DNA of 64,000 bases from Pseudomonas sp. (GTDB lineage Bacteria; Pseudomonadota; Gammaproteobacteria; Xanthomonadales; Xanthomonadaceae), in contig JASGDF010000139.1 of NCBI GenBank assembly GCA_047607345.1, positions 2,313-66,312 of the forward strand, written 5' to 3'. Under the pieces are notes generated by a model. It saw only the letters and a list, made by a program, of their open reading frames with translations, was not told the origin of the DNA and did not search any database. The position numbers were made by a program, and so were the translations under genes. Shown here piece after piece: positions 1 to 64,000 of this stretch (position 1 is its first letter; each line of letters opens with the position of its first letter).

Positions 1-845
1 CACTGGAGCCGCGGCTGAAGCCCGACGCGCTGCTGACCACCAACACCTCCTCGATCCCGCTGGCCGAGCTGCGCGGGCACATCGCGCGGCCGGCGCAGTT
101 CGCCGGCCTGCACTACTTCAACCCGGTGGCGCAGATGCCGCTGGTGGAGATCGTGCAGCACGACCAGTTCGACGCGGCCAACGTCAAGCGCCTGGCCGCG
201 TTCTGCAAGGCGCTGGACAAGCTCCCGGTGCCGGTGGCCGGCACGCCGGGTTTCCTGGTCAACCGCGTGCTGTTCCCGTATCTGCTGGAAGCGGCCAGTG
301 CGTATGCCGAGGGCATCCCCGGCGCGGTGATCGACAAGGCCGCGGTGAAGTTCGGCATGCCGATGGGACCGATCGAACTGATCGACACGGTCGGCCTGGA
401 CGTGGCGGCCGGCGTCGGCGCCGAGTTGGCGCCGTTCCTGGGCCTGCAGATCCCGGCGGCGCTGCAGACGGTCGAGCCCGGCAAGCGCGGCAAGAAGGAC
501 GGCCAGGGCCTCTACAAGTGGGAGAACGGCAAGCCGGTCAAGCCGGAGGTGCCAGCCGACTACACCGCGCCGGACGACCTGGAGGACCGCCTGATCCTGC
601 CGCTGCTCAACGAGGCCGTGGCCTGCCTGCACGACGGCGTGGTCGCCGACGCCGATCTGCTCGATGCAGGCGTGATCTTCGGCACCGGCTTCGCGCCGTT
701 CCGCGGCGGCCCGATCCAGCACATCCGCGCGACTGGCGCCGACGCCCTGCACGAACGCCTGAAGACGTTGCAGGCCCGCCACGGCGGGCGCTTCGCACCG
801 CGCCCGGGCTGGGATTCGCCGGCATTGCGCGAACCGGTGGCCTGA
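1..845 (+). CDS. 3-hydroxyacyl-CoA dehydrogenase / fatty acid oxidation complex alpha subunit (FadJ/FadB-like), C-terminal part, 5' end outside window
   Basis: Motifs TNTSSIP, GLHYFNPV, PGFLVNR, FGMPMGPIELIDTVGLDV, GTGFAPFRGGP; frame open to the window start. Confidence 0.9.
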   Translation, partial: LEPRLKPDALLTTNTSSIPLAELRGHIARPAQFAGLHYFNPVAQMPLVEIVQHDQFDAANVKRLAAFCKALDKLPVPVAGTPGFLVNRVLFPYLLEAASAYAEGIPGAVIDKAAVKFGMPMGPIELIDTVGLDVAAGVGAELAPFLGLQIPAALQTVEPGKRGKKDGQGLYKWENGKPVKPEVPADYTAPDDLEDRLILPLLNEAVACLHDGVVADADLLDAGVIFGTGFAPFRGGPIQHIRATGADALHERLKTLQARHGGRFAPRPGWDSPALREPVA

Positions 846-852
846 TCGGCCT

Positions 853-918
853 GTGGGAGGGACTTCAGCCCCGACGGGCTTTCCCGGGAAGGCCCGTCGG
901 GGCTGAAGCCCCTCCCAC
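853..918. repeat. REP doublet (REPIN-like)
   Basis: GTGGGAGGGACTTCAGCCCCGACGGGC ... GCCCGTCGGGGCTGAAGCCCCTCCCAC inverted pair between convergent genes. Confidence 0.85.
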
Positions 919-920
919 CA

Positions 921-1895
921 TCAGGAATGGACGTGACCGTGATGGCCCTGGCGATCCGGCCCGTGATCGTCGTGGTCGTGGTCGTGGTCGTGGTCGTGCG
1001 GCTGGCCCACGCTGCACGCGTCGCCGCAGTGGTCGGCCTCGATCTGCAAGGTGACGTGGTCGATCCCGAAGCGCTCGTGCAGCAGCTGGCCGAGCCGGCG
1101 CCGCAGCGCGTCGGGTTCGCCGCCGTCGGCGATGACGACATGCGCGGTCAGCGCCGGGGTGCTCGAGGCCAGCGCCCACACGTGCAGGTCGTGCACGTCG
1201 ACCACCCCCGGATGCGCGCCCAGCTCGGCGCGAACCGCGCCCAGGTCCACACCCTTGGGCACGCCCTCCAGCAGCACGTTGACCGCCTCGCGCAGCAGCA
1301 CCCAGGTGCGCGGCAGCACCCACAGGCCGATCAGCACCGCCAGGATCGGATCGATCAGCTGCCAGCCGGTGAAGCGAATCAGCAGCGCGCCGATGATCAC
1401 CGCCACCGAGCCGAGCATGTCGCTCCACACTTCCAGGTAGGCGCCCTTGACGTTCAGGCTCTCGCCGCTGCCGGCGTGCAGCAGGCGCATCGCGATCAGG
1501 TTGACCACCAGGCCCAGCGCGGCGATGACCAGCATGCCAGTGGAAGCGATCGCCTGCGGCTCGCGGAAGCGCTCCACCGCCTCCCACAGGATGTAGCCGC
1601 CGACCACGAACAGCAGCGCGCCGTTGACCAGCGCGCCAAGCGCTTCCAGGCGGGCGTAGCCGTAGGTTCGGCGCGCGTCGGGCGGGCGCCGGCTCAGGCG
1701 CACCGCGAGCAATGCGATCATCAGCCCGAGCGTGTCGGTTGCCATGTGCGCGGCGTCGGACAGCAGCGCCAGGCTGTTGGTGACGAAGGCCCCCACGATC
1801 TCGGCCAGCAGGAAGCCGCCGGTCAGGCCCAGTGCCCACCACAGCGGCTTCTCATGGCGGATCGTGCTCGGTGCGTGGTTGTGGTCGTGTCCCAT
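921..1895 (-). CDS. czcD: Cation diffusion facilitator (CzcD/ZitB-like) Zn/Co/Cd efflux transporter
   Basis: SLALLSDAAHMATD, RTYGYARLE, SLNVKGAYLEVWSD, VHDLHVW; His-rich termini; ATG at 1895 with GGAGGAG RBS (ORF-track start at 2291 runs through a REP). Confidence 0.92.
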   Translation of the reverse strand: MGHDHNHAPSTIRHEKPLWWALGLTGGFLLAEIVGAFVTNSLALLSDAAHMATDTLGLMIALLAVRLSRRPPDARRTYGYARLEALGALVNGALLFVVGGYILWEAVERFREPQAIASTGMLVIAALGLVVNLIAMRLLHAGSGESLNVKGAYLEVWSDMLGSVAVIIGALLIRFTGWQLIDPILAVLIGLWVLPRTWVLLREAVNVLLEGVPKGVDLGAVRAELGAHPGVVDVHDLHVWALASSTPALTAHVVIADGGEPDALRRRLGQLLHERFGIDHVTLQIEADHCGDACSVGQPHDHDHDHDHDDHGPDRQGHHGHVHS

Positions 1896-1974
1896 CGTGT
1901 CTCCTCCAATGGACGGCACGATAACCGCGGCGGATGTCCGGAGACTATTACACACCCCTGCCCTCGCGCTTTTC

Positions 1975-2041
1975 GTAGGAGCGACTTCAGTCGCGATGGC
2001 TTTCCCGACAAGGCCCCGATCGCGACTGAAGTCGCTCCTAC
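1975..2041. repeat. REP doublet (REPIN-like)
   Basis: GTAGGAGCGACTTCAGTCGCGAT ... ATCGCGACTGAAGTCGCTCCTAC inverted pair. Confidence 0.9.
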
Positions 2042-2062
2042 GAAAAAGCAAGAAAAGAGAAT

Positions 2063-2420
2063 CTAGCGCGAGCCGGCGACCAGCTTCACCACACTGGAGA
2101 AGTCCAGCGCGCCGTTGCCGGCGCGGCTGTTCATCGCATAGAGGTTGCGCGCCAGCTCGCCGAGCGGGATCGCCGCGCCTACCCCCATCGCCGCCTCCAC
2201 CGCCAGGCCCAGGTCCTTGAACATCAGGTCGTTGCCGAAGCCGCCGCTGTAGCCGCGCGAGGCCGGCGCGTTCTCCAGCACGCCCGGCCACGGGTTGCAG
2301 ACCTCGGTGGCCCAGCTGCGGCCGGTGCTGACCGCCATCATCTGCGACAGCACCTTCGAATCGAGCCCATGCGTGACGCCCAGCGCGATGGCCTCGCCGG
2401 TGACCACCATGATTACGAGA
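2063..2420 (-). pseudogene. mmsB: 3-hydroxyisobutyrate dehydrogenase (MmsB) C-terminal remnant
   Basis: TGEAIALGVTHGLD..STGRSWATEVCNPWPG..APASRGYSGGF..KDLGLA..DFSSVV is the MmsB C-terminal domain; no N-terminal GxGxMG Rossmann fold upstream. Confidence 0.75.
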
Positions 2421-2611
2421 AGCGCCCCATACGCAACCGCCGTGTCATCGCATTGCCTTGTTCCATCTGGCCATTGCCACCGACCGCAGCGAATTTCCAC
2501 ACCTGCCGTGACGACTGTCTGGGTTTGCGACTGACCGCATTGACAGCACTCGTGCCCATTACCGCTAATGGCACGCACTTGGCGAATCCCGCCAGATACA
2601 GGGGAAAATCC

Positions 2612-4279
2612 GTGGTCATTCAAAACCGCGTACGCAAAGCGGCGCTTTGCGTCGTGTTCGCCTGCGTCACGTTATTACCGGCAATTGCCAACGCGTTCGG
2701 CCTTACCTCAGATTCCAAATACTTCATCGTCGACACCGGCGCCGACCTGATCTTCAAAGTCCGCCGTGTCGATTCGGGCAGCAGCACGCAGGCCGGGGGC
2801 GACCTGGCCTCGATCATCTACAACGGCGTGCAATATCAGGACACCTCGCGCGGCAGCCAGCTCAACCTGGGCGCCGATTCACTCTACGACGATGGCACCG
2901 ACGCCACCGTCGAGGCCGAGCAGGTCGACGACGATCACATCAAGATCACCGTCACCCAGGGCGACTTGATCCACTACTACCTGGCCGTGAACGGCGAGGC
3001 CCGGATCTACATGGGCACGGTGTTCACGTCCGAGCCTTCCGCGGGCTATGTGCGCTACATCCTGCGCGTACCGTATGCGCGGCTGCCCTATGGCCCGGAG
3101 GCCTCGGACATGAACGGCGCCACGGTGGCGGTCGAGTCCGGCGACGTCTCCGCGCTGACCACCGGCGAGACCCGCTCCAAGCACTATTCCGGCCTGCGCG
3201 CCAAGGACTGGAGCTACATCGGCGCCACTGGCAGCGACATCGGCATGTGGATGGTGCGCGGCAACAGCGAGGGCATGTCGGGCGGGCCGTTCTACCGTTG
3301 CCTGAACAACCGCGGCGGCACCGACCAGGAGATCACCTACATGATCAACTACGGCATGGCGCAGACCGAGGATTTCCGCTTCGGCATCCTCAACACCTAC
3401 GCGCTGGTCTTCACCGACGGCAGCGCGCCGGATACGGACGATATCGATTTCTCGTGGATGGCCGACATGGACCTGGAGGGCTACCTGGATGCCGACGGGC
3501 GCGGCGCGGTCAGCGGCAGCGTCACCAGCGGCATCGATACGTCCACCTACGACTACACCGTCGGCCTGAGCAACGACGTGGCCCAGTACTGGGGTGACGT
3601 CAGCGCCGACGACGGCAGCTTCTCGGTGTCCGACGTACGGCCGGGCGACTACACGCTGACGATCTACAAGAACGAGCTGGCGGTCTACACCGGCACGGCC
3701 ACCGTCAGCGCGGGCGAGACCACCGCCACCGGCGATCTGACGGTCACGGATGATCCTTCCGACACCACCGCGGTGTGGCGCATCGGCGAATGGGACGGCA
3801 CGCCCGCCGAATTCCTCAACGCCACCAATGTCATCGCGATGCACCCGTCCGACTCCCGCCTGTCCTCATGGAGCCCTGGCGACTACGTCGTTGACGAATC
3901 CGACGACGCCACCGGCTTCCCGGCCTACCAATGGAAGGACGTCAACAACGGCCAGGTCATCACCTTCACCCTGACCGAGGACCAGGTCGCCAAGTCCACC
4001 TTGCGCGTAGGCATCACCGTCGCCTATGCCGGCGCACGCCCGCGCGTCACCGTGAACGGATGGAGCGCCACTTCCCCCAGCGCATCCACCCAGCCCTCCA
4101 CGCGCAGCCTGACGGTGGGCACCTACCGCGGCAACAACCACACCTTCAGCTACACGATTCCGGCCAGCAAGCTGCAAGCCGGCGAGAACACCCTGACCCT
4201 GACCCTGATCAGCGGCAGCTCCGGTGACGACTACCTCAGCCCGGGCGTGGCCTACGACGCGATCGACCTGATTCAGTAA
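2612..4279 (+). CDS. Secreted rhamnogalacturonan lyase (PL4, RhgB/RhiE-like)
   Basis: Signal peptide ending ANA-FG; TRSKHY, SGGPFYR, WRIGEWDGTP, MHPSDSR, SRSLT-like TRSLTVGTYRGNN, LSPGVAYDAIDL; GTG start at 2612 with AGGGG RBS. Confidence 0.88.
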   Translation: MVIQNRVRKAALCVVFACVTLLPAIANAFGLTSDSKYFIVDTGADLIFKVRRVDSGSSTQAGGDLASIIYNGVQYQDTSRGSQLNLGADSLYDDGTDATVEAEQVDDDHIKITVTQGDLIHYYLAVNGEARIYMGTVFTSEPSAGYVRYILRVPYARLPYGPEASDMNGATVAVESGDVSALTTGETRSKHYSGLRAKDWSYIGATGSDIGMWMVRGNSEGMSGGPFYRCLNNRGGTDQEITYMINYGMAQTEDFRFGILNTYALVFTDGSAPDTDDIDFSWMADMDLEGYLDADGRGAVSGSVTSGIDTSTYDYTVGLSNDVAQYWGDVSADDGSFSVSDVRPGDYTLTIYKNELAVYTGTATVSAGETTATGDLTVTDDPSDTTAVWRIGEWDGTPAEFLNATNVIAMHPSDSRLSSWSPGDYVVDESDDATGFPAYQWKDVNNGQVITFTLTEDQVAKSTLRVGITVAYAGARPRVTVNGWSATSPSASTQPSTRSLTVGTYRGNNHTFSYTIPASKLQAGENTLTLTLISGSSGDDYLSPGVAYDAIDLIQ

Positions 4280-4770
4280 CACCGCCCCTCGGGCATCAGG
4301 CCCCGCGCCCCCGGCACGATCTGGCCGGGCGGCGCGGGGTGCTGTTCCAGGGCCGAAGCGCCCGCCGCTGCCGAATTAAGAGCAGCCAAAGAAACCCAGC
4401 CGTCGTCCCCGACAGCACGGCAACGCATGTTCGATCCAGCGCGCCGCGCGCCATCACTGGCCGGCCGGTTGAGCCCGGCCGGCTGGCGTACCGCCTCCGC
4501 GTCGACCTCCTGGCCTGCGCGGATGGCCAAGACCTGATGACACGCCACGACGCCTTGCCGGACAGGATCTGCAGACGGCCCACGAGCGGCACGCCCGATC
4601 GCCGCGACGCAGCGTGGACCAGTTGATCTTCCGCCACCACGCCTCGACGATCGAATCTGATCCCACCTTGGGCGCTCGCCGCCGATTTGGCTACCCTATA
4701 GCGCTGCTTTCGCCCCGTCACGACGGCCGGCCCCCTGCCCCGTCCTCCCCCTTCGACGTCTAGCCCCCTG

Positions 4771-7398
4771 ATGACCGACTCTGCGACAAACGTCCGAAAA
4801 GCCGCGGCCGCTGCGGAACACACCCCTTTGATGAAGCAATACTTCGCTGCCAAGACGGAGTACCCGGACCTGCTGCTGTTCTTCCGGATGGGCGACTTCT
4901 ACGAGTTGTTCTACGACGACGCGCGCAAGGCCGCGCGCCTGCTCGACATCACCCTGACCCAGCGCGGCAGCTCGGGTGGCGCGCCGATCCCGATGGCCGG
5001 CGTGCCGGCGCATGCCTACGAGGGCTACCTGGCGCGATTGGTCGCGCTGGGCGAATCGGTGGCGATCTGCGAGCAGATCGGCGATCCGGCGCTGGCCAAG
5101 GGCCTGGTCGAGCGCAAGGTGGTGCGCATCGTCACTCCGGGCACCGTCACCGACGAGGCACTGCTCGACGAGCGCCGCGACACGCTGCTGATGGCCCTGT
5201 CGCGCGGCAAGGCCGGCTACGGGCTGGCCTGGGCCGACCTGGCCGGCGGCCGCTTCCTGGTCAACGAGGTCGACAGCGACGACGCACTCGAAGCCGAACT
5301 GGCGCGGCTGGAACCGGCCGAGCTACTGATCCCCGACGAGGAGGGCTGGCCGGAATTCCTGCGCCAGCGCAGCGGCGTGCGCCGCCGCCCGCCGTGGCTG
5401 TTCGACGCCGACAGCGGGCGCCGCCAGCTGCTGGCCTTCTTCAAGCTGCACGACCTGTCCGGCTTCGGCCTCGACGACAAGCCGCGCGCCACCGCGGCGG
5501 CCGGCGCGCTGCTCGGTTACGTCGAGGAGACCCAGAAGCAGCGCCTGCCGCATCTGACCTCGATCGCGACGGAAGTGGCCGGCGAGGCGATCGCGATGAA
5601 CGCCGCCACCCGCCGCCACCTCGAGCTGGACACCCGCGTCGACGGCGATACCCGCAACACCCTGCTCGGCGTGCTCGACAGCACCGTGACACCGATGGGC
5701 GGGCGCCTGCTGCGGCGCTGGCTGCACCGCCCGTTGCGCCTGCGCGAGGTGCTGACGCAGCGCCATGCCGCGGTCGCCACACTCATCGATCATGGCGCCG
5801 ACGCCGACTTGCGCGAGACCTTCCGCGCGCTCGGCGACCTGGAGCGCATCCTCACCCGCGTGGCGCTGCGCTCGGCGCGCCCGCGCGACTTCTCCACCCT
5901 GCGCGACGGCCTGGCGCTGCTGCCGCAGGTGCGCGCGATCCTGCAGCCGCTGGACTCGCCGCGCCTGCAGGCGCTGCACGCCGAGCTGGGCGAGCACGAC
6001 GCGACCGCCCACCTGCTCGCCACGGCGATCGCCGACCAGCCGCCGCTCAAGCTCTCCGACGGCGGCGTGATCGCCGAAGGCTTTGATGCCGAGCTGGACG
6101 AGCTGCGCCGGCTGTCCACCCACGCCGACCAGTTCCTGATCGACCTGGAGATCCGCGAGCGCGAAAGCAGCGGCATCCCGACCCTCAAGGTCGGCTACAA
6201 CCGCGTGCACGGCTACTACATCGAAATCAGCAAGGGCCAGGCCGACAAGGCGCCGGTGCACTACAGCCGCCGCCAGACCCTGACCAACGCCGAGCGCTAC
6301 ATCACCGAGGAGCTGAAGGCGTTCGAGGACAAGGTGCTGTCCGCGCGCGAGCGCTCGCTGGCGCGCGAGAAGCTGCTGTACGAACAGCTGCTGGACGTGC
6401 TCGGCGCCGAGCTCGAACCGCTCAAGCACTGCGCCGGCGCGCTCAGCGAGCTGGACGTGCTGGCCTGCTTCGCCGAGCGCGCGCAGGCGCTGGACTGGTC
6501 GCGGCCGGAGCTGGAGACCGCGCCGTGCCTGCGGATCGAGCGCGGCCGCCATCCGGTGGTCGAGGCGGTGCGCGAGCAGCCGTTCGAGCCCAACGACCTG
6601 GACCTGCATCCGCAACGCCGCATGCTGGTCGTGACCGGCCCGAACATGGGCGGCAAGTCGACCTACATGCGCCAGAACGCGCTGATCGTGCTGCTCGCGC
6701 ACATCGGCAGCTACGTGCCGGCCGCGCGCGCGGTGATCGGCCCGATCGACCGCATCCTGACCCGCATCGGCGCCGGCGACGACCTCGCCAAGGGTCAGTC
6801 GACCTTCATGGTCGAGATGGCCGAGACCAGCTACATCCTGCACCATGCCACCGCGCAGTCGCTGGTGCTGATGGACGAGATCGGCCGCGGCACCTCGACC
6901 TACGACGGCCTGGCGCTGGCCGACGCGGTCGCGCGCCACCTCGCCCACGCCAACCGCTGCTACACGCTGTTCGCCACGCATTATTTCGAGTTGACGGCGC
7001 TGGCAGACGAATCGTTCGAGGGCGGTCCCAGCGGCATCGCCAACGTGCACCTGGACGCGGTCGAGCACACCGACAGGAACGGTGGCGAATCGCTGGTGTT
7101 CATGCACGCGGTCAAGGACGGCCCGGCCAACCGCAGCTTCGGCCTGCAGGTGGCCGCCCTGGCCGGCCTGCCGAAGGCCACCGTGGCGCAGGCGCGCCGC
7201 CGCCTGGCCGAGCTGGAACAGCGCGGTGGCGAGAGCCAAGCCGCGCAGATGGCGCCGCAGTCGCTGGATGCGCCGCAGCAATTCGGCCTGTTCGCCCCCA
7301 GCTCCGCCGCGCTCGACGCGCTGCAGACGCTCGACCCGGACGAGCTGACGCCGAAACAGGCCATGGAGGCGATCTACCGGCTCAAGGCGCTGCTCTGA
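4771..7398 (+). CDS. mutS: DNA mismatch repair protein MutS
   Basis: [57 protein letters not shown]. Confidence 0.98.
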
Positions 7399-7508
7399 CG
7401 GCGCCATGACGGATGCTGGAGAGGCGTCGCTCCCCCCCCGGTCATCGGCGCAGGATCGATCTGCTAGGCTCAGCATCCCGCCGCTCCGGCAACCGGTCAG
7501 GAAACGCC

Positions 7509-8126
7509 ATGAACAACGCCACGCTCACCAGCACCCTGCTCCAGCAGCTGGAAGGTTCCGGAGTCCAGCAGATCGCCTCGCAGCTGGGTGTCGATCCGGC
7601 CCAGGCACAATCGGCCGTCGCCACCGCGGTGCCGCTGCTGCTCGGCGCGCTCGGCCGCAACACCCAGCAACCGGAAGCCGCGCAGGCGCTGCTGGGTGCC
7701 TTGCAGCGCGACCATGCCGACGCGGCCGGCAGCTTCGACCTGAGCGGTCTACTGGGCTCGGTCCTCGGCGGCGGCACGACAGCGCAAACCGATGGCGCCG
7801 GCATCCTCGGGCATATCTTCGGCGGCAACACCTCGCAGGCCGCCAGCGGACTCGGCCAGGCCACCGGGCTCGACAGCGGCAAGTCCGGGCAGTTGCTGCA
7901 GATCCTCGCGCCGATCGTGCTCTCCTTCCTCGCCCAGCGTTTCCTCGGCGGCGGCAGCGCCGATGCCGGCCAACTCGGCCAGGCGCTCGGCCAGGAGCAC
8001 CAGCAGGCAAGCACCAACGCCAGTCTGTCCGGCGTGCTTGGCAGTGTGTTCGACCAGGACGGCGACGGCCAGCTTGGCGTGAGCGACCTGCTGAAGATCG
8101 GCAGCGGCCTGTTCGGCAAGCGCTGA
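7509..8126 (+). CDS. DUF937 domain protein (Gly/Leu-rich, C-terminal DQDGDG EF-hand-like motif)
   Basis: DGAGILGHIFG, LAPIVLSFL, DQDGDG typical of DUF937; ATG 7509 with AGGA RBS. Confidence 0.75.
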   Translation: MNNATLTSTLLQQLEGSGVQQIASQLGVDPAQAQSAVATAVPLLLGALGRNTQQPEAAQALLGALQRDHADAAGSFDLSGLLGSVLGGGTTAQTDGAGILGHIFGGNTSQAASGLGQATGLDSGKSGQLLQILAPIVLSFLAQRFLGGGSADAGQLGQALGQEHQQASTNASLSGVLGSVFDQDGDGQLGVSDLLKIGSGLFGKR

Positions 8127-8166
8127 GCGACGGATTTTCCGGCATTGGCACAAGCACGCCAAATCA

Positions 8167-8232
8167 ATAGTCAAAGACTATTGAAATATTAGAATAATTC
8201 GAATTCACCAAACGATCGACGCAGCTTATCGT
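8167..8232 (+). promoter_or_regulatory. Putative OxyR operator plus sigma70 promoter for katG
   Basis: ATAG-N7-CTAT-N7-TTAG-N7-CGAA (8167-8203) fits OxyR ATAG/CTAT spacing; directly followed by TTCACC (8204-8209)-N17-TATCGT (8227-8232). Confidence 0.7.
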
Positions 8233-8257
8233 GGCTTCTCACCGTGAGGAGCCAGCC

Positions 8258-10709
<2,452 letters not shown>

Positions 10710-10743
10710 TCGTCCCGAATCCCTCGGCAAAGGGAGCAACAGG

Positions 10744-10774
10744 AACGCCCCGGCCACGGCCGGGGCGTTTTTTT
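10744..10774 (+). terminator. Rho-independent terminator of katG
   Basis: AACGCCCCGGCC-AC-GGCCGGGGCGTT followed by T-run. Confidence 0.85.
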
Positions 10775-10806
10775 CGGCCAGACGCTCACCTGCAGGCACT
10801 CACCAT

Positions 10807-10870
10807 GTAGGAGGGACTTCAGTCCCGACAGGCGTTACCGACCCAGCATCGGGACTGAAGTCCCTCCTGC
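10807..10870. repeat. REP doublet (REPIN-like)
   Basis: GTAGGAGGGACTTCAGTCCCGA ... TCGGGACTGAAGTCCCTCCTGC. Confidence 0.88.
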
Positions 10871-11066
10871 AAAAAGCCGGCCCCGGCGCCTCCTCGCACC
10901 CCAAAGCACCCCAAAGGGGCCAAGCACCCCAAAGGGGCCAGCACCCCAAAGGGGCCAGAGTAAATTTTCACCCCAAAGGGGCCAGAGTAAATTTTTGTTT
11001 CAAACAGATATGCACCCTGGCCCCTTTTCTGCTTGGTGTAAAAAGCCGGCCCCGGCACATCCTCGC
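10871..11066. repeat. Nested 'staircase' repeat (five copies starting CACCCCAAAG) bracketed by a 27-bp imperfect direct repeat
   Basis: Units start at 10897, 10907, 10925, 10942, 10969; flanks AAAAAGCCGGCCCCGGC(GCC/ACA)TCCTCGC at 10871-10897 and 11040-11066. Confidence 0.9.
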
Positions 11067-11077
11067 GCACTGCCGCC

Positions 11078-11488
11078 CTACATCGCGTCGATATCCCCCA
11101 GCGCGCGGATCAGGCGCCGCGCACGCTTGTCCGGCCGGTGTTGCGGCGGCTGATAGCCGGTTCGCGCGGCATCACGCAGCGCACGCACCTCCGCCCGCCG
11201 CGCCCGTGAAGCCTCGCTCTCCTCGTACAGCTGTTGTGCCACCACCGCCGGCCCGCGCTGCTCGCTGAGCCCGCGCACCACAAGCTCAAAAACCTCGTCG
11301 CCACGGCTGACACGCAACTGCTCGCCGACCCTGACCGCACGCGAGGACTTCGGCCGCTGCCCGGCCACCTCCACCTTTCCGGTCTCGATCGCCTGCTTGC
11401 ACAGGCCGCGCGTCCTGAAGAACCGCGCGGCCCACAGCCATACATCCAGGCGTACCGCCGCCAACACCACACTCTGCTCGCTGGTCAT
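11078..11488 (-). CDS. hslR: Ribosome-associated heat shock protein Hsp15 (S4 RNA-binding domain)
   Basis: VRLDVWLWAARFFRTR, RGPA..AQQLYEE, RPDKRARR. Confidence 0.92.
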   Translation of the reverse strand: MTSEQSVVLAAVRLDVWLWAARFFRTRGLCKQAIETGKVEVAGQRPKSSRAVRVGEQLRVSRGDEVFELVVRGLSEQRGPAVVAQQLYEESEASRARRAEVRALRDAARTGYQPPQHRPDKRARRLIRALGDIDAM

Positions 11489-11735
11489 GCCTTCTCGTCG
11501 CACTCCACACGTATCGATCAAAAACTCCCGCGCCGAACGGGCTGCGCAGGCGCCGGGGCAAGCCCGCCCCGATCCCACATGGGGATCGGCACACGAGCCG
11601 ATCCGGAGGTTGTGCCGCAGCGCTCAAGGCCTTCCTACATGCCGGCGCCAGTTTGGACAGGAAGAAGGGAATTGCAAACCGGCGACCCCCACAGTGCTAA
11701 TGTGCGCCGCGCCTCCTCCCCTCCGCGGCCCGACG

Positions 11736-13202
11736 ATGCCCAAGCTTCCCATCAACCTCGTCGAAGGCCCGATCGGGCGCAACCTGCTGCTGTTCGCACT
11801 GCCGATCCTGGCCGGCAACATCGCCCAGTCACTGAACGGCTCGATCAATGCGATCTGGGTCGGCCACTACCTCGGCGAAGCGGCACTGACCGCCACGGCC
11901 AACGCCAACAGCATCATGTTCTTCCTGATCGGCTCGGTGTTCGGCATCGGCATGGCCGCCACCATCCTGATCGGCCAGGCGATGGGCGCCAAGGACGTGC
12001 TCCAGGCACGCCGGGTGATGGGCACCAGCGCCACGTTTTTCATCGGTCTCTCGGTCCTGGTCGCCGCCTTCGGCGTCTGGCTGGCCCGCCATCTGCTCGC
12101 GGCGATGGACACACCCCACGATTCGTTGCCGCTGGCCGAGGCCTACCTGCGGGTGATCTTCCTGGCGATGCCGCCGCTGTACATGTTCGCGTTCCTGTCG
12201 GCGGCACTGCGCGGCGCCGGCGACTCGCGCACGCCCTTCCGCTTCCTGTTGTTGTCGGTGGTGCTGGACATCGTACTGAACCCGCTGCTGATCTTCGGCT
12301 TCGGTCCGTTCCCGCCGCTGGGCATCGCCGGAGCAGCATGGGCCACCCTTGCGGCCCAAAGCATCGCGCTCGGCGGCCTGCTGCTCTACATGCGCCGACG
12401 CGGCCACGTACTGTGGCTAGGCCGGCGCGACGCAGGCCTGTTCCTGATTGACCTGGCGATCCTGCGGCCCCTGGTCGGCAAGGGCATCCCGATGGGCCTG
12501 CAGATGGTGCTGATCTCGCTGGCGATGATCGCGATGATGCGCATGGTCAACGGTTTCGGCACCGATACCGCCGCGGCCTACGGCGCCGCACTGCAGCTGT
12601 GGACCTACGTACAGATGCCGGCGATGGCGATCGGCGCGGCATGCTCGTCGATGGCCGCGCAGAACGTCGGCGCACGCCGCTGGGACCGCGTCGAGGCCAC
12701 CGCGCGCCACGGCGTGCTGTTCAACTTCCTGCTGACCGCAGCGCTGATCGCGCCGTTGATCCTGCTCGACCGCTGGACGCTGTCGCTGTTCCTGCCCGCA
12801 GACAGCGAGGCCCTCAAGATCGCCCGGCATCTGAACCACATCACGATCTGGTCGTTCCTGTTGTTCGGCGTGACCTTCGTGGTCTCCGGCGTGGTCCGCG
12901 CGACCGGCGCGGTGATGCCGCCACTGGTGATCCTGATACTGGCACTATGGGGCGTGCGCGTGCCGCTGGCCGAGCTGCTGACACCCCGCTTCGGCGCCGA
13001 TGCGGTGTGGTGGAGTTTTCCGGCCAGCTCGCTGTGCGCGATGTCGATGTCGCTGGCCTACTACCGCTGGGGCGGCTGGCGCCGGGCACAGATGCTGGCA
13101 ACACAGGCCCGGGCGCAGGAGGTGGCGGTTCCGGCGGAAGTCCCGGCGCTGCCCCCGTCGCCGGTGGCCGACGCCGCAGCCGACCCCGCACCAGGTCGAT
13201 GA
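11736..13202 (+). CDS. MATE family efflux transporter
   Basis: LVEGPIGRNLLLFALP, LRGAGDSRTP, LNPLLIFG, GIAGAAWAT, AQNVGA; about 12 TM segments; start chosen at MPKLPINL. Confidence 0.9.
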   Translation: MPKLPINLVEGPIGRNLLLFALPILAGNIAQSLNGSINAIWVGHYLGEAALTATANANSIMFFLIGSVFGIGMAATILIGQAMGAKDVLQARRVMGTSATFFIGLSVLVAAFGVWLARHLLAAMDTPHDSLPLAEAYLRVIFLAMPPLYMFAFLSAALRGAGDSRTPFRFLLLSVVLDIVLNPLLIFGFGPFPPLGIAGAAWATLAAQSIALGGLLLYMRRRGHVLWLGRRDAGLFLIDLAILRPLVGKGIPMGLQMVLISLAMIAMMRMVNGFGTDTAAAYGAALQLWTYVQMPAMAIGAACSSMAAQNVGARRWDRVEATARHGVLFNFLLTAALIAPLILLDRWTLSLFLPADSEALKIARHLNHITIWSFLLFGVTFVVSGVVRATGAVMPPLVILILALWGVRVPLAELLTPRFGADAVWWSFPASSLCAMSMSLAYYRWGGWRRAQMLATQARAQEVAVPAEVPALPPSPVADAAADPAPGR

Positions 13203-13289
13203 CCCAGCCCCCTGGATCGGCTCAGCCCGCACTCATCCCTCCCTCGGTCATTTCCCCTATCCTGAAATGCCCTCGGCAACACGATCTTC

Positions 13290-14036
13290 ATGTCGACCGC
13301 CTGGATCTGGCTGTCCGCGCTGGGCAACAGCAAATGGTTGCTGCCTGGCGTCATGCTGTTCATCGTCACCGCCTCGGCCTCCGGCAACCTGCCGCGCCGC
13401 GACGGTCTGCGCTGGAGCGTGGCGATCGCCGCCACCGCCCTGACCGTATTGGCCTCCAAGATCGCCTTCATGGGCTGGGGCGTCGGCTCGGCCGCGCTGG
13501 ATTTCACCGGCATCAGCGGCCATGCCGCGATGGCGACCTGTATCTATCCGCCCCTGGCCGCGCTGCTCTGCGCCCATCACCCGCGGCTGCGCGGGCCGCT
13601 GATCGTCGCGGCGGCTTTGCTCGCGGCCGCCATCGCCTACTCGCGCCTGCCCTTGCACGCGCATTCGCCTTCGGAGGTGATTGCCGGAACGTTGCTGGGC
13701 GGCCTGGCTTCGCTGTTCGTCATCACCCGGGGCACGCAGCGCATGCCGGCCCTGGCAACCTGGCAATGGATCGTGCCCGCCATCGCGCTGGTATGCTGCC
13801 TCCAGGCCGCCACTCCCAAGATCAATACCCATGGCATGGTCGTCGCCATGGCCAGGACCCTTTCCGGCCAGGATCAGCTGCATACCCGGCGCTGGCTACA
13901 CCAACGTTCAGGATCATCAAGGGCATGGCAAGAAACCAGCGCAAAAAACCTTGCAAAAACAATTGACAAGCCCTCGCCGCTGGGCCAGCATGTAAGCGTA
14001 GGTCTTTCCCATATGGATTTCAGGAGTCCCCCATGA
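13290..14036 (+). CDS. PAP2-family integral membrane phosphatase (possible undecaprenyl-PP phosphatase)
   Basis: K in KIAFMGWG, C2 motif GISGHA, C3 motif SRLPLHAHSPSEV; several TM segments. Confidence 0.75.
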   Translation: MSTAWIWLSALGNSKWLLPGVMLFIVTASASGNLPRRDGLRWSVAIAATALTVLASKIAFMGWGVGSAALDFTGISGHAAMATCIYPPLAALLCAHHPRLRGPLIVAAALLAAAIAYSRLPLHAHSPSEVIAGTLLGGLASLFVITRGTQRMPALATWQWIVPAIALVCCLQAATPKINTHGMVVAMARTLSGQDQLHTRRWLHQRSGSSRAWQETSAKNLAKTIDKPSPLGQHVSVGLSHMDFRSPP

Positions 14037-14353
14037 AGAAGTTGATTGTGACGGCCATTGCCATGGCCCTGTCCTCGCCGGCGTGGGCTGCTCCGCAAGG
14101 GCCCCAACAGCCGCCGGCCCCCAGCGGCGAAATTGCCGGTCCCGTTGCGCGTGATTTCTCCCGAGTGAACGCGGCCTGCTGGGTCTACTCCGGCATCGCA
14201 GCTGCCGCGGTGGCCTATTCGGTCGTCGGCGACAGCTCCGGCGACGAAGACGATTCAGGCAGTGAGGGCACGAGCGGCAGCAGCGGCACGAGCGGTACCA
14301 GTGGCACGAGCGGTACCAGTGGCACGAGCGGCACCAGCGGCACCGGCGGCTGA
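14033..14353 (+). CDS. YjbE/GfcA-like small exported Ser/Gly/Thr-rich protein
   Basis: Signal peptide MKKLIVTAIAMALSSPAWA-AP, a hydrophobic Ala-rich stretch, then an (SGT)n tail; first gene of a wza-yjbFGH-like cluster; AGGAG RBS. Confidence 0.7.
   Translation: MKKLIVTAIAMALSSPAWAAPQGPQQPPAPSGEIAGPVARDFSRVNAACWVYSGIAAAAVAYSVVGDSSGDEDDSGSEGTSGSSGTSGTSGTSGTSGTSGTSGTGG
14267..14344 (+). repeat. Coding 9-bp (18-bp superunit) tandem repeat encoding Gly-Thr-Ser
   Basis: GGCACGAGCGGTACCAGT exact at 14285-14302 and 14303-14320, variant at 14321-14338. Confidence 0.9.
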
Positions 14354-14378
14354 GCCCTCCCGTACTTGGCTCCACAAT

Positions 14379-14413
14379 GGCCCTCGCCGGGCGGCGCTTG
14401 GCGAGGGCTTTTT
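14379..14413 (+). terminator. Intrinsic terminator between the yjbE-like gene and wza
   Basis: GGCCCTCGCCGGGC-GGC-GCTTGGCGAGGGCT followed by T-run. Confidence 0.7.
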
Positions 14414-14448
14414 ATGTCCGGCGTTCCTCATCTCGACGAAAAAATCCA

Positions 14449-15558
14449 ATGAACCATTCGCGCCTGCTTATCGCTCTGCTGGCCTCGCTTTCCCTCTCCG
14501 CCTGCGTCTGGGCCCCCGGCCAACACCTGCGCGGCAGTGACGTCTCGCGCGCCAACACCAGCGATGACGGCCGCCTGCAGCTGATCCAGATCACGCCGAA
14601 GCTGATTGCGATGAATCAGGCGGCGCAAAACAACCAGGGGGGATTGCCCGAGACCCTGTTCGACTATCGGCCGGAGGCCTATCGGATCGGTCGCGGCGAC
14701 GTATTGAACGTGACCGTATGGGATCATCCCGAGTTGACCGTTCCCGCCGGTTCGCAGCAGTCTGCGAACCTTGCCGGCCGCCTCGTCCAGGCTGACGGCA
14801 CGCTGTTCTATCCCTACATCGGCAAGGTGCAGGCCGAAGGCAAGACGCCGATGCAGCTTCGCGACGAGATCAGCCAGCGCCTGACCAAATACATCGAATC
14901 CCCCCAGGTCGATGTTTCGATTCTGACTTATGCCAACCAGCGCATCTGGATCACCGGCGCCACGGCGACCCCCGTGACGGTCTCGCTGGGTACCGCTCCG
15001 CTCACCCTGGGCGACGCCCTCAGCCAAGCAGGGATCAACTCGACGCAGGGCGACCTGTCCGGCATCAAGCTCACCCGCGACGGCATCACCTACACCATCG
15101 ATCTGGAGCGAATCGCCCAGCAAAGTGCCGGCCGGCAGATCTATCTCAAACCCGGCGACAATATCTATGTGCCGTACCTGGATCGCAAGGAAGTATTCGT
15201 GGTCGGCGAGGTCACGCTTCCCGGCGCCTACAGTTTCCGCACCGGCGACATTTCACTGAGCCAGGCCCTGGGGCGTGCCCGTGGTCTCGCGCAGACCACT
15301 TCGAACGGCAACGCGGTCTATGTGATTCGTGGCTCGCACGACCTGCAGCAGGAACCCTCGACCATCTATCAGCTCGAAGCGCGCTCGCCCGCGGCCTTCG
15401 CGGTGGCCAGCCAGTTCCACCTGCAGCCCGGTGACGTGGTCTTCGTAGGCGCAGCCGGCGTCACCCGCTGGAGCCGGTTCGTCAACCAGCTGTTGCCGTT
15501 CACGAACATCATCTACACCGCTGCACGCGCCGAAAACGAAGTACAGGACAGCAACTGA
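14449..15558 (+). CDS. wza: Outer-membrane polysaccharide export lipoprotein Wza/GfcE (OPX family)
   Basis: Lipobox LSAC, YRIGRGDVLNVTVWDHPELT, DGTLFYPYIG, SLBB repeats, C-terminal RWSRFVNQLLP helix. Confidence 0.93.
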   Translation: MNHSRLLIALLASLSLSACVWAPGQHLRGSDVSRANTSDDGRLQLIQITPKLIAMNQAAQNNQGGLPETLFDYRPEAYRIGRGDVLNVTVWDHPELTVPAGSQQSANLAGRLVQADGTLFYPYIGKVQAEGKTPMQLRDEISQRLTKYIESPQVDVSILTYANQRIWITGATATPVTVSLGTAPLTLGDALSQAGINSTQGDLSGIKLTRDGITYTIDLERIAQQSAGRQIYLKPGDNIYVPYLDRKEVFVVGEVTLPGAYSFRTGDISLSQALGRARGLAQTTSNGNAVYVIRGSHDLQQEPSTIYQLEARSPAAFAVASQFHLQPGDVVFVGAAGVTRWSRFVNQLLPFTNIIYTAARAENEVQDSN

Positions 15559-15559
15559 C

Positions 15560-16249
15560 ATGACGCGGAACTCGCGGTGGCAGAGACGGCCCCAAGCGCC
15601 CAACGCTCCCCGTCTCGCCCTGGCGATCGGCTGTTTGCTTGCCCTCGGCGGCTGCACCACGGTCAGCCGCTCCACCAGTGAAGCCATCGGCCTGCTGTTC
15701 AAGGGCCGCCCACTGATAGAGCCCACACCCGAACAGGTCGCGGCCGTGCGTTATCCGCAGATTCTGCTGCGTGCGCCGGACATCGACGGCGTGGTCGTAC
15801 TCGGCTATATCGACGAAGGGCGCCAGGCCTGGTTTGCAGGGCGCAATGCCGTCTTCTACCTGCGGGAGGACGGACAGATCGTCGGCTCCGCCGGACTGGG
15901 CCGGACCGTCTCGATCAGGATCCAGGGAGAGAACCCCTTCCCGCACCTGGCCTCGTTACAGCAGGCAGTGACAGTACAGCGCCGCTACGATTGGATGCCG
16001 GGCTATCGCTACGACGTTCCCGTCACCGGCAACCTGCGCCGCGTCGGCTCCGAATCGATCGAGATTCTCGGCCATCCGCTGCAGCTGACACGTTTCGAGG
16101 AAACACTGAAGGGCCCCGGTCTTTCGGAGACCAACATCTACTGGGCGGATCCCGCCACCGGCTTCGTATGGAAAAGCCGGCAGTACCTGGCCCCCGGATA
16201 TCCCGTCGAGATCGTGCAACTCAAGCCCTACCGACCTGCGAAGTCATAA
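15560..16249 (+). CDS. YjbF/GfcB family lipoprotein
   Basis: Lipobox LGGC; C-terminal NIYWAD..TGFVWKSRQYLAP..LKP typical of YjbF; position upstream of yjbG/yjbH-like genes. Confidence 0.8.
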   Translation: MTRNSRWQRRPQAPNAPRLALAIGCLLALGGCTTVSRSTSEAIGLLFKGRPLIEPTPEQVAAVRYPQILLRAPDIDGVVVLGYIDEGRQAWFAGRNAVFYLREDGQIVGSAGLGRTVSIRIQGENPFPHLASLQQAVTVQRRYDWMPGYRYDVPVTGNLRRVGSESIEILGHPLQLTRFEETLKGPGLSETNIYWADPATGFVWKSRQYLAPGYPVEIVQLKPYRPAKS

Positions 16250-16252
16250 CCG

Positions 16253-17050
16253 ATGCTGCATCCACGCCTGGCTTCCCTGCTGCTGCTCCTGTCCCTCTCC
16301 TCGCCGGTCATTGCCCAGCCGGTCATTGCCCAGAATGCCGCATCTCCGATCATGGTATCGGTCGAGGGGGCGGTCAATGCCCCCGGTCAGTATCCCCTGC
16401 CCGAACGCGCACGACTCGGCGAGGCCGTGCGCCTGGCGCAGCCATCGTCCGCGGCCTATATCCTCGGCGCGGCGTTGCTGCGCGAGAAATCACGCATCGA
16501 ACAGACCAGGCTCAAGGCCGGCCTGCTTTACGACCTGAAGGTACTGCAAGCCGATCCAAGCACCCCAGCGGCCAACGCCGCCGAGGCGCTGTCGCAATGG
16601 CTGCAGACGCTGCCGGTGACCGGCCGGGTACCACAGCAGCTGGAACCCCGGCTGATCGAGATTGACCCCGCCAATGACCCACCGGCGCTGGCCGGCGACC
16701 GAGTGATCTATCCGACACGCCCGGATCACATCAGCGTGGTCGGCGCCGTCATCCACAGCTGCCAGCTTCCCCACGCGCCGACGGAGGACGTCAGGCACTA
16801 CCTCTCGGCCTGCGCGCCAGCCACCGTCGCCGACCGCGACCTGGTCTATGCCGTGCAACCCGACGGTCAGGTCCAGGAGCTCGGCATCGCCCTCTGGAAT
16901 CGCGGTCCCGTGCAGCCACTGGCGCCTGGTGCGGTCCTCTACGTCCCGCTGGCCCAGCGCCTCGTGCGTGACGCCGATCCAGATTTCAATCGCGAGTTCG
17001 CCCAGTTCCTGGCAACCCAGCTGCTGCCGGCCCCCGGAGTGATTCCCTGA
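16253..17050 (+). CDS. YjbG/GfcC capsule biosynthesis protein
   Basis: Signal peptide, SLBB-like VEGAV..PG, LPVTGRV, QPDG..IALWN..LAPGAVLYVP. Confidence 0.82.
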   Translation: MLHPRLASLLLLLSLSSPVIAQPVIAQNAASPIMVSVEGAVNAPGQYPLPERARLGEAVRLAQPSSAAYILGAALLREKSRIEQTRLKAGLLYDLKVLQADPSTPAANAAEALSQWLQTLPVTGRVPQQLEPRLIEIDPANDPPALAGDRVIYPTRPDHISVVGAVIHSCQLPHAPTEDVRHYLSACAPATVADRDLVYAVQPDGQVQELGIALWNRGPVQPLAPGAVLYVPLAQRLVRDADPDFNREFAQFLATQLLPAPGVIP

Positions 17051-19257
17051 TGTATCGCCGCCCCCTCCCCCTGGCCCGCTATACGCTGAGCGTACTGGCA
17101 TTGGCTACTTCCGCCATCGTGCATGCTCAGGAGGCGCCCCAGCCCACGGCAAGTGAGTGGGGCACCATCGGCCTGCTGCAGACGCCGACCGCGCGAATGG
17201 GCGAACCAGGCGATATCGCCTTCACCGCATCGCACAACTCGCCCTACAGCCGGTACACATTGGCCGTGCAGCCTTTCAGCTGGCTTGAGGGATCGTTCCG
17301 CTACATCAACGTCACCAATCGGCGTTATGGCTCGGAGAGCCTGAGCGGCGACCAGAACTACAAGGACCGCTCACTGGACTTCAAGATCCGCCTCTGGCGC
17401 GAAAGCCGATGGCTCCCTGAAGTCGCCCTGGGCGCCCGCGACTTCGGCGGAACAGGCCTGTTCTCAAGCGAGTACGTAGTGGCGAACAAGCGCTTTGGCC
17501 CGATCGATGCCAGCCTTGGTCTGGCCACCGGCTATATCGGCAACCGTGGCGACTTCAGCAACCCGCTGGGATGGATCGATGATCGCTTCAAGACGCGATC
17601 CAGCGGCTCCGGCTGGGGCCAGTTCAACGTCAAGTCAATGTTCCGCGGCCCAGTGGGCGTCTTCGGCGGCATCAGCTACCAAACGCCCTGGGACAGACTG
17701 CTGCTCAAGCTCGAGTACGACGGCAACGACTACAAGAACGAGCCCCAGAGCAACGACCTCAAGCAAGACACGCCGATCAACATCGGTGCGGTCTTCTCGG
17801 TCAATCGCAATATCCAGATCACCGCTGCATGGGAACGCGGCAATACCGCGATGTTCGCGCTCACCCTGCGCGGCAACCCCGTCACCTCGCCCGCGATGAC
17901 CAAGCTGCTGGACCCCAGGCCAGAACCTCTGCGTTCGCTTGAAGGCCCGGCGGCATCCATGGAGCAAGCATCGCAGGCCGCCACCCCCGGTGGTGCGGCG
18001 GCAGCGGACCAGGTACAGCAAACAGCGAATCACGCTTCAGCCACCGTGGAAACCACCGATTGGCAGAACGTGGCGAATCGGCTGCGAAACAATGCCGGCT
18101 TCCGCGTGCAGGAGATATCGCGACGCGGCTCGGAACTGGTGGTGACCGGCGAGCAGTTGCGCTATTTCTATCCATCCCAGGGCCTGGGACGCAGTGCCCG
18201 CATCCTGGACAACTCGGTTGCCCCGGACATCGAATGGTTCACGCTGGCGACCCATCGTCTCGGGATGCCCATCTCCGAAACCAGTATCAACCGCGAGAAG
18301 TTCGTCGACTACGTCGATCACCGCATCGACCTGCAGCAGCTCAAGCTGGGCACCGAGCTCAACGCGCCCTCGCAGCAGCCAGCCGAAGTCCTCTACCAAG
18401 CGCCTCTCCGCCGCTATGCCGGCGGCTTCAACATTGGCTACCAACAGAACCTCGGCGGCCCGGATGCCTTCATCCTCTACAGGATCGCGGCTAACTACAC
18501 CGGCAGTCTTTTCTTCACACGCAATCTCTGGCTGACCGGTACCGTCAGCGGCAACCTGCTCAACAACTACGACAAGTTCAAGTACGACGCTCCCAGCAAC
18601 CTGCCGCGGGTGCGCACCAACCTGCGCCAATACATGACGACCTCCGACGTCACTGTCCCGAACCTGCAGCTGACCACCACAGGCAAACTCGGACGCGATC
18701 TGTACGGGATGGCCTATGCCGGCTACCTGGAGTGGATGTACGCCGGCGTCGGTGGCGAGGTGCTGTATCGCCCGATGGGCGAACCCTGGGCGATCGGCGT
18801 CAATGCGAACTGGGTCAAGCAGCGCGACTACGACCAGCATTTCGGCCTGCGCGACTACAGTATCGCCACCGGCCATGTCTCGCTCTACTACACGTTGGAC
18901 CGGGAAGAACGCTGGATCTCCTCGCTCAGCGCCGGGCGCTATCTCGCAGGTGACTGGGGTGCCACCGTGAACATCGGCCGCGCGTTCAACAACGGCGTGA
19001 CCATGGGGGCTTGGGTGACCAAGACCGATGTATCCGCCGCACAGTTCGGCGAGGGCAGCTTCGACAAGGGCATCTACATCTCGATCCCGTTCGACCTGAT
19101 GCTGCCGCGTTCCATGCGTGCGCGCGCCAGCTTCGTCTGGCAGCCACTGATCCGCGACGGTGGCGCGATGCTCGCGCGTAAATATGCGCTGTACAACCTC
19201 ACCAGCGATCGCGATGAGCGGTTCTTCTACGATAATCTGGATAAAATCGATAGATAA
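17050..19257 (+). CDS. YjbH/GfcD outer-membrane beta-barrel protein
   Basis: WGTIGLLQTPTARM, YKDRSLDFK, GTGLFSSEY, AGRYLAGDWG, FGEGSFDKGIYISIPFD, PLIRDGG. Confidence 0.9.
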   Translation: MYRRPLPLARYTLSVLALATSAIVHAQEAPQPTASEWGTIGLLQTPTARMGEPGDIAFTASHNSPYSRYTLAVQPFSWLEGSFRYINVTNRRYGSESLSGDQNYKDRSLDFKIRLWRESRWLPEVALGARDFGGTGLFSSEYVVANKRFGPIDASLGLATGYIGNRGDFSNPLGWIDDRFKTRSSGSGWGQFNVKSMFRGPVGVFGGISYQTPWDRLLLKLEYDGNDYKNEPQSNDLKQDTPINIGAVFSVNRNIQITAAWERGNTAMFALTLRGNPVTSPAMTKLLDPRPEPLRSLEGPAASMEQASQAATPGGAAAADQVQQTANHASATVETTDWQNVANRLRNNAGFRVQEISRRGSELVVTGEQLRYFYPSQGLGRSARILDNSVAPDIEWFTLATHRLGMPISETSINREKFVDYVDHRIDLQQLKLGTELNAPSQQPAEVLYQAPLRRYAGGFNIGYQQNLGGPDAFILYRIAANYTGSLFFTRNLWLTGTVSGNLLNNYDKFKYDAPSNLPRVRTNLRQYMTTSDVTVPNLQLTTTGKLGRDLYGMAYAGYLEWMYAGVGGEVLYRPMGEPWAIGVNANWVKQRDYDQHFGLRDYSIATGHVSLYYTLDREERWISSLSAGRYLAGDWGATVNIGRAFNNGVTMGAWVTKTDVSAAQFGEGSFDKGIYISIPFDLMLPRSMRARASFVWQPLIRDGGAMLARKYALYNLTSDRDERFFYDNLDKIDR

Positions 19258-19395
19258 TACATACGCATTCCCGCTATATGCGGGAAGCTTTGCGGTGGGC
19301 TCAATGTGATAACGTCAAGCACATTCGACATGTTCAACCTGCGTCCCATCCGCTGTCTGGACATCTGCACGCACGCATCTGGAGAAATTCAAGCA

Positions 19396-19432
19396 AAATG
19401 CAAACGGCGGCCATAGGCCGCCGTTTGCATTT
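19396..19432. terminator. Bidirectional terminator between the two convergent arms
   Basis: AAATGCAAACGGCGGCC-ATA-GGCCGCCGTTTGCATTT perfect 17-bp stem. Confidence 0.8.
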
Positions 19433-19559
19433 CTACGCCTGATTTTACTGCGCTGCGATGAGATCAACAGGTAACCTCATCACGAGAAAAAGACATCGGC
19501 AATGGCAAGGCCATTGTTTCTAGAGCACCGAGCAACCGCTGCGACCACAACAAAAACGA

Positions 19560-20459
19560 TCAAGCCACCGCTGATACCTCATCCAGCACACGCTCCAGCC
19601 CCTGCTCCCAGCCGGGCAACACCACGCCAAAGTCGCGTTCCAGGCTCGCCGTATCCAGTCGCGAATAGGCCGGCCGCCGGGCCGGTGTCGGATATTCGCT
19701 CGTGCCGATCGGCTGCACGCTTGGCACCCTTTTAATCAATCCTCGTGCAGCTGCCCGCGCGAATATCCCCTCGGCGAACCCATGCCAGCTGGTCTGCCCA
19801 CCGGCGGTGAGATGCCAGGTACCCGAGAACTCGCCCGGATGCCGCAGCGCCTGCAGGGTAATCCCGGCGATCAGCGCTGCCGGCGTCGGGGTACCGATCT
19901 GGTCGGCGACTACCTTCAGCTCGTCGCGCTCGGCCCCGACCCGGAGCATCGTGCGCAGGAAGTTGTGTCCATGCGCGGCGTACACCCAGGCGGTACGGAA
20001 GATCAAATGGCGGCCATTCGCGGCCCTGATCGCCTCCTCGCCGGCTAGCTTGCTTTCGCCATACACACCCAGCGGCGCAGTCGCATCGTCTGGCCGATAC
20101 GGCCGCGTACCCTGCCCATCGAACACGTAATCCGTAGAGTAGTGCACCAACGGCACAGCATTGGCCGCACACCAACGCGCCAACACGCCCGGTGCCTCGG
20201 CATTGGCCCGGAATGCTGCCTCACGCTCACTCTCAGCCTTGTCCACCGCCGTATACGCGGCCGCATTGATCACCTGAACCGGGCGGATCCGCTCCAGCAA
20301 CGGCCCCAACGTGTCGGGACGATCGAAGTCGGCCTGCTCGCAGGCAGCACCATTGGGTAGGCGCCCACTCCTCGTGGTCGCCACCACATCCTCGCCGGCC
20401 AGCGCGCGTAACAGTTCTTGCCCGACCTGACCGTTACCACCCAGTACTAGCACCGTCAT
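19560..20459 (-). CDS. rmlD: dTDP-4-dehydrorhamnose reductase
   Basis: GGNGQVG, NAAAYTAVDKAE, STDYVFDG, YGESK, VVADQIGTPT. Confidence 0.95.
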   Translation of the reverse strand: MTVLVLGGNGQVGQELLRALAGEDVVATTRSGRLPNGAACEQADFDRPDTLGPLLERIRPVQVINAAAYTAVDKAESEREAAFRANAEAPGVLARWCAANAVPLVHYSTDYVFDGQGTRPYRPDDATAPLGVYGESKLAGEEAIRAANGRHLIFRTAWVYAAHGHNFLRTMLRVGAERDELKVVADQIGTPTPAALIAGITLQALRHPGEFSGTWHLTAGGQTSWHGFAEGIFARAAARGLIKRVPSVQPIGTSEYPTPARRPAYSRLDTASLERDFGVVLPGWEQGLERVLDEVSAVA

Positions 20460-21013
20460 GGCGTGTACACCGGCAGGCGTTCGTCAGCGATCTGCTCCAA
20501 ATAGGGCGCCGCCGCATCCTTGCCCGACAGCACCGGCTCGCTGATCGGCCAGTCCACCCCAATGGCGCCATCATTCCAGCGCACGCCGGCATCGGCCTCC
20601 TTGACGTAGACATCGGTGCACAGATAGCTGAACACCGCCCTCTCGGACAACACCGCAAATCCATGCGCGAAGCCCTCCGGAATCCAGAACTGGCGCCGGT
20701 TCTCGGCGCTAAGCACCACCGCCTCCCACTTGCCGAAAGTCGGCGAGCCGCGGCGAATGTCCACGGCCACATCGTACACCTCGCCTTCGAGCACGCTCAC
20801 CAGCTTGCCCTGCGGCCGCGGCCACTGGTAGTGCAGGCCACGCAACACACCGCGCACGGAAGTGGACACGTTGCTCTGCACGAACCGGGTCGGCAACCCA
20901 TGCTGGCCGAAGCGCTCGGCGTTCCAGGTCTCGAAGAACACCCCACGCTCGTCGCCGAACACCGCCGGCTCGATCACCACACACCCGGAAAGACTCGTCT
21001 CGATGATCTTCAT
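20456..21013 (-). CDS. rmlC: dTDP-4-dehydrorhamnose 3,5-epimerase
   Basis: FGDERG.FFE, VLRGLHYQ, QGKLV, GFAHGF; start MKIIETS at 21013. Confidence 0.95.
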   Translation of the reverse strand: MKIIETSLSGCVVIEPAVFGDERGVFFETWNAERFGQHGLPTRFVQSNVSTSVRGVLRGLHYQWPRPQGKLVSVLEGEVYDVAVDIRRGSPTFGKWEAVVLSAENRRQFWIPEGFAHGFAVLSERAVFSYLCTDVYVKEADAGVRWNDGAIGVDWPISEPVLSGKDAAAPYLEQIADERLPVYTP

Positions 21014-21900
21014 CACTTCACCACGCCTCGCTTGAGCAGGTCCTGCAAATATTGGCCATAGCCGTTCTTTGACAGCGGCTTGGCCAGCGCTTCCAGTTGT
21101 CCTGCATCGATCCAGCCCTGGCCGTAGGCGATCTCTTCTGGGCAACTCACCTGCAAGCCCTGGCGCGCCTGGATCGTCTCGATGAAGTTGGCCGCCTCGT
21201 GCAGCGACTGGTGAGTACCGGTGTCGAGCCAGGCATAGCCACGGCCCAGCGCTTCCAGGTGCAGTGCTCCTTCCTCCAGATAACGCCGGTTGAGATCGGT
21301 GATCTCCAACTCGCCGCGCGGCGAAGGCCTGAGTTCGGCCGCATAATCCGGCGCCTTGCCGTCATAGAAGTACAGTCCGGTGACCGCGTAGTTCGAACGC
21401 GGCCTGGCCGGCTTCTCCTCGATGTCGATCACCTTACCTTGCGCATCGAACTCGGCCACGCCGTAGCGCTCCGGATCGTTGACCCAGTAGCCGAACACCG
21501 TAGCGCCATCGACACGTTCATCGGCGCGCTTAAGCGTCTCGGTCAGGCCGTGGCCATGGAAGATGTTGTCGCCCAACACCAGGCAGCTGGGCTGGCCGGC
21601 GACAAATTCGCGGCCGATCAGATAGGCCTGGGCCAGGCCGTCGGGGCTGGGCTGCACCGCGTACTGGATGTCCATGCCCCACTGCGAGCCGTCGCCCAGC
21701 AACTGCTGGAACAAGGCTTGCTCATGTGGGGTATTGATGATCAGCACCTCGCGGATCCCGGCCAGCATCAGCACGCTGAGCGGGTAGTAGATCATCGGCT
21801 TGTCGTAGACCGGCAACAGCTGCTTGCTGACGCCGCGGGTGATCGGATACAGCCGGGTGCCGGATCCACCGGCCAGGATGATGCCTTTGCGTTGTGTCAT
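21013..21900 (-). CDS. rmlA: Glucose-1-phosphate thymidylyltransferase
   Basis: [44 protein letters not shown]. Confidence 0.97.
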
Positions 21901-21975
21901 GGAGATGAGGTCCTTATCAACATGGCAGATCGGCCCGCACGAACGTGCGGGTATCGACGTGAAGGAGGAAAATGG

Positions 21976-23031
21976 TCAGGCCGAGGTGCCGATACGCTGC
22001 AGGCGATAGCTGCCACTGAGCACACCGTTCACCCATTCCTGGTTGGCCAGGTACCAATCCACGGTGTAGGCGATGCCCTGCTCGAAGGTGTACTTCGGCT
22101 CCCATCCCAGCTGTTCCTTTAGCTTGGTGGCATCGATGGCATAGCGCCGGTCGTGGCCAGGCCGATCCGCCACGTAGGTGATCTGAGTGGCGCGCGACTG
22201 CCCATCCTCGCGTGGACGACGCTCGTCGAGCAGCGCGCAGATCGCCTGCACCACCTGGATGTTCTCGCGCTCGGAGTTGCCGCCGACGTTGTAGGTCTCA
22301 CCGACCTGGCCCTTGGCCAGCACCGTGCGGATCGCCTCGCAGTGGTCGGAGACGAACAACCAGTCGCGCACCTGCTTGCCGTCGCCGTACACCGGCAGCG
22401 GCTCGCCGGCCAGCGCCTTGGCGATCACCAGCGGGATCAGCTTTTCCGGGAAGTGATAAGGGCCGTAGTTGTTTGAGCAGTTGGTGGTCAGCACCGGCAA
22501 CCCGTAGGTGTGGTGGAACGCCCGCACCAGGTGATCGGAGGCCGCCTTCGAGGCCGAGTACGGCGAGTTGGGTGCGTACGGGGTGGTCTCGGTGAACTTG
22601 CCGGTCTCCCCAAGCGTGCCGTAGACCTCGTCAGTGGAGACATGCAGAAAGCGGAACGCCTCACGCTTGCCTTCCGGCAACGCCTTCCAATAGTCGCGCA
22701 CCGACTCCAGCAACCCCAACGTGCCGACCACATTGGTCTGCACGAATGCGCCCGGACCGTCGATGGAGCGATCCACGTGGCTTTCGGCGGCGAAGTTCAG
22801 CACCGCGTCCGGCTGATGCTCGGTGAGCAGGCGGCTGACCAGTTCACGATCGCCGATGTCCCCCTGAACGAACACGTGGTCGGGATTGCCTTCCAGCGAA
22901 GCCAGCGTGTCCAGGTTGCCGGCGTAGGTCAGTACATCCAGGTTGACGACCTTCACGCCCCGCGAAACCGCCTCCAGCACGAAGTTGCCACCGATGAAGC
23001 CGGCGCCGCCGGTTACGAGCCAAGTTGGCAT
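21976..23031 (-). CDS. rmlB: dTDP-glucose 4,6-dehydratase
   Basis: [40 protein letters not shown]. Confidence 0.97.
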
Positions 23032-23152
23032 CAAGTCCTCCTAAGATAAAGTAAATTATTGAGAGATAACACAGTATTCGAATCAGCCTGCGAAACTATT
23101 GACTAATCTACTCCGATCCTGATCCCTGCGATCGCGCCGCATGCACAGTTGG

Positions 23153-24784
23153 TCACCGCAGGTTACTGCACGACTTGTTGGAACGCGCATCGGCAATTGA
23201 CGTGCAGACTGCAATACCGGCTGTTTTGTAGAACGCTGGAACCATCACATATCCAGAGGGCACCCTGATAGTGGACAAAGGTCCAGCATGGGCGCCGTTG
23301 AGCGCATTTGCCGCATCCGGCAGGAACGGCCGTAGATCATCAGATACTACCTTGTAGGTCAATACGACCTTGGGCCGCAAGGACAGCGTGGATTCTTCAA
23401 CCTTGTATTCGGAAAGCCACTTCAGATTCTCCGGAGACTTCACCAGATCATAGTTGGCCCAGTTTCGATCATTGTCGTTGGACGACAGACTCAATCCAAA
23501 AACGTAGACTCCACGGGATCCGTTCGAAAGCAATGAGGTTATTCCCGACCAAAGATCGTCGCTGTCTTTATATCCCACATAATTGTTTTTTTTTGCATCG
23601 TGGCTGTATTCGGTCGTCAGCACCCAGGTAGGGCGCCGACTTTGAGACGCCTCGACGTATGCTTGGAGCGCATTGAACCTGAGAAGGTTCGAGCCGCTTC
23701 CATAGCTATCGGCGCCTAGTCCATCAAAACCAAGCTTCGGATCGAGCGATATCCATATCCGCGTAGCCTGCCGGTGCCGTTTGGCGACGATTGGTATTCC
23801 GCTTATCTGCCTGATCTTTTCAAGATTCTCGTATATTTTGGAACGCAGGACATCATCTATGGCTTCTTTTGTGCTCTTCCAAGACGAAGCACTGGAAGAG
23901 CCTACGATCGCCTTGTTGGTAGCTAGGTCTATGGCGATATTGCTGGTGACGGGAAGCACGTTGACTTCGTTGCTGGCCCCGCCCCTCGCGGCAAGCCAGG
24001 CAGCATATTCCTTCCCCCACTTTTCCGGCGATGGCCAGAAATTGGCCGGCGGCGAATACTCGTTACCCATTGGATCGAGCAGTAACCTGTAGCCGGCCCC
24101 TGGCCTTATGGACTTGAGCCAAGCCAGAAGTTTATCGGGATTTTCAGCTATCCAATTATGCGTAACGACCGCAGGAACGATCTTGACGGTGTCGCCTCGC
24201 CTTATCACAGCATCGCTAATGGTGGCAGAGTTGGCCGTCCACTGGATATTTCCTACTTTGTACTTCCCGGAACGGTTGTAAACGAGGTATAGCCCACTTT
24301 TTTCTAGCTGGATGCTTTTAGGTAACTTCTTGGACATGTCCACCGAGGCCTTGCCGTCTTCGCCAGCAACCGCGATATAAGCCGCGGGATCTATATAGTA
24401 GCCGCGCGCATCTGCTTTCATTGAAACCGGCGCCTGTATGCCATACCTGAATCCAAGCTCCTCTAGAAGATCGATCACTTTCTGGAAATCGCCTGGAGTA
24501 GCTCGCGTAAAAGACGCATTCACATAAATGTCACGAACACCGGCACTACGGATCTTCTGAAGGGTTTGCCTATCCCAGCTCAAGTTCGCAGCGGTTGGAT
24601 TGGATACGTAACGTGATACGAACATTCCACCTATAGGAATATAGCGCTCACCATCCCAAATCATGGAATGGTCGTCTGAAATATGCCACTCGTGCTTTTT
24701 CCCCGCCGAATCCTGATACACCCCTGCGTACGTCGGGAAGGAAAGGCACAGCGCGATCGCTACAGTAGCAAGCAGCTTAGTCAT
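23153..24784 (-). CDS. Uncharacterised exported protein, possible clan GH-A glycoside hydrolase
   Basis: 543-aa ORF with signal peptide (..TYA-G); DGERYIPIGG start of a putative TIM barrel; candidate catalytic motifs DPMGNEY and VLTTEY. Confidence 0.55.
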   Translation of the reverse strand: MTKLLATVAIALCLSFPTYAGVYQDSAGKKHEWHISDDHSMIWDGERYIPIGGMFVSRYVSNPTAANLSWDRQTLQKIRSAGVRDIYVNASFTRATPGDFQKVIDLLEELGFRYGIQAPVSMKADARGYYIDPAAYIAVAGEDGKASVDMSKKLPKSIQLEKSGLYLVYNRSGKYKVGNIQWTANSATISDAVIRRGDTVKIVPAVVTHNWIAENPDKLLAWLKSIRPGAGYRLLLDPMGNEYSPPANFWPSPEKWGKEYAAWLAARGGASNEVNVLPVTSNIAIDLATNKAIVGSSSASSWKSTKEAIDDVLRSKIYENLEKIRQISGIPIVAKRHRQATRIWISLDPKLGFDGLGADSYGSGSNLLRFNALQAYVEASQSRRPTWVLTTEYSHDAKKNNYVGYKDSDDLWSGITSLLSNGSRGVYVFGLSLSSNDNDRNWANYDLVKSPENLKWLSEYKVEESTLSLRPKVVLTYKVVSDDLRPFLPDAANALNGAHAGPLSTIRVPSGYVMVPAFYKTAGIAVCTSIADARSNKSCSNLR

Positions 24785-24890
24785 ACAAGCCTCAGATCGA
24801 CGTATGGACCGTCAGTCCCGCTGATTGATAGGGACTGCACTTGTGAAAGGTATATACCGAACCAGAATGCAGCCATGTCGGTTCAATAAA

Positions 24891-25913
24891 CTAACCCCAT
24901 TCCTGCGGACAATCTTTTTTCCAATCCAACATTGCATTTTCGAGCGAATACATATAATTATATCCTTGATCAACCAGAAATCGTGGCAGAATATTATTGG
25001 ATCGCACCAGCTTGCGAATCCGTACCGGACTGAAAGGATGGTTGATCCCCAGCGGTTTTGCGACCAGATCGATTGCATAGGCAGCGCAAAGCAACATCGA
25101 ATACGGAAGATTGGGCACGACACGCTTGACGCCCGCGACTTTGCAGACCGTCGTTACGTACTCGGAGATCGAGGGGCCCGGATTCATCGACCCATTGAAT
25201 AGCAGCACGCCCTTGCCGCTTTGCAACTGCGATGTGTGCGCCCACCATATGGCGTTGCATAATTCCTTTACATAGATCCCGGCCTTACGCGTGTGACGAT
25301 TGGCCATGTATACGAAGTACCCCTTACGCACCGCCTTAACCAAACGGGTGACGTTACCTCCTTCTCCAGGGCCAAATACGACTCCTGGACGCGCAATCAC
25401 CAGCCTGCGATTGGCTGCGTCGCGTGCCTGCCAGATTTGGTGAATTTTCTCGGCGGCGAGCTTCGATGCGCCATAGGCACTGACAGGCACTGGCAACGTA
25501 GACTCGTCCTTAATCTCTTCGCTCACACCATAGGGCGAAATCGAAGAGGTAAAGGCTATATAGTTGCAATTGACCTGCTCAGCCCACGCCGTAACATTTT
25601 CAGCTCCCTTAAGATTGGTGTCGAAGTACTCCCAGTCCTCGTGTCCAGGCTCGCGATGCACTGCCGCGAAGTTAGCGATAAATCCCACCTTTTCCGATGG
25701 TCGCCATGTAATAGGGCCTCGCACATCGCCCGGCACGAACTCTACCTGATCGGCATATGCAGCTAGCAGCGCATTACGATAAGGGAAGGGCTTATCCGAG
25801 TAAGATTCAAGGTCGTACAGGTAGACCTTTTCAAACAATCTATTTTTAAGCAAATAGTCGGCAAAGAAGCAACCAATAAATCCCGAACCACCAAAAATAA
25901 TAGCACTAGTCAT
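24891..25913 (-). CDS. NAD-dependent sugar epimerase/dehydratase (extended SDR)
   Basis: GGSGFIG, FTSS, YGASK catalytic motif, RPGVVFGPG. Confidence 0.9.
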   Translation of the reverse strand: MTSAIIFGGSGFIGCFFADYLLKNRLFEKVYLYDLESYSDKPFPYRNALLAAYADQVEFVPGDVRGPITWRPSEKVGFIANFAAVHREPGHEDWEYFDTNLKGAENVTAWAEQVNCNYIAFTSSISPYGVSEEIKDESTLPVPVSAYGASKLAAEKIHQIWQARDAANRRLVIARPGVVFGPGEGGNVTRLVKAVRKGYFVYMANRHTRKAGIYVKELCNAIWWAHTSQLQSGKGVLLFNGSMNPGPSISEYVTTVCKVAGVKRVVPNLPYSMLLCAAYAIDLVAKPLGINHPFSPVRIRKLVRSNNILPRFLVDQGYNYMYSLENAMLDWKKDCPQEWG

Positions 25914-25931
25914 GTAATTATTTCCAAATTA

Positions 25932-26843
25932 TTAAATCCATCCCATTGCGGCGGCTAGCGTCAGAACCAATCTATCGGATGACCGGCGCCGTCCGCGCTT
26001 GAAAAGAATTGATCCGAGTTTGATCCTACGTTTAAAGCCACGCTCTCTCTCCCATGCTGCCAAAAAATCGGCAGGAATCACGGTAGGATTAAGAGCACGC
26101 GAGACAAATAGCATGTGTTGGACTTGCTTGGCATACCAACCATTGCGGATTAGGCCAAGTCGTTTTTTTACGCCCGCCAGTGCACCACGGGCCCCAGTAT
26201 CGTTACCATCGTGCTGACGGTACCTCATAGAGGGTTGGGCATCAAAAAACCACTGCTTGCCCAAGGAACGGGAAATAGCGTAGATCAACCAATCATGATA
26301 ATGGACATTTGAGATGTCCACGGCACGATTTCTCAGTAGCTGTTGCACCTGTCTTGCGAAGGGGCCAGCAAGGACGAACGTGCATCCCTGACCGGCGCCT
26401 TCGAAAAGGAAATCGAGATCGGTCGTGACAGGGTTCTGTTCCAGTATCTTCTCCTTGCCATCGGGCCAGAAAGCAATGACAGACGAAGAATACCCACATG
26501 CAGTGCTGATCTTCAGAGCCGAGACTGCGCGCAGCATTTTATCGGCATGCCATATATCATCCTGGTCCGCAAACGCAACGTAGTCGACATCAGTAAGTTC
26601 GGCACCTACAAGCGTGCGAATGAAATTCTGTCCCGCCCCTCCCGACGGCTCGGAAAATGTGACCACTTCAATACGATCGTCATTGAGCGCGGTCGTAACA
26701 CACTCGGCCGATCCATCCTTTGAACAGTCATCGCCGATCAAAAGCCGGATGTTTACGCCCTGCTGAGCAAGAATGCTTTCAACCTGCGGCTGCAACCATT
26801 GCCCGCCGTTCCAAGATGCCAGTAGTACCCGTACCGCGTTCAT
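25932..26843 (-). CDS. GT2 glycosyltransferase (rhamnosyltransferase-like)
   Basis: VLLASWNG, DDCSKDG, FADQDDIW, HDW, YRQH. Confidence 0.88.
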   Translation of the reverse strand: MNAVRVLLASWNGGQWLQPQVESILAQQGVNIRLLIGDDCSKDGSAECVTTALNDDRIEVVTFSEPSGGAGQNFIRTLVGAELTDVDYVAFADQDDIWHADKMLRAVSALKISTACGYSSSVIAFWPDGKEKILEQNPVTTDLDFLFEGAGQGCTFVLAGPFARQVQQLLRNRAVDISNVHYHDWLIYAISRSLGKQWFFDAQPSMRYRQHDGNDTGARGALAGVKKRLGLIRNGWYAKQVQHMLFVSRALNPTVIPADFLAAWERERGFKRRIKLGSILFKRGRRRSSDRLVLTLAAAMGWI

Positions 26844-27904
26844 GCGAGCTCCAACGCTGGCTCGACGGCCAGGAGGCTTGCCTCCAATGCCCGAAGCGAA
26901 TTATCGGGAGTGTAATATTCGAGACGACCACGGCCTTGAGCTACCACTTCATTGACGCGCGCGGAGTCTTGCAGATCGGCAAGCGCTTTGCGCCAGCTCT
27001 CCTCATCACCCAGTTTTACGAAGAAAGCGGCCTCATCAAGCACCTCCCGATGTATCTCGATGTCGGAGACGATCACTGGACGGCCGCAGGCCAGTGCCTC
27101 CAAAGGGGGGATTCCAAACCCCTCCCATTTGGAAGGATAAATCAGTGCCATGCAACCTTGGTACAGACGTACCAGTTGTTCGTTTGAGATATAATCATGG
27201 AATTCAACGCTCGCCCCGATCCCAGCCCGCTGGATTAGACGCTCCAGCACCCTGCGGTACCTGCCACTGCAGGAGGTGATGACAAGCCGGTATTTGTCTT
27301 TCCACAGATGCGCATAACGCAATACTTCGTCTACGTTCTTGTGGCTGTATCTTGCCCCGACCATCAGTAGGTACGGAGTCCGAGACTCAACTTGGCCAGG
27401 GGTGAAACGACTTGTGTCGACGGAGTTTGGCACGACATGAATTCTGTCCAAAGCGTACCCATAGGAACTCGCGATATCTCGACGACTGGTCTCGGAGACA
27501 GTGAAGACCGCTCTACACTTGCTCAATAGGCGAGGCACGAAGTACCTGAAGAAAATATATTGAGAAAGATGCTGCCTTGGAAATCTCAGGCAAATCATAT
27601 CATGAATTGTTATGATCTGGCCGTCCTGGTTGGGAAGCCCATGATGCGTTGGGGAATAGACCAGCTCATCCTTACCGAATTTCAACCTGCGCATCCAGAG
27701 TTGGCGTTTAATGGCCGCGGATTTTCCACGGCCGATTGCAATACTTTCCGGTGTGACGATCACTTCGGAATTTCCGATATTCGAGGATCTACTGCCTATT
27801 ATCGCAGACCTGAAAATCCCCGCGATCTTAGCGCAGTTCCTCGCATATACCCCAAGCCCGGTTGGCTTTACACCCAACATAGATAAGTTGACGATTATTC
27901 TCAC
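26840..27904 (-). CDS. GT4 glycosyltransferase
   Basis: ITIHD, TVSE, HKN, YPSKWEGFGIPPLEALACG. Confidence 0.9.
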   Translation of the reverse strand: MRIIVNLSMLGVKPTGLGVYARNCAKIAGIFRSAIIGSRSSNIGNSEVIVTPESIAIGRGKSAAIKRQLWMRRLKFGKDELVYSPTHHGLPNQDGQIITIHDMICLRFPRQHLSQYIFFRYFVPRLLSKCRAVFTVSETSRRDIASSYGYALDRIHVVPNSVDTSRFTPGQVESRTPYLLMVGARYSHKNVDEVLRYAHLWKDKYRLVITSCSGRYRRVLERLIQRAGIGASVEFHDYISNEQLVRLYQGCMALIYPSKWEGFGIPPLEALACGRPVIVSDIEIHREVLDEAAFFVKLGDEESWRKALADLQDSARVNEVVAQGRGRLEYYTPDNSLRALEASLLAVEPALELA

Positions 27905-27944
27905 TATTCAGCTTCCAATGGATTATCACGGCTCCCGCCCAGAA

Positions 27945-29228
27945 TCAGGCAGGCGACGGAACTGATGGCCCCACCGACGACCGCTGGTTATCGTAGATTC
28001 TATTCACTGATCCAGCAATTCGCTCGGCACGCGTGCAGCCGAGCATGAAGAATAGAATAGACATAACCTTGTAAGCCATATAGATGTCGATGAAAAACAG
28101 GTTTATGGATAACGCCACCACCATAAGCCGCACTCCGCCACCATAGCCGTATATCGTCTTAATCATCAATATAAAAAATAGCACCCCGAGTATGCCCGTC
28201 TCCGACAACAGACGAAGCCAACCTCCGTCCAAGGCATTGCCGAACGTACCCGGTCCAACCCCCCAGAGCATGTTTCCGGGATTCAAAGCCCACATCTTGG
28301 CCGCGTAAATCCATTTCGGAACGCGTATGCTCCAACTTTCGTCGAGGTCGCCAGAATCTGTCGGCCTATCCAGTTCCCGCCAAGATGGCGCCTCCTCGGT
28401 CACGCGAAAACTCGCGAACGAAGATTGCATTGAACTAATATTCTCGTAGCTGAACAGATTCGCCGAGCGATCGGCGACCGTGGTTGAACCTAGGATCACG
28501 GCTACAGCCAACAAGAGCGGAACAGCGGCAATGGCTCCTTTGAGGGCGCGTACTACGCCTCCGGAAAATACGAATACCATCAGAATTATTGCGAACTGCG
28601 CCATTAAGGACATCCGCGATCCGTTCGCCAGAATAAGCAATGTGGAAATCAAAAACACAATAGTTTTCTTGGTTTTACTGCAATCACTTCTCGCCAAGAA
28701 ATAGCAGCTAATGATATTCAAGACGACACCAAGCTCCCAGGGACCACTGGTCAGGCCAATCACTCTATCCGACACGTCCGGCCGGTAGCCGTTCACAGTG
28801 AAGCCTCCAATGACGTGGAGGATCTGCAACCCAGCGACGGCCGAATTCGCCCAAAATACGACACTCACCAACTTGTCTATCTTCTTCTGACCACTAGAGA
28901 ACAGCGCCAATCCCATGTAATAAAAAACAAAATATTCAGCAAACCTGAGAGGGAACAATAACGATGAACGATCAAAGACAACCGTGTTGTATAACGCACT
29001 GAACAGGCAAACGAAGAAGAACGTCCAGAACCAGCGTTCTTCCCTTGCCCATAGGGTGGGACCCAGGCGCGCTTTTATGGCCCCTCGCCAAACGAGCACA
29101 GAGGCTATCGTCGCAATCACCAGGTCGTCGACTCTCAATCCTGCACTGAAGTTGCCTACCGAGATCAGGTTGATCTTAGGAAGGAGGAACAGGAGATAAA
29201 TAGAAAAAATCAGAAGAATTTTATTCAT
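27945..29228 (-). CDS. wzy: Putative Wzy polymerase
   Basis: Polytopic membrane protein with GSR motif and periplasmic loop (WGVGPG..DGGWLRLLSETGILG) typical of O-antigen polymerase/ligase folds; lies among GT genes. Confidence 0.65.
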   Translation of the reverse strand: MNKILLIFSIYLLFLLPKINLISVGNFSAGLRVDDLVIATIASVLVWRGAIKARLGPTLWAREERWFWTFFFVCLFSALYNTVVFDRSSLLFPLRFAEYFVFYYMGLALFSSGQKKIDKLVSVVFWANSAVAGLQILHVIGGFTVNGYRPDVSDRVIGLTSGPWELGVVLNIISCYFLARSDCSKTKKTIVFLISTLLILANGSRMSLMAQFAIILMVFVFSGGVVRALKGAIAAVPLLLAVAVILGSTTVADRSANLFSYENISSMQSSFASFRVTEEAPSWRELDRPTDSGDLDESWSIRVPKWIYAAKMWALNPGNMLWGVGPGTFGNALDGGWLRLLSETGILGVLFFILMIKTIYGYGGGVRLMVVALSINLFFIDIYMAYKVMSILFFMLGCTRAERIAGSVNRIYDNQRSSVGPSVPSPA

Positions 29229-29319
29229 AAGATTTAGGCCGAGGCGGATTTCACCGCGCCATCGCTACGCCCATTACAGGCAGTCTCCAATAGCGTGGAG
29301 CATCTGGAGAATCCTACGA

Positions 29320-30519
29320 TTAGTATGCTATGACTGCGTCATAGACGTCCAGATGCCTGCTGGCGTAATGTTGTATATCGAGAAATCTTTCACCGCTCTT
29401 TCTGGCATTCAAACTCATTTCTTGGATGGTTGCTTTACTGCCCATCCTGCTCAGCGCGGCCGAAAGAGCGCCCGCCTGTTCGGGTTCGAACACCAAGCCG
29501 TCCTTTCCATCTTCGATCATTTCGACGATCCCCCCCCTTCTCGAACCGATCACCGGCTTGCCGAAAGCGAACGCTTCTGCGACCACCATTCCCAGTGGCT
29601 CATCCCATAGAGACGGGACCACCACGACATCGACGTTTGGAAAAAAATCCTTTTGGGCCACCCGCCCCAGGAACCTGATGCTGTCCGATGCGTATTCTTT
29701 TTTGAGATGGGCATCGTAAGAGCCGTTGCCTGTCCCAGCGACCCATAGTTCAGCGCCAGCGATTTGCAGCGCACTAAACGCGTCCAGCAGCAGCGCAACT
29801 CCCTTGCTCGGAGTAATAGATCCGATGTAACCGAACCGTACTTTTTCGCCGACGTGCTCCCGGCCTGTTCCCGCCCCGACTCCCAATGCATTGCGATCAC
29901 GCGCGTTGTAGATCACAGCCTTGACTTCGGCCTTAGAGAAATAACCGCGCTCTAGATGGCCGCTTAGCATGAATTTGCTGATACCAATCACACCGCCAAC
30001 CAGGTTGGAAACCCTTGGATGCAGCGTTCTCAACACGCGGCAGTCAGTACAACGGGCAACGCATTGTTTTCCATTGCGAAAAAGCGTGGAGCGGGGGCAT
30101 AGCAGATATTGGTCGCGAAGCGTATGGACCAACGGTATCCCCAAGGAGCGTACGGCTTTCCATATCGATACCGACAATCCAGTGATTACATGGGTATGTA
30201 CGACATCAGGCTTTTCCTCGCCGCATATTCTCTTGACATCTACCTCTGACCACGGGTTGTACATATCAACTGAGTGATAGAGCAACCGAGCGGCCAGGGA
30301 AGGTTGGACCGAATCCACCGGCCGGAACACATTGCGAACCGGCAGGTAATGCACCCGGACGCCATTGACTATTCTGCAGCCCGGCTCGCCATGTGCAAGC
30401 GCTGCCACCACCACCTCATGCCCCAGCCCTGCCAGCGCATCCACCAATGTCCTCAGGGACTTCTGCCCTCCTCCTCCTACCGGCGCCTCGTAATTCGTAG
30501 CTAGCATCAGAATTTTCAT
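29320..30519 (-). CDS. GT4 glycosyltransferase
   Basis: GGGQ, PDVVHTH, LCPR, KG, PSLWDEPLGMVVAEA. Confidence 0.9.
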   Translation of the reverse strand: MKILMLATNYEAPVGGGGQKSLRTLVDALAGLGHEVVVAALAHGEPGCRIVNGVRVHYLPVRNVFRPVDSVQPSLAARLLYHSVDMYNPWSEVDVKRICGEEKPDVVHTHVITGLSVSIWKAVRSLGIPLVHTLRDQYLLCPRSTLFRNGKQCVARCTDCRVLRTLHPRVSNLVGGVIGISKFMLSGHLERGYFSKAEVKAVIYNARDRNALGVGAGTGREHVGEKVRFGYIGSITPSKGVALLLDAFSALQIAGAELWVAGTGNGSYDAHLKKEYASDSIRFLGRVAQKDFFPNVDVVVVPSLWDEPLGMVVAEAFAFGKPVIGSRRGGIVEMIEDGKDGLVFEPEQAGALSAALSRMGSKATIQEMSLNARKSGERFLDIQHYASRHLDVYDAVIAY

Positions 30520-31637
30520 GGGCGGCTACTGCGCCCCTCGGCTGTATTACCTGTCATCCTACGAGCCAGTGTATCCATTGATGCTCTAAAGCGCTGATCG
30601 GCAGCTTTGACGAAACCGCGTTGCGACGCAAGCCTGTGCGTATCCGCCAACGCGATATCGAGTAAATCGACCACTCTCTTGGCGCTGGTCTGTTCGACCG
30701 ACAAGCCGTGTATACCAGCCTGTGCAATCAGGGTATCCGTCTTCGTGGTACGGCTGATGCCCACTACCGGTACGTGTCCCAGGGCAATGATCATCGCATG
30801 TAGCCGCATTGCAACGACTGCGGTCGCGTTGCGGATGATGGCGGCAGCCTGGCGGTAATCACTTGGACTTTCCACCTGCACGGTGCCGGGGGCTACCTTG
30901 CCCAGAATTTTTTGATAGATACCCAGTTCGTCTTCTATCCGTGTATCCATGGAAAGCAGAACGAGCCGATGGACGGGCCACTTCCGGCGCATCGCGTCGA
31001 TCAGTGACAGCAATTCACTTACCACTGCTTCGTCTTCACGCTTTTCCTTGACGTAGGAGATCACAAAATAAGGATCGTCCGTAGCAGCGACCGGCGCAAA
31101 CGAATCGTTTTCCAACGAAAACACCGGATCGGCAGACAGTACCAGCTTTGTAGAATCCCCAGCCAGAGCATCTGCCGCGAGTTCGAAAGAACGCTGATCC
31201 CTCAGTATCACCGTCTGGCACCGGCGCAGGATGCCCTGGGCGATCTTGGTGGAACGCTGATGGCGCAAAACATCCATACCGATAGGAACAGTAGCCACAG
31301 GCTTGCCGAGCAGCCTGGCCAAGAAGGTAATTTGCCAAATATAGGGAAGCATTCCACGCAGCAGGCTGATGCCGAGGGCATCTTGGATCAGAGTTCCTCC
31401 CCCAAGTAAAACGAGATCGGCCTGGCGGATATGCTTGAGCAGCGTGGCCCAACCCGTCAAAGACTTGCGATTGATACATACTTCATTCAATCCCAGCGCA
31501 ATCAATCGCCCAGGATTGACTGATGTCACCTTCACATTCGCGCCCGGGAACGTGCGCTCGAGATTTTTTACCAACACTGAGGCGAGCGCATCATCCCCTA
31601 GATTATGCCCGGCCGTACCAACTAAAAGTATGTTCAT
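30516..31637 (-). CDS. Polysaccharide pyruvyl transferase (CsaB/WcaK-like)
   Basis: GHNLGDDA, LGGGTLIQD, LRDQRS, SADP, AMRLHAMI; start placed at MNILLVG (upstream alternatives overlap the previous gene). Confidence 0.82.
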   Translation of the reverse strand: MNILLVGTAGHNLGDDALASVLVKNLERTFPGANVKVTSVNPGRLIALGLNEVCINRKSLTGWATLLKHIRQADLVLLGGGTLIQDALGISLLRGMLPYIWQITFLARLLGKPVATVPIGMDVLRHQRSTKIAQGILRRCQTVILRDQRSFELAADALAGDSTKLVLSADPVFSLENDSFAPVAATDDPYFVISYVKEKREDEAVVSELLSLIDAMRRKWPVHRLVLLSMDTRIEDELGIYQKILGKVAPGTVQVESPSDYRQAAAIIRNATAVVAMRLHAMIIALGHVPVVGISRTTKTDTLIAQAGIHGLSVEQTSAKRVVDLLDIALADTHRLASQRGFVKAADQRFRASMDTLARRMTGNTAEGRSSRP

Positions 31638-31671
31638 CGACTGTCCTGGGGTTAAAACTTGGTCAACCAAA

Positions 31672-32670
31672 TCACGGGAGTGGGAACTCTGGATGTTCAC
31701 CGAGTCTTTTTGCCAGGCCATCTTGTACCGCCCTGCGTACCAACCCATACCTTGCGGTTTTACCCGCCCTCAATGCCTTGAGTCGCAGTAGCGCCATGTA
31801 CGTTTCACGATTCAGCCATGAGACCAAACGATTGCTAGGCCTGCAGTAGCGACCGAAATACACGCCGTTCCTGGTCCCATAATAAACGCGTAAGTCACTG
31901 CCCTGATTAAGGACTATGTCGAACGAGGTTGTCTTGGTTTCCTTGCGAGTATTCCATGAGGTTTCCAGGTCGTCGATCTGCGCCTTGGTAACCAGCATAA
32001 TTCTTCCGCCGGCATGGGTAACTCGGTACGTAAATTCACTATCATCCGTATATAGCACGAAATCTGCCTTCGGCAAGCCAATTTGATCAATGAGTTCGCG
32101 CCTGAAGAACATGCCACTGTAGGGAGCAATGTCCATCTTCACCAGATCGGCAATCGTTCCAGGCCCCGGTTTTCTGCTATGCAGTCGGCGCAGCAACTTG
32201 TAAGGAACGTCCTTCAGGTGAAATCCGCGAAAGCTGTTGTTCCTCAGATTTACTCTACTTGCTGGCACGCCAGCGGCTACGTCAGGCTGATGTTCCGGCC
32301 GGAACGCTAGCAACGCCAGAGGGCCTTGGCTAGACTGCTGCAGCCTAGCGTGGGCATCCAGCAAAGTGCTGATGCAACCGGCCCGTGGCAGGTTGTCGTC
32401 GTCGAGCAGGAATATGAAATCAGCATCCGATGACGCAGCATAACGAAGCCCAGCCGCATAACCTGCGGCTGATCCTTGATTGCGTCCCATGGGAACCACA
32501 CTGACAAAACCAGCGTACCGCGTCTCGAGCGTTTCCTTTACTGCCCAGCGGGCGCCGTTGTCGACCACTACCAGCGACGATACTCCTTGTGCACGCAGTC
32601 CGTCGATCACTTTATAAAGGTAATCGGATCGTTGGCCGTATGTAACCGTCACTCCGACGATCTTACTCAT
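31672..32670 (-). CDS. GT2 glycosyltransferase
   Basis: VTVTY, VVVDNG, NQGSAAG, LLDDD, DDSEFTYR. Confidence 0.88.
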   Translation of the reverse strand: MSKIVGVTVTYGQRSDYLYKVIDGLRAQGVSSLVVVDNGARWAVKETLETRYAGFVSVVPMGRNQGSAAGYAAGLRYAASSDADFIFLLDDDNLPRAGCISTLLDAHARLQQSSQGPLALLAFRPEHQPDVAAGVPASRVNLRNNSFRGFHLKDVPYKLLRRLHSRKPGPGTIADLVKMDIAPYSGMFFRRELIDQIGLPKADFVLYTDDSEFTYRVTHAGGRIMLVTKAQIDDLETSWNTRKETKTTSFDIVLNQGSDLRVYYGTRNGVYFGRYCRPSNRLVSWLNRETYMALLRLKALRAGKTARYGLVRRAVQDGLAKRLGEHPEFPLP

Positions 32671-32704
32671 GATAAATTCCGCGCATCGCCTGTCGGATCC
32701 TTTT

Positions 32705-34138
32705 TTATCCGTTCCGAAATCTAAGTGAACTTAACATCTCGCATGCAGTTCTTCTGTCAAGAATAAAGTACAAAGCCATGTAGAAAACCAGCCCACCAAA
32801 GGCACCAACACTCAGGACGATGGCAGAATTACCCAAGTTTGTGACGTTCTCGAGCATATCTACGAAGAATGCCATGACAATCGCGGAAACGACCGGTACC
32901 CATGTAACTCTGATCAAATCCAGAGCGGTCCCCTCTAGCTGCTTCATGCACAATATCAGCACTGGCACGGCGTTTACGATGTTTGCCAGTAAATAGAATT
33001 TAACCATAAGCTCGACACCACCATGGATCCCGAGCATGAATGCGCCAACCTGTAGCACTGCACCGACCACGCCCAGCATCATCAAAGTTCTGGTCGCGGC
33101 CGTAGCCATGAAAACCACGCCGGTCGTGCTCAAAATCGACTGGATGAAGCCCGTGGGTGCCAGCCATAGCAGCAGTAACGAACTCAGCTCCCACCCCTTG
33201 CCTAGAAACAGCTCGATGAACTGCTCTCTGAGAACCAGCATCCCCGCCATCATGGGGGCGACCAACGCTGCTATGACGGCCACGACTTTCAGGTAAGTCT
33301 GCCTCATCAGGGGCATGTTCGATTGCTGTTTTGACAGAAGCGGATACATCGATCGCGAAACCACGAAGGTCAGGCTCTGTAACGGGAAAAGCATGACCCT
33401 ATAGGCCAGGGAATAGGCTCCCAGCACCGCAGCCGCAAAATAATGACCAATAATTATATTGTCGGCATTACGGGAAAAGTAATTAATTATGTTGAATCCA
33501 ACCAGATTCGAACTGAATCCAAATATTGATCTAAGGCAAGGCCAGGACGCCTGCCTGAACCCTCCAGGATGCCAGTCAGAAATCAACCATAGCTGCAAAG
33601 AGGACAGCCCCATCATTATCAGCGTCTGAGCTACCAGGCTGTAGACGCCCATCCCGGCCCAGCCCATCGCAATGGCCACCACCAAACCAACCATGGTCGA
33701 GATAATTTCGACACGGGCCACGGCCTTGAACTTTGATTCCCGCTCCAACAGCGCCTGGTGTGCCGCGGTGCAACTCGATATAGGGAACGCCAACGCCATT
33801 AACAACAGAACGCCAAACAACCGAGGGGCATTAAATATCTGCACCATCCACGGCGCAATTGCTACCACCACAACGGCAATCGTGGTGCCAACGCATATAT
33901 TGAACCAAAATACCGTGGTTTTGGTTTCATCGTCGAGAACCTGACGCTGAATGATCGCCGCCGACGAGCCCATGTCCCTGAAAATGATGGCAAAGTTTGT
34001 CACGACCGCCGCCATAGCCATGAGCCCATACTCGTCTGGAGCCACCAGCCGTGCGAGAACCATCATGCCAACGACTTGTGCACCGATTTTGCACGCCTGT
34101 GACATAGCCACCCAGCGCGCGTTGTTAAGCAAACTCAT
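32705..34138 (-). CDS. wzx: Wzx flippase (PST/WzxC-like)
   Basis: LARLVAPDEYGL, RDMG..AAIIQ, NADNIIIG, LGAYSLAY; many TM segments. Confidence 0.88.
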   Translation of the reverse strand: MSLLNNARWVAMSQACKIGAQVVGMMVLARLVAPDEYGLMAMAAVVTNFAIIFRDMGSSAAIIQRQVLDDETKTTVFWFNICVGTTIAVVVVAIAPWMVQIFNAPRLFGVLLLMALAFPISSCTAAHQALLERESKFKAVARVEIISTMVGLVVAIAMGWAGMGVYSLVAQTLIMMGLSSLQLWLISDWHPGGFRQASWPCLRSIFGFSSNLVGFNIINYFSRNADNIIIGHYFAAAVLGAYSLAYRVMLFPLQSLTFVVSRSMYPLLSKQQSNMPLMRQTYLKVVAVIAALVAPMMAGMLVLREQFIELFLGKGWELSSLLLLWLAPTGFIQSILSTTGVVFMATAATRTLMMLGVVGAVLQVGAFMLGIHGGVELMVKFYLLANIVNAVPVLILCMKQLEGTALDLIRVTWVPVVSAIVMAFFVDMLENVTNLGNSAIVLSVGAFGGLVFYMALYFILDRRTACEMLSSLRFRNG

Positions 34139-34178
34139 GTGTCAATACTCCGCCCCCCTTGCCGCCACTGCAAAAATA

Positions 34179-35345
34179 TTAGTCGGCGCCAAAAATGTCC
34201 CGGCTGTATACCTTTTCCATGACATCGTCGATTTCGTTCGTCATTCGATTGGCAACGATGACGTCGCTCAACGTCTTGAATTCCTCCAGATCATTTAGCA
34301 CTCTGGATCGGAAAAACTCGCTATCGCTCATCGAGGGCTCGTAGATGACTACCTCGATGCCCTTGGCTTTGATTCGCTTCATGATCCCCTGAATGCTGGA
34401 TGCGCGAAAATTATCGCTGCCAGCCTTCATGATCAAGCGATAGATACCTACTACTTTGGGATTTCGCCGGATAATTGAGTCAGCCACGAAATCCTTGCGC
34501 GTGCTGTTGGATTCCACGATCGCCTTAATCAGCGTCTGCGGGACATCGCTGTAGTTCGCCAACAGTTGCCTGGTGTCTTTGGGCAGGCAATAGCCGCCGT
34601 AGCCGAAGCTGGGATTGTTGTAGTGAGTACCGATACGCGGATCGAGGCATACACCTTCGATGATCTGCCGGCTGTCAAGACCACGGCTGGCGGCGTAGGT
34701 ATCGAGCTCGTTGAAAAACGCAACCCGCATGGCTAGGTAAGTATTGGCGAAGAGCTTGATGGCCTCGGCCTCAGTCGAGTCCGTGAACAGGACCGGAATG
34801 TCGTCCTTGATCGCGCCTTCCTTGAGCAGTTCGGCGAAAGCGGCTGCACGTGCCGACCGTTCGCCTACGACGATCCGGCTCGGGTACAGGTTATCGTACA
34901 ACGCTCGGCCTTCCCGCAAGAATTCGGGTGAGAATATCAGATTATCGGTCCGATACTGCTCTCGCGCCTTGGCAGTGAAGCCAACCGGTATAGTCGACTT
35001 TATTACCATTGTGGCATTCGGATTGATCGCCAAGACGTCGGCTATGACCGTCTCTACCGACCCGGTGTTGAAGTAATTGTTCTGAGCATCATAGTCCGTG
35101 GGTGTGGCTATGATAACGAATTCCGCATCCTCGTAGGCCTGCCTTTTATCGAGAGTCGCATGAAAGTCCAATCTGCGAGTCGCGAGGTAGTCCTGGATTT
35201 CCTTGTCTTCGATTGGCGACTGTTTTTGGGCAAGCTTTTCGACCTTGAACGGGTCGATATCCAGTGCGATCACGGTGTGGTTCTGGGCCAGCAGAACAGC
35301 ATTGGACAGGCCGACATAGCCGGTACCGGCAATAGCTATTTTCAT
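34179..35345 (-). CDS. ugd: UDP-glucose 6-dehydrogenase
   Basis: [37 protein letters not shown]. Confidence 0.96.
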
Positions 35346-35720
35346 GTACTTGGATTTCTGTTAGGAAATGGAAACAAAGCCTAGCTATCGCTCCCCAGCA
35401 CGCGATAGCTTGCTGCCGAAAACGACGCCGTACCCAGGAGCCGGATGAGTTTCAATCTCATTGAACTCTCAAAAAATCATCGAGAAAGGTTTCAAGCGCA
35501 GCCGGCGCACTACTATGGGCTCCGCCGAGATCGGGAATCTTAGATGGAGCATGATGCTTCATCCCTGTGGGCTGGGCTTACCCGGAGCTGGACGAACCCC
35601 CAGACTACAACTTGAGTTTTATTTCACGATCGTCGGATTGGCGCTTTCCCGGCGAGTCCATTCTAAATGGGGCGTCGGTCAGTGCCCGCCTGGGCCAATC
35701 GGCCCAGGCGGCATCAATCA

Positions 35721-37940
35721 TCAATTACGGGCAGACTTGTACTCGTAGTAGCCGTAGCTGTAGTAGCCTGCTGCACGGCGCTCGACAGCATTGAAGATCG
35801 CGCCCTTGAGGTTGACGTTGTTTTGCTCGAAACGCTTCTTGGCCAGCGCAATTTCCTTGGGCTGGTTTAGGCCGAAGCGGGCAACCAACAGGCTGGTGCC
35901 GGCATGATGGGCGATCACCGACGCATCGGTCACGGCCAAGATCGGTGGGGTATCGATGATGACCAGATCATAGTCCTTGGCAACCTGCTCCAGTAGATGC
36001 GTGAAGTTCTCATGCATCAGTAGCTCGGAAGGATTAGGGGGTACTTCACCACGCGCGATGAAGTGCAGGTTGTCAGCATTGCCAAAGCTGCGGATCGAGT
36101 CTGCAGCGCTTACCCGACCAACTAGCAGATCAGAAAGGCCCGGTGCCTGTTTGACGCCCAGGGCCTTGTGCAACGTGCCCTTGCGCATGTCGGCATCGAT
36201 GATGAGTACTCTCTGGCCCGCCTGTGCGATGACCGTCGCAAGGTTCACCGACACGAATGTCTTGCCCGCGTTAGGACTGGAGCCAGAGATCAGAACGATA
36301 TTGTTTTTGGCCTCCAGGCGTGCGAAATGCAAGCTGGTACGCAGGCTGCGCATCGCTTCCACCGCAAGGTCGGCGGGGTCGTTAAGAGCGAGGACGTGCA
36401 TCCTCCCATCACCCGGGCCATGCCCGCGTACCGAATCGTTCTCCTGCATCGGGCTAACCGGAATCGAGGCGTAAACCGGCAGGCCGAGCTCTTCGATCTG
36501 CGCCGGATCCTCAATCCCACGGTTCAACATCTGCCGAAGTAGCACGGTACCCACAGCCAGGAACAGGCCCAGGAAAGTACCAATCAGTACCACTAGCGTC
36601 TTTCTCGGCTTAACCGGCGCAGTGGCATCGACCGCGGCTGGATCGACGATACGCACGTTGCCGACGGTGCCGGCACGCGCGACATCCAACTGCTGGGCCT
36701 GGTTAAGCAACGCGGTGTACATCTCGTTGCTCACCTTCAGATCGCGGCTCAGCCTGAGCAATTCCTGCTGCGCGTCCGGAAGTTGTTTGACCTGGTTCTG
36801 GAAGCCCGTCTTGCGTCCTTCCAGTTCGCCAATCTGGCGCAACAGGGCCTGGTAGGCAGGATGATCACGGGTGAACTTGCGATCCATATCCGCCTGTTGC
36901 AGGCGCAATTGCTGGATGCTGCTCTCTACCGCCACTTCCTGGTCCAGCAAGCCCTTGGTCTGCAGCGACAGATCGACCGAATTGGCTTTGGTCTGGTAGG
37001 CGTTGAGGGCTTCCTGGGCCAAGTCGACCTGGCGACGCACGTTTGGCAACTGCTCCTTGACAAAGGTCAGCTGTGCCGAGGCCTCGGCCGAGTTGCGTTC
37101 TACGTTCTGTCGCACGTATGCCTGGGCCACATGCTGCAGGAACGACCGAGCAAGCGCCGGGTCGGCGTTCTCATAAGTCAGTGTGAGGATACCTGATTCC
37201 TTGCCGGACTCACTGACCTGCACCGCCTGTTGCAGGTTGCCGATGATGTTAAGCCGGCGCAACGCGGTCACTTGGAAACGCGTGCCGGGATTAGCTACGA
37301 GTTCCCTGACCTGCAGCGTCACGCCGTGGCCCTGGGCCGGCTTGCCGACTTCGCCCTGTACTAGCACTTCGCCGCTCTCGTCGGCCAGCGTGTATCTACC
37401 TGGCTGGGTCCCTGCAGTCAGCGTCAGCTCAGTTCCCACCAGACTATCGGGTACCCTCAACTGGAACACATCCAACTTTTCTCCACCCCAGCCATAGCTA
37501 TTGAGACCGAGGAACGGTTTCGCGACCCGACCGGGCGAGGCGGCCTCCGCCTTGCGCGCCAAGTAGCCGCCGATCAGCGGAAACCGGTATGGCTCGACAT
37601 CAACGTCCAACTTGAGTTCGTCAACTGCACTTCCGATCACCGAGCGCGAAGTAATCAGGGCGATCTCGGTGGTCGAGGCGGCCGTACCGCCGCTGCCCAA
37701 TCCCAAGGATTGGCTGATGTCCGACAGGCCCGGCAGCGTGGGCACCTTCGACTCAACCTGCACCAGCGCATTGGCTTGGTAAATCGGCGTAGCCAGCAGC
37801 GCATAGGCAACACTGATGACAAAAAATGCCCCGGTGATTCCACCGATCAGCCATTTGTGATCGATCAGGGTTCCCAGCAATTGGCGCAGATCGATCTCGT
37901 CCGTGTCTGCTGCGGCGGGTCGGGGATCTTGGCTCGTCAT
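35721..37940 (-). CDS. wzc: Polysaccharide co-polymerase/tyrosine autokinase Wzc (Etk-like)
   Basis: DEIDL N-terminus, Walker A SSPNAGKT, IDADMRKG, IIDTPP, C-terminal Tyr cluster GYYSYGYYEY; start MTSQDP. Confidence 0.95.
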   Translation of the reverse strand: MTSQDPRPAAADTDEIDLRQLLGTLIDHKWLIGGITGAFFVISVAYALLATPIYQANALVQVESKVPTLPGLSDISQSLGLGSGGTAASTTEIALITSRSVIGSAVDELKLDVDVEPYRFPLIGGYLARKAEAASPGRVAKPFLGLNSYGWGGEKLDVFQLRVPDSLVGTELTLTAGTQPGRYTLADESGEVLVQGEVGKPAQGHGVTLQVRELVANPGTRFQVTALRRLNIIGNLQQAVQVSESGKESGILTLTYENADPALARSFLQHVAQAYVRQNVERNSAEASAQLTFVKEQLPNVRRQVDLAQEALNAYQTKANSVDLSLQTKGLLDQEVAVESSIQQLRLQQADMDRKFTRDHPAYQALLRQIGELEGRKTGFQNQVKQLPDAQQELLRLSRDLKVSNEMYTALLNQAQQLDVARAGTVGNVRIVDPAAVDATAPVKPRKTLVVLIGTFLGLFLAVGTVLLRQMLNRGIEDPAQIEELGLPVYASIPVSPMQENDSVRGHGPGDGRMHVLALNDPADLAVEAMRSLRTSLHFARLEAKNNIVLISGSSPNAGKTFVSVNLATVIAQAGQRVLIIDADMRKGTLHKALGVKQAPGLSDLLVGRVSAADSIRSFGNADNLHFIARGEVPPNPSELLMHENFTHLLEQVAKDYDLVIIDTPPILAVTDASVIAHHAGTSLLVARFGLNQPKEIALAKKRFEQNNVNLKGAIFNAVERRAAGYYSYGYYEYKSARN

Positions 37941-37995
37941 GATGTCGTTGTGGCTCGAATTAATTAAGTTGCAAAGAGAGGGAAAAAGAAGACGC

Positions 37996-38430
37996 TCAGA
38001 TGTAACGATGCCAGCTTTCCACACCCTCGGCCATCAGCCGGTAGACGTGTTCGAAAGCCGGACGCTGCTGTCGATAGGGGTCGGGGATCTCGCGATCGGA
38101 CTGCCATTTGCCGAGCAGAAAGGTCTTTCCGGAGACCTCCGGCGCCTGCTCGGCGATGTTCTTGAGGTGCCGGCGCTCCATCACCAGTATCAGGTCGGCG
38201 GCCGACAGCAATCGGGGCTCCACCTGGCGAGCCTTGTGGTCACTGCCGTCCAGGCCGTGCTCGATCAGCAACTCCTGGGCGAGAGGGTCGATCCCCCGGC
38301 CGACCAGCGCACCGAGTCCGGCAGAGGAGACCTGGATGTCACGGCCCTGGAGCGCGTTGCGCATCAGCACTTCCGCGGAGGGACTGCGACAGATGTTGCC
38401 GATACACACGAAAAGTACGTTGTTGAACAC
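37996..38430 (-). CDS. wzb: Low-molecular-weight protein tyrosine phosphatase Wzb (Etp-like)
   Basis: VCIGNICRSP P-loop, EIPDPY. Confidence 0.95.
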   Translation of the reverse strand: MFNNVLFVCIGNICRSPSAEVLMRNALQGRDIQVSSAGLGALVGRGIDPLAQELLIEHGLDGSDHKARQVEPRLLSAADLILVMERRHLKNIAEQAPEVSGKTFLLGKWQSDREIPDPYRQQRPAFEHVYRLMAEGVESWHRYI

Positions 38431-38619
38431 TTACCTGAATCCCTAAAAAATCCGACTGGTCCAGGATCCAACCCCGTTTTTCCCATCGGCTGCCATCTAG
38501 ATGAACCCCAGAACATGGACTGAAGCCGACAGGATAACCCAAGTGACCGCGAAGCCCGGAAATGAGAGCTGCGCCCAGTTCACAGATACGGCAACAAACA
38601 GCTTGACCAACTGTTCAGA

Positions 38620-38631
38620 CACGCTACCGCC
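38620..38631 (-). promoter_or_regulatory. ops element (RfaH recruitment pause site)
   Basis: Minus strand reads GGCGGTAGCGTG, an exact match to ops GGCGGTAGnnTG, between rfaH and wzb. Confidence 0.85.
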
Positions 38632-38700
38632 CTACGTTCGCCCTTGCGGGGGGTCACGCATACACCCTTCGGCGATGACCCCGCAATGGGGCCGCCGCCT

Positions 38701-39198
38701 TCAGTCGGTTGCGAGCACCAGGCTCTTGGCCGACATCTGCACCGGCCGGACCACGCCCAGCCAGTGCAGCAGTACCGAAACCCGATCGGCCGCGGAACGC
38801 GCCTGAAATACCGCCTCGAAGCCCGCAAACGGGCCCTCCAACACTTTCAACCGGGTACCCGGCGACCACTCGCCACCTAGCCGTACGCAGCCCTGATCGT
38901 CGCAGCGCAGGCGAATCGCCTCGACCGCCTGTGCCGGCAACATCGCCAGCGTCATTCCGAAACGCACCAGCCCGCAGCAGCCGATGGTGCTGCGGATCGG
39001 TGCGGTGTTGTCGGTCTCACTGTCCACGTTCACGAACAGGTAGCGCGGAAACAGCGGCATTGCGCGCTCGCCCTCAGGCTTGCTGGTTGCACGCTCGCGT
39101 GCCATCGGCAGCCAGACTTCGTAACCCTGGCGTTCAAGCTGAACCAGCGCCTGGCGCTCTTGCCGGGGACGGGTCAAGACAAGGTGCCAGCCGCGCAT
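38701..39198 (-). CDS. rfaH: RfaH-like NusG paralog (transcription antiterminator)
   Basis: WHLVLTRPRQE..A..LERQG, PLFPRYLF, IRSTIG..LVRFG, KOW motif GPFAGFEAVF..RVSVLL; ATG overlaps the marR stop (TGATG). Confidence 0.88.
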   Translation of the reverse strand: MRGWHLVLTRPRQERQALVQLERQGYEVWLPMARERATSKPEGERAMPLFPRYLFVNVDSETDNTAPIRSTIGCCGLVRFGMTLAMLPAQAVEAIRLRCDDQGCVRLGGEWSPGTRLKVLEGPFAGFEAVFQARSAADRVSVLLHWLGVVRPVQMSAKSLVLATD

Positions 39199-39560
39199 CA
39201 GCGGACCTCCCTGTGTTCGGCCATCGGCTTGGATTCCCCGACTTCGGACATCAGTGTGTCGATCTCGCTCTGCAGGCGCTCGTATTCGTCGCGCTTGCGA
39301 CGCAGGAACTGCATGGCGACCCTGGTTTTTTCCTCGATCCCTGATGGCGTCAGCCAATAGCTGTACTTGCGTTTGTCGGTGCTGCGCCGGAAGTTGCCAA
39401 GCTTGACGTAGCCACGATCGATCAACGCGCGCAGGCAGTAGTTCACCTTGCCGACACTGATACCCAGCTCGACGGCGGCCTCGCGCTGGGTCAACCCGGG
39501 TCGTTCCTCGATCATCCGCAGCAGGCGGTGGCGTACCTCGTCGGGTTGCACCCGCGACAT
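39198..39560 (-). CDS. EPS-associated MarR-family transcriptional regulator
   Basis: TQRE.A.ELGISVGKVNYCLRALI..G.VK..NF..S..K..YSY.LTP.G.EEK signature of the MarR_EPS family. Confidence 0.88.
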   Translation of the reverse strand: MSRVQPDEVRHRLLRMIEERPGLTQREAAVELGISVGKVNYCLRALIDRGYVKLGNFRRSTDKRKYSYWLTPSGIEEKTRVAMQFLRRKRDEYERLQSEIDTLMSEVGESKPMAEHREVR

Positions 39561-39654
39561 CCTCGTTCAATAATTGAACAAACCTTATCGCCTTGCCCTG
39601 GAGCATTCAACCGTCAGGTCCGTATGGCAACTGAACAGCGCGAAGACCCGGGCG

Positions 39655-41115
39655 TCAGTAGGCGGTCTTCTGCCCCAACACCTTCAACGCCGTCATCACG
39701 ATGATCTTGATGTCCAGCCAGGGCGTCCACCTGCGGATGTAGTCGATGTCGTACTGGACGCGCTTCTTCATGTCGCGCAATTCGCGGGTCTCGCCACGGA
39801 AACCATGCACCTGCGCCCAACCAGTGATGCCGGGCTTGACGTAATGGCGCTGCATGTAGCGCTGGATGCGCCGCTCGTACTGGTTGGTATGCGCGACTGC
39901 GTGCGGTCGCGGCCCTACCACCGACATGCTGCCTCCGAGCACGTTGAAGAACTGCGGCAACTCATCCAGGCTGGTGCGCCGCAGGAACGCCCCAAAAGGC
40001 GTCACTCGCGGATCGTCTCGGGTAGCCTGGGTCACTTGGCCGCTGTGCTCCTGGTGTACGCGCATCGAGCGGAACTTGAGCATCTTGAACTCCTTGCCGC
40101 CCAGTCCATTGCGGCTCTGGCGGAAGAATACCGGGCCCGGCGAGCTAAGCTTGACGCCGATCGCCAGCAACAGATACAGCGGCGAAAGCAGCAGCACAGC
40201 GATGCCAGCCACAAGCGAGTCCTCGATGCGCTTGATGATCAGGAAGTTGCTCTGGGTCAGCCCCTGGCGCAGGCCGATCATCGGCACCGACCCTATCTGG
40301 GACACCGACAGATTCAGCGTGCCGAAATCGTAGACGTCGGGCACCAGCTGCACTGGCACCGGATAGCGCTCGAGCATCCGCAACAGGCCCTTGATATTGC
40401 CGCGATCGGTCAGCGGCAACGAGATCCAGACCTGTTCCACCCGGTGCTGGTTCTCCCGCAGATAGTCTTGCAGGCCTTCCAGATCACCGAGCCGCGTCGG
40501 CGCGGCCGAGTCCGACGATGTCCTGATGTCGTAGCTGGAGGCGAAGTAGCCGACGATGTCGATGCCGACACCCGGATGAGCGCGCAGATAGCGATGCAGC
40601 TTCAATACCGGCGTGCGCAGGCCAACCACGACCACCCGCTGCATATAGACGCCCTGGCTGCGCAGGCGATGCCGAGCCACGCGCACGCCCACCCTCGCAA
40701 ACACCATCGCGACATAGCCGGAGCCATACCAGTAAGCCAGCCATTGCCGAGAAACCGCAGTCCCCATCTTCACCAGCAACGCATGCATCGAGAACAACGC
40801 GAACACGATGGTCCACACCAACAGCAATACGCCAAGCTCGCGTGCGAAACTGCGACCACGCCAGCCGCGATACAGCGGAGAGACCAGGAAACACAGGAGC
40901 GCATACAGGATGGTCGTGCCGATCGCGACGCGGTACTCCATCGTGGGCACCTTGACGCCGAAACGCAGTGCATACGACAGGGCCGCAGCGGCGACGACCG
41001 CGAGAATGTCAGCGAACCGCAGCCAGATGCCGAATGCGGCGACCCGTTCAGACGGGCGCTGCAGTAGCGACTCCTTGTTGTGACTGCTCAAATCGCTGAT
41101 CACTCCATGCAGCAA
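39655..41115 (-). CDS. wcaJ: Undecaprenyl-phosphate glucose phosphotransferase (WcaJ/GumD-like priming transferase)
   Basis: KRIED, KFRSM, DPRVT, LRRTSLDELPQ, VGPRP, VKPGITGWAQV; TTG start with GGGAGAGG RBS. Confidence 0.93.
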   Translation of the reverse strand: MLHGVISDLSSHNKESLLQRPSERVAAFGIWLRFADILAVVAAAALSYALRFGVKVPTMEYRVAIGTTILYALLCFLVSPLYRGWRGRSFARELGVLLLVWTIVFALFSMHALLVKMGTAVSRQWLAYWYGSGYVAMVFARVGVRVARHRLRSQGVYMQRVVVVGLRTPVLKLHRYLRAHPGVGIDIVGYFASSYDIRTSSDSAAPTRLGDLEGLQDYLRENQHRVEQVWISLPLTDRGNIKGLLRMLERYPVPVQLVPDVYDFGTLNLSVSQIGSVPMIGLRQGLTQSNFLIIKRIEDSLVAGIAVLLLSPLYLLLAIGVKLSSPGPVFFRQSRNGLGGKEFKMLKFRSMRVHQEHSGQVTQATRDDPRVTPFGAFLRRTSLDELPQFFNVLGGSMSVVGPRPHAVAHTNQYERRIQRYMQRHYVKPGITGWAQVHGFRGETRELRDMKKRVQYDIDYIRRWTPWLDIKIIVMTALKVLGQKTAY

Positions 41116-41964
41116 GACACCTCTCCCATATTCATTCCAGAAAATAATTTATATTCGGAAAATAAATCGCTTGACACCATCAGGACATCGACTGGCCTGT
41201 GTGGCTCTACGACAGCATGCCAGGCCCCAATAGAGCCTGTACGTGCGATACGGAGAGTCGAAAAACAGGAAATCACCGGACGCTGGCGGACACCATCGCC
41301 CTTTACCGCCACCACGCCGGATCCCATCAACCTTCCCCTCTCAGGATGCGCGATATCCGCCAGCCCCCATGCGTCTTGAAGTATCCCGAATCGCCCGTGA
41401 TGGCGTAGCGAAGAGCCCGGTAACTGGCGCATGGCGCCGGGCAATCCCAGTGGCGCGCCTTACGGTAGGCCTTTATATAGTCGTGCAGTAATGAGCTACT
41501 CATGGGGGAGGAGCGCCTAATCGAGGTCTAAAGCAGGGCGAGGCCGCGCCTGACGCAGGCGCGGGAGGGAAAAATTGCGATGAACACAGATCACCCCGGT
41601 CGAGCGCGACGGCAGCTCGATCGCCAAGACCTCCCCCTGTAGGAGATCACCAGATTGGCATAAGCATTGCTTCGCCGACACCAACGACACAATTACCCGA
41701 AACAACATAAACAGACAGTGAAAACTTCACTCGGCGCACACGGCACCAATGCGGCAGCGTGACGCCTGCAGCATGCTCACGCGCGGCGATTACATCGTGA
41801 AGACAAGCCTGCTGCCTCGTCGCTAAGGCAGTCCCCGGGGCTGCAATACAAGGTCACGAACAGGCCAGGTCGCATCGACCACCGTACGCCATCGAGCTTG
41901 CCTCTACTGGGAAAGGGCCAGCTGGCGCGTGGCGCTGGATTGGCACTTTGTGTGTACGGGGCAC

Positions 41965-42013
41965 GCCCCCCATCCGCCCCTTCGGGCACCTTCCCCCACA
42001 CGCGGGGGAAGGA
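41965..42013. repeat. Second-type palindromic intergenic repeat (single half)
   Basis: CCCCCATCCGCCCCTTCGGGCACCTTCCCCCACACGCGGGGGAAGG with nested hairpins; resembles a repeat I recall from xanthomonad intergenic regions. Confidence 0.55.
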
Positions 42014-42087
42014 CGATGGCTTGGGCACTTGGCTGTTGTCGGGATCGATGACCGACCCTGACGGATGGGCAAGTGCCAGTAACGAGA

Positions 42088-42107
42088 TGGCCGCCCGAAG
42101 GCGGCCA
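42088..42107 (-). terminator. Hairpin downstream of rplS (probable terminator)
   Basis: TGGCCGCC-TTCG-GGCGGCCA on the minus strand; weak U-tract. Confidence 0.5.
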
Positions 42108-42144
42108 CTCATTCACACAGGGCTAGCAAATGCTCGCCAGTGGA

Positions 42145-42549
42145 TCAACTAGCCTTGGCGGCCTGGCGGGCGGCCTTGGCCTGCGCTGCGGCGGCCAGGT
42201 CTTCCTTGATGCGGGCGGCCTTGCCTTCCAGGCCACGCAGGTAGTACAGCTTGCCGGCGCGCACCTTGCCGCGGCGCTTGACTTCCACCGAGTCGATGGT
42301 CGCGCTGTGGGTCTGGAACACGCGCTCCACGCCGTAGCCGTGCGAGATCTTACGTACGGTGAACGACGAGTTCAGGCCGGCGTTCTTGGTGCCGATCACG
42401 ACGCCTTCGTAGGCCTGCACGCGCTCGCGGTTGCCCTCCTTGACCTTGACGTTGACCACGACGGTGTCGCCCTGGCTGAACTGCGGCAGTTCGCGGGCGA
42501 TCTGGGCGGACTCGAATTCCGCGATGATGGACTTATTCAGCTTGCTCAT
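42145..42549 (-). CDS. rplS: 50S ribosomal protein L19
   Basis: [38 protein letters not shown]. Confidence 0.98.
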
Positions 42550-42704
42550 GGGTTACACCGATTTGTTCGGGGTGGGCGTGTCGTTTCGACAGCTTGGGCC
42601 AATGCAGTCGCCGGATTGCGCCGCACGTTTGTTGTTGTGGGATCCGCCGGACCCGTCCAGGTCGCAGGGAGCCGCGCATTCTAGCCGATTTCCCAGGTCC
42701 AGCG

Positions 42705-43466
42705 CTAGGGGTACGAGACCCCGCCCTGCTCGGCCAGGCGGACCTCGTCCAGCAGCTTGCGGTCAGCCTTGGACAAGGCGCCCTCGTCGAGCAGATCCGG
42801 ACGCCGCTGCCAGGTCCGCAGCAACGACTGCTGCCGGCGCCAGCGTGCGATCGCGGCATGGTTGCCCGAGCGCAGGATCTCCGGCACCTCGCCCAGTGCA
42901 TGCGTGGCCGGGTGACTGTAGTGCGGGCAGTCCAGCAGGCCGCCAGGCCCCTCGAAACTGTCCTGGGCCGCGGACTCGACATCGTTGAGCGCCCCCTCCT
43001 GCAGCCGGGTGACCGCATCGACGATCACCGCCGCGCCCAGTTCGCCACCGGACAGCACGTAGTCGCCGATCGAAATCTCCTCGTCCACCTCGGCGGCGAG
43101 AAAACGCTCGTCCACGCCCTCGTAGCGGCCGCACAGCAACACCAGTCGCGGCAACGCCGCCAGCTCACGGACCCTGGACTGGGTCAGCGGCCGGCCCTGC
43201 GGGCTGAGATAGATCACCGGCGCCGGCTGCGGATCGGCGGCCCGCACCGCGCCCAGGCAGGCCCGCAACGGCTCGATCAACATCACCATGCCGGGACCGC
43301 CACCGAATGGACGGTCATCCACCCGCCGGTAGTTGCCCTCGGCGTGGTCGCGCGGGTTCCAGCCGTGCAGATCCAGCAATCCCCGTTCGCGCGCCCGCCC
43401 GACCACGCCGAACGCGGCGGACTGGTCGATGAACTCCGGGAACAGACTGACTACGTCGATACGCAT
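42705..43466 (-). CDS. trmD: tRNA (guanine-N1)-methyltransferase
   Basis: [39 protein letters not shown]. Confidence 0.97.
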
Positions 43467-43558
43467 GGGACGGGGATTCGAGATTCGAGATTCGGATTAT
43501 GGACGTCAGGCGCTGACCGGAGGCCAGGGAAGCCTGTCAGGGCCGAAACCCCGGCCTT

Positions 43559-44071
43559 TCAGAATTCCGGATCCCAGTCGACCACGATCCGATTGGCCTC
43601 GAAATCCACGGACTTCACGTAATCCGGCTGCACGAACGGGATCAGGCGCTCGCGCTCGCCGCGCACGGCCAGCACATCGTTGGCGCCCGTGGAGAACAGG
43701 TGCGAGACCCGACCAAGCTCGACACCCTCGACAGTCTGCACGTCCAGCCCCTCCAGGTCGACCCAGTAGTATTCGTCGGGCCTGGGTGGCGGCAGCGCGC
43801 TGCGCGGCACGTAGATCTCGGTGCCTCGCATCGCCTCGACCACACCGCGGTCATCGATGCCAGGGAACGTCGCCACCAGGTGCTTGCCGCTGTCGCGCCC
43901 GCGCGCACCTGCCAGCGAGGACTCCTCGCCATTCGGGGCACGCAGGATCCACGGCTGGTACTTGAAAATGGCCAGCCGCGGTTCGGTCCAGGACTCGAGC
44001 TTCAGTTCGCCGCGCACACCAAAAGCGCCGGCGACCCTGCCCAACAGGATGCGGCGCTCTGTATCTTTCAT
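43559..44071 (-). CDS. rimM: Ribosome maturation factor RimM
   Basis: [34 protein letters not shown]. Confidence 0.96.
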
Positions 44072-44117
44072 ATGATTCAGCCCGGCGGGGCCGCGCTTGT
44101 GGCGCGACCCTTCAGCT

Positions 44118-44378
44118 TCAGGCCGCGACGGCCTGGGCCTTGGTCGCTTCCTTCAGCAGGTTGCGGACCTTGTCGGTCAGCTGGGCACCGTTCTTGACCC
44201 AATGGTCGACACGGTCCAGATCCAGCACCACGCGCTGCTCGGCGCCCTGGGCGACCGGGTTGTAGTAGCCGACGCGCTCGATGTTGCGGCCGTCGCGCGC
44301 GCTGCGCACGTCGGTGACGATGATGTGGTAGAACGGACGCTTCTTGGCGCCGCCACGGGTCAGGCGAATCTTGACCAT
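44118..44378 (-). CDS. rpsP: 30S ribosomal protein S16
   Basis: [31 protein letters not shown]. Confidence 0.98.
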
Positions 44379-44428
44379 TGCTTTATTCCTGTAGTGCCCA
44401 GTCGCCAGGATGGCGAGGTAAGCCGCTG

Positions 44429-44457
44429 ATTATAGCGACCCATCGCCCCGATTCCAA
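44429..44457 (-). promoter_or_regulatory. sigma70 promoter of the rpsP operon
   Basis: TTGGAA (44457-44452)-N17-TATAAT (44434-44429). Confidence 0.65.
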
Positions 44458-44458
44458 G

Positions 44459-45262
44459 CTACCCCTCCCGAATCGGTTGCCAGGGCTGGGTCTGCAGGGC
44501 CTGTTCGAGCACCGGAGGCAAGGTCGACTCGGGCAATTCCCACGCCCCGACCGACTGGATCGGCTGCAGCCCACGCGAGTTGCAAGCAAATGCGCTGGCG
44601 AATGCCCCCAGTTCGTCCAGGTGGACTGGCCGCGCCAGTTGCGGCACGCCAAGCCGGTCGAGCCCGGCCCGCAGCAGCCGCTCCTGCGTCCCGCGCAACG
44701 CCGGCCCCTCCGGCCAGGTGACGCCCCGCCCGTCCCACAGCCCCAGGTTCCAGACCGAGCCCTCGACCAGATCGCCCTGCGGGGTGACGAACAGCGCATC
44801 GTCGAACCCGGCCGCCATCGCTTCGCGGCGCGACTGAAACAACCCGAAGGTGCCGACGTGCTTGACATGCGGCAGTTCGCGCACGAACGCGACTGGACGC
44901 ACACGCAGCGCAGTGGACGGCAGTCGCGAGGCGGGTGACACCGAGACCAGCACATCCGGCGCCACCTCACGCAGCGGGTCGCGGAAGTCGAATTCGCGCG
45001 AGAACACGGTCACGCGCAGCGAAGCATCGATCTCGCCGAAGGCATCGAGTGCACCAGCCAGTTCGGCGCGCAGCCGGGCTTCGTCCAGCCGGCGGCCAAA
45101 CAGCGTGACCGTGCCGTACTGCAGGCGCTCGATATGCAGATCCAGGCCACGCACCGCGCCGCCGCGCACCTGCAGCGAGGTGAAGTGTCCGTAGTTGACC
45201 AACGCGGCGGCGGCCAGCGTGTCCGCGCCGGCCGGCCTGCCCTGGTGGAAGACCAGGCTCAC
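44459..45262 (-). CDS. Class IV PLP-dependent aminotransferase family protein (PabC/IlvE-like)
   Basis: [17 protein letters not shown] (PLP Lys), EGSVWN, LRGT; GTG start overlaps the upstream stop. Confidence 0.8.
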
Positions 45263-46329
45263 AGCAGCGAGTCCGCCTGCGCCCACCAGGCCTGCACCAG
45301 CTCCGCCGCGGGCCGGGCCTGCGCCAGCGCGGCCGACTGGCCGGCCCAGGCCTGCATCGCGGCAAGCCGGTTCTCGCGCACGGCCTGGTTGCGCATCGGC
45401 GCGGTAAGGCTGCGCTGTACCGGGTAGCGTTGAGGGGGCGGCGCCTTAGGATCGGCCGCGGCCCGCACGTAGCCGGTGGCAAGCGCGCGGCCGAGACGGC
45501 CGGAAAACGCGCGGGTGGTCCAGGTCGCCTCCGGCTCGGCGACGGCGAGCGCGTCGGCCCAGGCCGAAGGCAGCGCGGCCTCGGGCGTGCGCAGCAACGC
45601 GGTGCCGACCTGCACCGCGCTGGCGCCGAGCAGCAGCGCGGCAGCGACGCCGCGGCCGTCGCCGATACCACCGGCCGCGATCACCGGCACCCGCAGGCGA
45701 TCGGCCAGCCGCGGCAGCAGCGCGAACAGGCCGACCAGCTGGCGCTCGGCCGCGTCCGGATCGAATGCGCCACGATGACCGCCAGCTTCGAAACCTTGCG
45801 CCACCACCGCATCGGCGCCGGCGCGTTCGGCCGCCAACGCCTCGGCCAGCGTGGTGGCACAGGCGAACCAGGCGATACCCGCGTCCTTCAGGCGCCGCAC
45901 CTGCTCCGGGCGGAACACACCCATGATCGAGGAGGCCACCGCCGGGCGGGCCGCCAGCAGCGCGTCGAACTGGGTGTCGAAATCGGCCGGGCCGGCATCG
46001 CCGGCCTCGGCCGGGACCTGCGGCCCCCACTGCGCGAGGAAGGCGCGGGTGGCCGCTTCGGCCGCGGCATCGCGTGCCGGCGCCGGATCGGGAATCCACA
46101 GGTTGACCTGCACTGGGCCGACGCTGCCGGCGCGGAACTGCGCCATCCAGCGGCCGATGTCCTCCGGCGCCGAGAGCACCGCGCCCATCGCCCCCATGCC
46201 ACCGGCGTTGGCAACGGCGATCGACAGCGGCACCGGACAAGCCCCGGCCATCGGCGCGAGCAGGAGCGGCAGACGCAGGCCGAAGCGGTTGCAGAAGGCG
46301 GCTGTGCGCTGACGGATGGCTTCATTCAT
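45259..46329 (-). CDS. Nitronate monooxygenase family protein
   Basis: [43 protein letters not shown]. Confidence 0.9.
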
Positions 46330-46360
46330 CGAGATTCATCCTTGCCTGCCGGCGCTTGTT

Positions 46361-46427
46361 GTAGGAGCGACTTCAGTCGCGAGAGGCTTTGCCGGGAAAG
46401 CTTCATCGCGACTGAAGTCGCTCCTAC
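46361..46427. repeat. REP doublet (REPIN-like)
   Basis: GTAGGAGCGACTTCAGTCGCGA ... TCGCGACTGAAGTCGCTCCTAC, same arms as 1975-2041. Confidence 0.9.
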
Positions 46428-46444
46428 AAGAGCGAGCGCGGCGC

Positions 46445-47824
46445 TCAGCGGAACGGCAGGCCGCCGCGACCGCCCATCGCGCCCATCATGCCCTTCATGC
46501 CGCGCATCAGGCCCTTCATGCCGCCACCGGAGAGCTTGGACATCATCTTCTCCATCTGCTGGTACTGCTTCATCAGCTTGTTGACGTCCGAGGGCTGCAG
46601 GCCGGCGCCCTTTGCGATGCGCGCGCGGCGCGAGCCGTTGAGCACGGCCGGGTTGCGGCGCTCCTTCCTGGTCATCGAATTGATGATCGCGATCATCCGC
46701 GGCACTTCCTTGCCCTGGCTGACCTGCTGCTTGAGATGCTCGGGGATCTGGCCCAGGCCCGGCAGCTTGTCCATCAGCCCGCCGATGCCGCCCATGTTCT
46801 GCATCTGCTCGAGCTGTTCCTTCATGTCGTTCAGGTCGAACTTCTTGCCCTTGGCGACCTTGGCGGCGAGCTTGGCGGCCTTTTCCTGGTCCACGCCCTG
46901 CTGCACCTGCTCGACCAGCGACAGCACGTCGCCCATGTCGAGGATGCGGCTGGCGACGCGGTCGGGATGGAACACGTCCAGGCCGTCGACCTTCTCGCCG
47001 GTGCCGACGAACTTGATCGGCTTGCCGGTGACGTAGCGCACCGACAGTGCGGCACCGCCGCGCGCGTCGCCATCGGTCTTGGTCAGCACCACGCCGGTCA
47101 GCGGCAGCGCCTCGCCGAACGCCTTGGCGGTGTTGGCCGCGTCCTGGCCGGTCATCGAGTCGACCACGAACAGGGTCTCGGCCGGGTTGACCGCGGCGTG
47201 CAGCGCCTTGATCTCCTCCATCATCGCCTGGTCGATGGCGAGGCGGCCGGCGGTGTCGACCAGCAGCACGTCGACGAACGACTTGCGCGCGTCGGCGATC
47301 GCGGCGCGGACGATGTCCACCGGCTGCTGCGAGGCCTCCGACGGGAAGAACAGCACACCGACCTGCTCGGCCAACGTCTTCAGCTGCTCGATCGCGGCCG
47401 GGCGGTAGACGTCGGCCGAGACCACCATCACCTTCTTCTTGCGCTTCTCCTTCAGGTGCTTGGCCAGCTTGCCGACCGTGGTGGTCTTGCCCGCGCCCTG
47501 CAGGCCGGCCATCAGCACGATCGCCGGGGCCGGCACATTGAGATTCAGCTCGCTGGCGGTCGCGCCCATCACCGCGGTCAGCTCGTCACGCACGACCTTG
47601 ATCAGGGCTTGCCCCGGGGTCAGCGACTTGAGCACCTCCTGGCCGACCGCGCGTACCTTGATCCGCTCGATCAGCGCCTGCACCACCGGCAGGGCGACGT
47701 CGGCCTCGAGCAGGGCGATGCGGACCTCGCGGGTGGCCTCGCGGATGTTTTCCTCGGTCAGGCGGCCACGACCGCGCAGGCGCTCGATGGTGCCGGAGAG
47801 ACGCTGGGTGAGGGATTCGAACAT
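46445..47824 (-). CDS. ffh: Signal recognition particle protein
   Basis: GLQGAGKTT, DTAGR, TKTDGDARGG, Met-rich M domain. Confidence 0.98.
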   Translation of the reverse strand: MFESLTQRLSGTIERLRGRGRLTEENIREATREVRIALLEADVALPVVQALIERIKVRAVGQEVLKSLTPGQALIKVVRDELTAVMGATASELNLNVPAPAIVLMAGLQGAGKTTTVGKLAKHLKEKRKKKVMVVSADVYRPAAIEQLKTLAEQVGVLFFPSEASQQPVDIVRAAIADARKSFVDVLLVDTAGRLAIDQAMMEEIKALHAAVNPAETLFVVDSMTGQDAANTAKAFGEALPLTGVVLTKTDGDARGGAALSVRYVTGKPIKFVGTGEKVDGLDVFHPDRVASRILDMGDVLSLVEQVQQGVDQEKAAKLAAKVAKGKKFDLNDMKEQLEQMQNMGGIGGLMDKLPGLGQIPEHLKQQVSQGKEVPRMIAIINSMTRKERRNPAVLNGSRRARIAKGAGLQPSDVNKLMKQYQQMEKMMSKLSGGGMKGLMRGMKGMMGAMGGRGGLPFR

Positions 47825-47940
47825 GCGCAGGCGACCGCGTAGGGGAAACGGACCGCGATTATAGCGGCAGGCCGCGATCCGCCCCGCGACATGCCGCCAC
47901 GGCGCTACGAGACGGGCGCGCGGTATGCGAAACTTCCGCG

Positions 47941-48738
47941 ATGACCATCGTTCTCATTGCCATCGCCCTTTATCTGCTGGCGGCCGGCCTGCTGGTCGGC
48001 AACGTCGCACGGGACGACGGCACGCCCCATCACGGCTGGCAGGTCCCGGCGCTGGGCGCCATCGTCCTGCACGGCGCTTACCATGTGATCGTGGCGACGC
48101 GCATTGCCGGCGGGCCGGACATGCACTTCTTCGCCGCGCTGTCGCTGGTGGCGCTGGGCATGGCGGCGCTGACCTCGTTGGTCGGCGTACGCGGCAGGAT
48201 GGCCGCGCTCGGCGTGGTGGTGTTCCCGCTGGCCGCGCTGCTGCTGGGCTGCTATCACGGCTACGGGCACGAGCCGAGCGCCACGCTCGGCTGGCGGCTG
48301 GAGGTGCACGCCTGGCTGGCGCTGCTGGCCTACGCCACGCTCGGCATCTCGGCGCTGCTGGCGATGATGCTGTGGCTGCAGGAACGCGCGCTGCGCCGGC
48401 GCGACTTCCACGCCTGGCTGCGCGCGCTGCCGCCGCTGACCGAACTGGAGACGCTGCTGTTCCGCACCATCAGCGTCGGCTTCGCGCTGCTGACGCTGAC
48501 GCTGCTGACCGGACTGCTGTTCGTCGAGGATTTCCTGGCACAGCAACTGCTGCACAAGACCGTGCTGAGCGTCCTGTCGTGGCTGGTATTCGGCGGGCTG
48601 CTGATTGGCCGCTGGCGCTACGGCTGGCGCGGCACCAAGGCCGTGCACTGGACCCTGGCGGCGGTGCTGCTGCTGGCGCTGGCGTTCTTCGGCAGCAAGT
48701 TCATGATCGAACTGGTGCTGGGCTACCGCGGCGCCTGA
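47941..48738 (+). CDS. ypjD: Inner membrane protein YpjD (cytochrome c assembly CcsA family)
   Basis: Polytopic; LPPL..LE, HKTVLS, GWRG, FFGSKF; divergent from ffh. Confidence 0.85.
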
Positions 48739-48875
48739 GCCGGCCGGCGGCACGCCGCCCGGAGGCATTCCATCCGCGCCGGCCGCCATGCGGAATCGCA
48801 ATGGCGATCGCATGCCACGCGCGCCCTGGCTCGGGCATCATCACGGGGCCTCAATCCGGCGCAGGGGACTTCCTC

Positions 48876-50444
48876 GTGAAACAGCGCAGCATCCGTCGTG
48901 TCCATCGCATCGCCGCCGCCCTGCTCGCCCTGTGCCTGGCGGGTGCGGCATCGGCTGCGCCGACCCTCGTCACCGGCACCTTGCATGCCGGCCAGCCGGG
49001 GCCGCAGGTCTCGCGCAACCTGTTCGGCCAGTTCGCCGAGCACCTCGGCACCGGCATCTATGGCGGCGTCTGGGTCGGTCCGGACTCCAAGATCCCCAAT
49101 ACCCGCGGCTACCGCAACGACGTGCTGGCCGCGCTGAAGGCGATCGCGGTGCCCAACGTGCGCTGGCCCGGCGGCTGCTTCGCCGACGAGTACCACTGGC
49201 GCGACGGCATCGGTCCGCGCGCGCGGCGGCCGGTCAGCGTCAACACGCACTGGGGTGGCGTGGAGGAGCCCAACGGCTTCGGCACGCACGAGTTCATGGA
49301 CTTCGCCGAGCTGCTCGGCACGCAGGCCTACGTGGCCGGCAACGTGGGCGACGCCTCGCCGGACGAGATGGCGCAGTGGGTCGAGTACATGACCGCCCCG
49401 ACCCGCTCGACCCTGGCCGAGCAGCGTCGCGGCAACGGCCGCGAGCAGCCATGGCAGCTGCCCTACTTCGGCATCGGCAACGAGCTGTGGGGCTGCGGAG
49501 GCAACATGCGCCCGGAGTACGCCGCCGACCTGTACCGCCGCTACCAGACCTTCGTGAAGGCGCCGGCCGGCCAGAAGATCCTCAAGATCGCGCCGGGCGC
49601 CAACCGCGACGACTACGCCTGGACCGAAGTGATGATGCGCGAGGCCGGCACGTTCATGGACGGCCTCAGCCTGCACTACTACACCATGCCAGGCGGCTGG
49701 CCACCGAAGGCGTCCTCGACCGAGTTCGACGAGACCGCATGGATCCAGACCCTGGCCGGCGCGCTGTACATGGAAGAACTGGTCAGCAAGCACAGCGCGA
49801 TCATGGACAAGTACGACCCGGACAGGAAGGTCGCGCTGGTGGTCGACGAGTGGGGCACCTGGTACCGCGGCCTGCCCGGCACGAACCCGGGCTTCCTGCA
49901 GCAGCAGAACACGCTGCGCGACGCGCTGGTGGCTTCGCTGACGCTGGACGTGTTCGTCCGGCACGCCGAGCGCGTGCGCATGGCCAACATCGCGCAGATG
50001 GTCAACGTGCTGCAGGCGATGATCCTGACCGACGGATCGAGGATGCTGCTGACGCCGACCTATCACGTCTTCGCGATGTACAAGCCGTTCCAGGACGCGA
50101 CCTTGCTGCCACTGCAGATCCAGGCGCCCGAGTACCGGCACGGCGGGCTGGCGGTGCCCGCGGTGCACGGCTCCGCGGTCAAGGCCGGGGACGGGCACGT
50201 CTACGTCGCACTGACCAACCTCGACCCGAACCGCGAAGCCCGGGTGAGGATCGGGGTGGATGGCGACGGTGAAGCGCACGGCGTCAGCGGCCAGATCCTG
50301 ACCGCGCCGGCGATCACCTCGCTCAACAGCTACGACAAACCCGACGCCGTGAAGCCGCAGCCGTTCGACGGCGCTACGTTCGACCACGGCATGCTGCAGG
50401 TCGCGCTGCCGGCCAAGGCGATCGTGGTGCTGCGGCTGCAATGA
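48876..50444 (+). CDS. Exported alpha-L-arabinofuranosidase (GH51)
   Basis: Signal peptide; [40 protein letters not shown]; GTG start at 48876. Confidence 0.93.
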
Positions 50445-50499
50445 GGAGGTGACCGGCCACCTTTCCCGCAAGGGAGAGCGGCGCGGGCTGGCCCCATTC

Positions 50500-50960
50500 T
50501 CAAGGCGTGCCGGTCGCCTTGCGGCGCGTCTCGCCGAAGCCGGCGGCGCGATGCGTCGAGACGCCCATAGCCGGGACGCCCTCGGCCAGCTCGTCGAGGA
50601 TCGGGCAATCCGGCCCCGTGTCGTGGTGGCAGTCGTCCGCCAGCCGCTGCAGCACCGCGATCATCCGCTCGATCTCGGCCGCCTTGTCGCGCAGCCGCGC
50701 GATGTGCAACAGGGTCAGCGCATGCACGTCAGCGCTGGCACGGCGGCGATCGCTCCACAACGACAACAGTTCGCCGATCTGCCCGGCGTCGAAGCCCAGG
50801 TCGCGCGCATGCCGCACGAAGCGCAGGCGATGTACGTCGTTGTCGGCGTAGTCGCGATACCCGGACGCGAGCCGCGCCGGTGGCGGCACCAGCCCGGACT
50901 GCTCGTAGTAGCGGATCATCTTCGTCGACACGCCGGAGCGCCGCGCGGCCTCGCCGATGT

Positions 50961-50964
<4 letters not shown>
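50500..50964 (-). CDS. cueR: Cu(I)-responsive MerR-family regulator
   Basis: MNIGEAA..SGVS.KMIRYYE, ARDLGF, C-X7-C loop [11 protein letters not shown]. Confidence 0.92.
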
Positions 50965-53477
<2,513 letters not shown>

Positions 53478-53500
53478 GGGGCCTCGTGCATGATGTGCGC

Positions 53501-53579
53501 ATCATGAACCTTCCCGCGATGGCAAGGTCAACCCTGCGACGGGCGGCCTTGACCTTGCCATGCCGGCAAGGTCCACGCT
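53501..53579. promoter_or_regulatory. Back-to-back MerR-type promoters, each with a CueR box
   Basis: Minus: TTGACC-N19-CATGAT over ACCTTCCC..GGCAAGGT (53508-53528); plus: TTGACC (53549-53554)-N19-CACGCT over ACCTTGCC..GGCAAGGT. Confidence 0.85.
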
Positions 53580-53608
53580 GTCGCGATCCAACCCGAGGAA
53601 TCCTTCCG

Positions 53609-53806
53609 ATGATCACCTACACGATCGAGAACATGACCTGCGGCAACTGCGTCCGCCACATCACCCGCGCCGTTCAGTCCGTCGCCCCGGACGCCAGGGT
53701 CGAGGCCGACCTGCCCGCCCATAGCGTGCGGATCGAGACGGACGCCGACGAAGCGGCGATCCGCCACGCGGTCAGCGAGGCCGGATACACGCCACGTCCG
53801 GCCTGA
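53609..53806 (+). CDS. copZ: Copper chaperone (HMA domain)
   Basis: 65-aa protein with MTCGNC and EAGY; GAGG RBS. Confidence 0.9.
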   Translation: MITYTIENMTCGNCVRHITRAVQSVAPDARVEADLPAHSVRIETDADEAAIRHAVSEAGYTPRPA

Positions 53807-53854
53807 GTCGGGCGCCCCTCCGGCGCCGAGACGCCCCGGCGGGGACGATCAACG

Positions 53855-55249
53855 TCATGCCGCCTCGATCGCCTGCGCCAGCCGCTCCACCGCGATGATC
53901 TCCATGCCCCTCACCGAACCGGCCTTGGGCGCGTTCGCGCGCGGCACGATCGCGCGCTTGAAGCCGTGCGTGGCGGCCTCGCGCAGGCGCTCCTCGCCGT
54001 TCGGCACCGGCCGGATCTCGCCGGACAGGCCGATCTCGCCGAACGCGATGGTCTTCTCCGGCAGCGGCCGGTCGCGCAGCGAGGACAGGATCGCCAGCAG
54101 CGCCGGCAGGTCGGCCGCGGTCTCCTGCACGCGGATGCCGCCGACCACGTTGATGAACACGTCCTGGTCGCCAACCATCACCCCGCCGTGGCGGTGCAGC
54201 ACCGCCAGCAGCATCGCCAGCCGGTTCTGCTCCAGGCCGACCGCGACCCGGCGCGGATTGGACAGCGGCGAGGCATCCACCAGCGCCTGCACCTCGACCA
54301 GCAGCGGCCGGGTGCCCTCGCGGGTGACCATCACGCAGCTGCCCGGCTGGTGGGTGCTGCCGCCGGACAGGAAGATCGCCGATGGATTGGCGACCTCCTT
54401 CAATCCCTTCTCGCCCATCGCGAACACGCCCAGCTCGTTGACCGCGCCGAAGCGGTTCTTGAACGCGCGCAGCACCCGGAACCGGCTGCCGCTGTCGCCC
54501 TCGAAGTACAGCACCGCATCGACCATGTGCTCGAGCACGCGCGGGCCGGCGATGCCGCCCTCCTTGGTGACGTGGCCGACCAGGAACACCGCGGTGCCGG
54601 TCTCCTTGGCATAGCGCACCAGCCGTGCCGCGCTCTCGCGCACCTGGCTGACCGAGCCGGGCGCGGCGGTCAGCGACTCGCTCCACAGCGTCTGTACCGA
54701 GTCGGCGACGATCAGGCGCGGCCGCGCCACGCTGGCGTGCTGCAGGATCGCCTCGATCCCGGTCTCCGACAGCGCGTTGATGCCGTCCAGCGGCAGCTCC
54801 AGCCGTACCGCGCGCCCGGCGACCTGGCCGAGCGATTCCTCGCCGGTCACGTACAGCACCGGCAACTGCGCGGCCATCTTCGCCAGCGCCTGCAGCAGCA
54901 GCGTGGACTTGCCGATGCCTGGATCGCCTCCGACCAGCACCACCGCGCCCTCGACCAGCCCGCCGCCGAGTACCCGGTCCAGCTCGCCGATCCCGGTGGA
55001 CACGCGCGCATGCTCGGCATGCTGCACGTCCTTGAGCGGAGTGATCTTCGGCGCCTCGACCGCGCCGGCCCAGCCGCTGCGGCGGTTCGTCGCCGGCGCC
55101 TTGCCCGCGGCGGCGGCACTCTCCAGCACGATCTGGCTCAGCGTGTTCCAGACCCCGCACTCGCCGCACTGGCCCTGCCACTTGCTGTATTCGGCGCCGC
55201 AGTCGGTACAGACGTAGGCGGTACGGGCCTTTCCGGGAGCTTTTGCCAT
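53855..55249 (-). CDS. radA: DNA repair protein RadA/Sms
   Basis: C4 zinc finger, GDPGIGKST, KNRFG, Lon-like C-terminus. Confidence 0.97.
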   Translation of the reverse strand: MAKAPGKARTAYVCTDCGAEYSKWQGQCGECGVWNTLSQIVLESAAAAGKAPATNRRSGWAGAVEAPKITPLKDVQHAEHARVSTGIGELDRVLGGGLVEGAVVLVGGDPGIGKSTLLLQALAKMAAQLPVLYVTGEESLGQVAGRAVRLELPLDGINALSETGIEAILQHASVARPRLIVADSVQTLWSESLTAAPGSVSQVRESAARLVRYAKETGTAVFLVGHVTKEGGIAGPRVLEHMVDAVLYFEGDSGSRFRVLRAFKNRFGAVNELGVFAMGEKGLKEVANPSAIFLSGGSTHQPGSCVMVTREGTRPLLVEVQALVDASPLSNPRRVAVGLEQNRLAMLLAVLHRHGGVMVGDQDVFINVVGGIRVQETAADLPALLAILSSLRDRPLPEKTIAFGEIGLSGEIRPVPNGEERLREAATHGFKRAIVPRANAPKAGSVRGMEIIAVERLAQAIEAA

Positions 55250-55363
55250 GACGATCGCAGAGGGAAACCGGCGGCTACTTTAGCCGGCGCCGGTCTCGCG
55301 CGCCGAGACACCGCGGCCGTGCCCGAAGGCCCGGCCGTCCGGCCCGCGCAACGGCTTCACGAA

Positions 55364-55393
55364 TTGCCGGATGTGTAGACATTTGACTACACT
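55364..55393 (+). promoter_or_regulatory. Putative TA promoter with overlapping palindromic operator
   Basis: TTGCCG-N18-TACACT overlapped by GTGTAG-N8-CTACAC (55373-55392). Confidence 0.55.
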
Positions 55394-55440
55394 TCCAACG
55401 CGCCTGGATGTGCGCCGCTCTCTCGTGAAGGACTCACAGA

Positions 55441-55755
55441 ATGTTGATCGCAGGATTCGACTGGGATGGCGGCAACTGGCCGAAGTGCGGGAAGCACGGC
55501 GTGTCCCGCGAGGAAATCGAACAGGTATTGATGGCCGCGGAGGTTACTCCGGACTTGCGACATTCACAGCAGGAAGCGCGCTACATCGCGGTTGGCCGCA
55601 ACCATGCCGGTCGCCCCCTGTTCGTCGCTTTCGCCATCCGACAACACCAGGACGGCCAGCATGTCATCCATCCGGTCAGTGCGCGCTACATGCACGCCAA
55701 AGAGGTGAAGCGCTATGAAGAAAGTTCCCATGCTCAAGACCGATCAGGAAGCTGA
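55441..55755 (+). CDS. BrnT-family ribonuclease toxin
   Basis: FDWD.GN..K..KHGVS, HS..E.RYIAVG, SARYMH.KE..RYE. Confidence 0.85.
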   Translation: MLIAGFDWDGGNWPKCGKHGVSREEIEQVLMAAEVTPDLRHSQQEARYIAVGRNHAGRPLFVAFAIRQHQDGQHVIHPVSARYMHAKEVKRYEESSHAQDRSGS

Positions 55756-55963
55756 AGCCTTCCTCGAACAGGATCTTTCGAGCCTCGATTTCTCGCAGTT
55801 CAAGCCAATGCGCTTCGAGATCGCAAGGAAGGAAGCCGCCCTGAACATGCGTCTGCCCGCCGCGCTGCTGGAAGCGGTCAAGGCCAAGGCGGCGGCCAGG
55901 GGGATTCCCTACGCGCGCTACGTACGCATGCTGCTGGAGGCGGACGTCAACCGGTCCCAGTGA
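55715..55963 (+). CDS. BrnA/CopG-like RHH antitoxin
   Basis: Acidic N-terminus, C-terminal NMRLP..LL..VK.KA..GIPY.RYVR RHH; overlaps the toxin 3' end. Confidence 0.82.
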   Translation: MKKVPMLKTDQEAEAFLEQDLSSLDFSQFKPMRFEIARKEAALNMRLPAALLEAVKAKAAARGIPYARYVRMLLEADVNRSQ

Positions 55964-56024
55964 TCCGGACGGCCCGGCGGAAGCATCCACCGGGCCCGTG
56001 TACCGCATCGAAAAGCCGACGGGA

Positions 56025-57914
56025 TCAGCGCGCTTTGTAAAGCTCCGCCAGCCGGTCCGGCTTGCCGGCGATGCGCTCCAGGTTCGGGTACAGCAGGCCG
56101 CCGTGGTAGTCGACCTTGAGCGTCTGATAGCGGTCGAACTGCTTGACCAGCAGCTCGATCGGCGCCGGGCTGTCCTTGGCCGCGGTCACCGCGTCCTTGA
56201 TCGTGTCTGGGCTGAACGCCTTGCCGTTGACCGCGACCAGGGTCATGCCGGTGCCGATGCCGGCGTTGAACGCGGGGCTGTCCCACAGCACGTCGCTGAT
56301 ATCGCCCTTCTCGCCGATCGACAGGCCCAGCGAATAGACCAGGTTCACACCCTTGCTGCGCTGCTCGCCGGCCTTGAACGCCTCGGTCGGCTTGTCGCTA
56401 TAGACCAGCTTCCAGCCGCTGGCCTCGATGCCGTCGATGATCGGACCGTGCCCGTCGATGCGCTGGCGCAGGAAACCGGCCCAGTCGTAGGCGGCGATGC
56501 CGTTAAGCGTGGCGACGATGTCTTCGAAGGTGTACGGGTTGACGTCCCAGTCGCCGTTCTTCATGCCGAAGAACGCCTTGGCGAAATCGTCGATCGAGCG
56601 CTTGTCGCCGCTCAGCTCGCGCAACTTGGCGTCCACCGCCAGCCATACCATCTGGCCGCCGGAGTAGTAGTCCTCGCTCATCTGGTAGTTGCGGTACGCG
56701 CGAGGCGCGCGCTGGGCGATGGTCGGGTCGTTGGTGGTGTCCTGGATCGTGCGCCAGGCCAGGCCTGGGCGCCCGCGGTCGTAGGTCGCCGCGACACCGG
56801 CCAGCATCTCACGCGCCTGCTGCTGGCTCCACAGGCCCGAGCGCGCGGCGACGACGTGGCCGAAGAACTGGGTCTGGCCCTCGTACAGCCACAGCAGCGA
56901 GTCGCCCATCGGCACGTTGAAGTTCGGCGTGGCCAGGTCGGCGCCACGGCGGTACTTGCCGTTCCAGGAATGGTTGAACTCGTGCGCCAGCAGGTCGCGG
57001 CCGGCCCAGGTCTTGTCCCACTCGGTGAAGTAGCCGGTCACGCCACTGTTCTCGCTGGAGCGGTGATGCTCCAGGCCGATGCCGCCGAGCTTGTCGGTCA
57101 GTGCCAGCAGGAAATCGTAGTGGTCGAAGTGGCGCGCGCCGTACAGCTTGTCCATCTGCTGCACCAGCGCCTGGTGCGCCTTCACCTGTTCCGGTTTTGC
57201 GTCGAGGAACTTGGCCTCGTCGGCGAACACGTTGAGGTAGACCGGCTGCTTGCCGGCGCCGTCCAGTGCGATGCGCTTGTGGTACTTGCCGGCGAAGATC
57301 GGCGAATCCACCAGGTCGTCGTAGTCGATCGGTTTGAAGGTCACCGTGTTGCCGCTGCGGCTGTCAGTCTCCAGCGCGGTCGCGTAGTCCCAGCCCTGCG
57401 GCAGGGTCACGCTGGCCACGGTCTTGATGTTGCGCGCGTAGTAGCCGGCCGGGTACAGCGAGGTACTGTTCCACTGCAGGTTGAGCATCTCCGGCGTCAT
57501 CGTCACCCGTCCCTGCCCGCCGCCCTGCGAGGACAGCAACTTGAACTCGGCGCTGATCGCGCGCGTGCCCTCGGGCACCTCGACCTTGAACGCATAGACG
57601 TCGTACGGGTCGCGCGCCCACTTCAGCACCTTGCCCGTATCGCTCTTGACCACCAGCCCGGCGACCTTGTCGATCGTGCCGCTCGGCGAATGGTGGCCCG
57701 GGATCCACTCCGGGTACAGCAGGGTCATCGTACCGGGCGTGGCCGGCATCGTGGCGCGCACGCGGAAGATGCGGCGGTCGATGTCGGTGGCATCGACGTC
57801 AATGCGCAGCACGCCCTCGTAAGGCACGTCGCGTGGCGGCGCGGTCTGGGCCTGCGCGGACGGCAGCGAAAGGGCGGCGAGCAACGAAATCGCCAGTACG
57901 GTGGGGGTCTTCAT
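56025..57914 (-). CDS. M61 glycyl aminopeptidase with C-terminal PDZ domain
   Basis: Signal peptide; GLEH, HEFNH, LWLYEGQT; PDZ-like VLWDSPAFNAG. Confidence 0.9.
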   Translation of the reverse strand: MKTPTVLAISLLAALSLPSAQAQTAPPRDVPYEGVLRIDVDATDIDRRIFRVRATMPATPGTMTLLYPEWIPGHHSPSGTIDKVAGLVVKSDTGKVLKWARDPYDVYAFKVEVPEGTRAISAEFKLLSSQGGGQGRVTMTPEMLNLQWNSTSLYPAGYYARNIKTVASVTLPQGWDYATALETDSRSGNTVTFKPIDYDDLVDSPIFAGKYHKRIALDGAGKQPVYLNVFADEAKFLDAKPEQVKAHQALVQQMDKLYGARHFDHYDFLLALTDKLGGIGLEHHRSSENSGVTGYFTEWDKTWAGRDLLAHEFNHSWNGKYRRGADLATPNFNVPMGDSLLWLYEGQTQFFGHVVAARSGLWSQQQAREMLAGVAATYDRGRPGLAWRTIQDTTNDPTIAQRAPRAYRNYQMSEDYYSGGQMVWLAVDAKLRELSGDKRSIDDFAKAFFGMKNGDWDVNPYTFEDIVATLNGIAAYDWAGFLRQRIDGHGPIIDGIEASGWKLVYSDKPTEAFKAGEQRSKGVNLVYSLGLSIGEKGDISDVLWDSPAFNAGIGTGMTLVAVNGKAFSPDTIKDAVTAAKDSPAPIELLVKQFDRYQTLKVDYHGGLLYPNLERIAGKPDRLAELYKAR

Positions 57915-58003
57915 CGGGGCTCCAGACAGGGCGGACAGCAACTGAGCCGACGATGCTAGCGCCCACCTGTCTGTCCCCCCGCCTGCCATAGGTCATGGCG
58001 AGA

Positions 58004-58092
58004 GCCGGGACCCGGGACCCGGGACCCGGGAAAGCATGCAAACCCGAACGCCATGCGCAATCCGGCTTTGCCTTTCCGGGCCCCCGGTCCCG
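58004..58092. repeat. Heptamer tandem repeat (CCGGGAC)n with a degenerate inverted partner
   Basis: GCCGGGACCCGGGACCCGGGACCCGGGAAAG ... CTTTCCGGGCCCCCGGTCCCG just downstream of cyoD. Confidence 0.6.
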
Positions 58093-58097
58093 CCCCC

Positions 58098-58439
58098 TCA
58101 ATGCATCATGTTGATGTTGAGGTTGTGCATGACCCACAGCGAGCCGACGATCACGATGCCGATGATCAGGATCGAGAACAGGCCCACCTGTACGTTGGAA
58201 CGCTGTTCCGGCGAACGGTCCAGGTGCAGGAAGTAGACGATGTGCACCAGCATCTGCACCGCCGCCAGTACTGCGATGACGAGCACGGTCAGGCCACGTG
58301 GGAATGCACCGCTCATCACCATCGCGAACGGGATGACGGTCAGCACCACCGCCATCACGAAGCCGATCAGGTAGGACTTCAGGCCACCGCCGTGCGCGGC
58401 GGCGGCGTGTGTGTCGGAATGGTTGTCGTGATGGGCCAT
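58098..58439 (-). CDS. cyoD: Cytochrome bo3 ubiquinol oxidase subunit IV
   Basis: SYLIGF..VLTVIPF, VH..YFLHL, GSLWVM.NLN.NMM. Confidence 0.95.
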   Translation of the reverse strand: MAHHDNHSDTHAAAAHGGGLKSYLIGFVMAVVLTVIPFAMVMSGAFPRGLTVLVIAVLAAVQMLVHIVYFLHLDRSPEQRSNVQVGLFSILIIGIVIVGSLWVMHNLNINMMH

Positions 58440-59071
58440 TACAGGGCTCCCAGCAGGTAGACGACGGTGAACACGCCGATCCAGATGATGTCCAGGAAGT
58501 GCCAGAACAGGCTCAGGCACGCCAGACGGGTGCTGTTGCGGGCGGTCAGCCCGTTCCTGGCGATCTGGATCACCAGCACCAGCATCCACAGCAGGCCCGA
58601 GGCCACGTGCAGGCCGTGGGTGCCCACCAGCGTGAAGAAGGCCGACAGGAATGCACTGCGGCCCGGACCGGCGCCTTCGTGGATCAGGTGGTGAAACTCG
58701 TAGACCTCCATGCACAGGAAGCCGATACCCAGCAGTGCGGTCACCGCCAGCCAGCCATACAGCCCGCCCAGCTTGCGCTTGTGTGCCGACAGCACGGCCA
58801 GGCCGAAGGTCAGGCTGCTGAACAGCAGCAGGAAGGTTTCCACCAGCACGAACTTCAGGTCGAACAGCTCCTTGGCGGTCGGCCCGTCCACCGTCGCGCC
58901 GGAAAGCACGGCATAGGTGGCGAACAGCCCCGCGAACAGGAAGCAGTCGCTCATCAGGTACACCCAGAAGCCAAACAGCGTGTTGCCGCCGGTGTCGTGG
59001 TGCTCGTGGTCGTCATGGCCGCCCGCGTGGGCGGCGTGGTGTTGGTCGAGCGTCGTACTGGACATGGTCAT
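58439..59071 (-). CDS. cyoC: Cytochrome bo3 ubiquinol oxidase subunit III
   Basis: [29 protein letters not shown]. Confidence 0.95.
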
Positions 59072-61071
59072 ACCGCCTTCGCGGCCGGAGCCGCCTGGTG
59101 CTTCTCCAACAAGGCGAAGCGTTCGTTCTCGATGCGCTCGACCTCGGCCGCCGGCACGTAGTAGTCGATGTCGTTGTCGAAGGTGCGGGCAATGAAGCTG
59201 CCGATCATCCCGACCAGGCCGACCACGGCCAGCCACCAGATGTGCCAGATCAGCGCGAAGCCCAGCACGGTGCCGAACATGCCGATCCAGAAACCGGCGG
59301 CGGTGTTGCGCGGCATGTGGATGTCCTCGTACTTGTCCGGACGCGGCCAGCCCTTGCCGGCCTGCTTGTCCTTCCAGAACTGGTCGATGTCATCGACCTT
59401 GGGGACGTGCGCGAAGTTGTAGAACGGCGGCGGCGAGGAGGTCGCCCACTCCAGCGTGCGGCCATCCCACGGGTCGCCGGTGTGGTCCACGTTGTCCTTG
59501 CGCTTCCAGATGCTCCAGCCGATCTGCAGCAGGTTGAAGAAGATGCCCAGCGCCACGATGCAGGCGCCGAACGCCGACACGTACAGCCACGGCACCCACT
59601 CCGGGTTGCTGAAGGTGTTGAGGCGCCGGGTCATGCCCATGAAGCCCAGCACGTACAGGGGGGTGAAGGTAACGAAGAAGCCGACGATCCAGCAGATCGC
59701 CGAGGCCTTGCCGATCCTCTCGTCGAGCTTGAAGCCCAGCGCCTTCGGGAACCAGTAGGCCAGGCCCGCCAGGTAGCCGAACACCACGCCGCCGATGATC
59801 GCGTTGTGGAAGTGCGCGATCAGGAACAGGCTGTTGTGCAGCACGAACGAGACCGCCGGGATGGCCATCATCACGCCGGTCATGCCGCCGATGGTGAAGG
59901 TGATCATCGCGAAGATCGTCCACAGCACCGGCGAGCGGAAGTGGATGCGGCCGCGGAACATCGTGAACAGCCAGTTGAACAGCTTCACGCCGGTCGGGAT
60001 CGAGATGATCATCGTCGTGATGCCGAAGAAGGCATTGACGTTGGCACCCGCGCCCATCGTGAAGAAGTGGTGCAGCCAGACGACGAAGGACAGCACGCCG
60101 ATGCAGCCGGTGGCGTAGACCATCGAGGTGTAGCCGAACAGCGGCTTGCGCGAGAACGTCGCGATCACTTCCGAGTAGATGCCGAACGCCGGCAGCACCA
60201 GGATGTACACCTCCGGGTGACCCCAGATCCAGATCAGGTTGATGTACATCATGGCGTTGCCGCCGCCATCGTTGGTGAAGAAGTGCGTGCCCAGGTAGCG
60301 GTCGGCCCCCAGCAGCGCCAGCACGACGGTCAGGATCGGGAACGCGGCGACGATCAGGATGTTGGTGATCAGCGCGGTCCAGGTGAAGATCGGCATGCGC
60401 ATCAGGGTCATGCCCGGCGCGCGCATCTTCAGGATGGTCACGATGAAGTTGACGCCGGTCAACAGCGTACCGAGGCCGGACAGCTGCAACGCCCAGATGT
60501 AGTAGTCGACGCCGACCCCTGGACTGTATTCCAGCTCGGACAGTGGCGGGTAGGCCAGCCAGCCGGTCTGCGCGAACTCGCCGACGAACAGCGACAGCAT
60601 GATCAGGACCACGCCGGACACGAACAGCCAGAAGCTGAGCGAGTTCAGGAACGGGAACGCCACGTCGCGCGCGCCGATCTGCAGCGGCACCACGATGTTG
60701 AGCAGGCCGGTCATGAACGGCATGGCCATGAAGAAGATCATGATCACGCCATGCGCGGTGAAGATCTGGTCGTAGTGGTGCGGGGGCAGGAAGCCCTCCG
60801 CCGAGCCGCCGGCGACCACCGCCTGCTGCGCGCGCATCATGATCGCGTCAGCGAAGCCGCGCAGCAGCATCACCAGCGCCACGACGATGTACATCACGCC
60901 GATCCGCTTGTGGTCGACCGAGGTCAGCCACTCGCGCCACAGCCAGCCCCACAGCTTGAAATAGGTCATCGCGCCCAGGACCGCGGCGCCGCCCAGGACG
61001 ACCGCGACCAGGGTGACCATGACGATCGGTTCCTGGTACGGAACCGACTCCAGTGAAAGTTTGCCCAGCAT
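59068..61071 (-). CDS. cyoB: Cytochrome bo3 ubiquinol oxidase subunit I
   Basis: [33 protein letters not shown]. Confidence 0.97.
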
Positions 61072-62015
61072 CACTTGTCTCCGGTAGTGCACATGGCGAC
61101 CGGCTCGGCGGCCGACGCCGGATGGTCATGGCCTTCCATGCGGTGGCCCTCGCCCATCATGTGTTTGTCGATCAGCGACTTGAACATGCCGTCCTGCACC
61201 GACGCGTAGTAGGTGACCGGATAGTTCTCGTGGTCGTTGCGGTTGGCCGCCAGCGCCTGGTACTCGGCCGCCTGCAGCGACTGCGGCGCGGCCTTGACCT
61301 TGGCGACCCAGGCGTCGAAGCCGGCCTGGTCGGCAAGCCCGTGGGCGACGAAGTTCATCTTCGAAAAGCCATGGCCGCTGTAGTTGGCCGAGATGCCACG
61401 GAAGTCACCCGGTTCGTTGGCGATCAGGTGCAGCTTGGTCTCCATGCCGGCCATCGCGTAGATCTGCGTGCCCAGCTGCGGGATGAAGAACGAGTTCATC
61501 ACCGTGTCGGAGGTGATCTTGAAGTTGATCGGGGTATTGACCGGGAAGGCGATCTCGTTGACCGTCGCGATGCCCTGCTCGGGATAGATGAACAGCCACT
61601 TCCAGTCCAGCGCCACCGCCTCGATGGTCACCGGCTTGACGTCCGATTGCAGCGGCTTGTACGGATCCAGCGCATGCGAGGAGCGCCAGGTCAGCACCGC
61701 CAGCACCAGGATGATCAGACAGGGGATCGACCAGACCACGACTTCGATCGCGGTGGAATGCGACCAGTTCGGCTCGTAGCGCGCCTTGGTGTTGGAGGCG
61801 CGGTACTTCCAGGCGAACACGATCGTCATCACGATCACCGGGATGACCACCAGCAGCATCAGCACCACGGAGGTGATCAGCAGGGTCTTCTCATCCTGGC
61901 CAACCTGGCCCTTGGGGTTGAGGATGGCCGAATTGCAGCCGGTCAGCAGCAGAAGCAGCGACGGCAGCAGCAGGCCTGGACGGAATACACGCCCGAGGTG
62001 TTTCAACGGAATCAT
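61071..62015 (-). CDS. cyoA: Cytochrome bo3 ubiquinol oxidase subunit II
   Basis: Lipobox [34 protein letters not shown]; no CuA cysteines. Confidence 0.95.
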
Positions 62016-62208
62016 CGGTCGATCCATTTGCGAGGGAGCGTCAATCCGCATCCGGCCGCACAAGACGCGCGCTGGATCGGTCATCCATTCCGTACAGAAC
62101 GGATGACCACGGCTTCGGGACGTGGGCTGACCTGTCAATTTTATTGCGTGCTGCAAGCGCACGAAAGCCGTTGACAGTGATCCGAGACGATTAACCCGGC
62201 CATGCACC

Positions 62209-62225
62209 TGCGACATATTGACGCA
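62209..62225. promoter_or_regulatory. Candidate RegA/PrrA/RoxR-type binding site upstream of cyoA
   Basis: TGCGAC-ATATT-GACGCA fits GCGNC-(AT-rich)-GNCGC. Confidence 0.45.
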
Positions 62226-62308
62226 GCTGAGCCAGCGCCATGGCACGGCGAGCAGACACGACAACCGGGCCATCCGCGCAGCGGACGGCCCTGGGTCGGA
62301 AACGAAAA

Positions 62309-62384
62309 TGGTGCCGGAAACAGGAGTCGAACCTGCGACCTACGCATTACGAATGCGCCGCTCTACCAACTGAGCTATTCCGGC
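62309..62384 (-). tRNA. tRNA-Thr (CGT)
   Basis: GCCGGAATAGCTCAGTTGGTAGAGCGGCGCATT-CGT-AATGCGTAGGTCGCAGGTTCGACTCCTGTTTCCGGCACCA; 76 nt with encoded CCA. Confidence 0.97.
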
Positions 62385-62394
62385 GAAGCCGCGC

Positions 62395-62424
62395 ATTGTA
62401 GGGTTCATCGCACGGGACGGTCAA
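62395..62424 (-). promoter_or_regulatory. sigma70 promoter of tRNA-Thr
   Basis: TTGACC-N18-TACAAT followed by a GC-rich discriminator. Confidence 0.65.
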
Positions 62425-62494
62425 TCCAGCTCGGCCATGGTCTTCACCGCAATGCCTCGGCCGGGGGCCTACCCTCCCGCGTGCGAAGGGCCAC

Positions 62495-63445
62495 TCAACC
62501 CACCAGCCGCAGCCGCAGCTCCTTCGGCAGCGCAAACACCATCGACTCGGGCTCTCCCGAAAGTTCGGACACGCCACCCGCGCCAAGTTCGCGCAGGCGG
62601 TCGATCACGCCATCCACCAGCACCTGCGGCGCGGAGGCACCGGCGGTCAGCCCGACCCGCTGCTTGCCCGCCACCCAGACCGGGTCGATCTCCTGCGCAC
62701 CGTCGATCAGGTAGGCCTCCACCCCCTCGCGCCGGGCCAGCTCGGCCAGCCGGTTGGAATTGGAGCTGTTCGGCGATCCCACCACCAGCACCAGGTCGCA
62801 CTGCTCGGCCAGCTCGCGCACCGCGTCCTGGCGGTTCTGGGTGGCATAGCAGATGTCGTCGTTCTTCGGGCCCTGCATCGCCGGGAAGCGTTCACGCAGC
62901 GCCTCGATGATCCCGCGGGTGTCGTCCACCGACAGCGTGGTCTGGGTGGTGTAGGCCAGGTTCTCCGGCTGGGCCACGTCCAGGGTCGCGACGTCGTCGA
63001 TGTCCTCGACCAGGTAGATGCGTCCCTGGCCGCGCTCGCGGTTCCACTGCCCCATCGTACCTTCCACCTCGGGGTGGCCAGCATGGCCGATCAGCACCAC
63101 GTCGCGCCCGGCGCGACAGTGGCGGGCCACCTCGAAGTGGACCTTGGTCACCAGCGGGCAGGTCGCGTCGAACACCTTCAGCCCGCGCCGCTCGGCCTCC
63201 TGGCGAACCGCCTGGGAGACGCCGTGCGCGCTGAAGATCACCGTGTTGCCGTCTGGCACCTCGTCGAGCTCCTCGACGAAGATCGCGCCACGCTGCTTGA
63301 GGTCGTCGACCACGAAGCGGTTGTGCACCACCTCGTGGCGCACGTAGATCGGCGCGCCCAGCGTCTCGATCGCGCGCTTGACGATCTCGATCGCACGGTC
63401 GACACCAGCGCAGAAGCCACGGGGATTGGCGAGCAGGACGTCCAT
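62495..63445 (-). CDS. ispH: 4-hydroxy-3-methylbut-2-enyl diphosphate reductase
   Basis: [37 protein letters not shown]. Confidence 0.97.
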
Positions 63446-63512
63446 GGCGGGCATTCTACGGGAATGAGGAAAGGAGAATGGCCTCGGCCGGGCACGACGG
63501 GCTTCAGGCGCT

Positions 63513-64000
63513 TCAGCGCCGATTCCCGGCCCCCGCCCCCTGATTCGCCCCCTTGTCGAACAGCCCGAACAGCACGATCCCGACCGCGCCGGCGACGATC
63601 GCCGAGTCGGCGAGGTTGAACGGAGGCCACCAATGGTCGCCCACGTACCACAGGATGAAATCGACCACATGGCCATGCACCAGCCGGTCGATCACGTTGC
63701 CGATCGCCCCGCCGATCACCAGCGCGTAGGGCAGCGCGCTGCGCCATGCGCCGCGCGGGGTGCGCGACAGCCAGAACGCCAACAGCGTGCTGATACCGAC
63801 CGCCAGCGCGGCGAAGAACCACAGCTGCCAGCCGCCGGCATTGCTCAGAAGACTGAACGCGGCACCGGTGTTGTAGGTACGAAACCAGCTCCAGAAACCG
63901 TCGATCACCGGCACCGGTGTGAACTCGGGCAGGCTGGACAGCACCCAGGCCTTGCTCCACTGGTCCAGGCCGATGATCACCGCCGACAGCAGCAGCCAGA
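63513..64000 (-). CDS. lspA: Lipoprotein signal peptidase II, 5' end outside window
   Basis: [32 protein letters not shown]. Confidence 0.95.

Follow-up and report, generated by a model that had tools for sequence, protein, structure and literature searches.

Ragged, 5'-anchored partial duplications recur at the terminal inverted repeats of TIRYT-family elements

We observed that a short array between katG and its convergent neighbour is, almost certainly, a gene-less dimer of TIRYT-family end repeats (terminal inverted repeats, TIRs), with four partial copies of one motif stacked against its left side. The staircase is a family signature of TIRYT repeats and not a one-off event. We consider it rather likely that the four partial copies were written in trans by a Y1-HUH transposase encoded on another contig (C25), through repeated cycles of nicking, extension and rejoining.

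A staircase of partial copies next to katG

The window (the whole stretch of DNA that was analysed, 64,000 nt of contig C139) carries starts of CACCCCAAAG at 10897, 10907, 10925, 10942 and 10969, with spacings of 10, 18, 17 and 27 nt. These are the five restarts of one motif from the same 5' end that had been reported in an earlier note on this DNA. The first four starts open partial copies on the forward strand, namely copy 1 (10897-10906, 10 nt, starting 9 nt before GGGG), copy 2 (10907-10924, 18 nt), copy 3 (10925-10941, 17 nt) and copy 4 (10942-10968, 27 nt). The starts were as described earlier, but not every unit is an exact prefix, since copy 2 follows the template for 16 nt and then ends in AG, one base off it. 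Copies 2 and 3 have 1-2 nt of microhomology at their junctions, and the junction of copy 4 is blunt, without microhomology (d=27, run-d=0). The unit lengths are non-monotonic and the staircase is thus not strictly rising. A locus-specific flank, CACCCC (10969-10974, +), is present in every unit, and the 10-mer is unique to this site in the genome. The array is the sole spot in the 3.72-Mb host assembly (a 228-contig draft, 87.5% complete) where a 10-mer occurs five times in 100 nt at irregular spacings of at least 8.

On the left lies the catalase-peroxidase gene katG (8478-10709, +; from the ORF list, Pfam PF00141, E 3e-68). It is followed by a GC-rich hairpin and a T run (10744-10775, +), an inverted repeat that is likely the katG terminator and that is also found in G001. 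On the right, convergent to katG, is an S4-domain gene (11078-11488, -; Pfam PF01479, E 2.4e-8), which we take to be hslR/Hsp15-like. An Rfam search gave nine weak matches, all far under the gathering score, and hence no known structured RNA.

The core consists of two fused TIRs

The core of the array (10975-11028) is a head-to-head dimer of a ~29-nt TIR. The full unit does fold back on itself as had been proposed, through arms at 10975-11000 and 11002-11027 that are 81% complementary; the AT-rich spacer postulated between them was not seen, and there is almost no spacer because two TIRs are fused at a GTTTCAAAC centre. The left arm (10975-11005, +) is canonical and fits the TIR pattern that flanks the C25 gene. 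The right arm (10997-11028, -) is decayed, with GGGTGCAT replacing GAGTAAAT, and has no staircase on its side, the window staircase being confined to the intact left arm. The TIR core, GGGGCCAG, agrees with GGGGWSAS at 7 of 8 positions, having C at the W position. The GGGG(T/A)CAG-type ends named in the earlier note are the TIRs published for TIRYTs with the core GGGGWSAS. At L059, L063 and L109 the TIR has variants that carry GGGGTCAG. The TIRs are dispersed: the motif AAAGGGGCCAGAGT(A/T)AAT, of which further copies had been expected, lies on nine contigs of the host genome, and 39 dimers were present across the loci examined.

The TIR dimer has no GT(A/G)G hairpin foot and so does not classify as a REP or REPIN of the GTAG family; the adjacent doublet has this foot. 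The doublet (arms 10806-10828 and 10849-10871) is a REPIN of the GTAG/GTGG family, whose REP 19-mer has 196 matches in the genome, and it belongs to a different system than the TIR. It abuts the array, as stated before, with a span of 10806-10871 rather than 10807-10870.

The bracketing repeat and the katG-hslR interval

A 27-nt direct repeat brackets the array. The left copy (10871-10897, +) begins at the REP foot, and its last C is the first base of unit 1; the right copy (11040-11066, +) is identical to it at 25 of 27 positions, or at 27 of 30 when the repeat is extended to 10868/11037. Only these two copies exist in the genome. While the repeat itself was correctly described, it is not a target-site duplication of the family: direct repeats of at least 12 nt bracket 1 of 39 TIR dimers, that of the window, as against 1 of 33 in the control, and this candidate was rejected. 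The bracket is probably older than the units, which hardly differ from one another, whereas its two copies differ at two positions. A single target duplication at the REP foot upon arrival of the dimer may account for it, or it may be the remnant of a long duplication minus one dimer.

An empty site with a single copy of the 27-bp repeat had been suggested for the katG-hslR interval. G001, the sole genome of the same genus (100% complete), has a short, unrelated spacer there, with no REP, bracket or TIR, and so offers no pre-insertion allele. At the same katG-hslR site in another genome (L009; G003:C10, ~12630-12680) we saw a related REP doublet and, behind it, some four imperfect tandem units of 12-13 nt, which are a possible REP-side duplication.

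A cognate transposase lies between inverted TIRs on another contig

A PF01797 profile search of the genome gave three matches, on C133, C25 and C59. None is on the contig of the window, in line with the earlier statement that the window encodes no HUH or Y1 enzyme. The match on C25 is an intact 235-aa Y1-HUH transposase encoded between inverted TIRs, at 9084/9221 (+) and 10180-10206 (-); the prediction that the motif would flank a Y1/HUH gene was thereby confirmed. Close homologues in other genomes are also flanked by the same TIR, with paired ends at L041, L064, L089 and L113. The protein scores above the PF01797 cut-off and has the HVH and Y---NP motifs, the latter as YIELNP, both of them conserved. 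It also has ~90 extra C-terminal residues, conserved in 87 homologues and absent from the C59 RAYT, which form three helices in the AlphaFold model (pLDDT 96.6). The best structural match of the model is E. coli TnpA-REP, 4ER8; a PDB search with the single C25 sequence gave no match, and a profile search retrieved 4ER8.

TIRtrons, TIRYTs and the TIR families are described in the accessible text of Di Nocera et al. 2013 (PMC3733652), and TIRYTs are tied to TnpA-Y1 subclass 2.1 in that of Quentin et al. 2018 (PMC6006769). The C25 transposase probably belongs to this subclass. C-terminal similarity to Bac_DnaA_C, HTH_23 and HTH_28 is described for subgroup 2.1.2 and the 20 TIRYTs; the C25 protein has no Pfam match to any of the three at E 0.1, an absence that would be consistent with subgroup 2.1.1.

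We further estimated how closely the repeat and the enzyme go together. A scan of GTDB genomes with an 18-mer gave 83 stretches; a match to the C25 protein was present at 19 of the 80 listed loci, all found by the TIR motif alone, and several of these 19 carry the repeat at both gene ends. The hosts of the true repeat, where named, belong mostly to the Lysobacterales. A longer TIR pattern occurred in 4 of 90 family genomes, 3 of which hold the three closest homologues, at a homologue cut-off (E 1e-90) that was picked once the data had been inspected. Some homologue at E 1e-60 is found in 23 of 89 scored family genomes. These tallies include G100, which is unpublished, and no claim depends on it alone. 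Viral contigs gave neither a TIR match nor a TIRYT relative, and nine plasmid records have homologues (34-43% identity).

The other two PF01797 matches are of different kinds. C59 encodes a RAYT adjoining a REP of the abundant GTAG/GTGG family, and C133:16334-16690 (L001) an IS200-type transposase with one internal TAG stop. Adjoining the right TIRtron end on C25 is a small two-gene module (8544-9029, L002), which may be toxin-antitoxin-like as read off the translations.

Staircases recur at other TIR sites

Further copies of the repeat were expected to form staircases, and they do so in the host genome and in others. In the host, restarts just outside the TIR occur at three more loci. The C25 element has them at both ends (13 and 137 nt), together with a copy of at least 88 nt of the gene interior before its left end. 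C63 has a 204-nt restart immediately after a pilin gene, and at C196/C210 the restarts measure 13 and 31 nt, with a further 348-nt duplicate that extends across a REP into the end of a gene. The staircase pattern was present in 4 of 400 other family genomes (reversed control pattern, 0), and each of these four, all with a short staircase, has a full-length homologue of the transposase that is 60-75% identical. A metagenome scan added 15 loci. One-sided restarts were also seen at two more TIR types, at 8 of 39 matches for the GGGGTCAG type and 3 of 26 for the GGGGACGG type, denominators that contain 4 and 7 own-genome matches resembling chance. An overall count of 37 of 149 is not a rate, since it mixes unselected loci with loci chosen for their staircase. 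The loci do not support a need for the REP, in that most staircase loci have none at that position in the contexts inspected.

The number of units was expected to vary, and L096 and L129 differ in this respect at one shared site. Their upstream flank is nearly identical and the first two units are common to both, and L096 has five more 14-nt units, on the TIR side. The two loci diverge beyond the dimer, so that one flank only is in common. The five equal units could be slippage on a pre-existing repeat.

Several other TIR arrangements were seen. At C63:21135-21555 (L144), two TIRtron left ends lie 204 nt apart directly behind a type IV pilin gene; they are ~93% identical to the C25 leader, and the second is interrupted by unrelated sequence near the contig end. 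At C126:2459-2838 and C226:6977-8531 (L145, L146), TIR dimers part short AT-rich ORFs in a cassette-like manner; these ORFs have no Pfam match at E 1e-5, and one of the dimers follows a fragment with a DPLGL-like end, presumably the end of an Rhs core. A TIR dimer variant with a longer spacer was found at C120:27588-27666 (L150), seemingly inside otherwise coding-like GC-rich sequence, and a similar class of 70-76-nt dimers at L035, L058, L088, L103 and L106. Among the ORFs listed next to TIR loci, 124 of 131 were scanned; they are diverse, and a few have toxin, immunity or pilin domains, which we do not claim to be an enrichment.

Junctions lie just outside the 5' edge of the TIR

In the unselected GTDB set, where 18 of 91 sites had been split off as chance matches by record title before counting, tandem-duplication junctions fell at -10 to 0 of the motif at 10 of 51 strong TIR sites, in 7 genomes. 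Inside the TIR (+1 to +20) there were none at the same 51 sites, and at the REPs of the host genome itself there were 2 in 185 (Fisher p=0.001 and 5e-6, respectively, for sites that are not independent). Weaker TIR sites had 2 of 22 and chance matches 1 of 18; compared with chance matches of the same 18-mer, the excess (12/73 vs 1/18) was not significant (p=0.45).

Units start 5-12 nt before GGGG, mostly 6-9, with no common dinucleotide, and the start can move within one array. An exactly fixed start site, as the earlier note had it, is therefore not what the loci display. The units include flank sequence that is different at every locus, so each copy derives from the same locus or its sister. 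Their ends range from within GGGG to hundreds of bases off, giving lengths of 8 to several hundred nt, and cluster in and directly after GGGGCC, beside A and G runs. Several arrays have non-monotonic unit lengths; a tally of length order (14 vs 7) was set aside because the greedy parser overcounts the innermost unit.

Among 33 short innermost units, 19 were blunt, 9 had 1-3 nt of microhomology and 5 had 1-3 unmatched bases, against 57% blunt under a null of random joining. The unit junctions do not require homology. However, 17 of 41 generic tandem duplications in the host genome were blunt as well, vs 18 of 27 for the units (p=0.05), counted after dropping L093, a duplicate of a chance-match site. 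Since generic duplications are often blunt too, the microhomology test discriminates only weakly between mechanisms.

A nick, extend and rejoin cycle as the likely source of the units

Reasoning from the arrangement of the copies, we favour the following course of events. The enzyme would bind the intact TIR and nick the GGGG-bearing strand ~6-10 nt 5' of GGGG (9 nt in the window, which would put the nick at 10968/10969), keeping the downstream 5' end on its tyrosine. A host polymerase would then start from the free 3'-OH and synthesise into the TIR, over a distance that differs between events, with displacement of that strand; a nascent end from the sister chromatid would yield the same product. 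Either at once or following another cut, the newly made 3'-OH would attack the phosphotyrosine and so place a prefix copy just outside the still-intact TIR. Replication would fix the copy, and the cycle could repeat, with the newest unit innermost. All of these catalytic steps are inferred. HUH enzymes, as described in PMC8266576, form a tyrosine-linked 5' end and a free 3'-OH, and their strand transfer has the polarity seen in the units, a variable 3' end being joined to a fixed 5' end. Such a cycle would explain why the duplications have this polarity and carry local flank, why they can have blunt joins and long steps, why the inner TIR survives and why only the intact arm of the window has a staircase. 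The main predictions of the earlier proposal, nick-and-restart by a trans-acting HUH/RAYT-type enzyme, were borne out, and the proposal is supported as a reading, with a mechanism that is itself deduced. The array would most likely be no functional RNA or gene but a by-product of the enzyme that records its activity. Several observations count against the cycle: there is no conserved cut dinucleotide and the start zone is several bases wide, whereas characterised TnpA-REPs cut at CT or CA (PMC8266576); the A and G runs beside which the unit ends cluster favour slippage; and G065 has one TIR without a homologue at E 1e-60.

The units could also have arisen with no catalysis, if replication slipped or switched templates where the A and G runs border the TIR. 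A bound TIRYT or the hairpin would then do no more than stall the fork, and units already present would serve as slippage sites for the growth of later ones. The A and G runs at this edge, the unit ends near GGGGCC, the commonly blunt generic duplications, the microhomology of window units 2 and 3 and the equal 14-nt units of L096 all agree with this. It fits poorly with junctions that lie solely outside the 5' edge (0/51 inside), and with those at TIRtron ends without a local hairpin (C25, C63, L036, L113). Moreover, the much stronger REP hairpins have junctions at only 2 of 185 sites, units of 137-348 nt begin in the same start zone, and window unit 4 is blunt. We therefore regard slippage as unlikely, although it is the best of the alternatives.

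Repeated transposition of the element into its own end appears less likely still. Here single-stranded TIR pieces would move between loci, and the TIRYT would join them at variable positions in or beside a resident TIR, leaving stacked insertion scars. At L048, L097, L118 and L137 we saw mixed arrays in which TIRs of the GGGGCCAG, GGGGTCAG and GGGGACGG types abut, which suggests common hot spots or joining between loci. These arrays imply transfer between loci, solo dimers are scattered over the host genome, and the bracketing repeat of the window resembles a target duplication. However, every window unit has the flank of its own locus, unique in the assembly (87.5% complete), so the donor was the same locus or its sister, and bracketing repeats occur at 1 of 39 dimers only.

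An assembly artefact at a palindrome that is hard to sequence is very improbable, although it is excluded only indirectly. In its favour, the assembly is a 228-contig draft, no sequencing run shares more than 0.07 of words and the 4 mapped runs have zero depth over 10911-11051. Against it, the units vary in length and sequence, the block is 72 nt, and the same architecture is present in independent assemblies, including cultured isolates (L064, L096) and 15 metagenome contigs, and at ends without a palindrome.

Relation to known systems

The nick, extend and rejoin cycle that we favour has a close relative in the REPtron/BIME amplification model for E. coli TnpA-REP (Ton-Hoang et al. 2012, PMC3333891, Fig. 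7B; structure 4ER8). As set out in the accessible text of that paper, a nick, 3'-OH-primed synthesis and attack on the Tyr-5'P add one unit in place, and an enzyme of the same fold acts in trans. In the BIME model, however, two CT cuts delimit the whole BIME unit that is added, and its basis is cleavage and strand transfer observed in vitro. The units described here are prefixes with ragged ends, taken from a TIR that is not a hairpin, and they have no fixed dinucleotide. The same text proposes this type of reaction for BIMEs and states the in vivo mechanism to be unknown; how REP-associated transposases multiply REP repeats in the cell is likewise stated to be unknown there and in the accessible part of PMC8266576.

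The likeness to TIRtrons and TIRYTs, as far as the accessible text of PMC3733652 describes them, lies in a Y1-HUH gene between long TIRs that are not GTAG REPs, in TIRs that are also single, dimeric or clustered, in the GGGG-led core and in the C-terminal protein extension. The core GGGGCCAG differs, matching GGGGWSAS at 7 of 8 positions, a core that is common to some, not all, TIRs according to the same text. That text has singles, dimers and groups, and contains no 5'-anchored partial duplications, cut position or mechanism.

Like MITEs of DDE insertion sequences, the window element is short, non-coding, bounded by inverted repeats and mobilised in trans; it differs in having an HUH enzyme, not a DDE one, and no constant target duplication (1/39, repeats of at least 12 nt). 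The IS200/IS605 transposons (IS608, ISDra2) have the same catalytic fold and, to our knowledge, do not leave prefix duplications. According to PMC8266576, transposition in this group relies on subterminal hairpins and guide tetranucleotides, and the element moves as a whole.

The element class and the chemistry are thus already in print, and the recurring 5'-anchored partial duplications at TIRYT ends appear to be new. The openly available literature that was searched held no account of them, and a search under the name TIRYT gave only the two descriptive papers (PMC3733652, PMC6006769). Subclass 2.1 occurs in 14.9% of the strains surveyed in PMC6006769, according to its accessible text. A preprint (10.1101/2020.03.09.984088) proposed subclass 2.1 enzymes as diversifiers of lanthipeptide genes; it found no inverted repeats, and a note attached to it weakens causality.

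The staircases predict the nicked strand, the nick zone (~6-10 nt 5' of GGGG) and the product, and the cycle is therefore directly testable. If it is right, the TIRYT system would offer a compact tool for nick-primed duplication and would be a means by which gene fragments are duplicated locally. A more general notion, which we put forward tentatively and hold to be somewhat doubtful, is that TIRYTs write DNA in place: they would nick a little way outside the TIR, with no fixed cut sequence, and together with a host polymerase add a single ordered copy of 8 to several hundred downstream bases each time. Every TIR would then record such events naturally and drive local duplication, pieces of neighbouring genes included, and the staircases would give rolling-circle-like amplification, long proposed for REP repeats, its first footprint in genomes.

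Elsewhere in the window, a small ORF at 14033-14353 looks secreted and has a low-complexity tail of SGT repeats; it lies upstream of a gene cluster for polysaccharide export.
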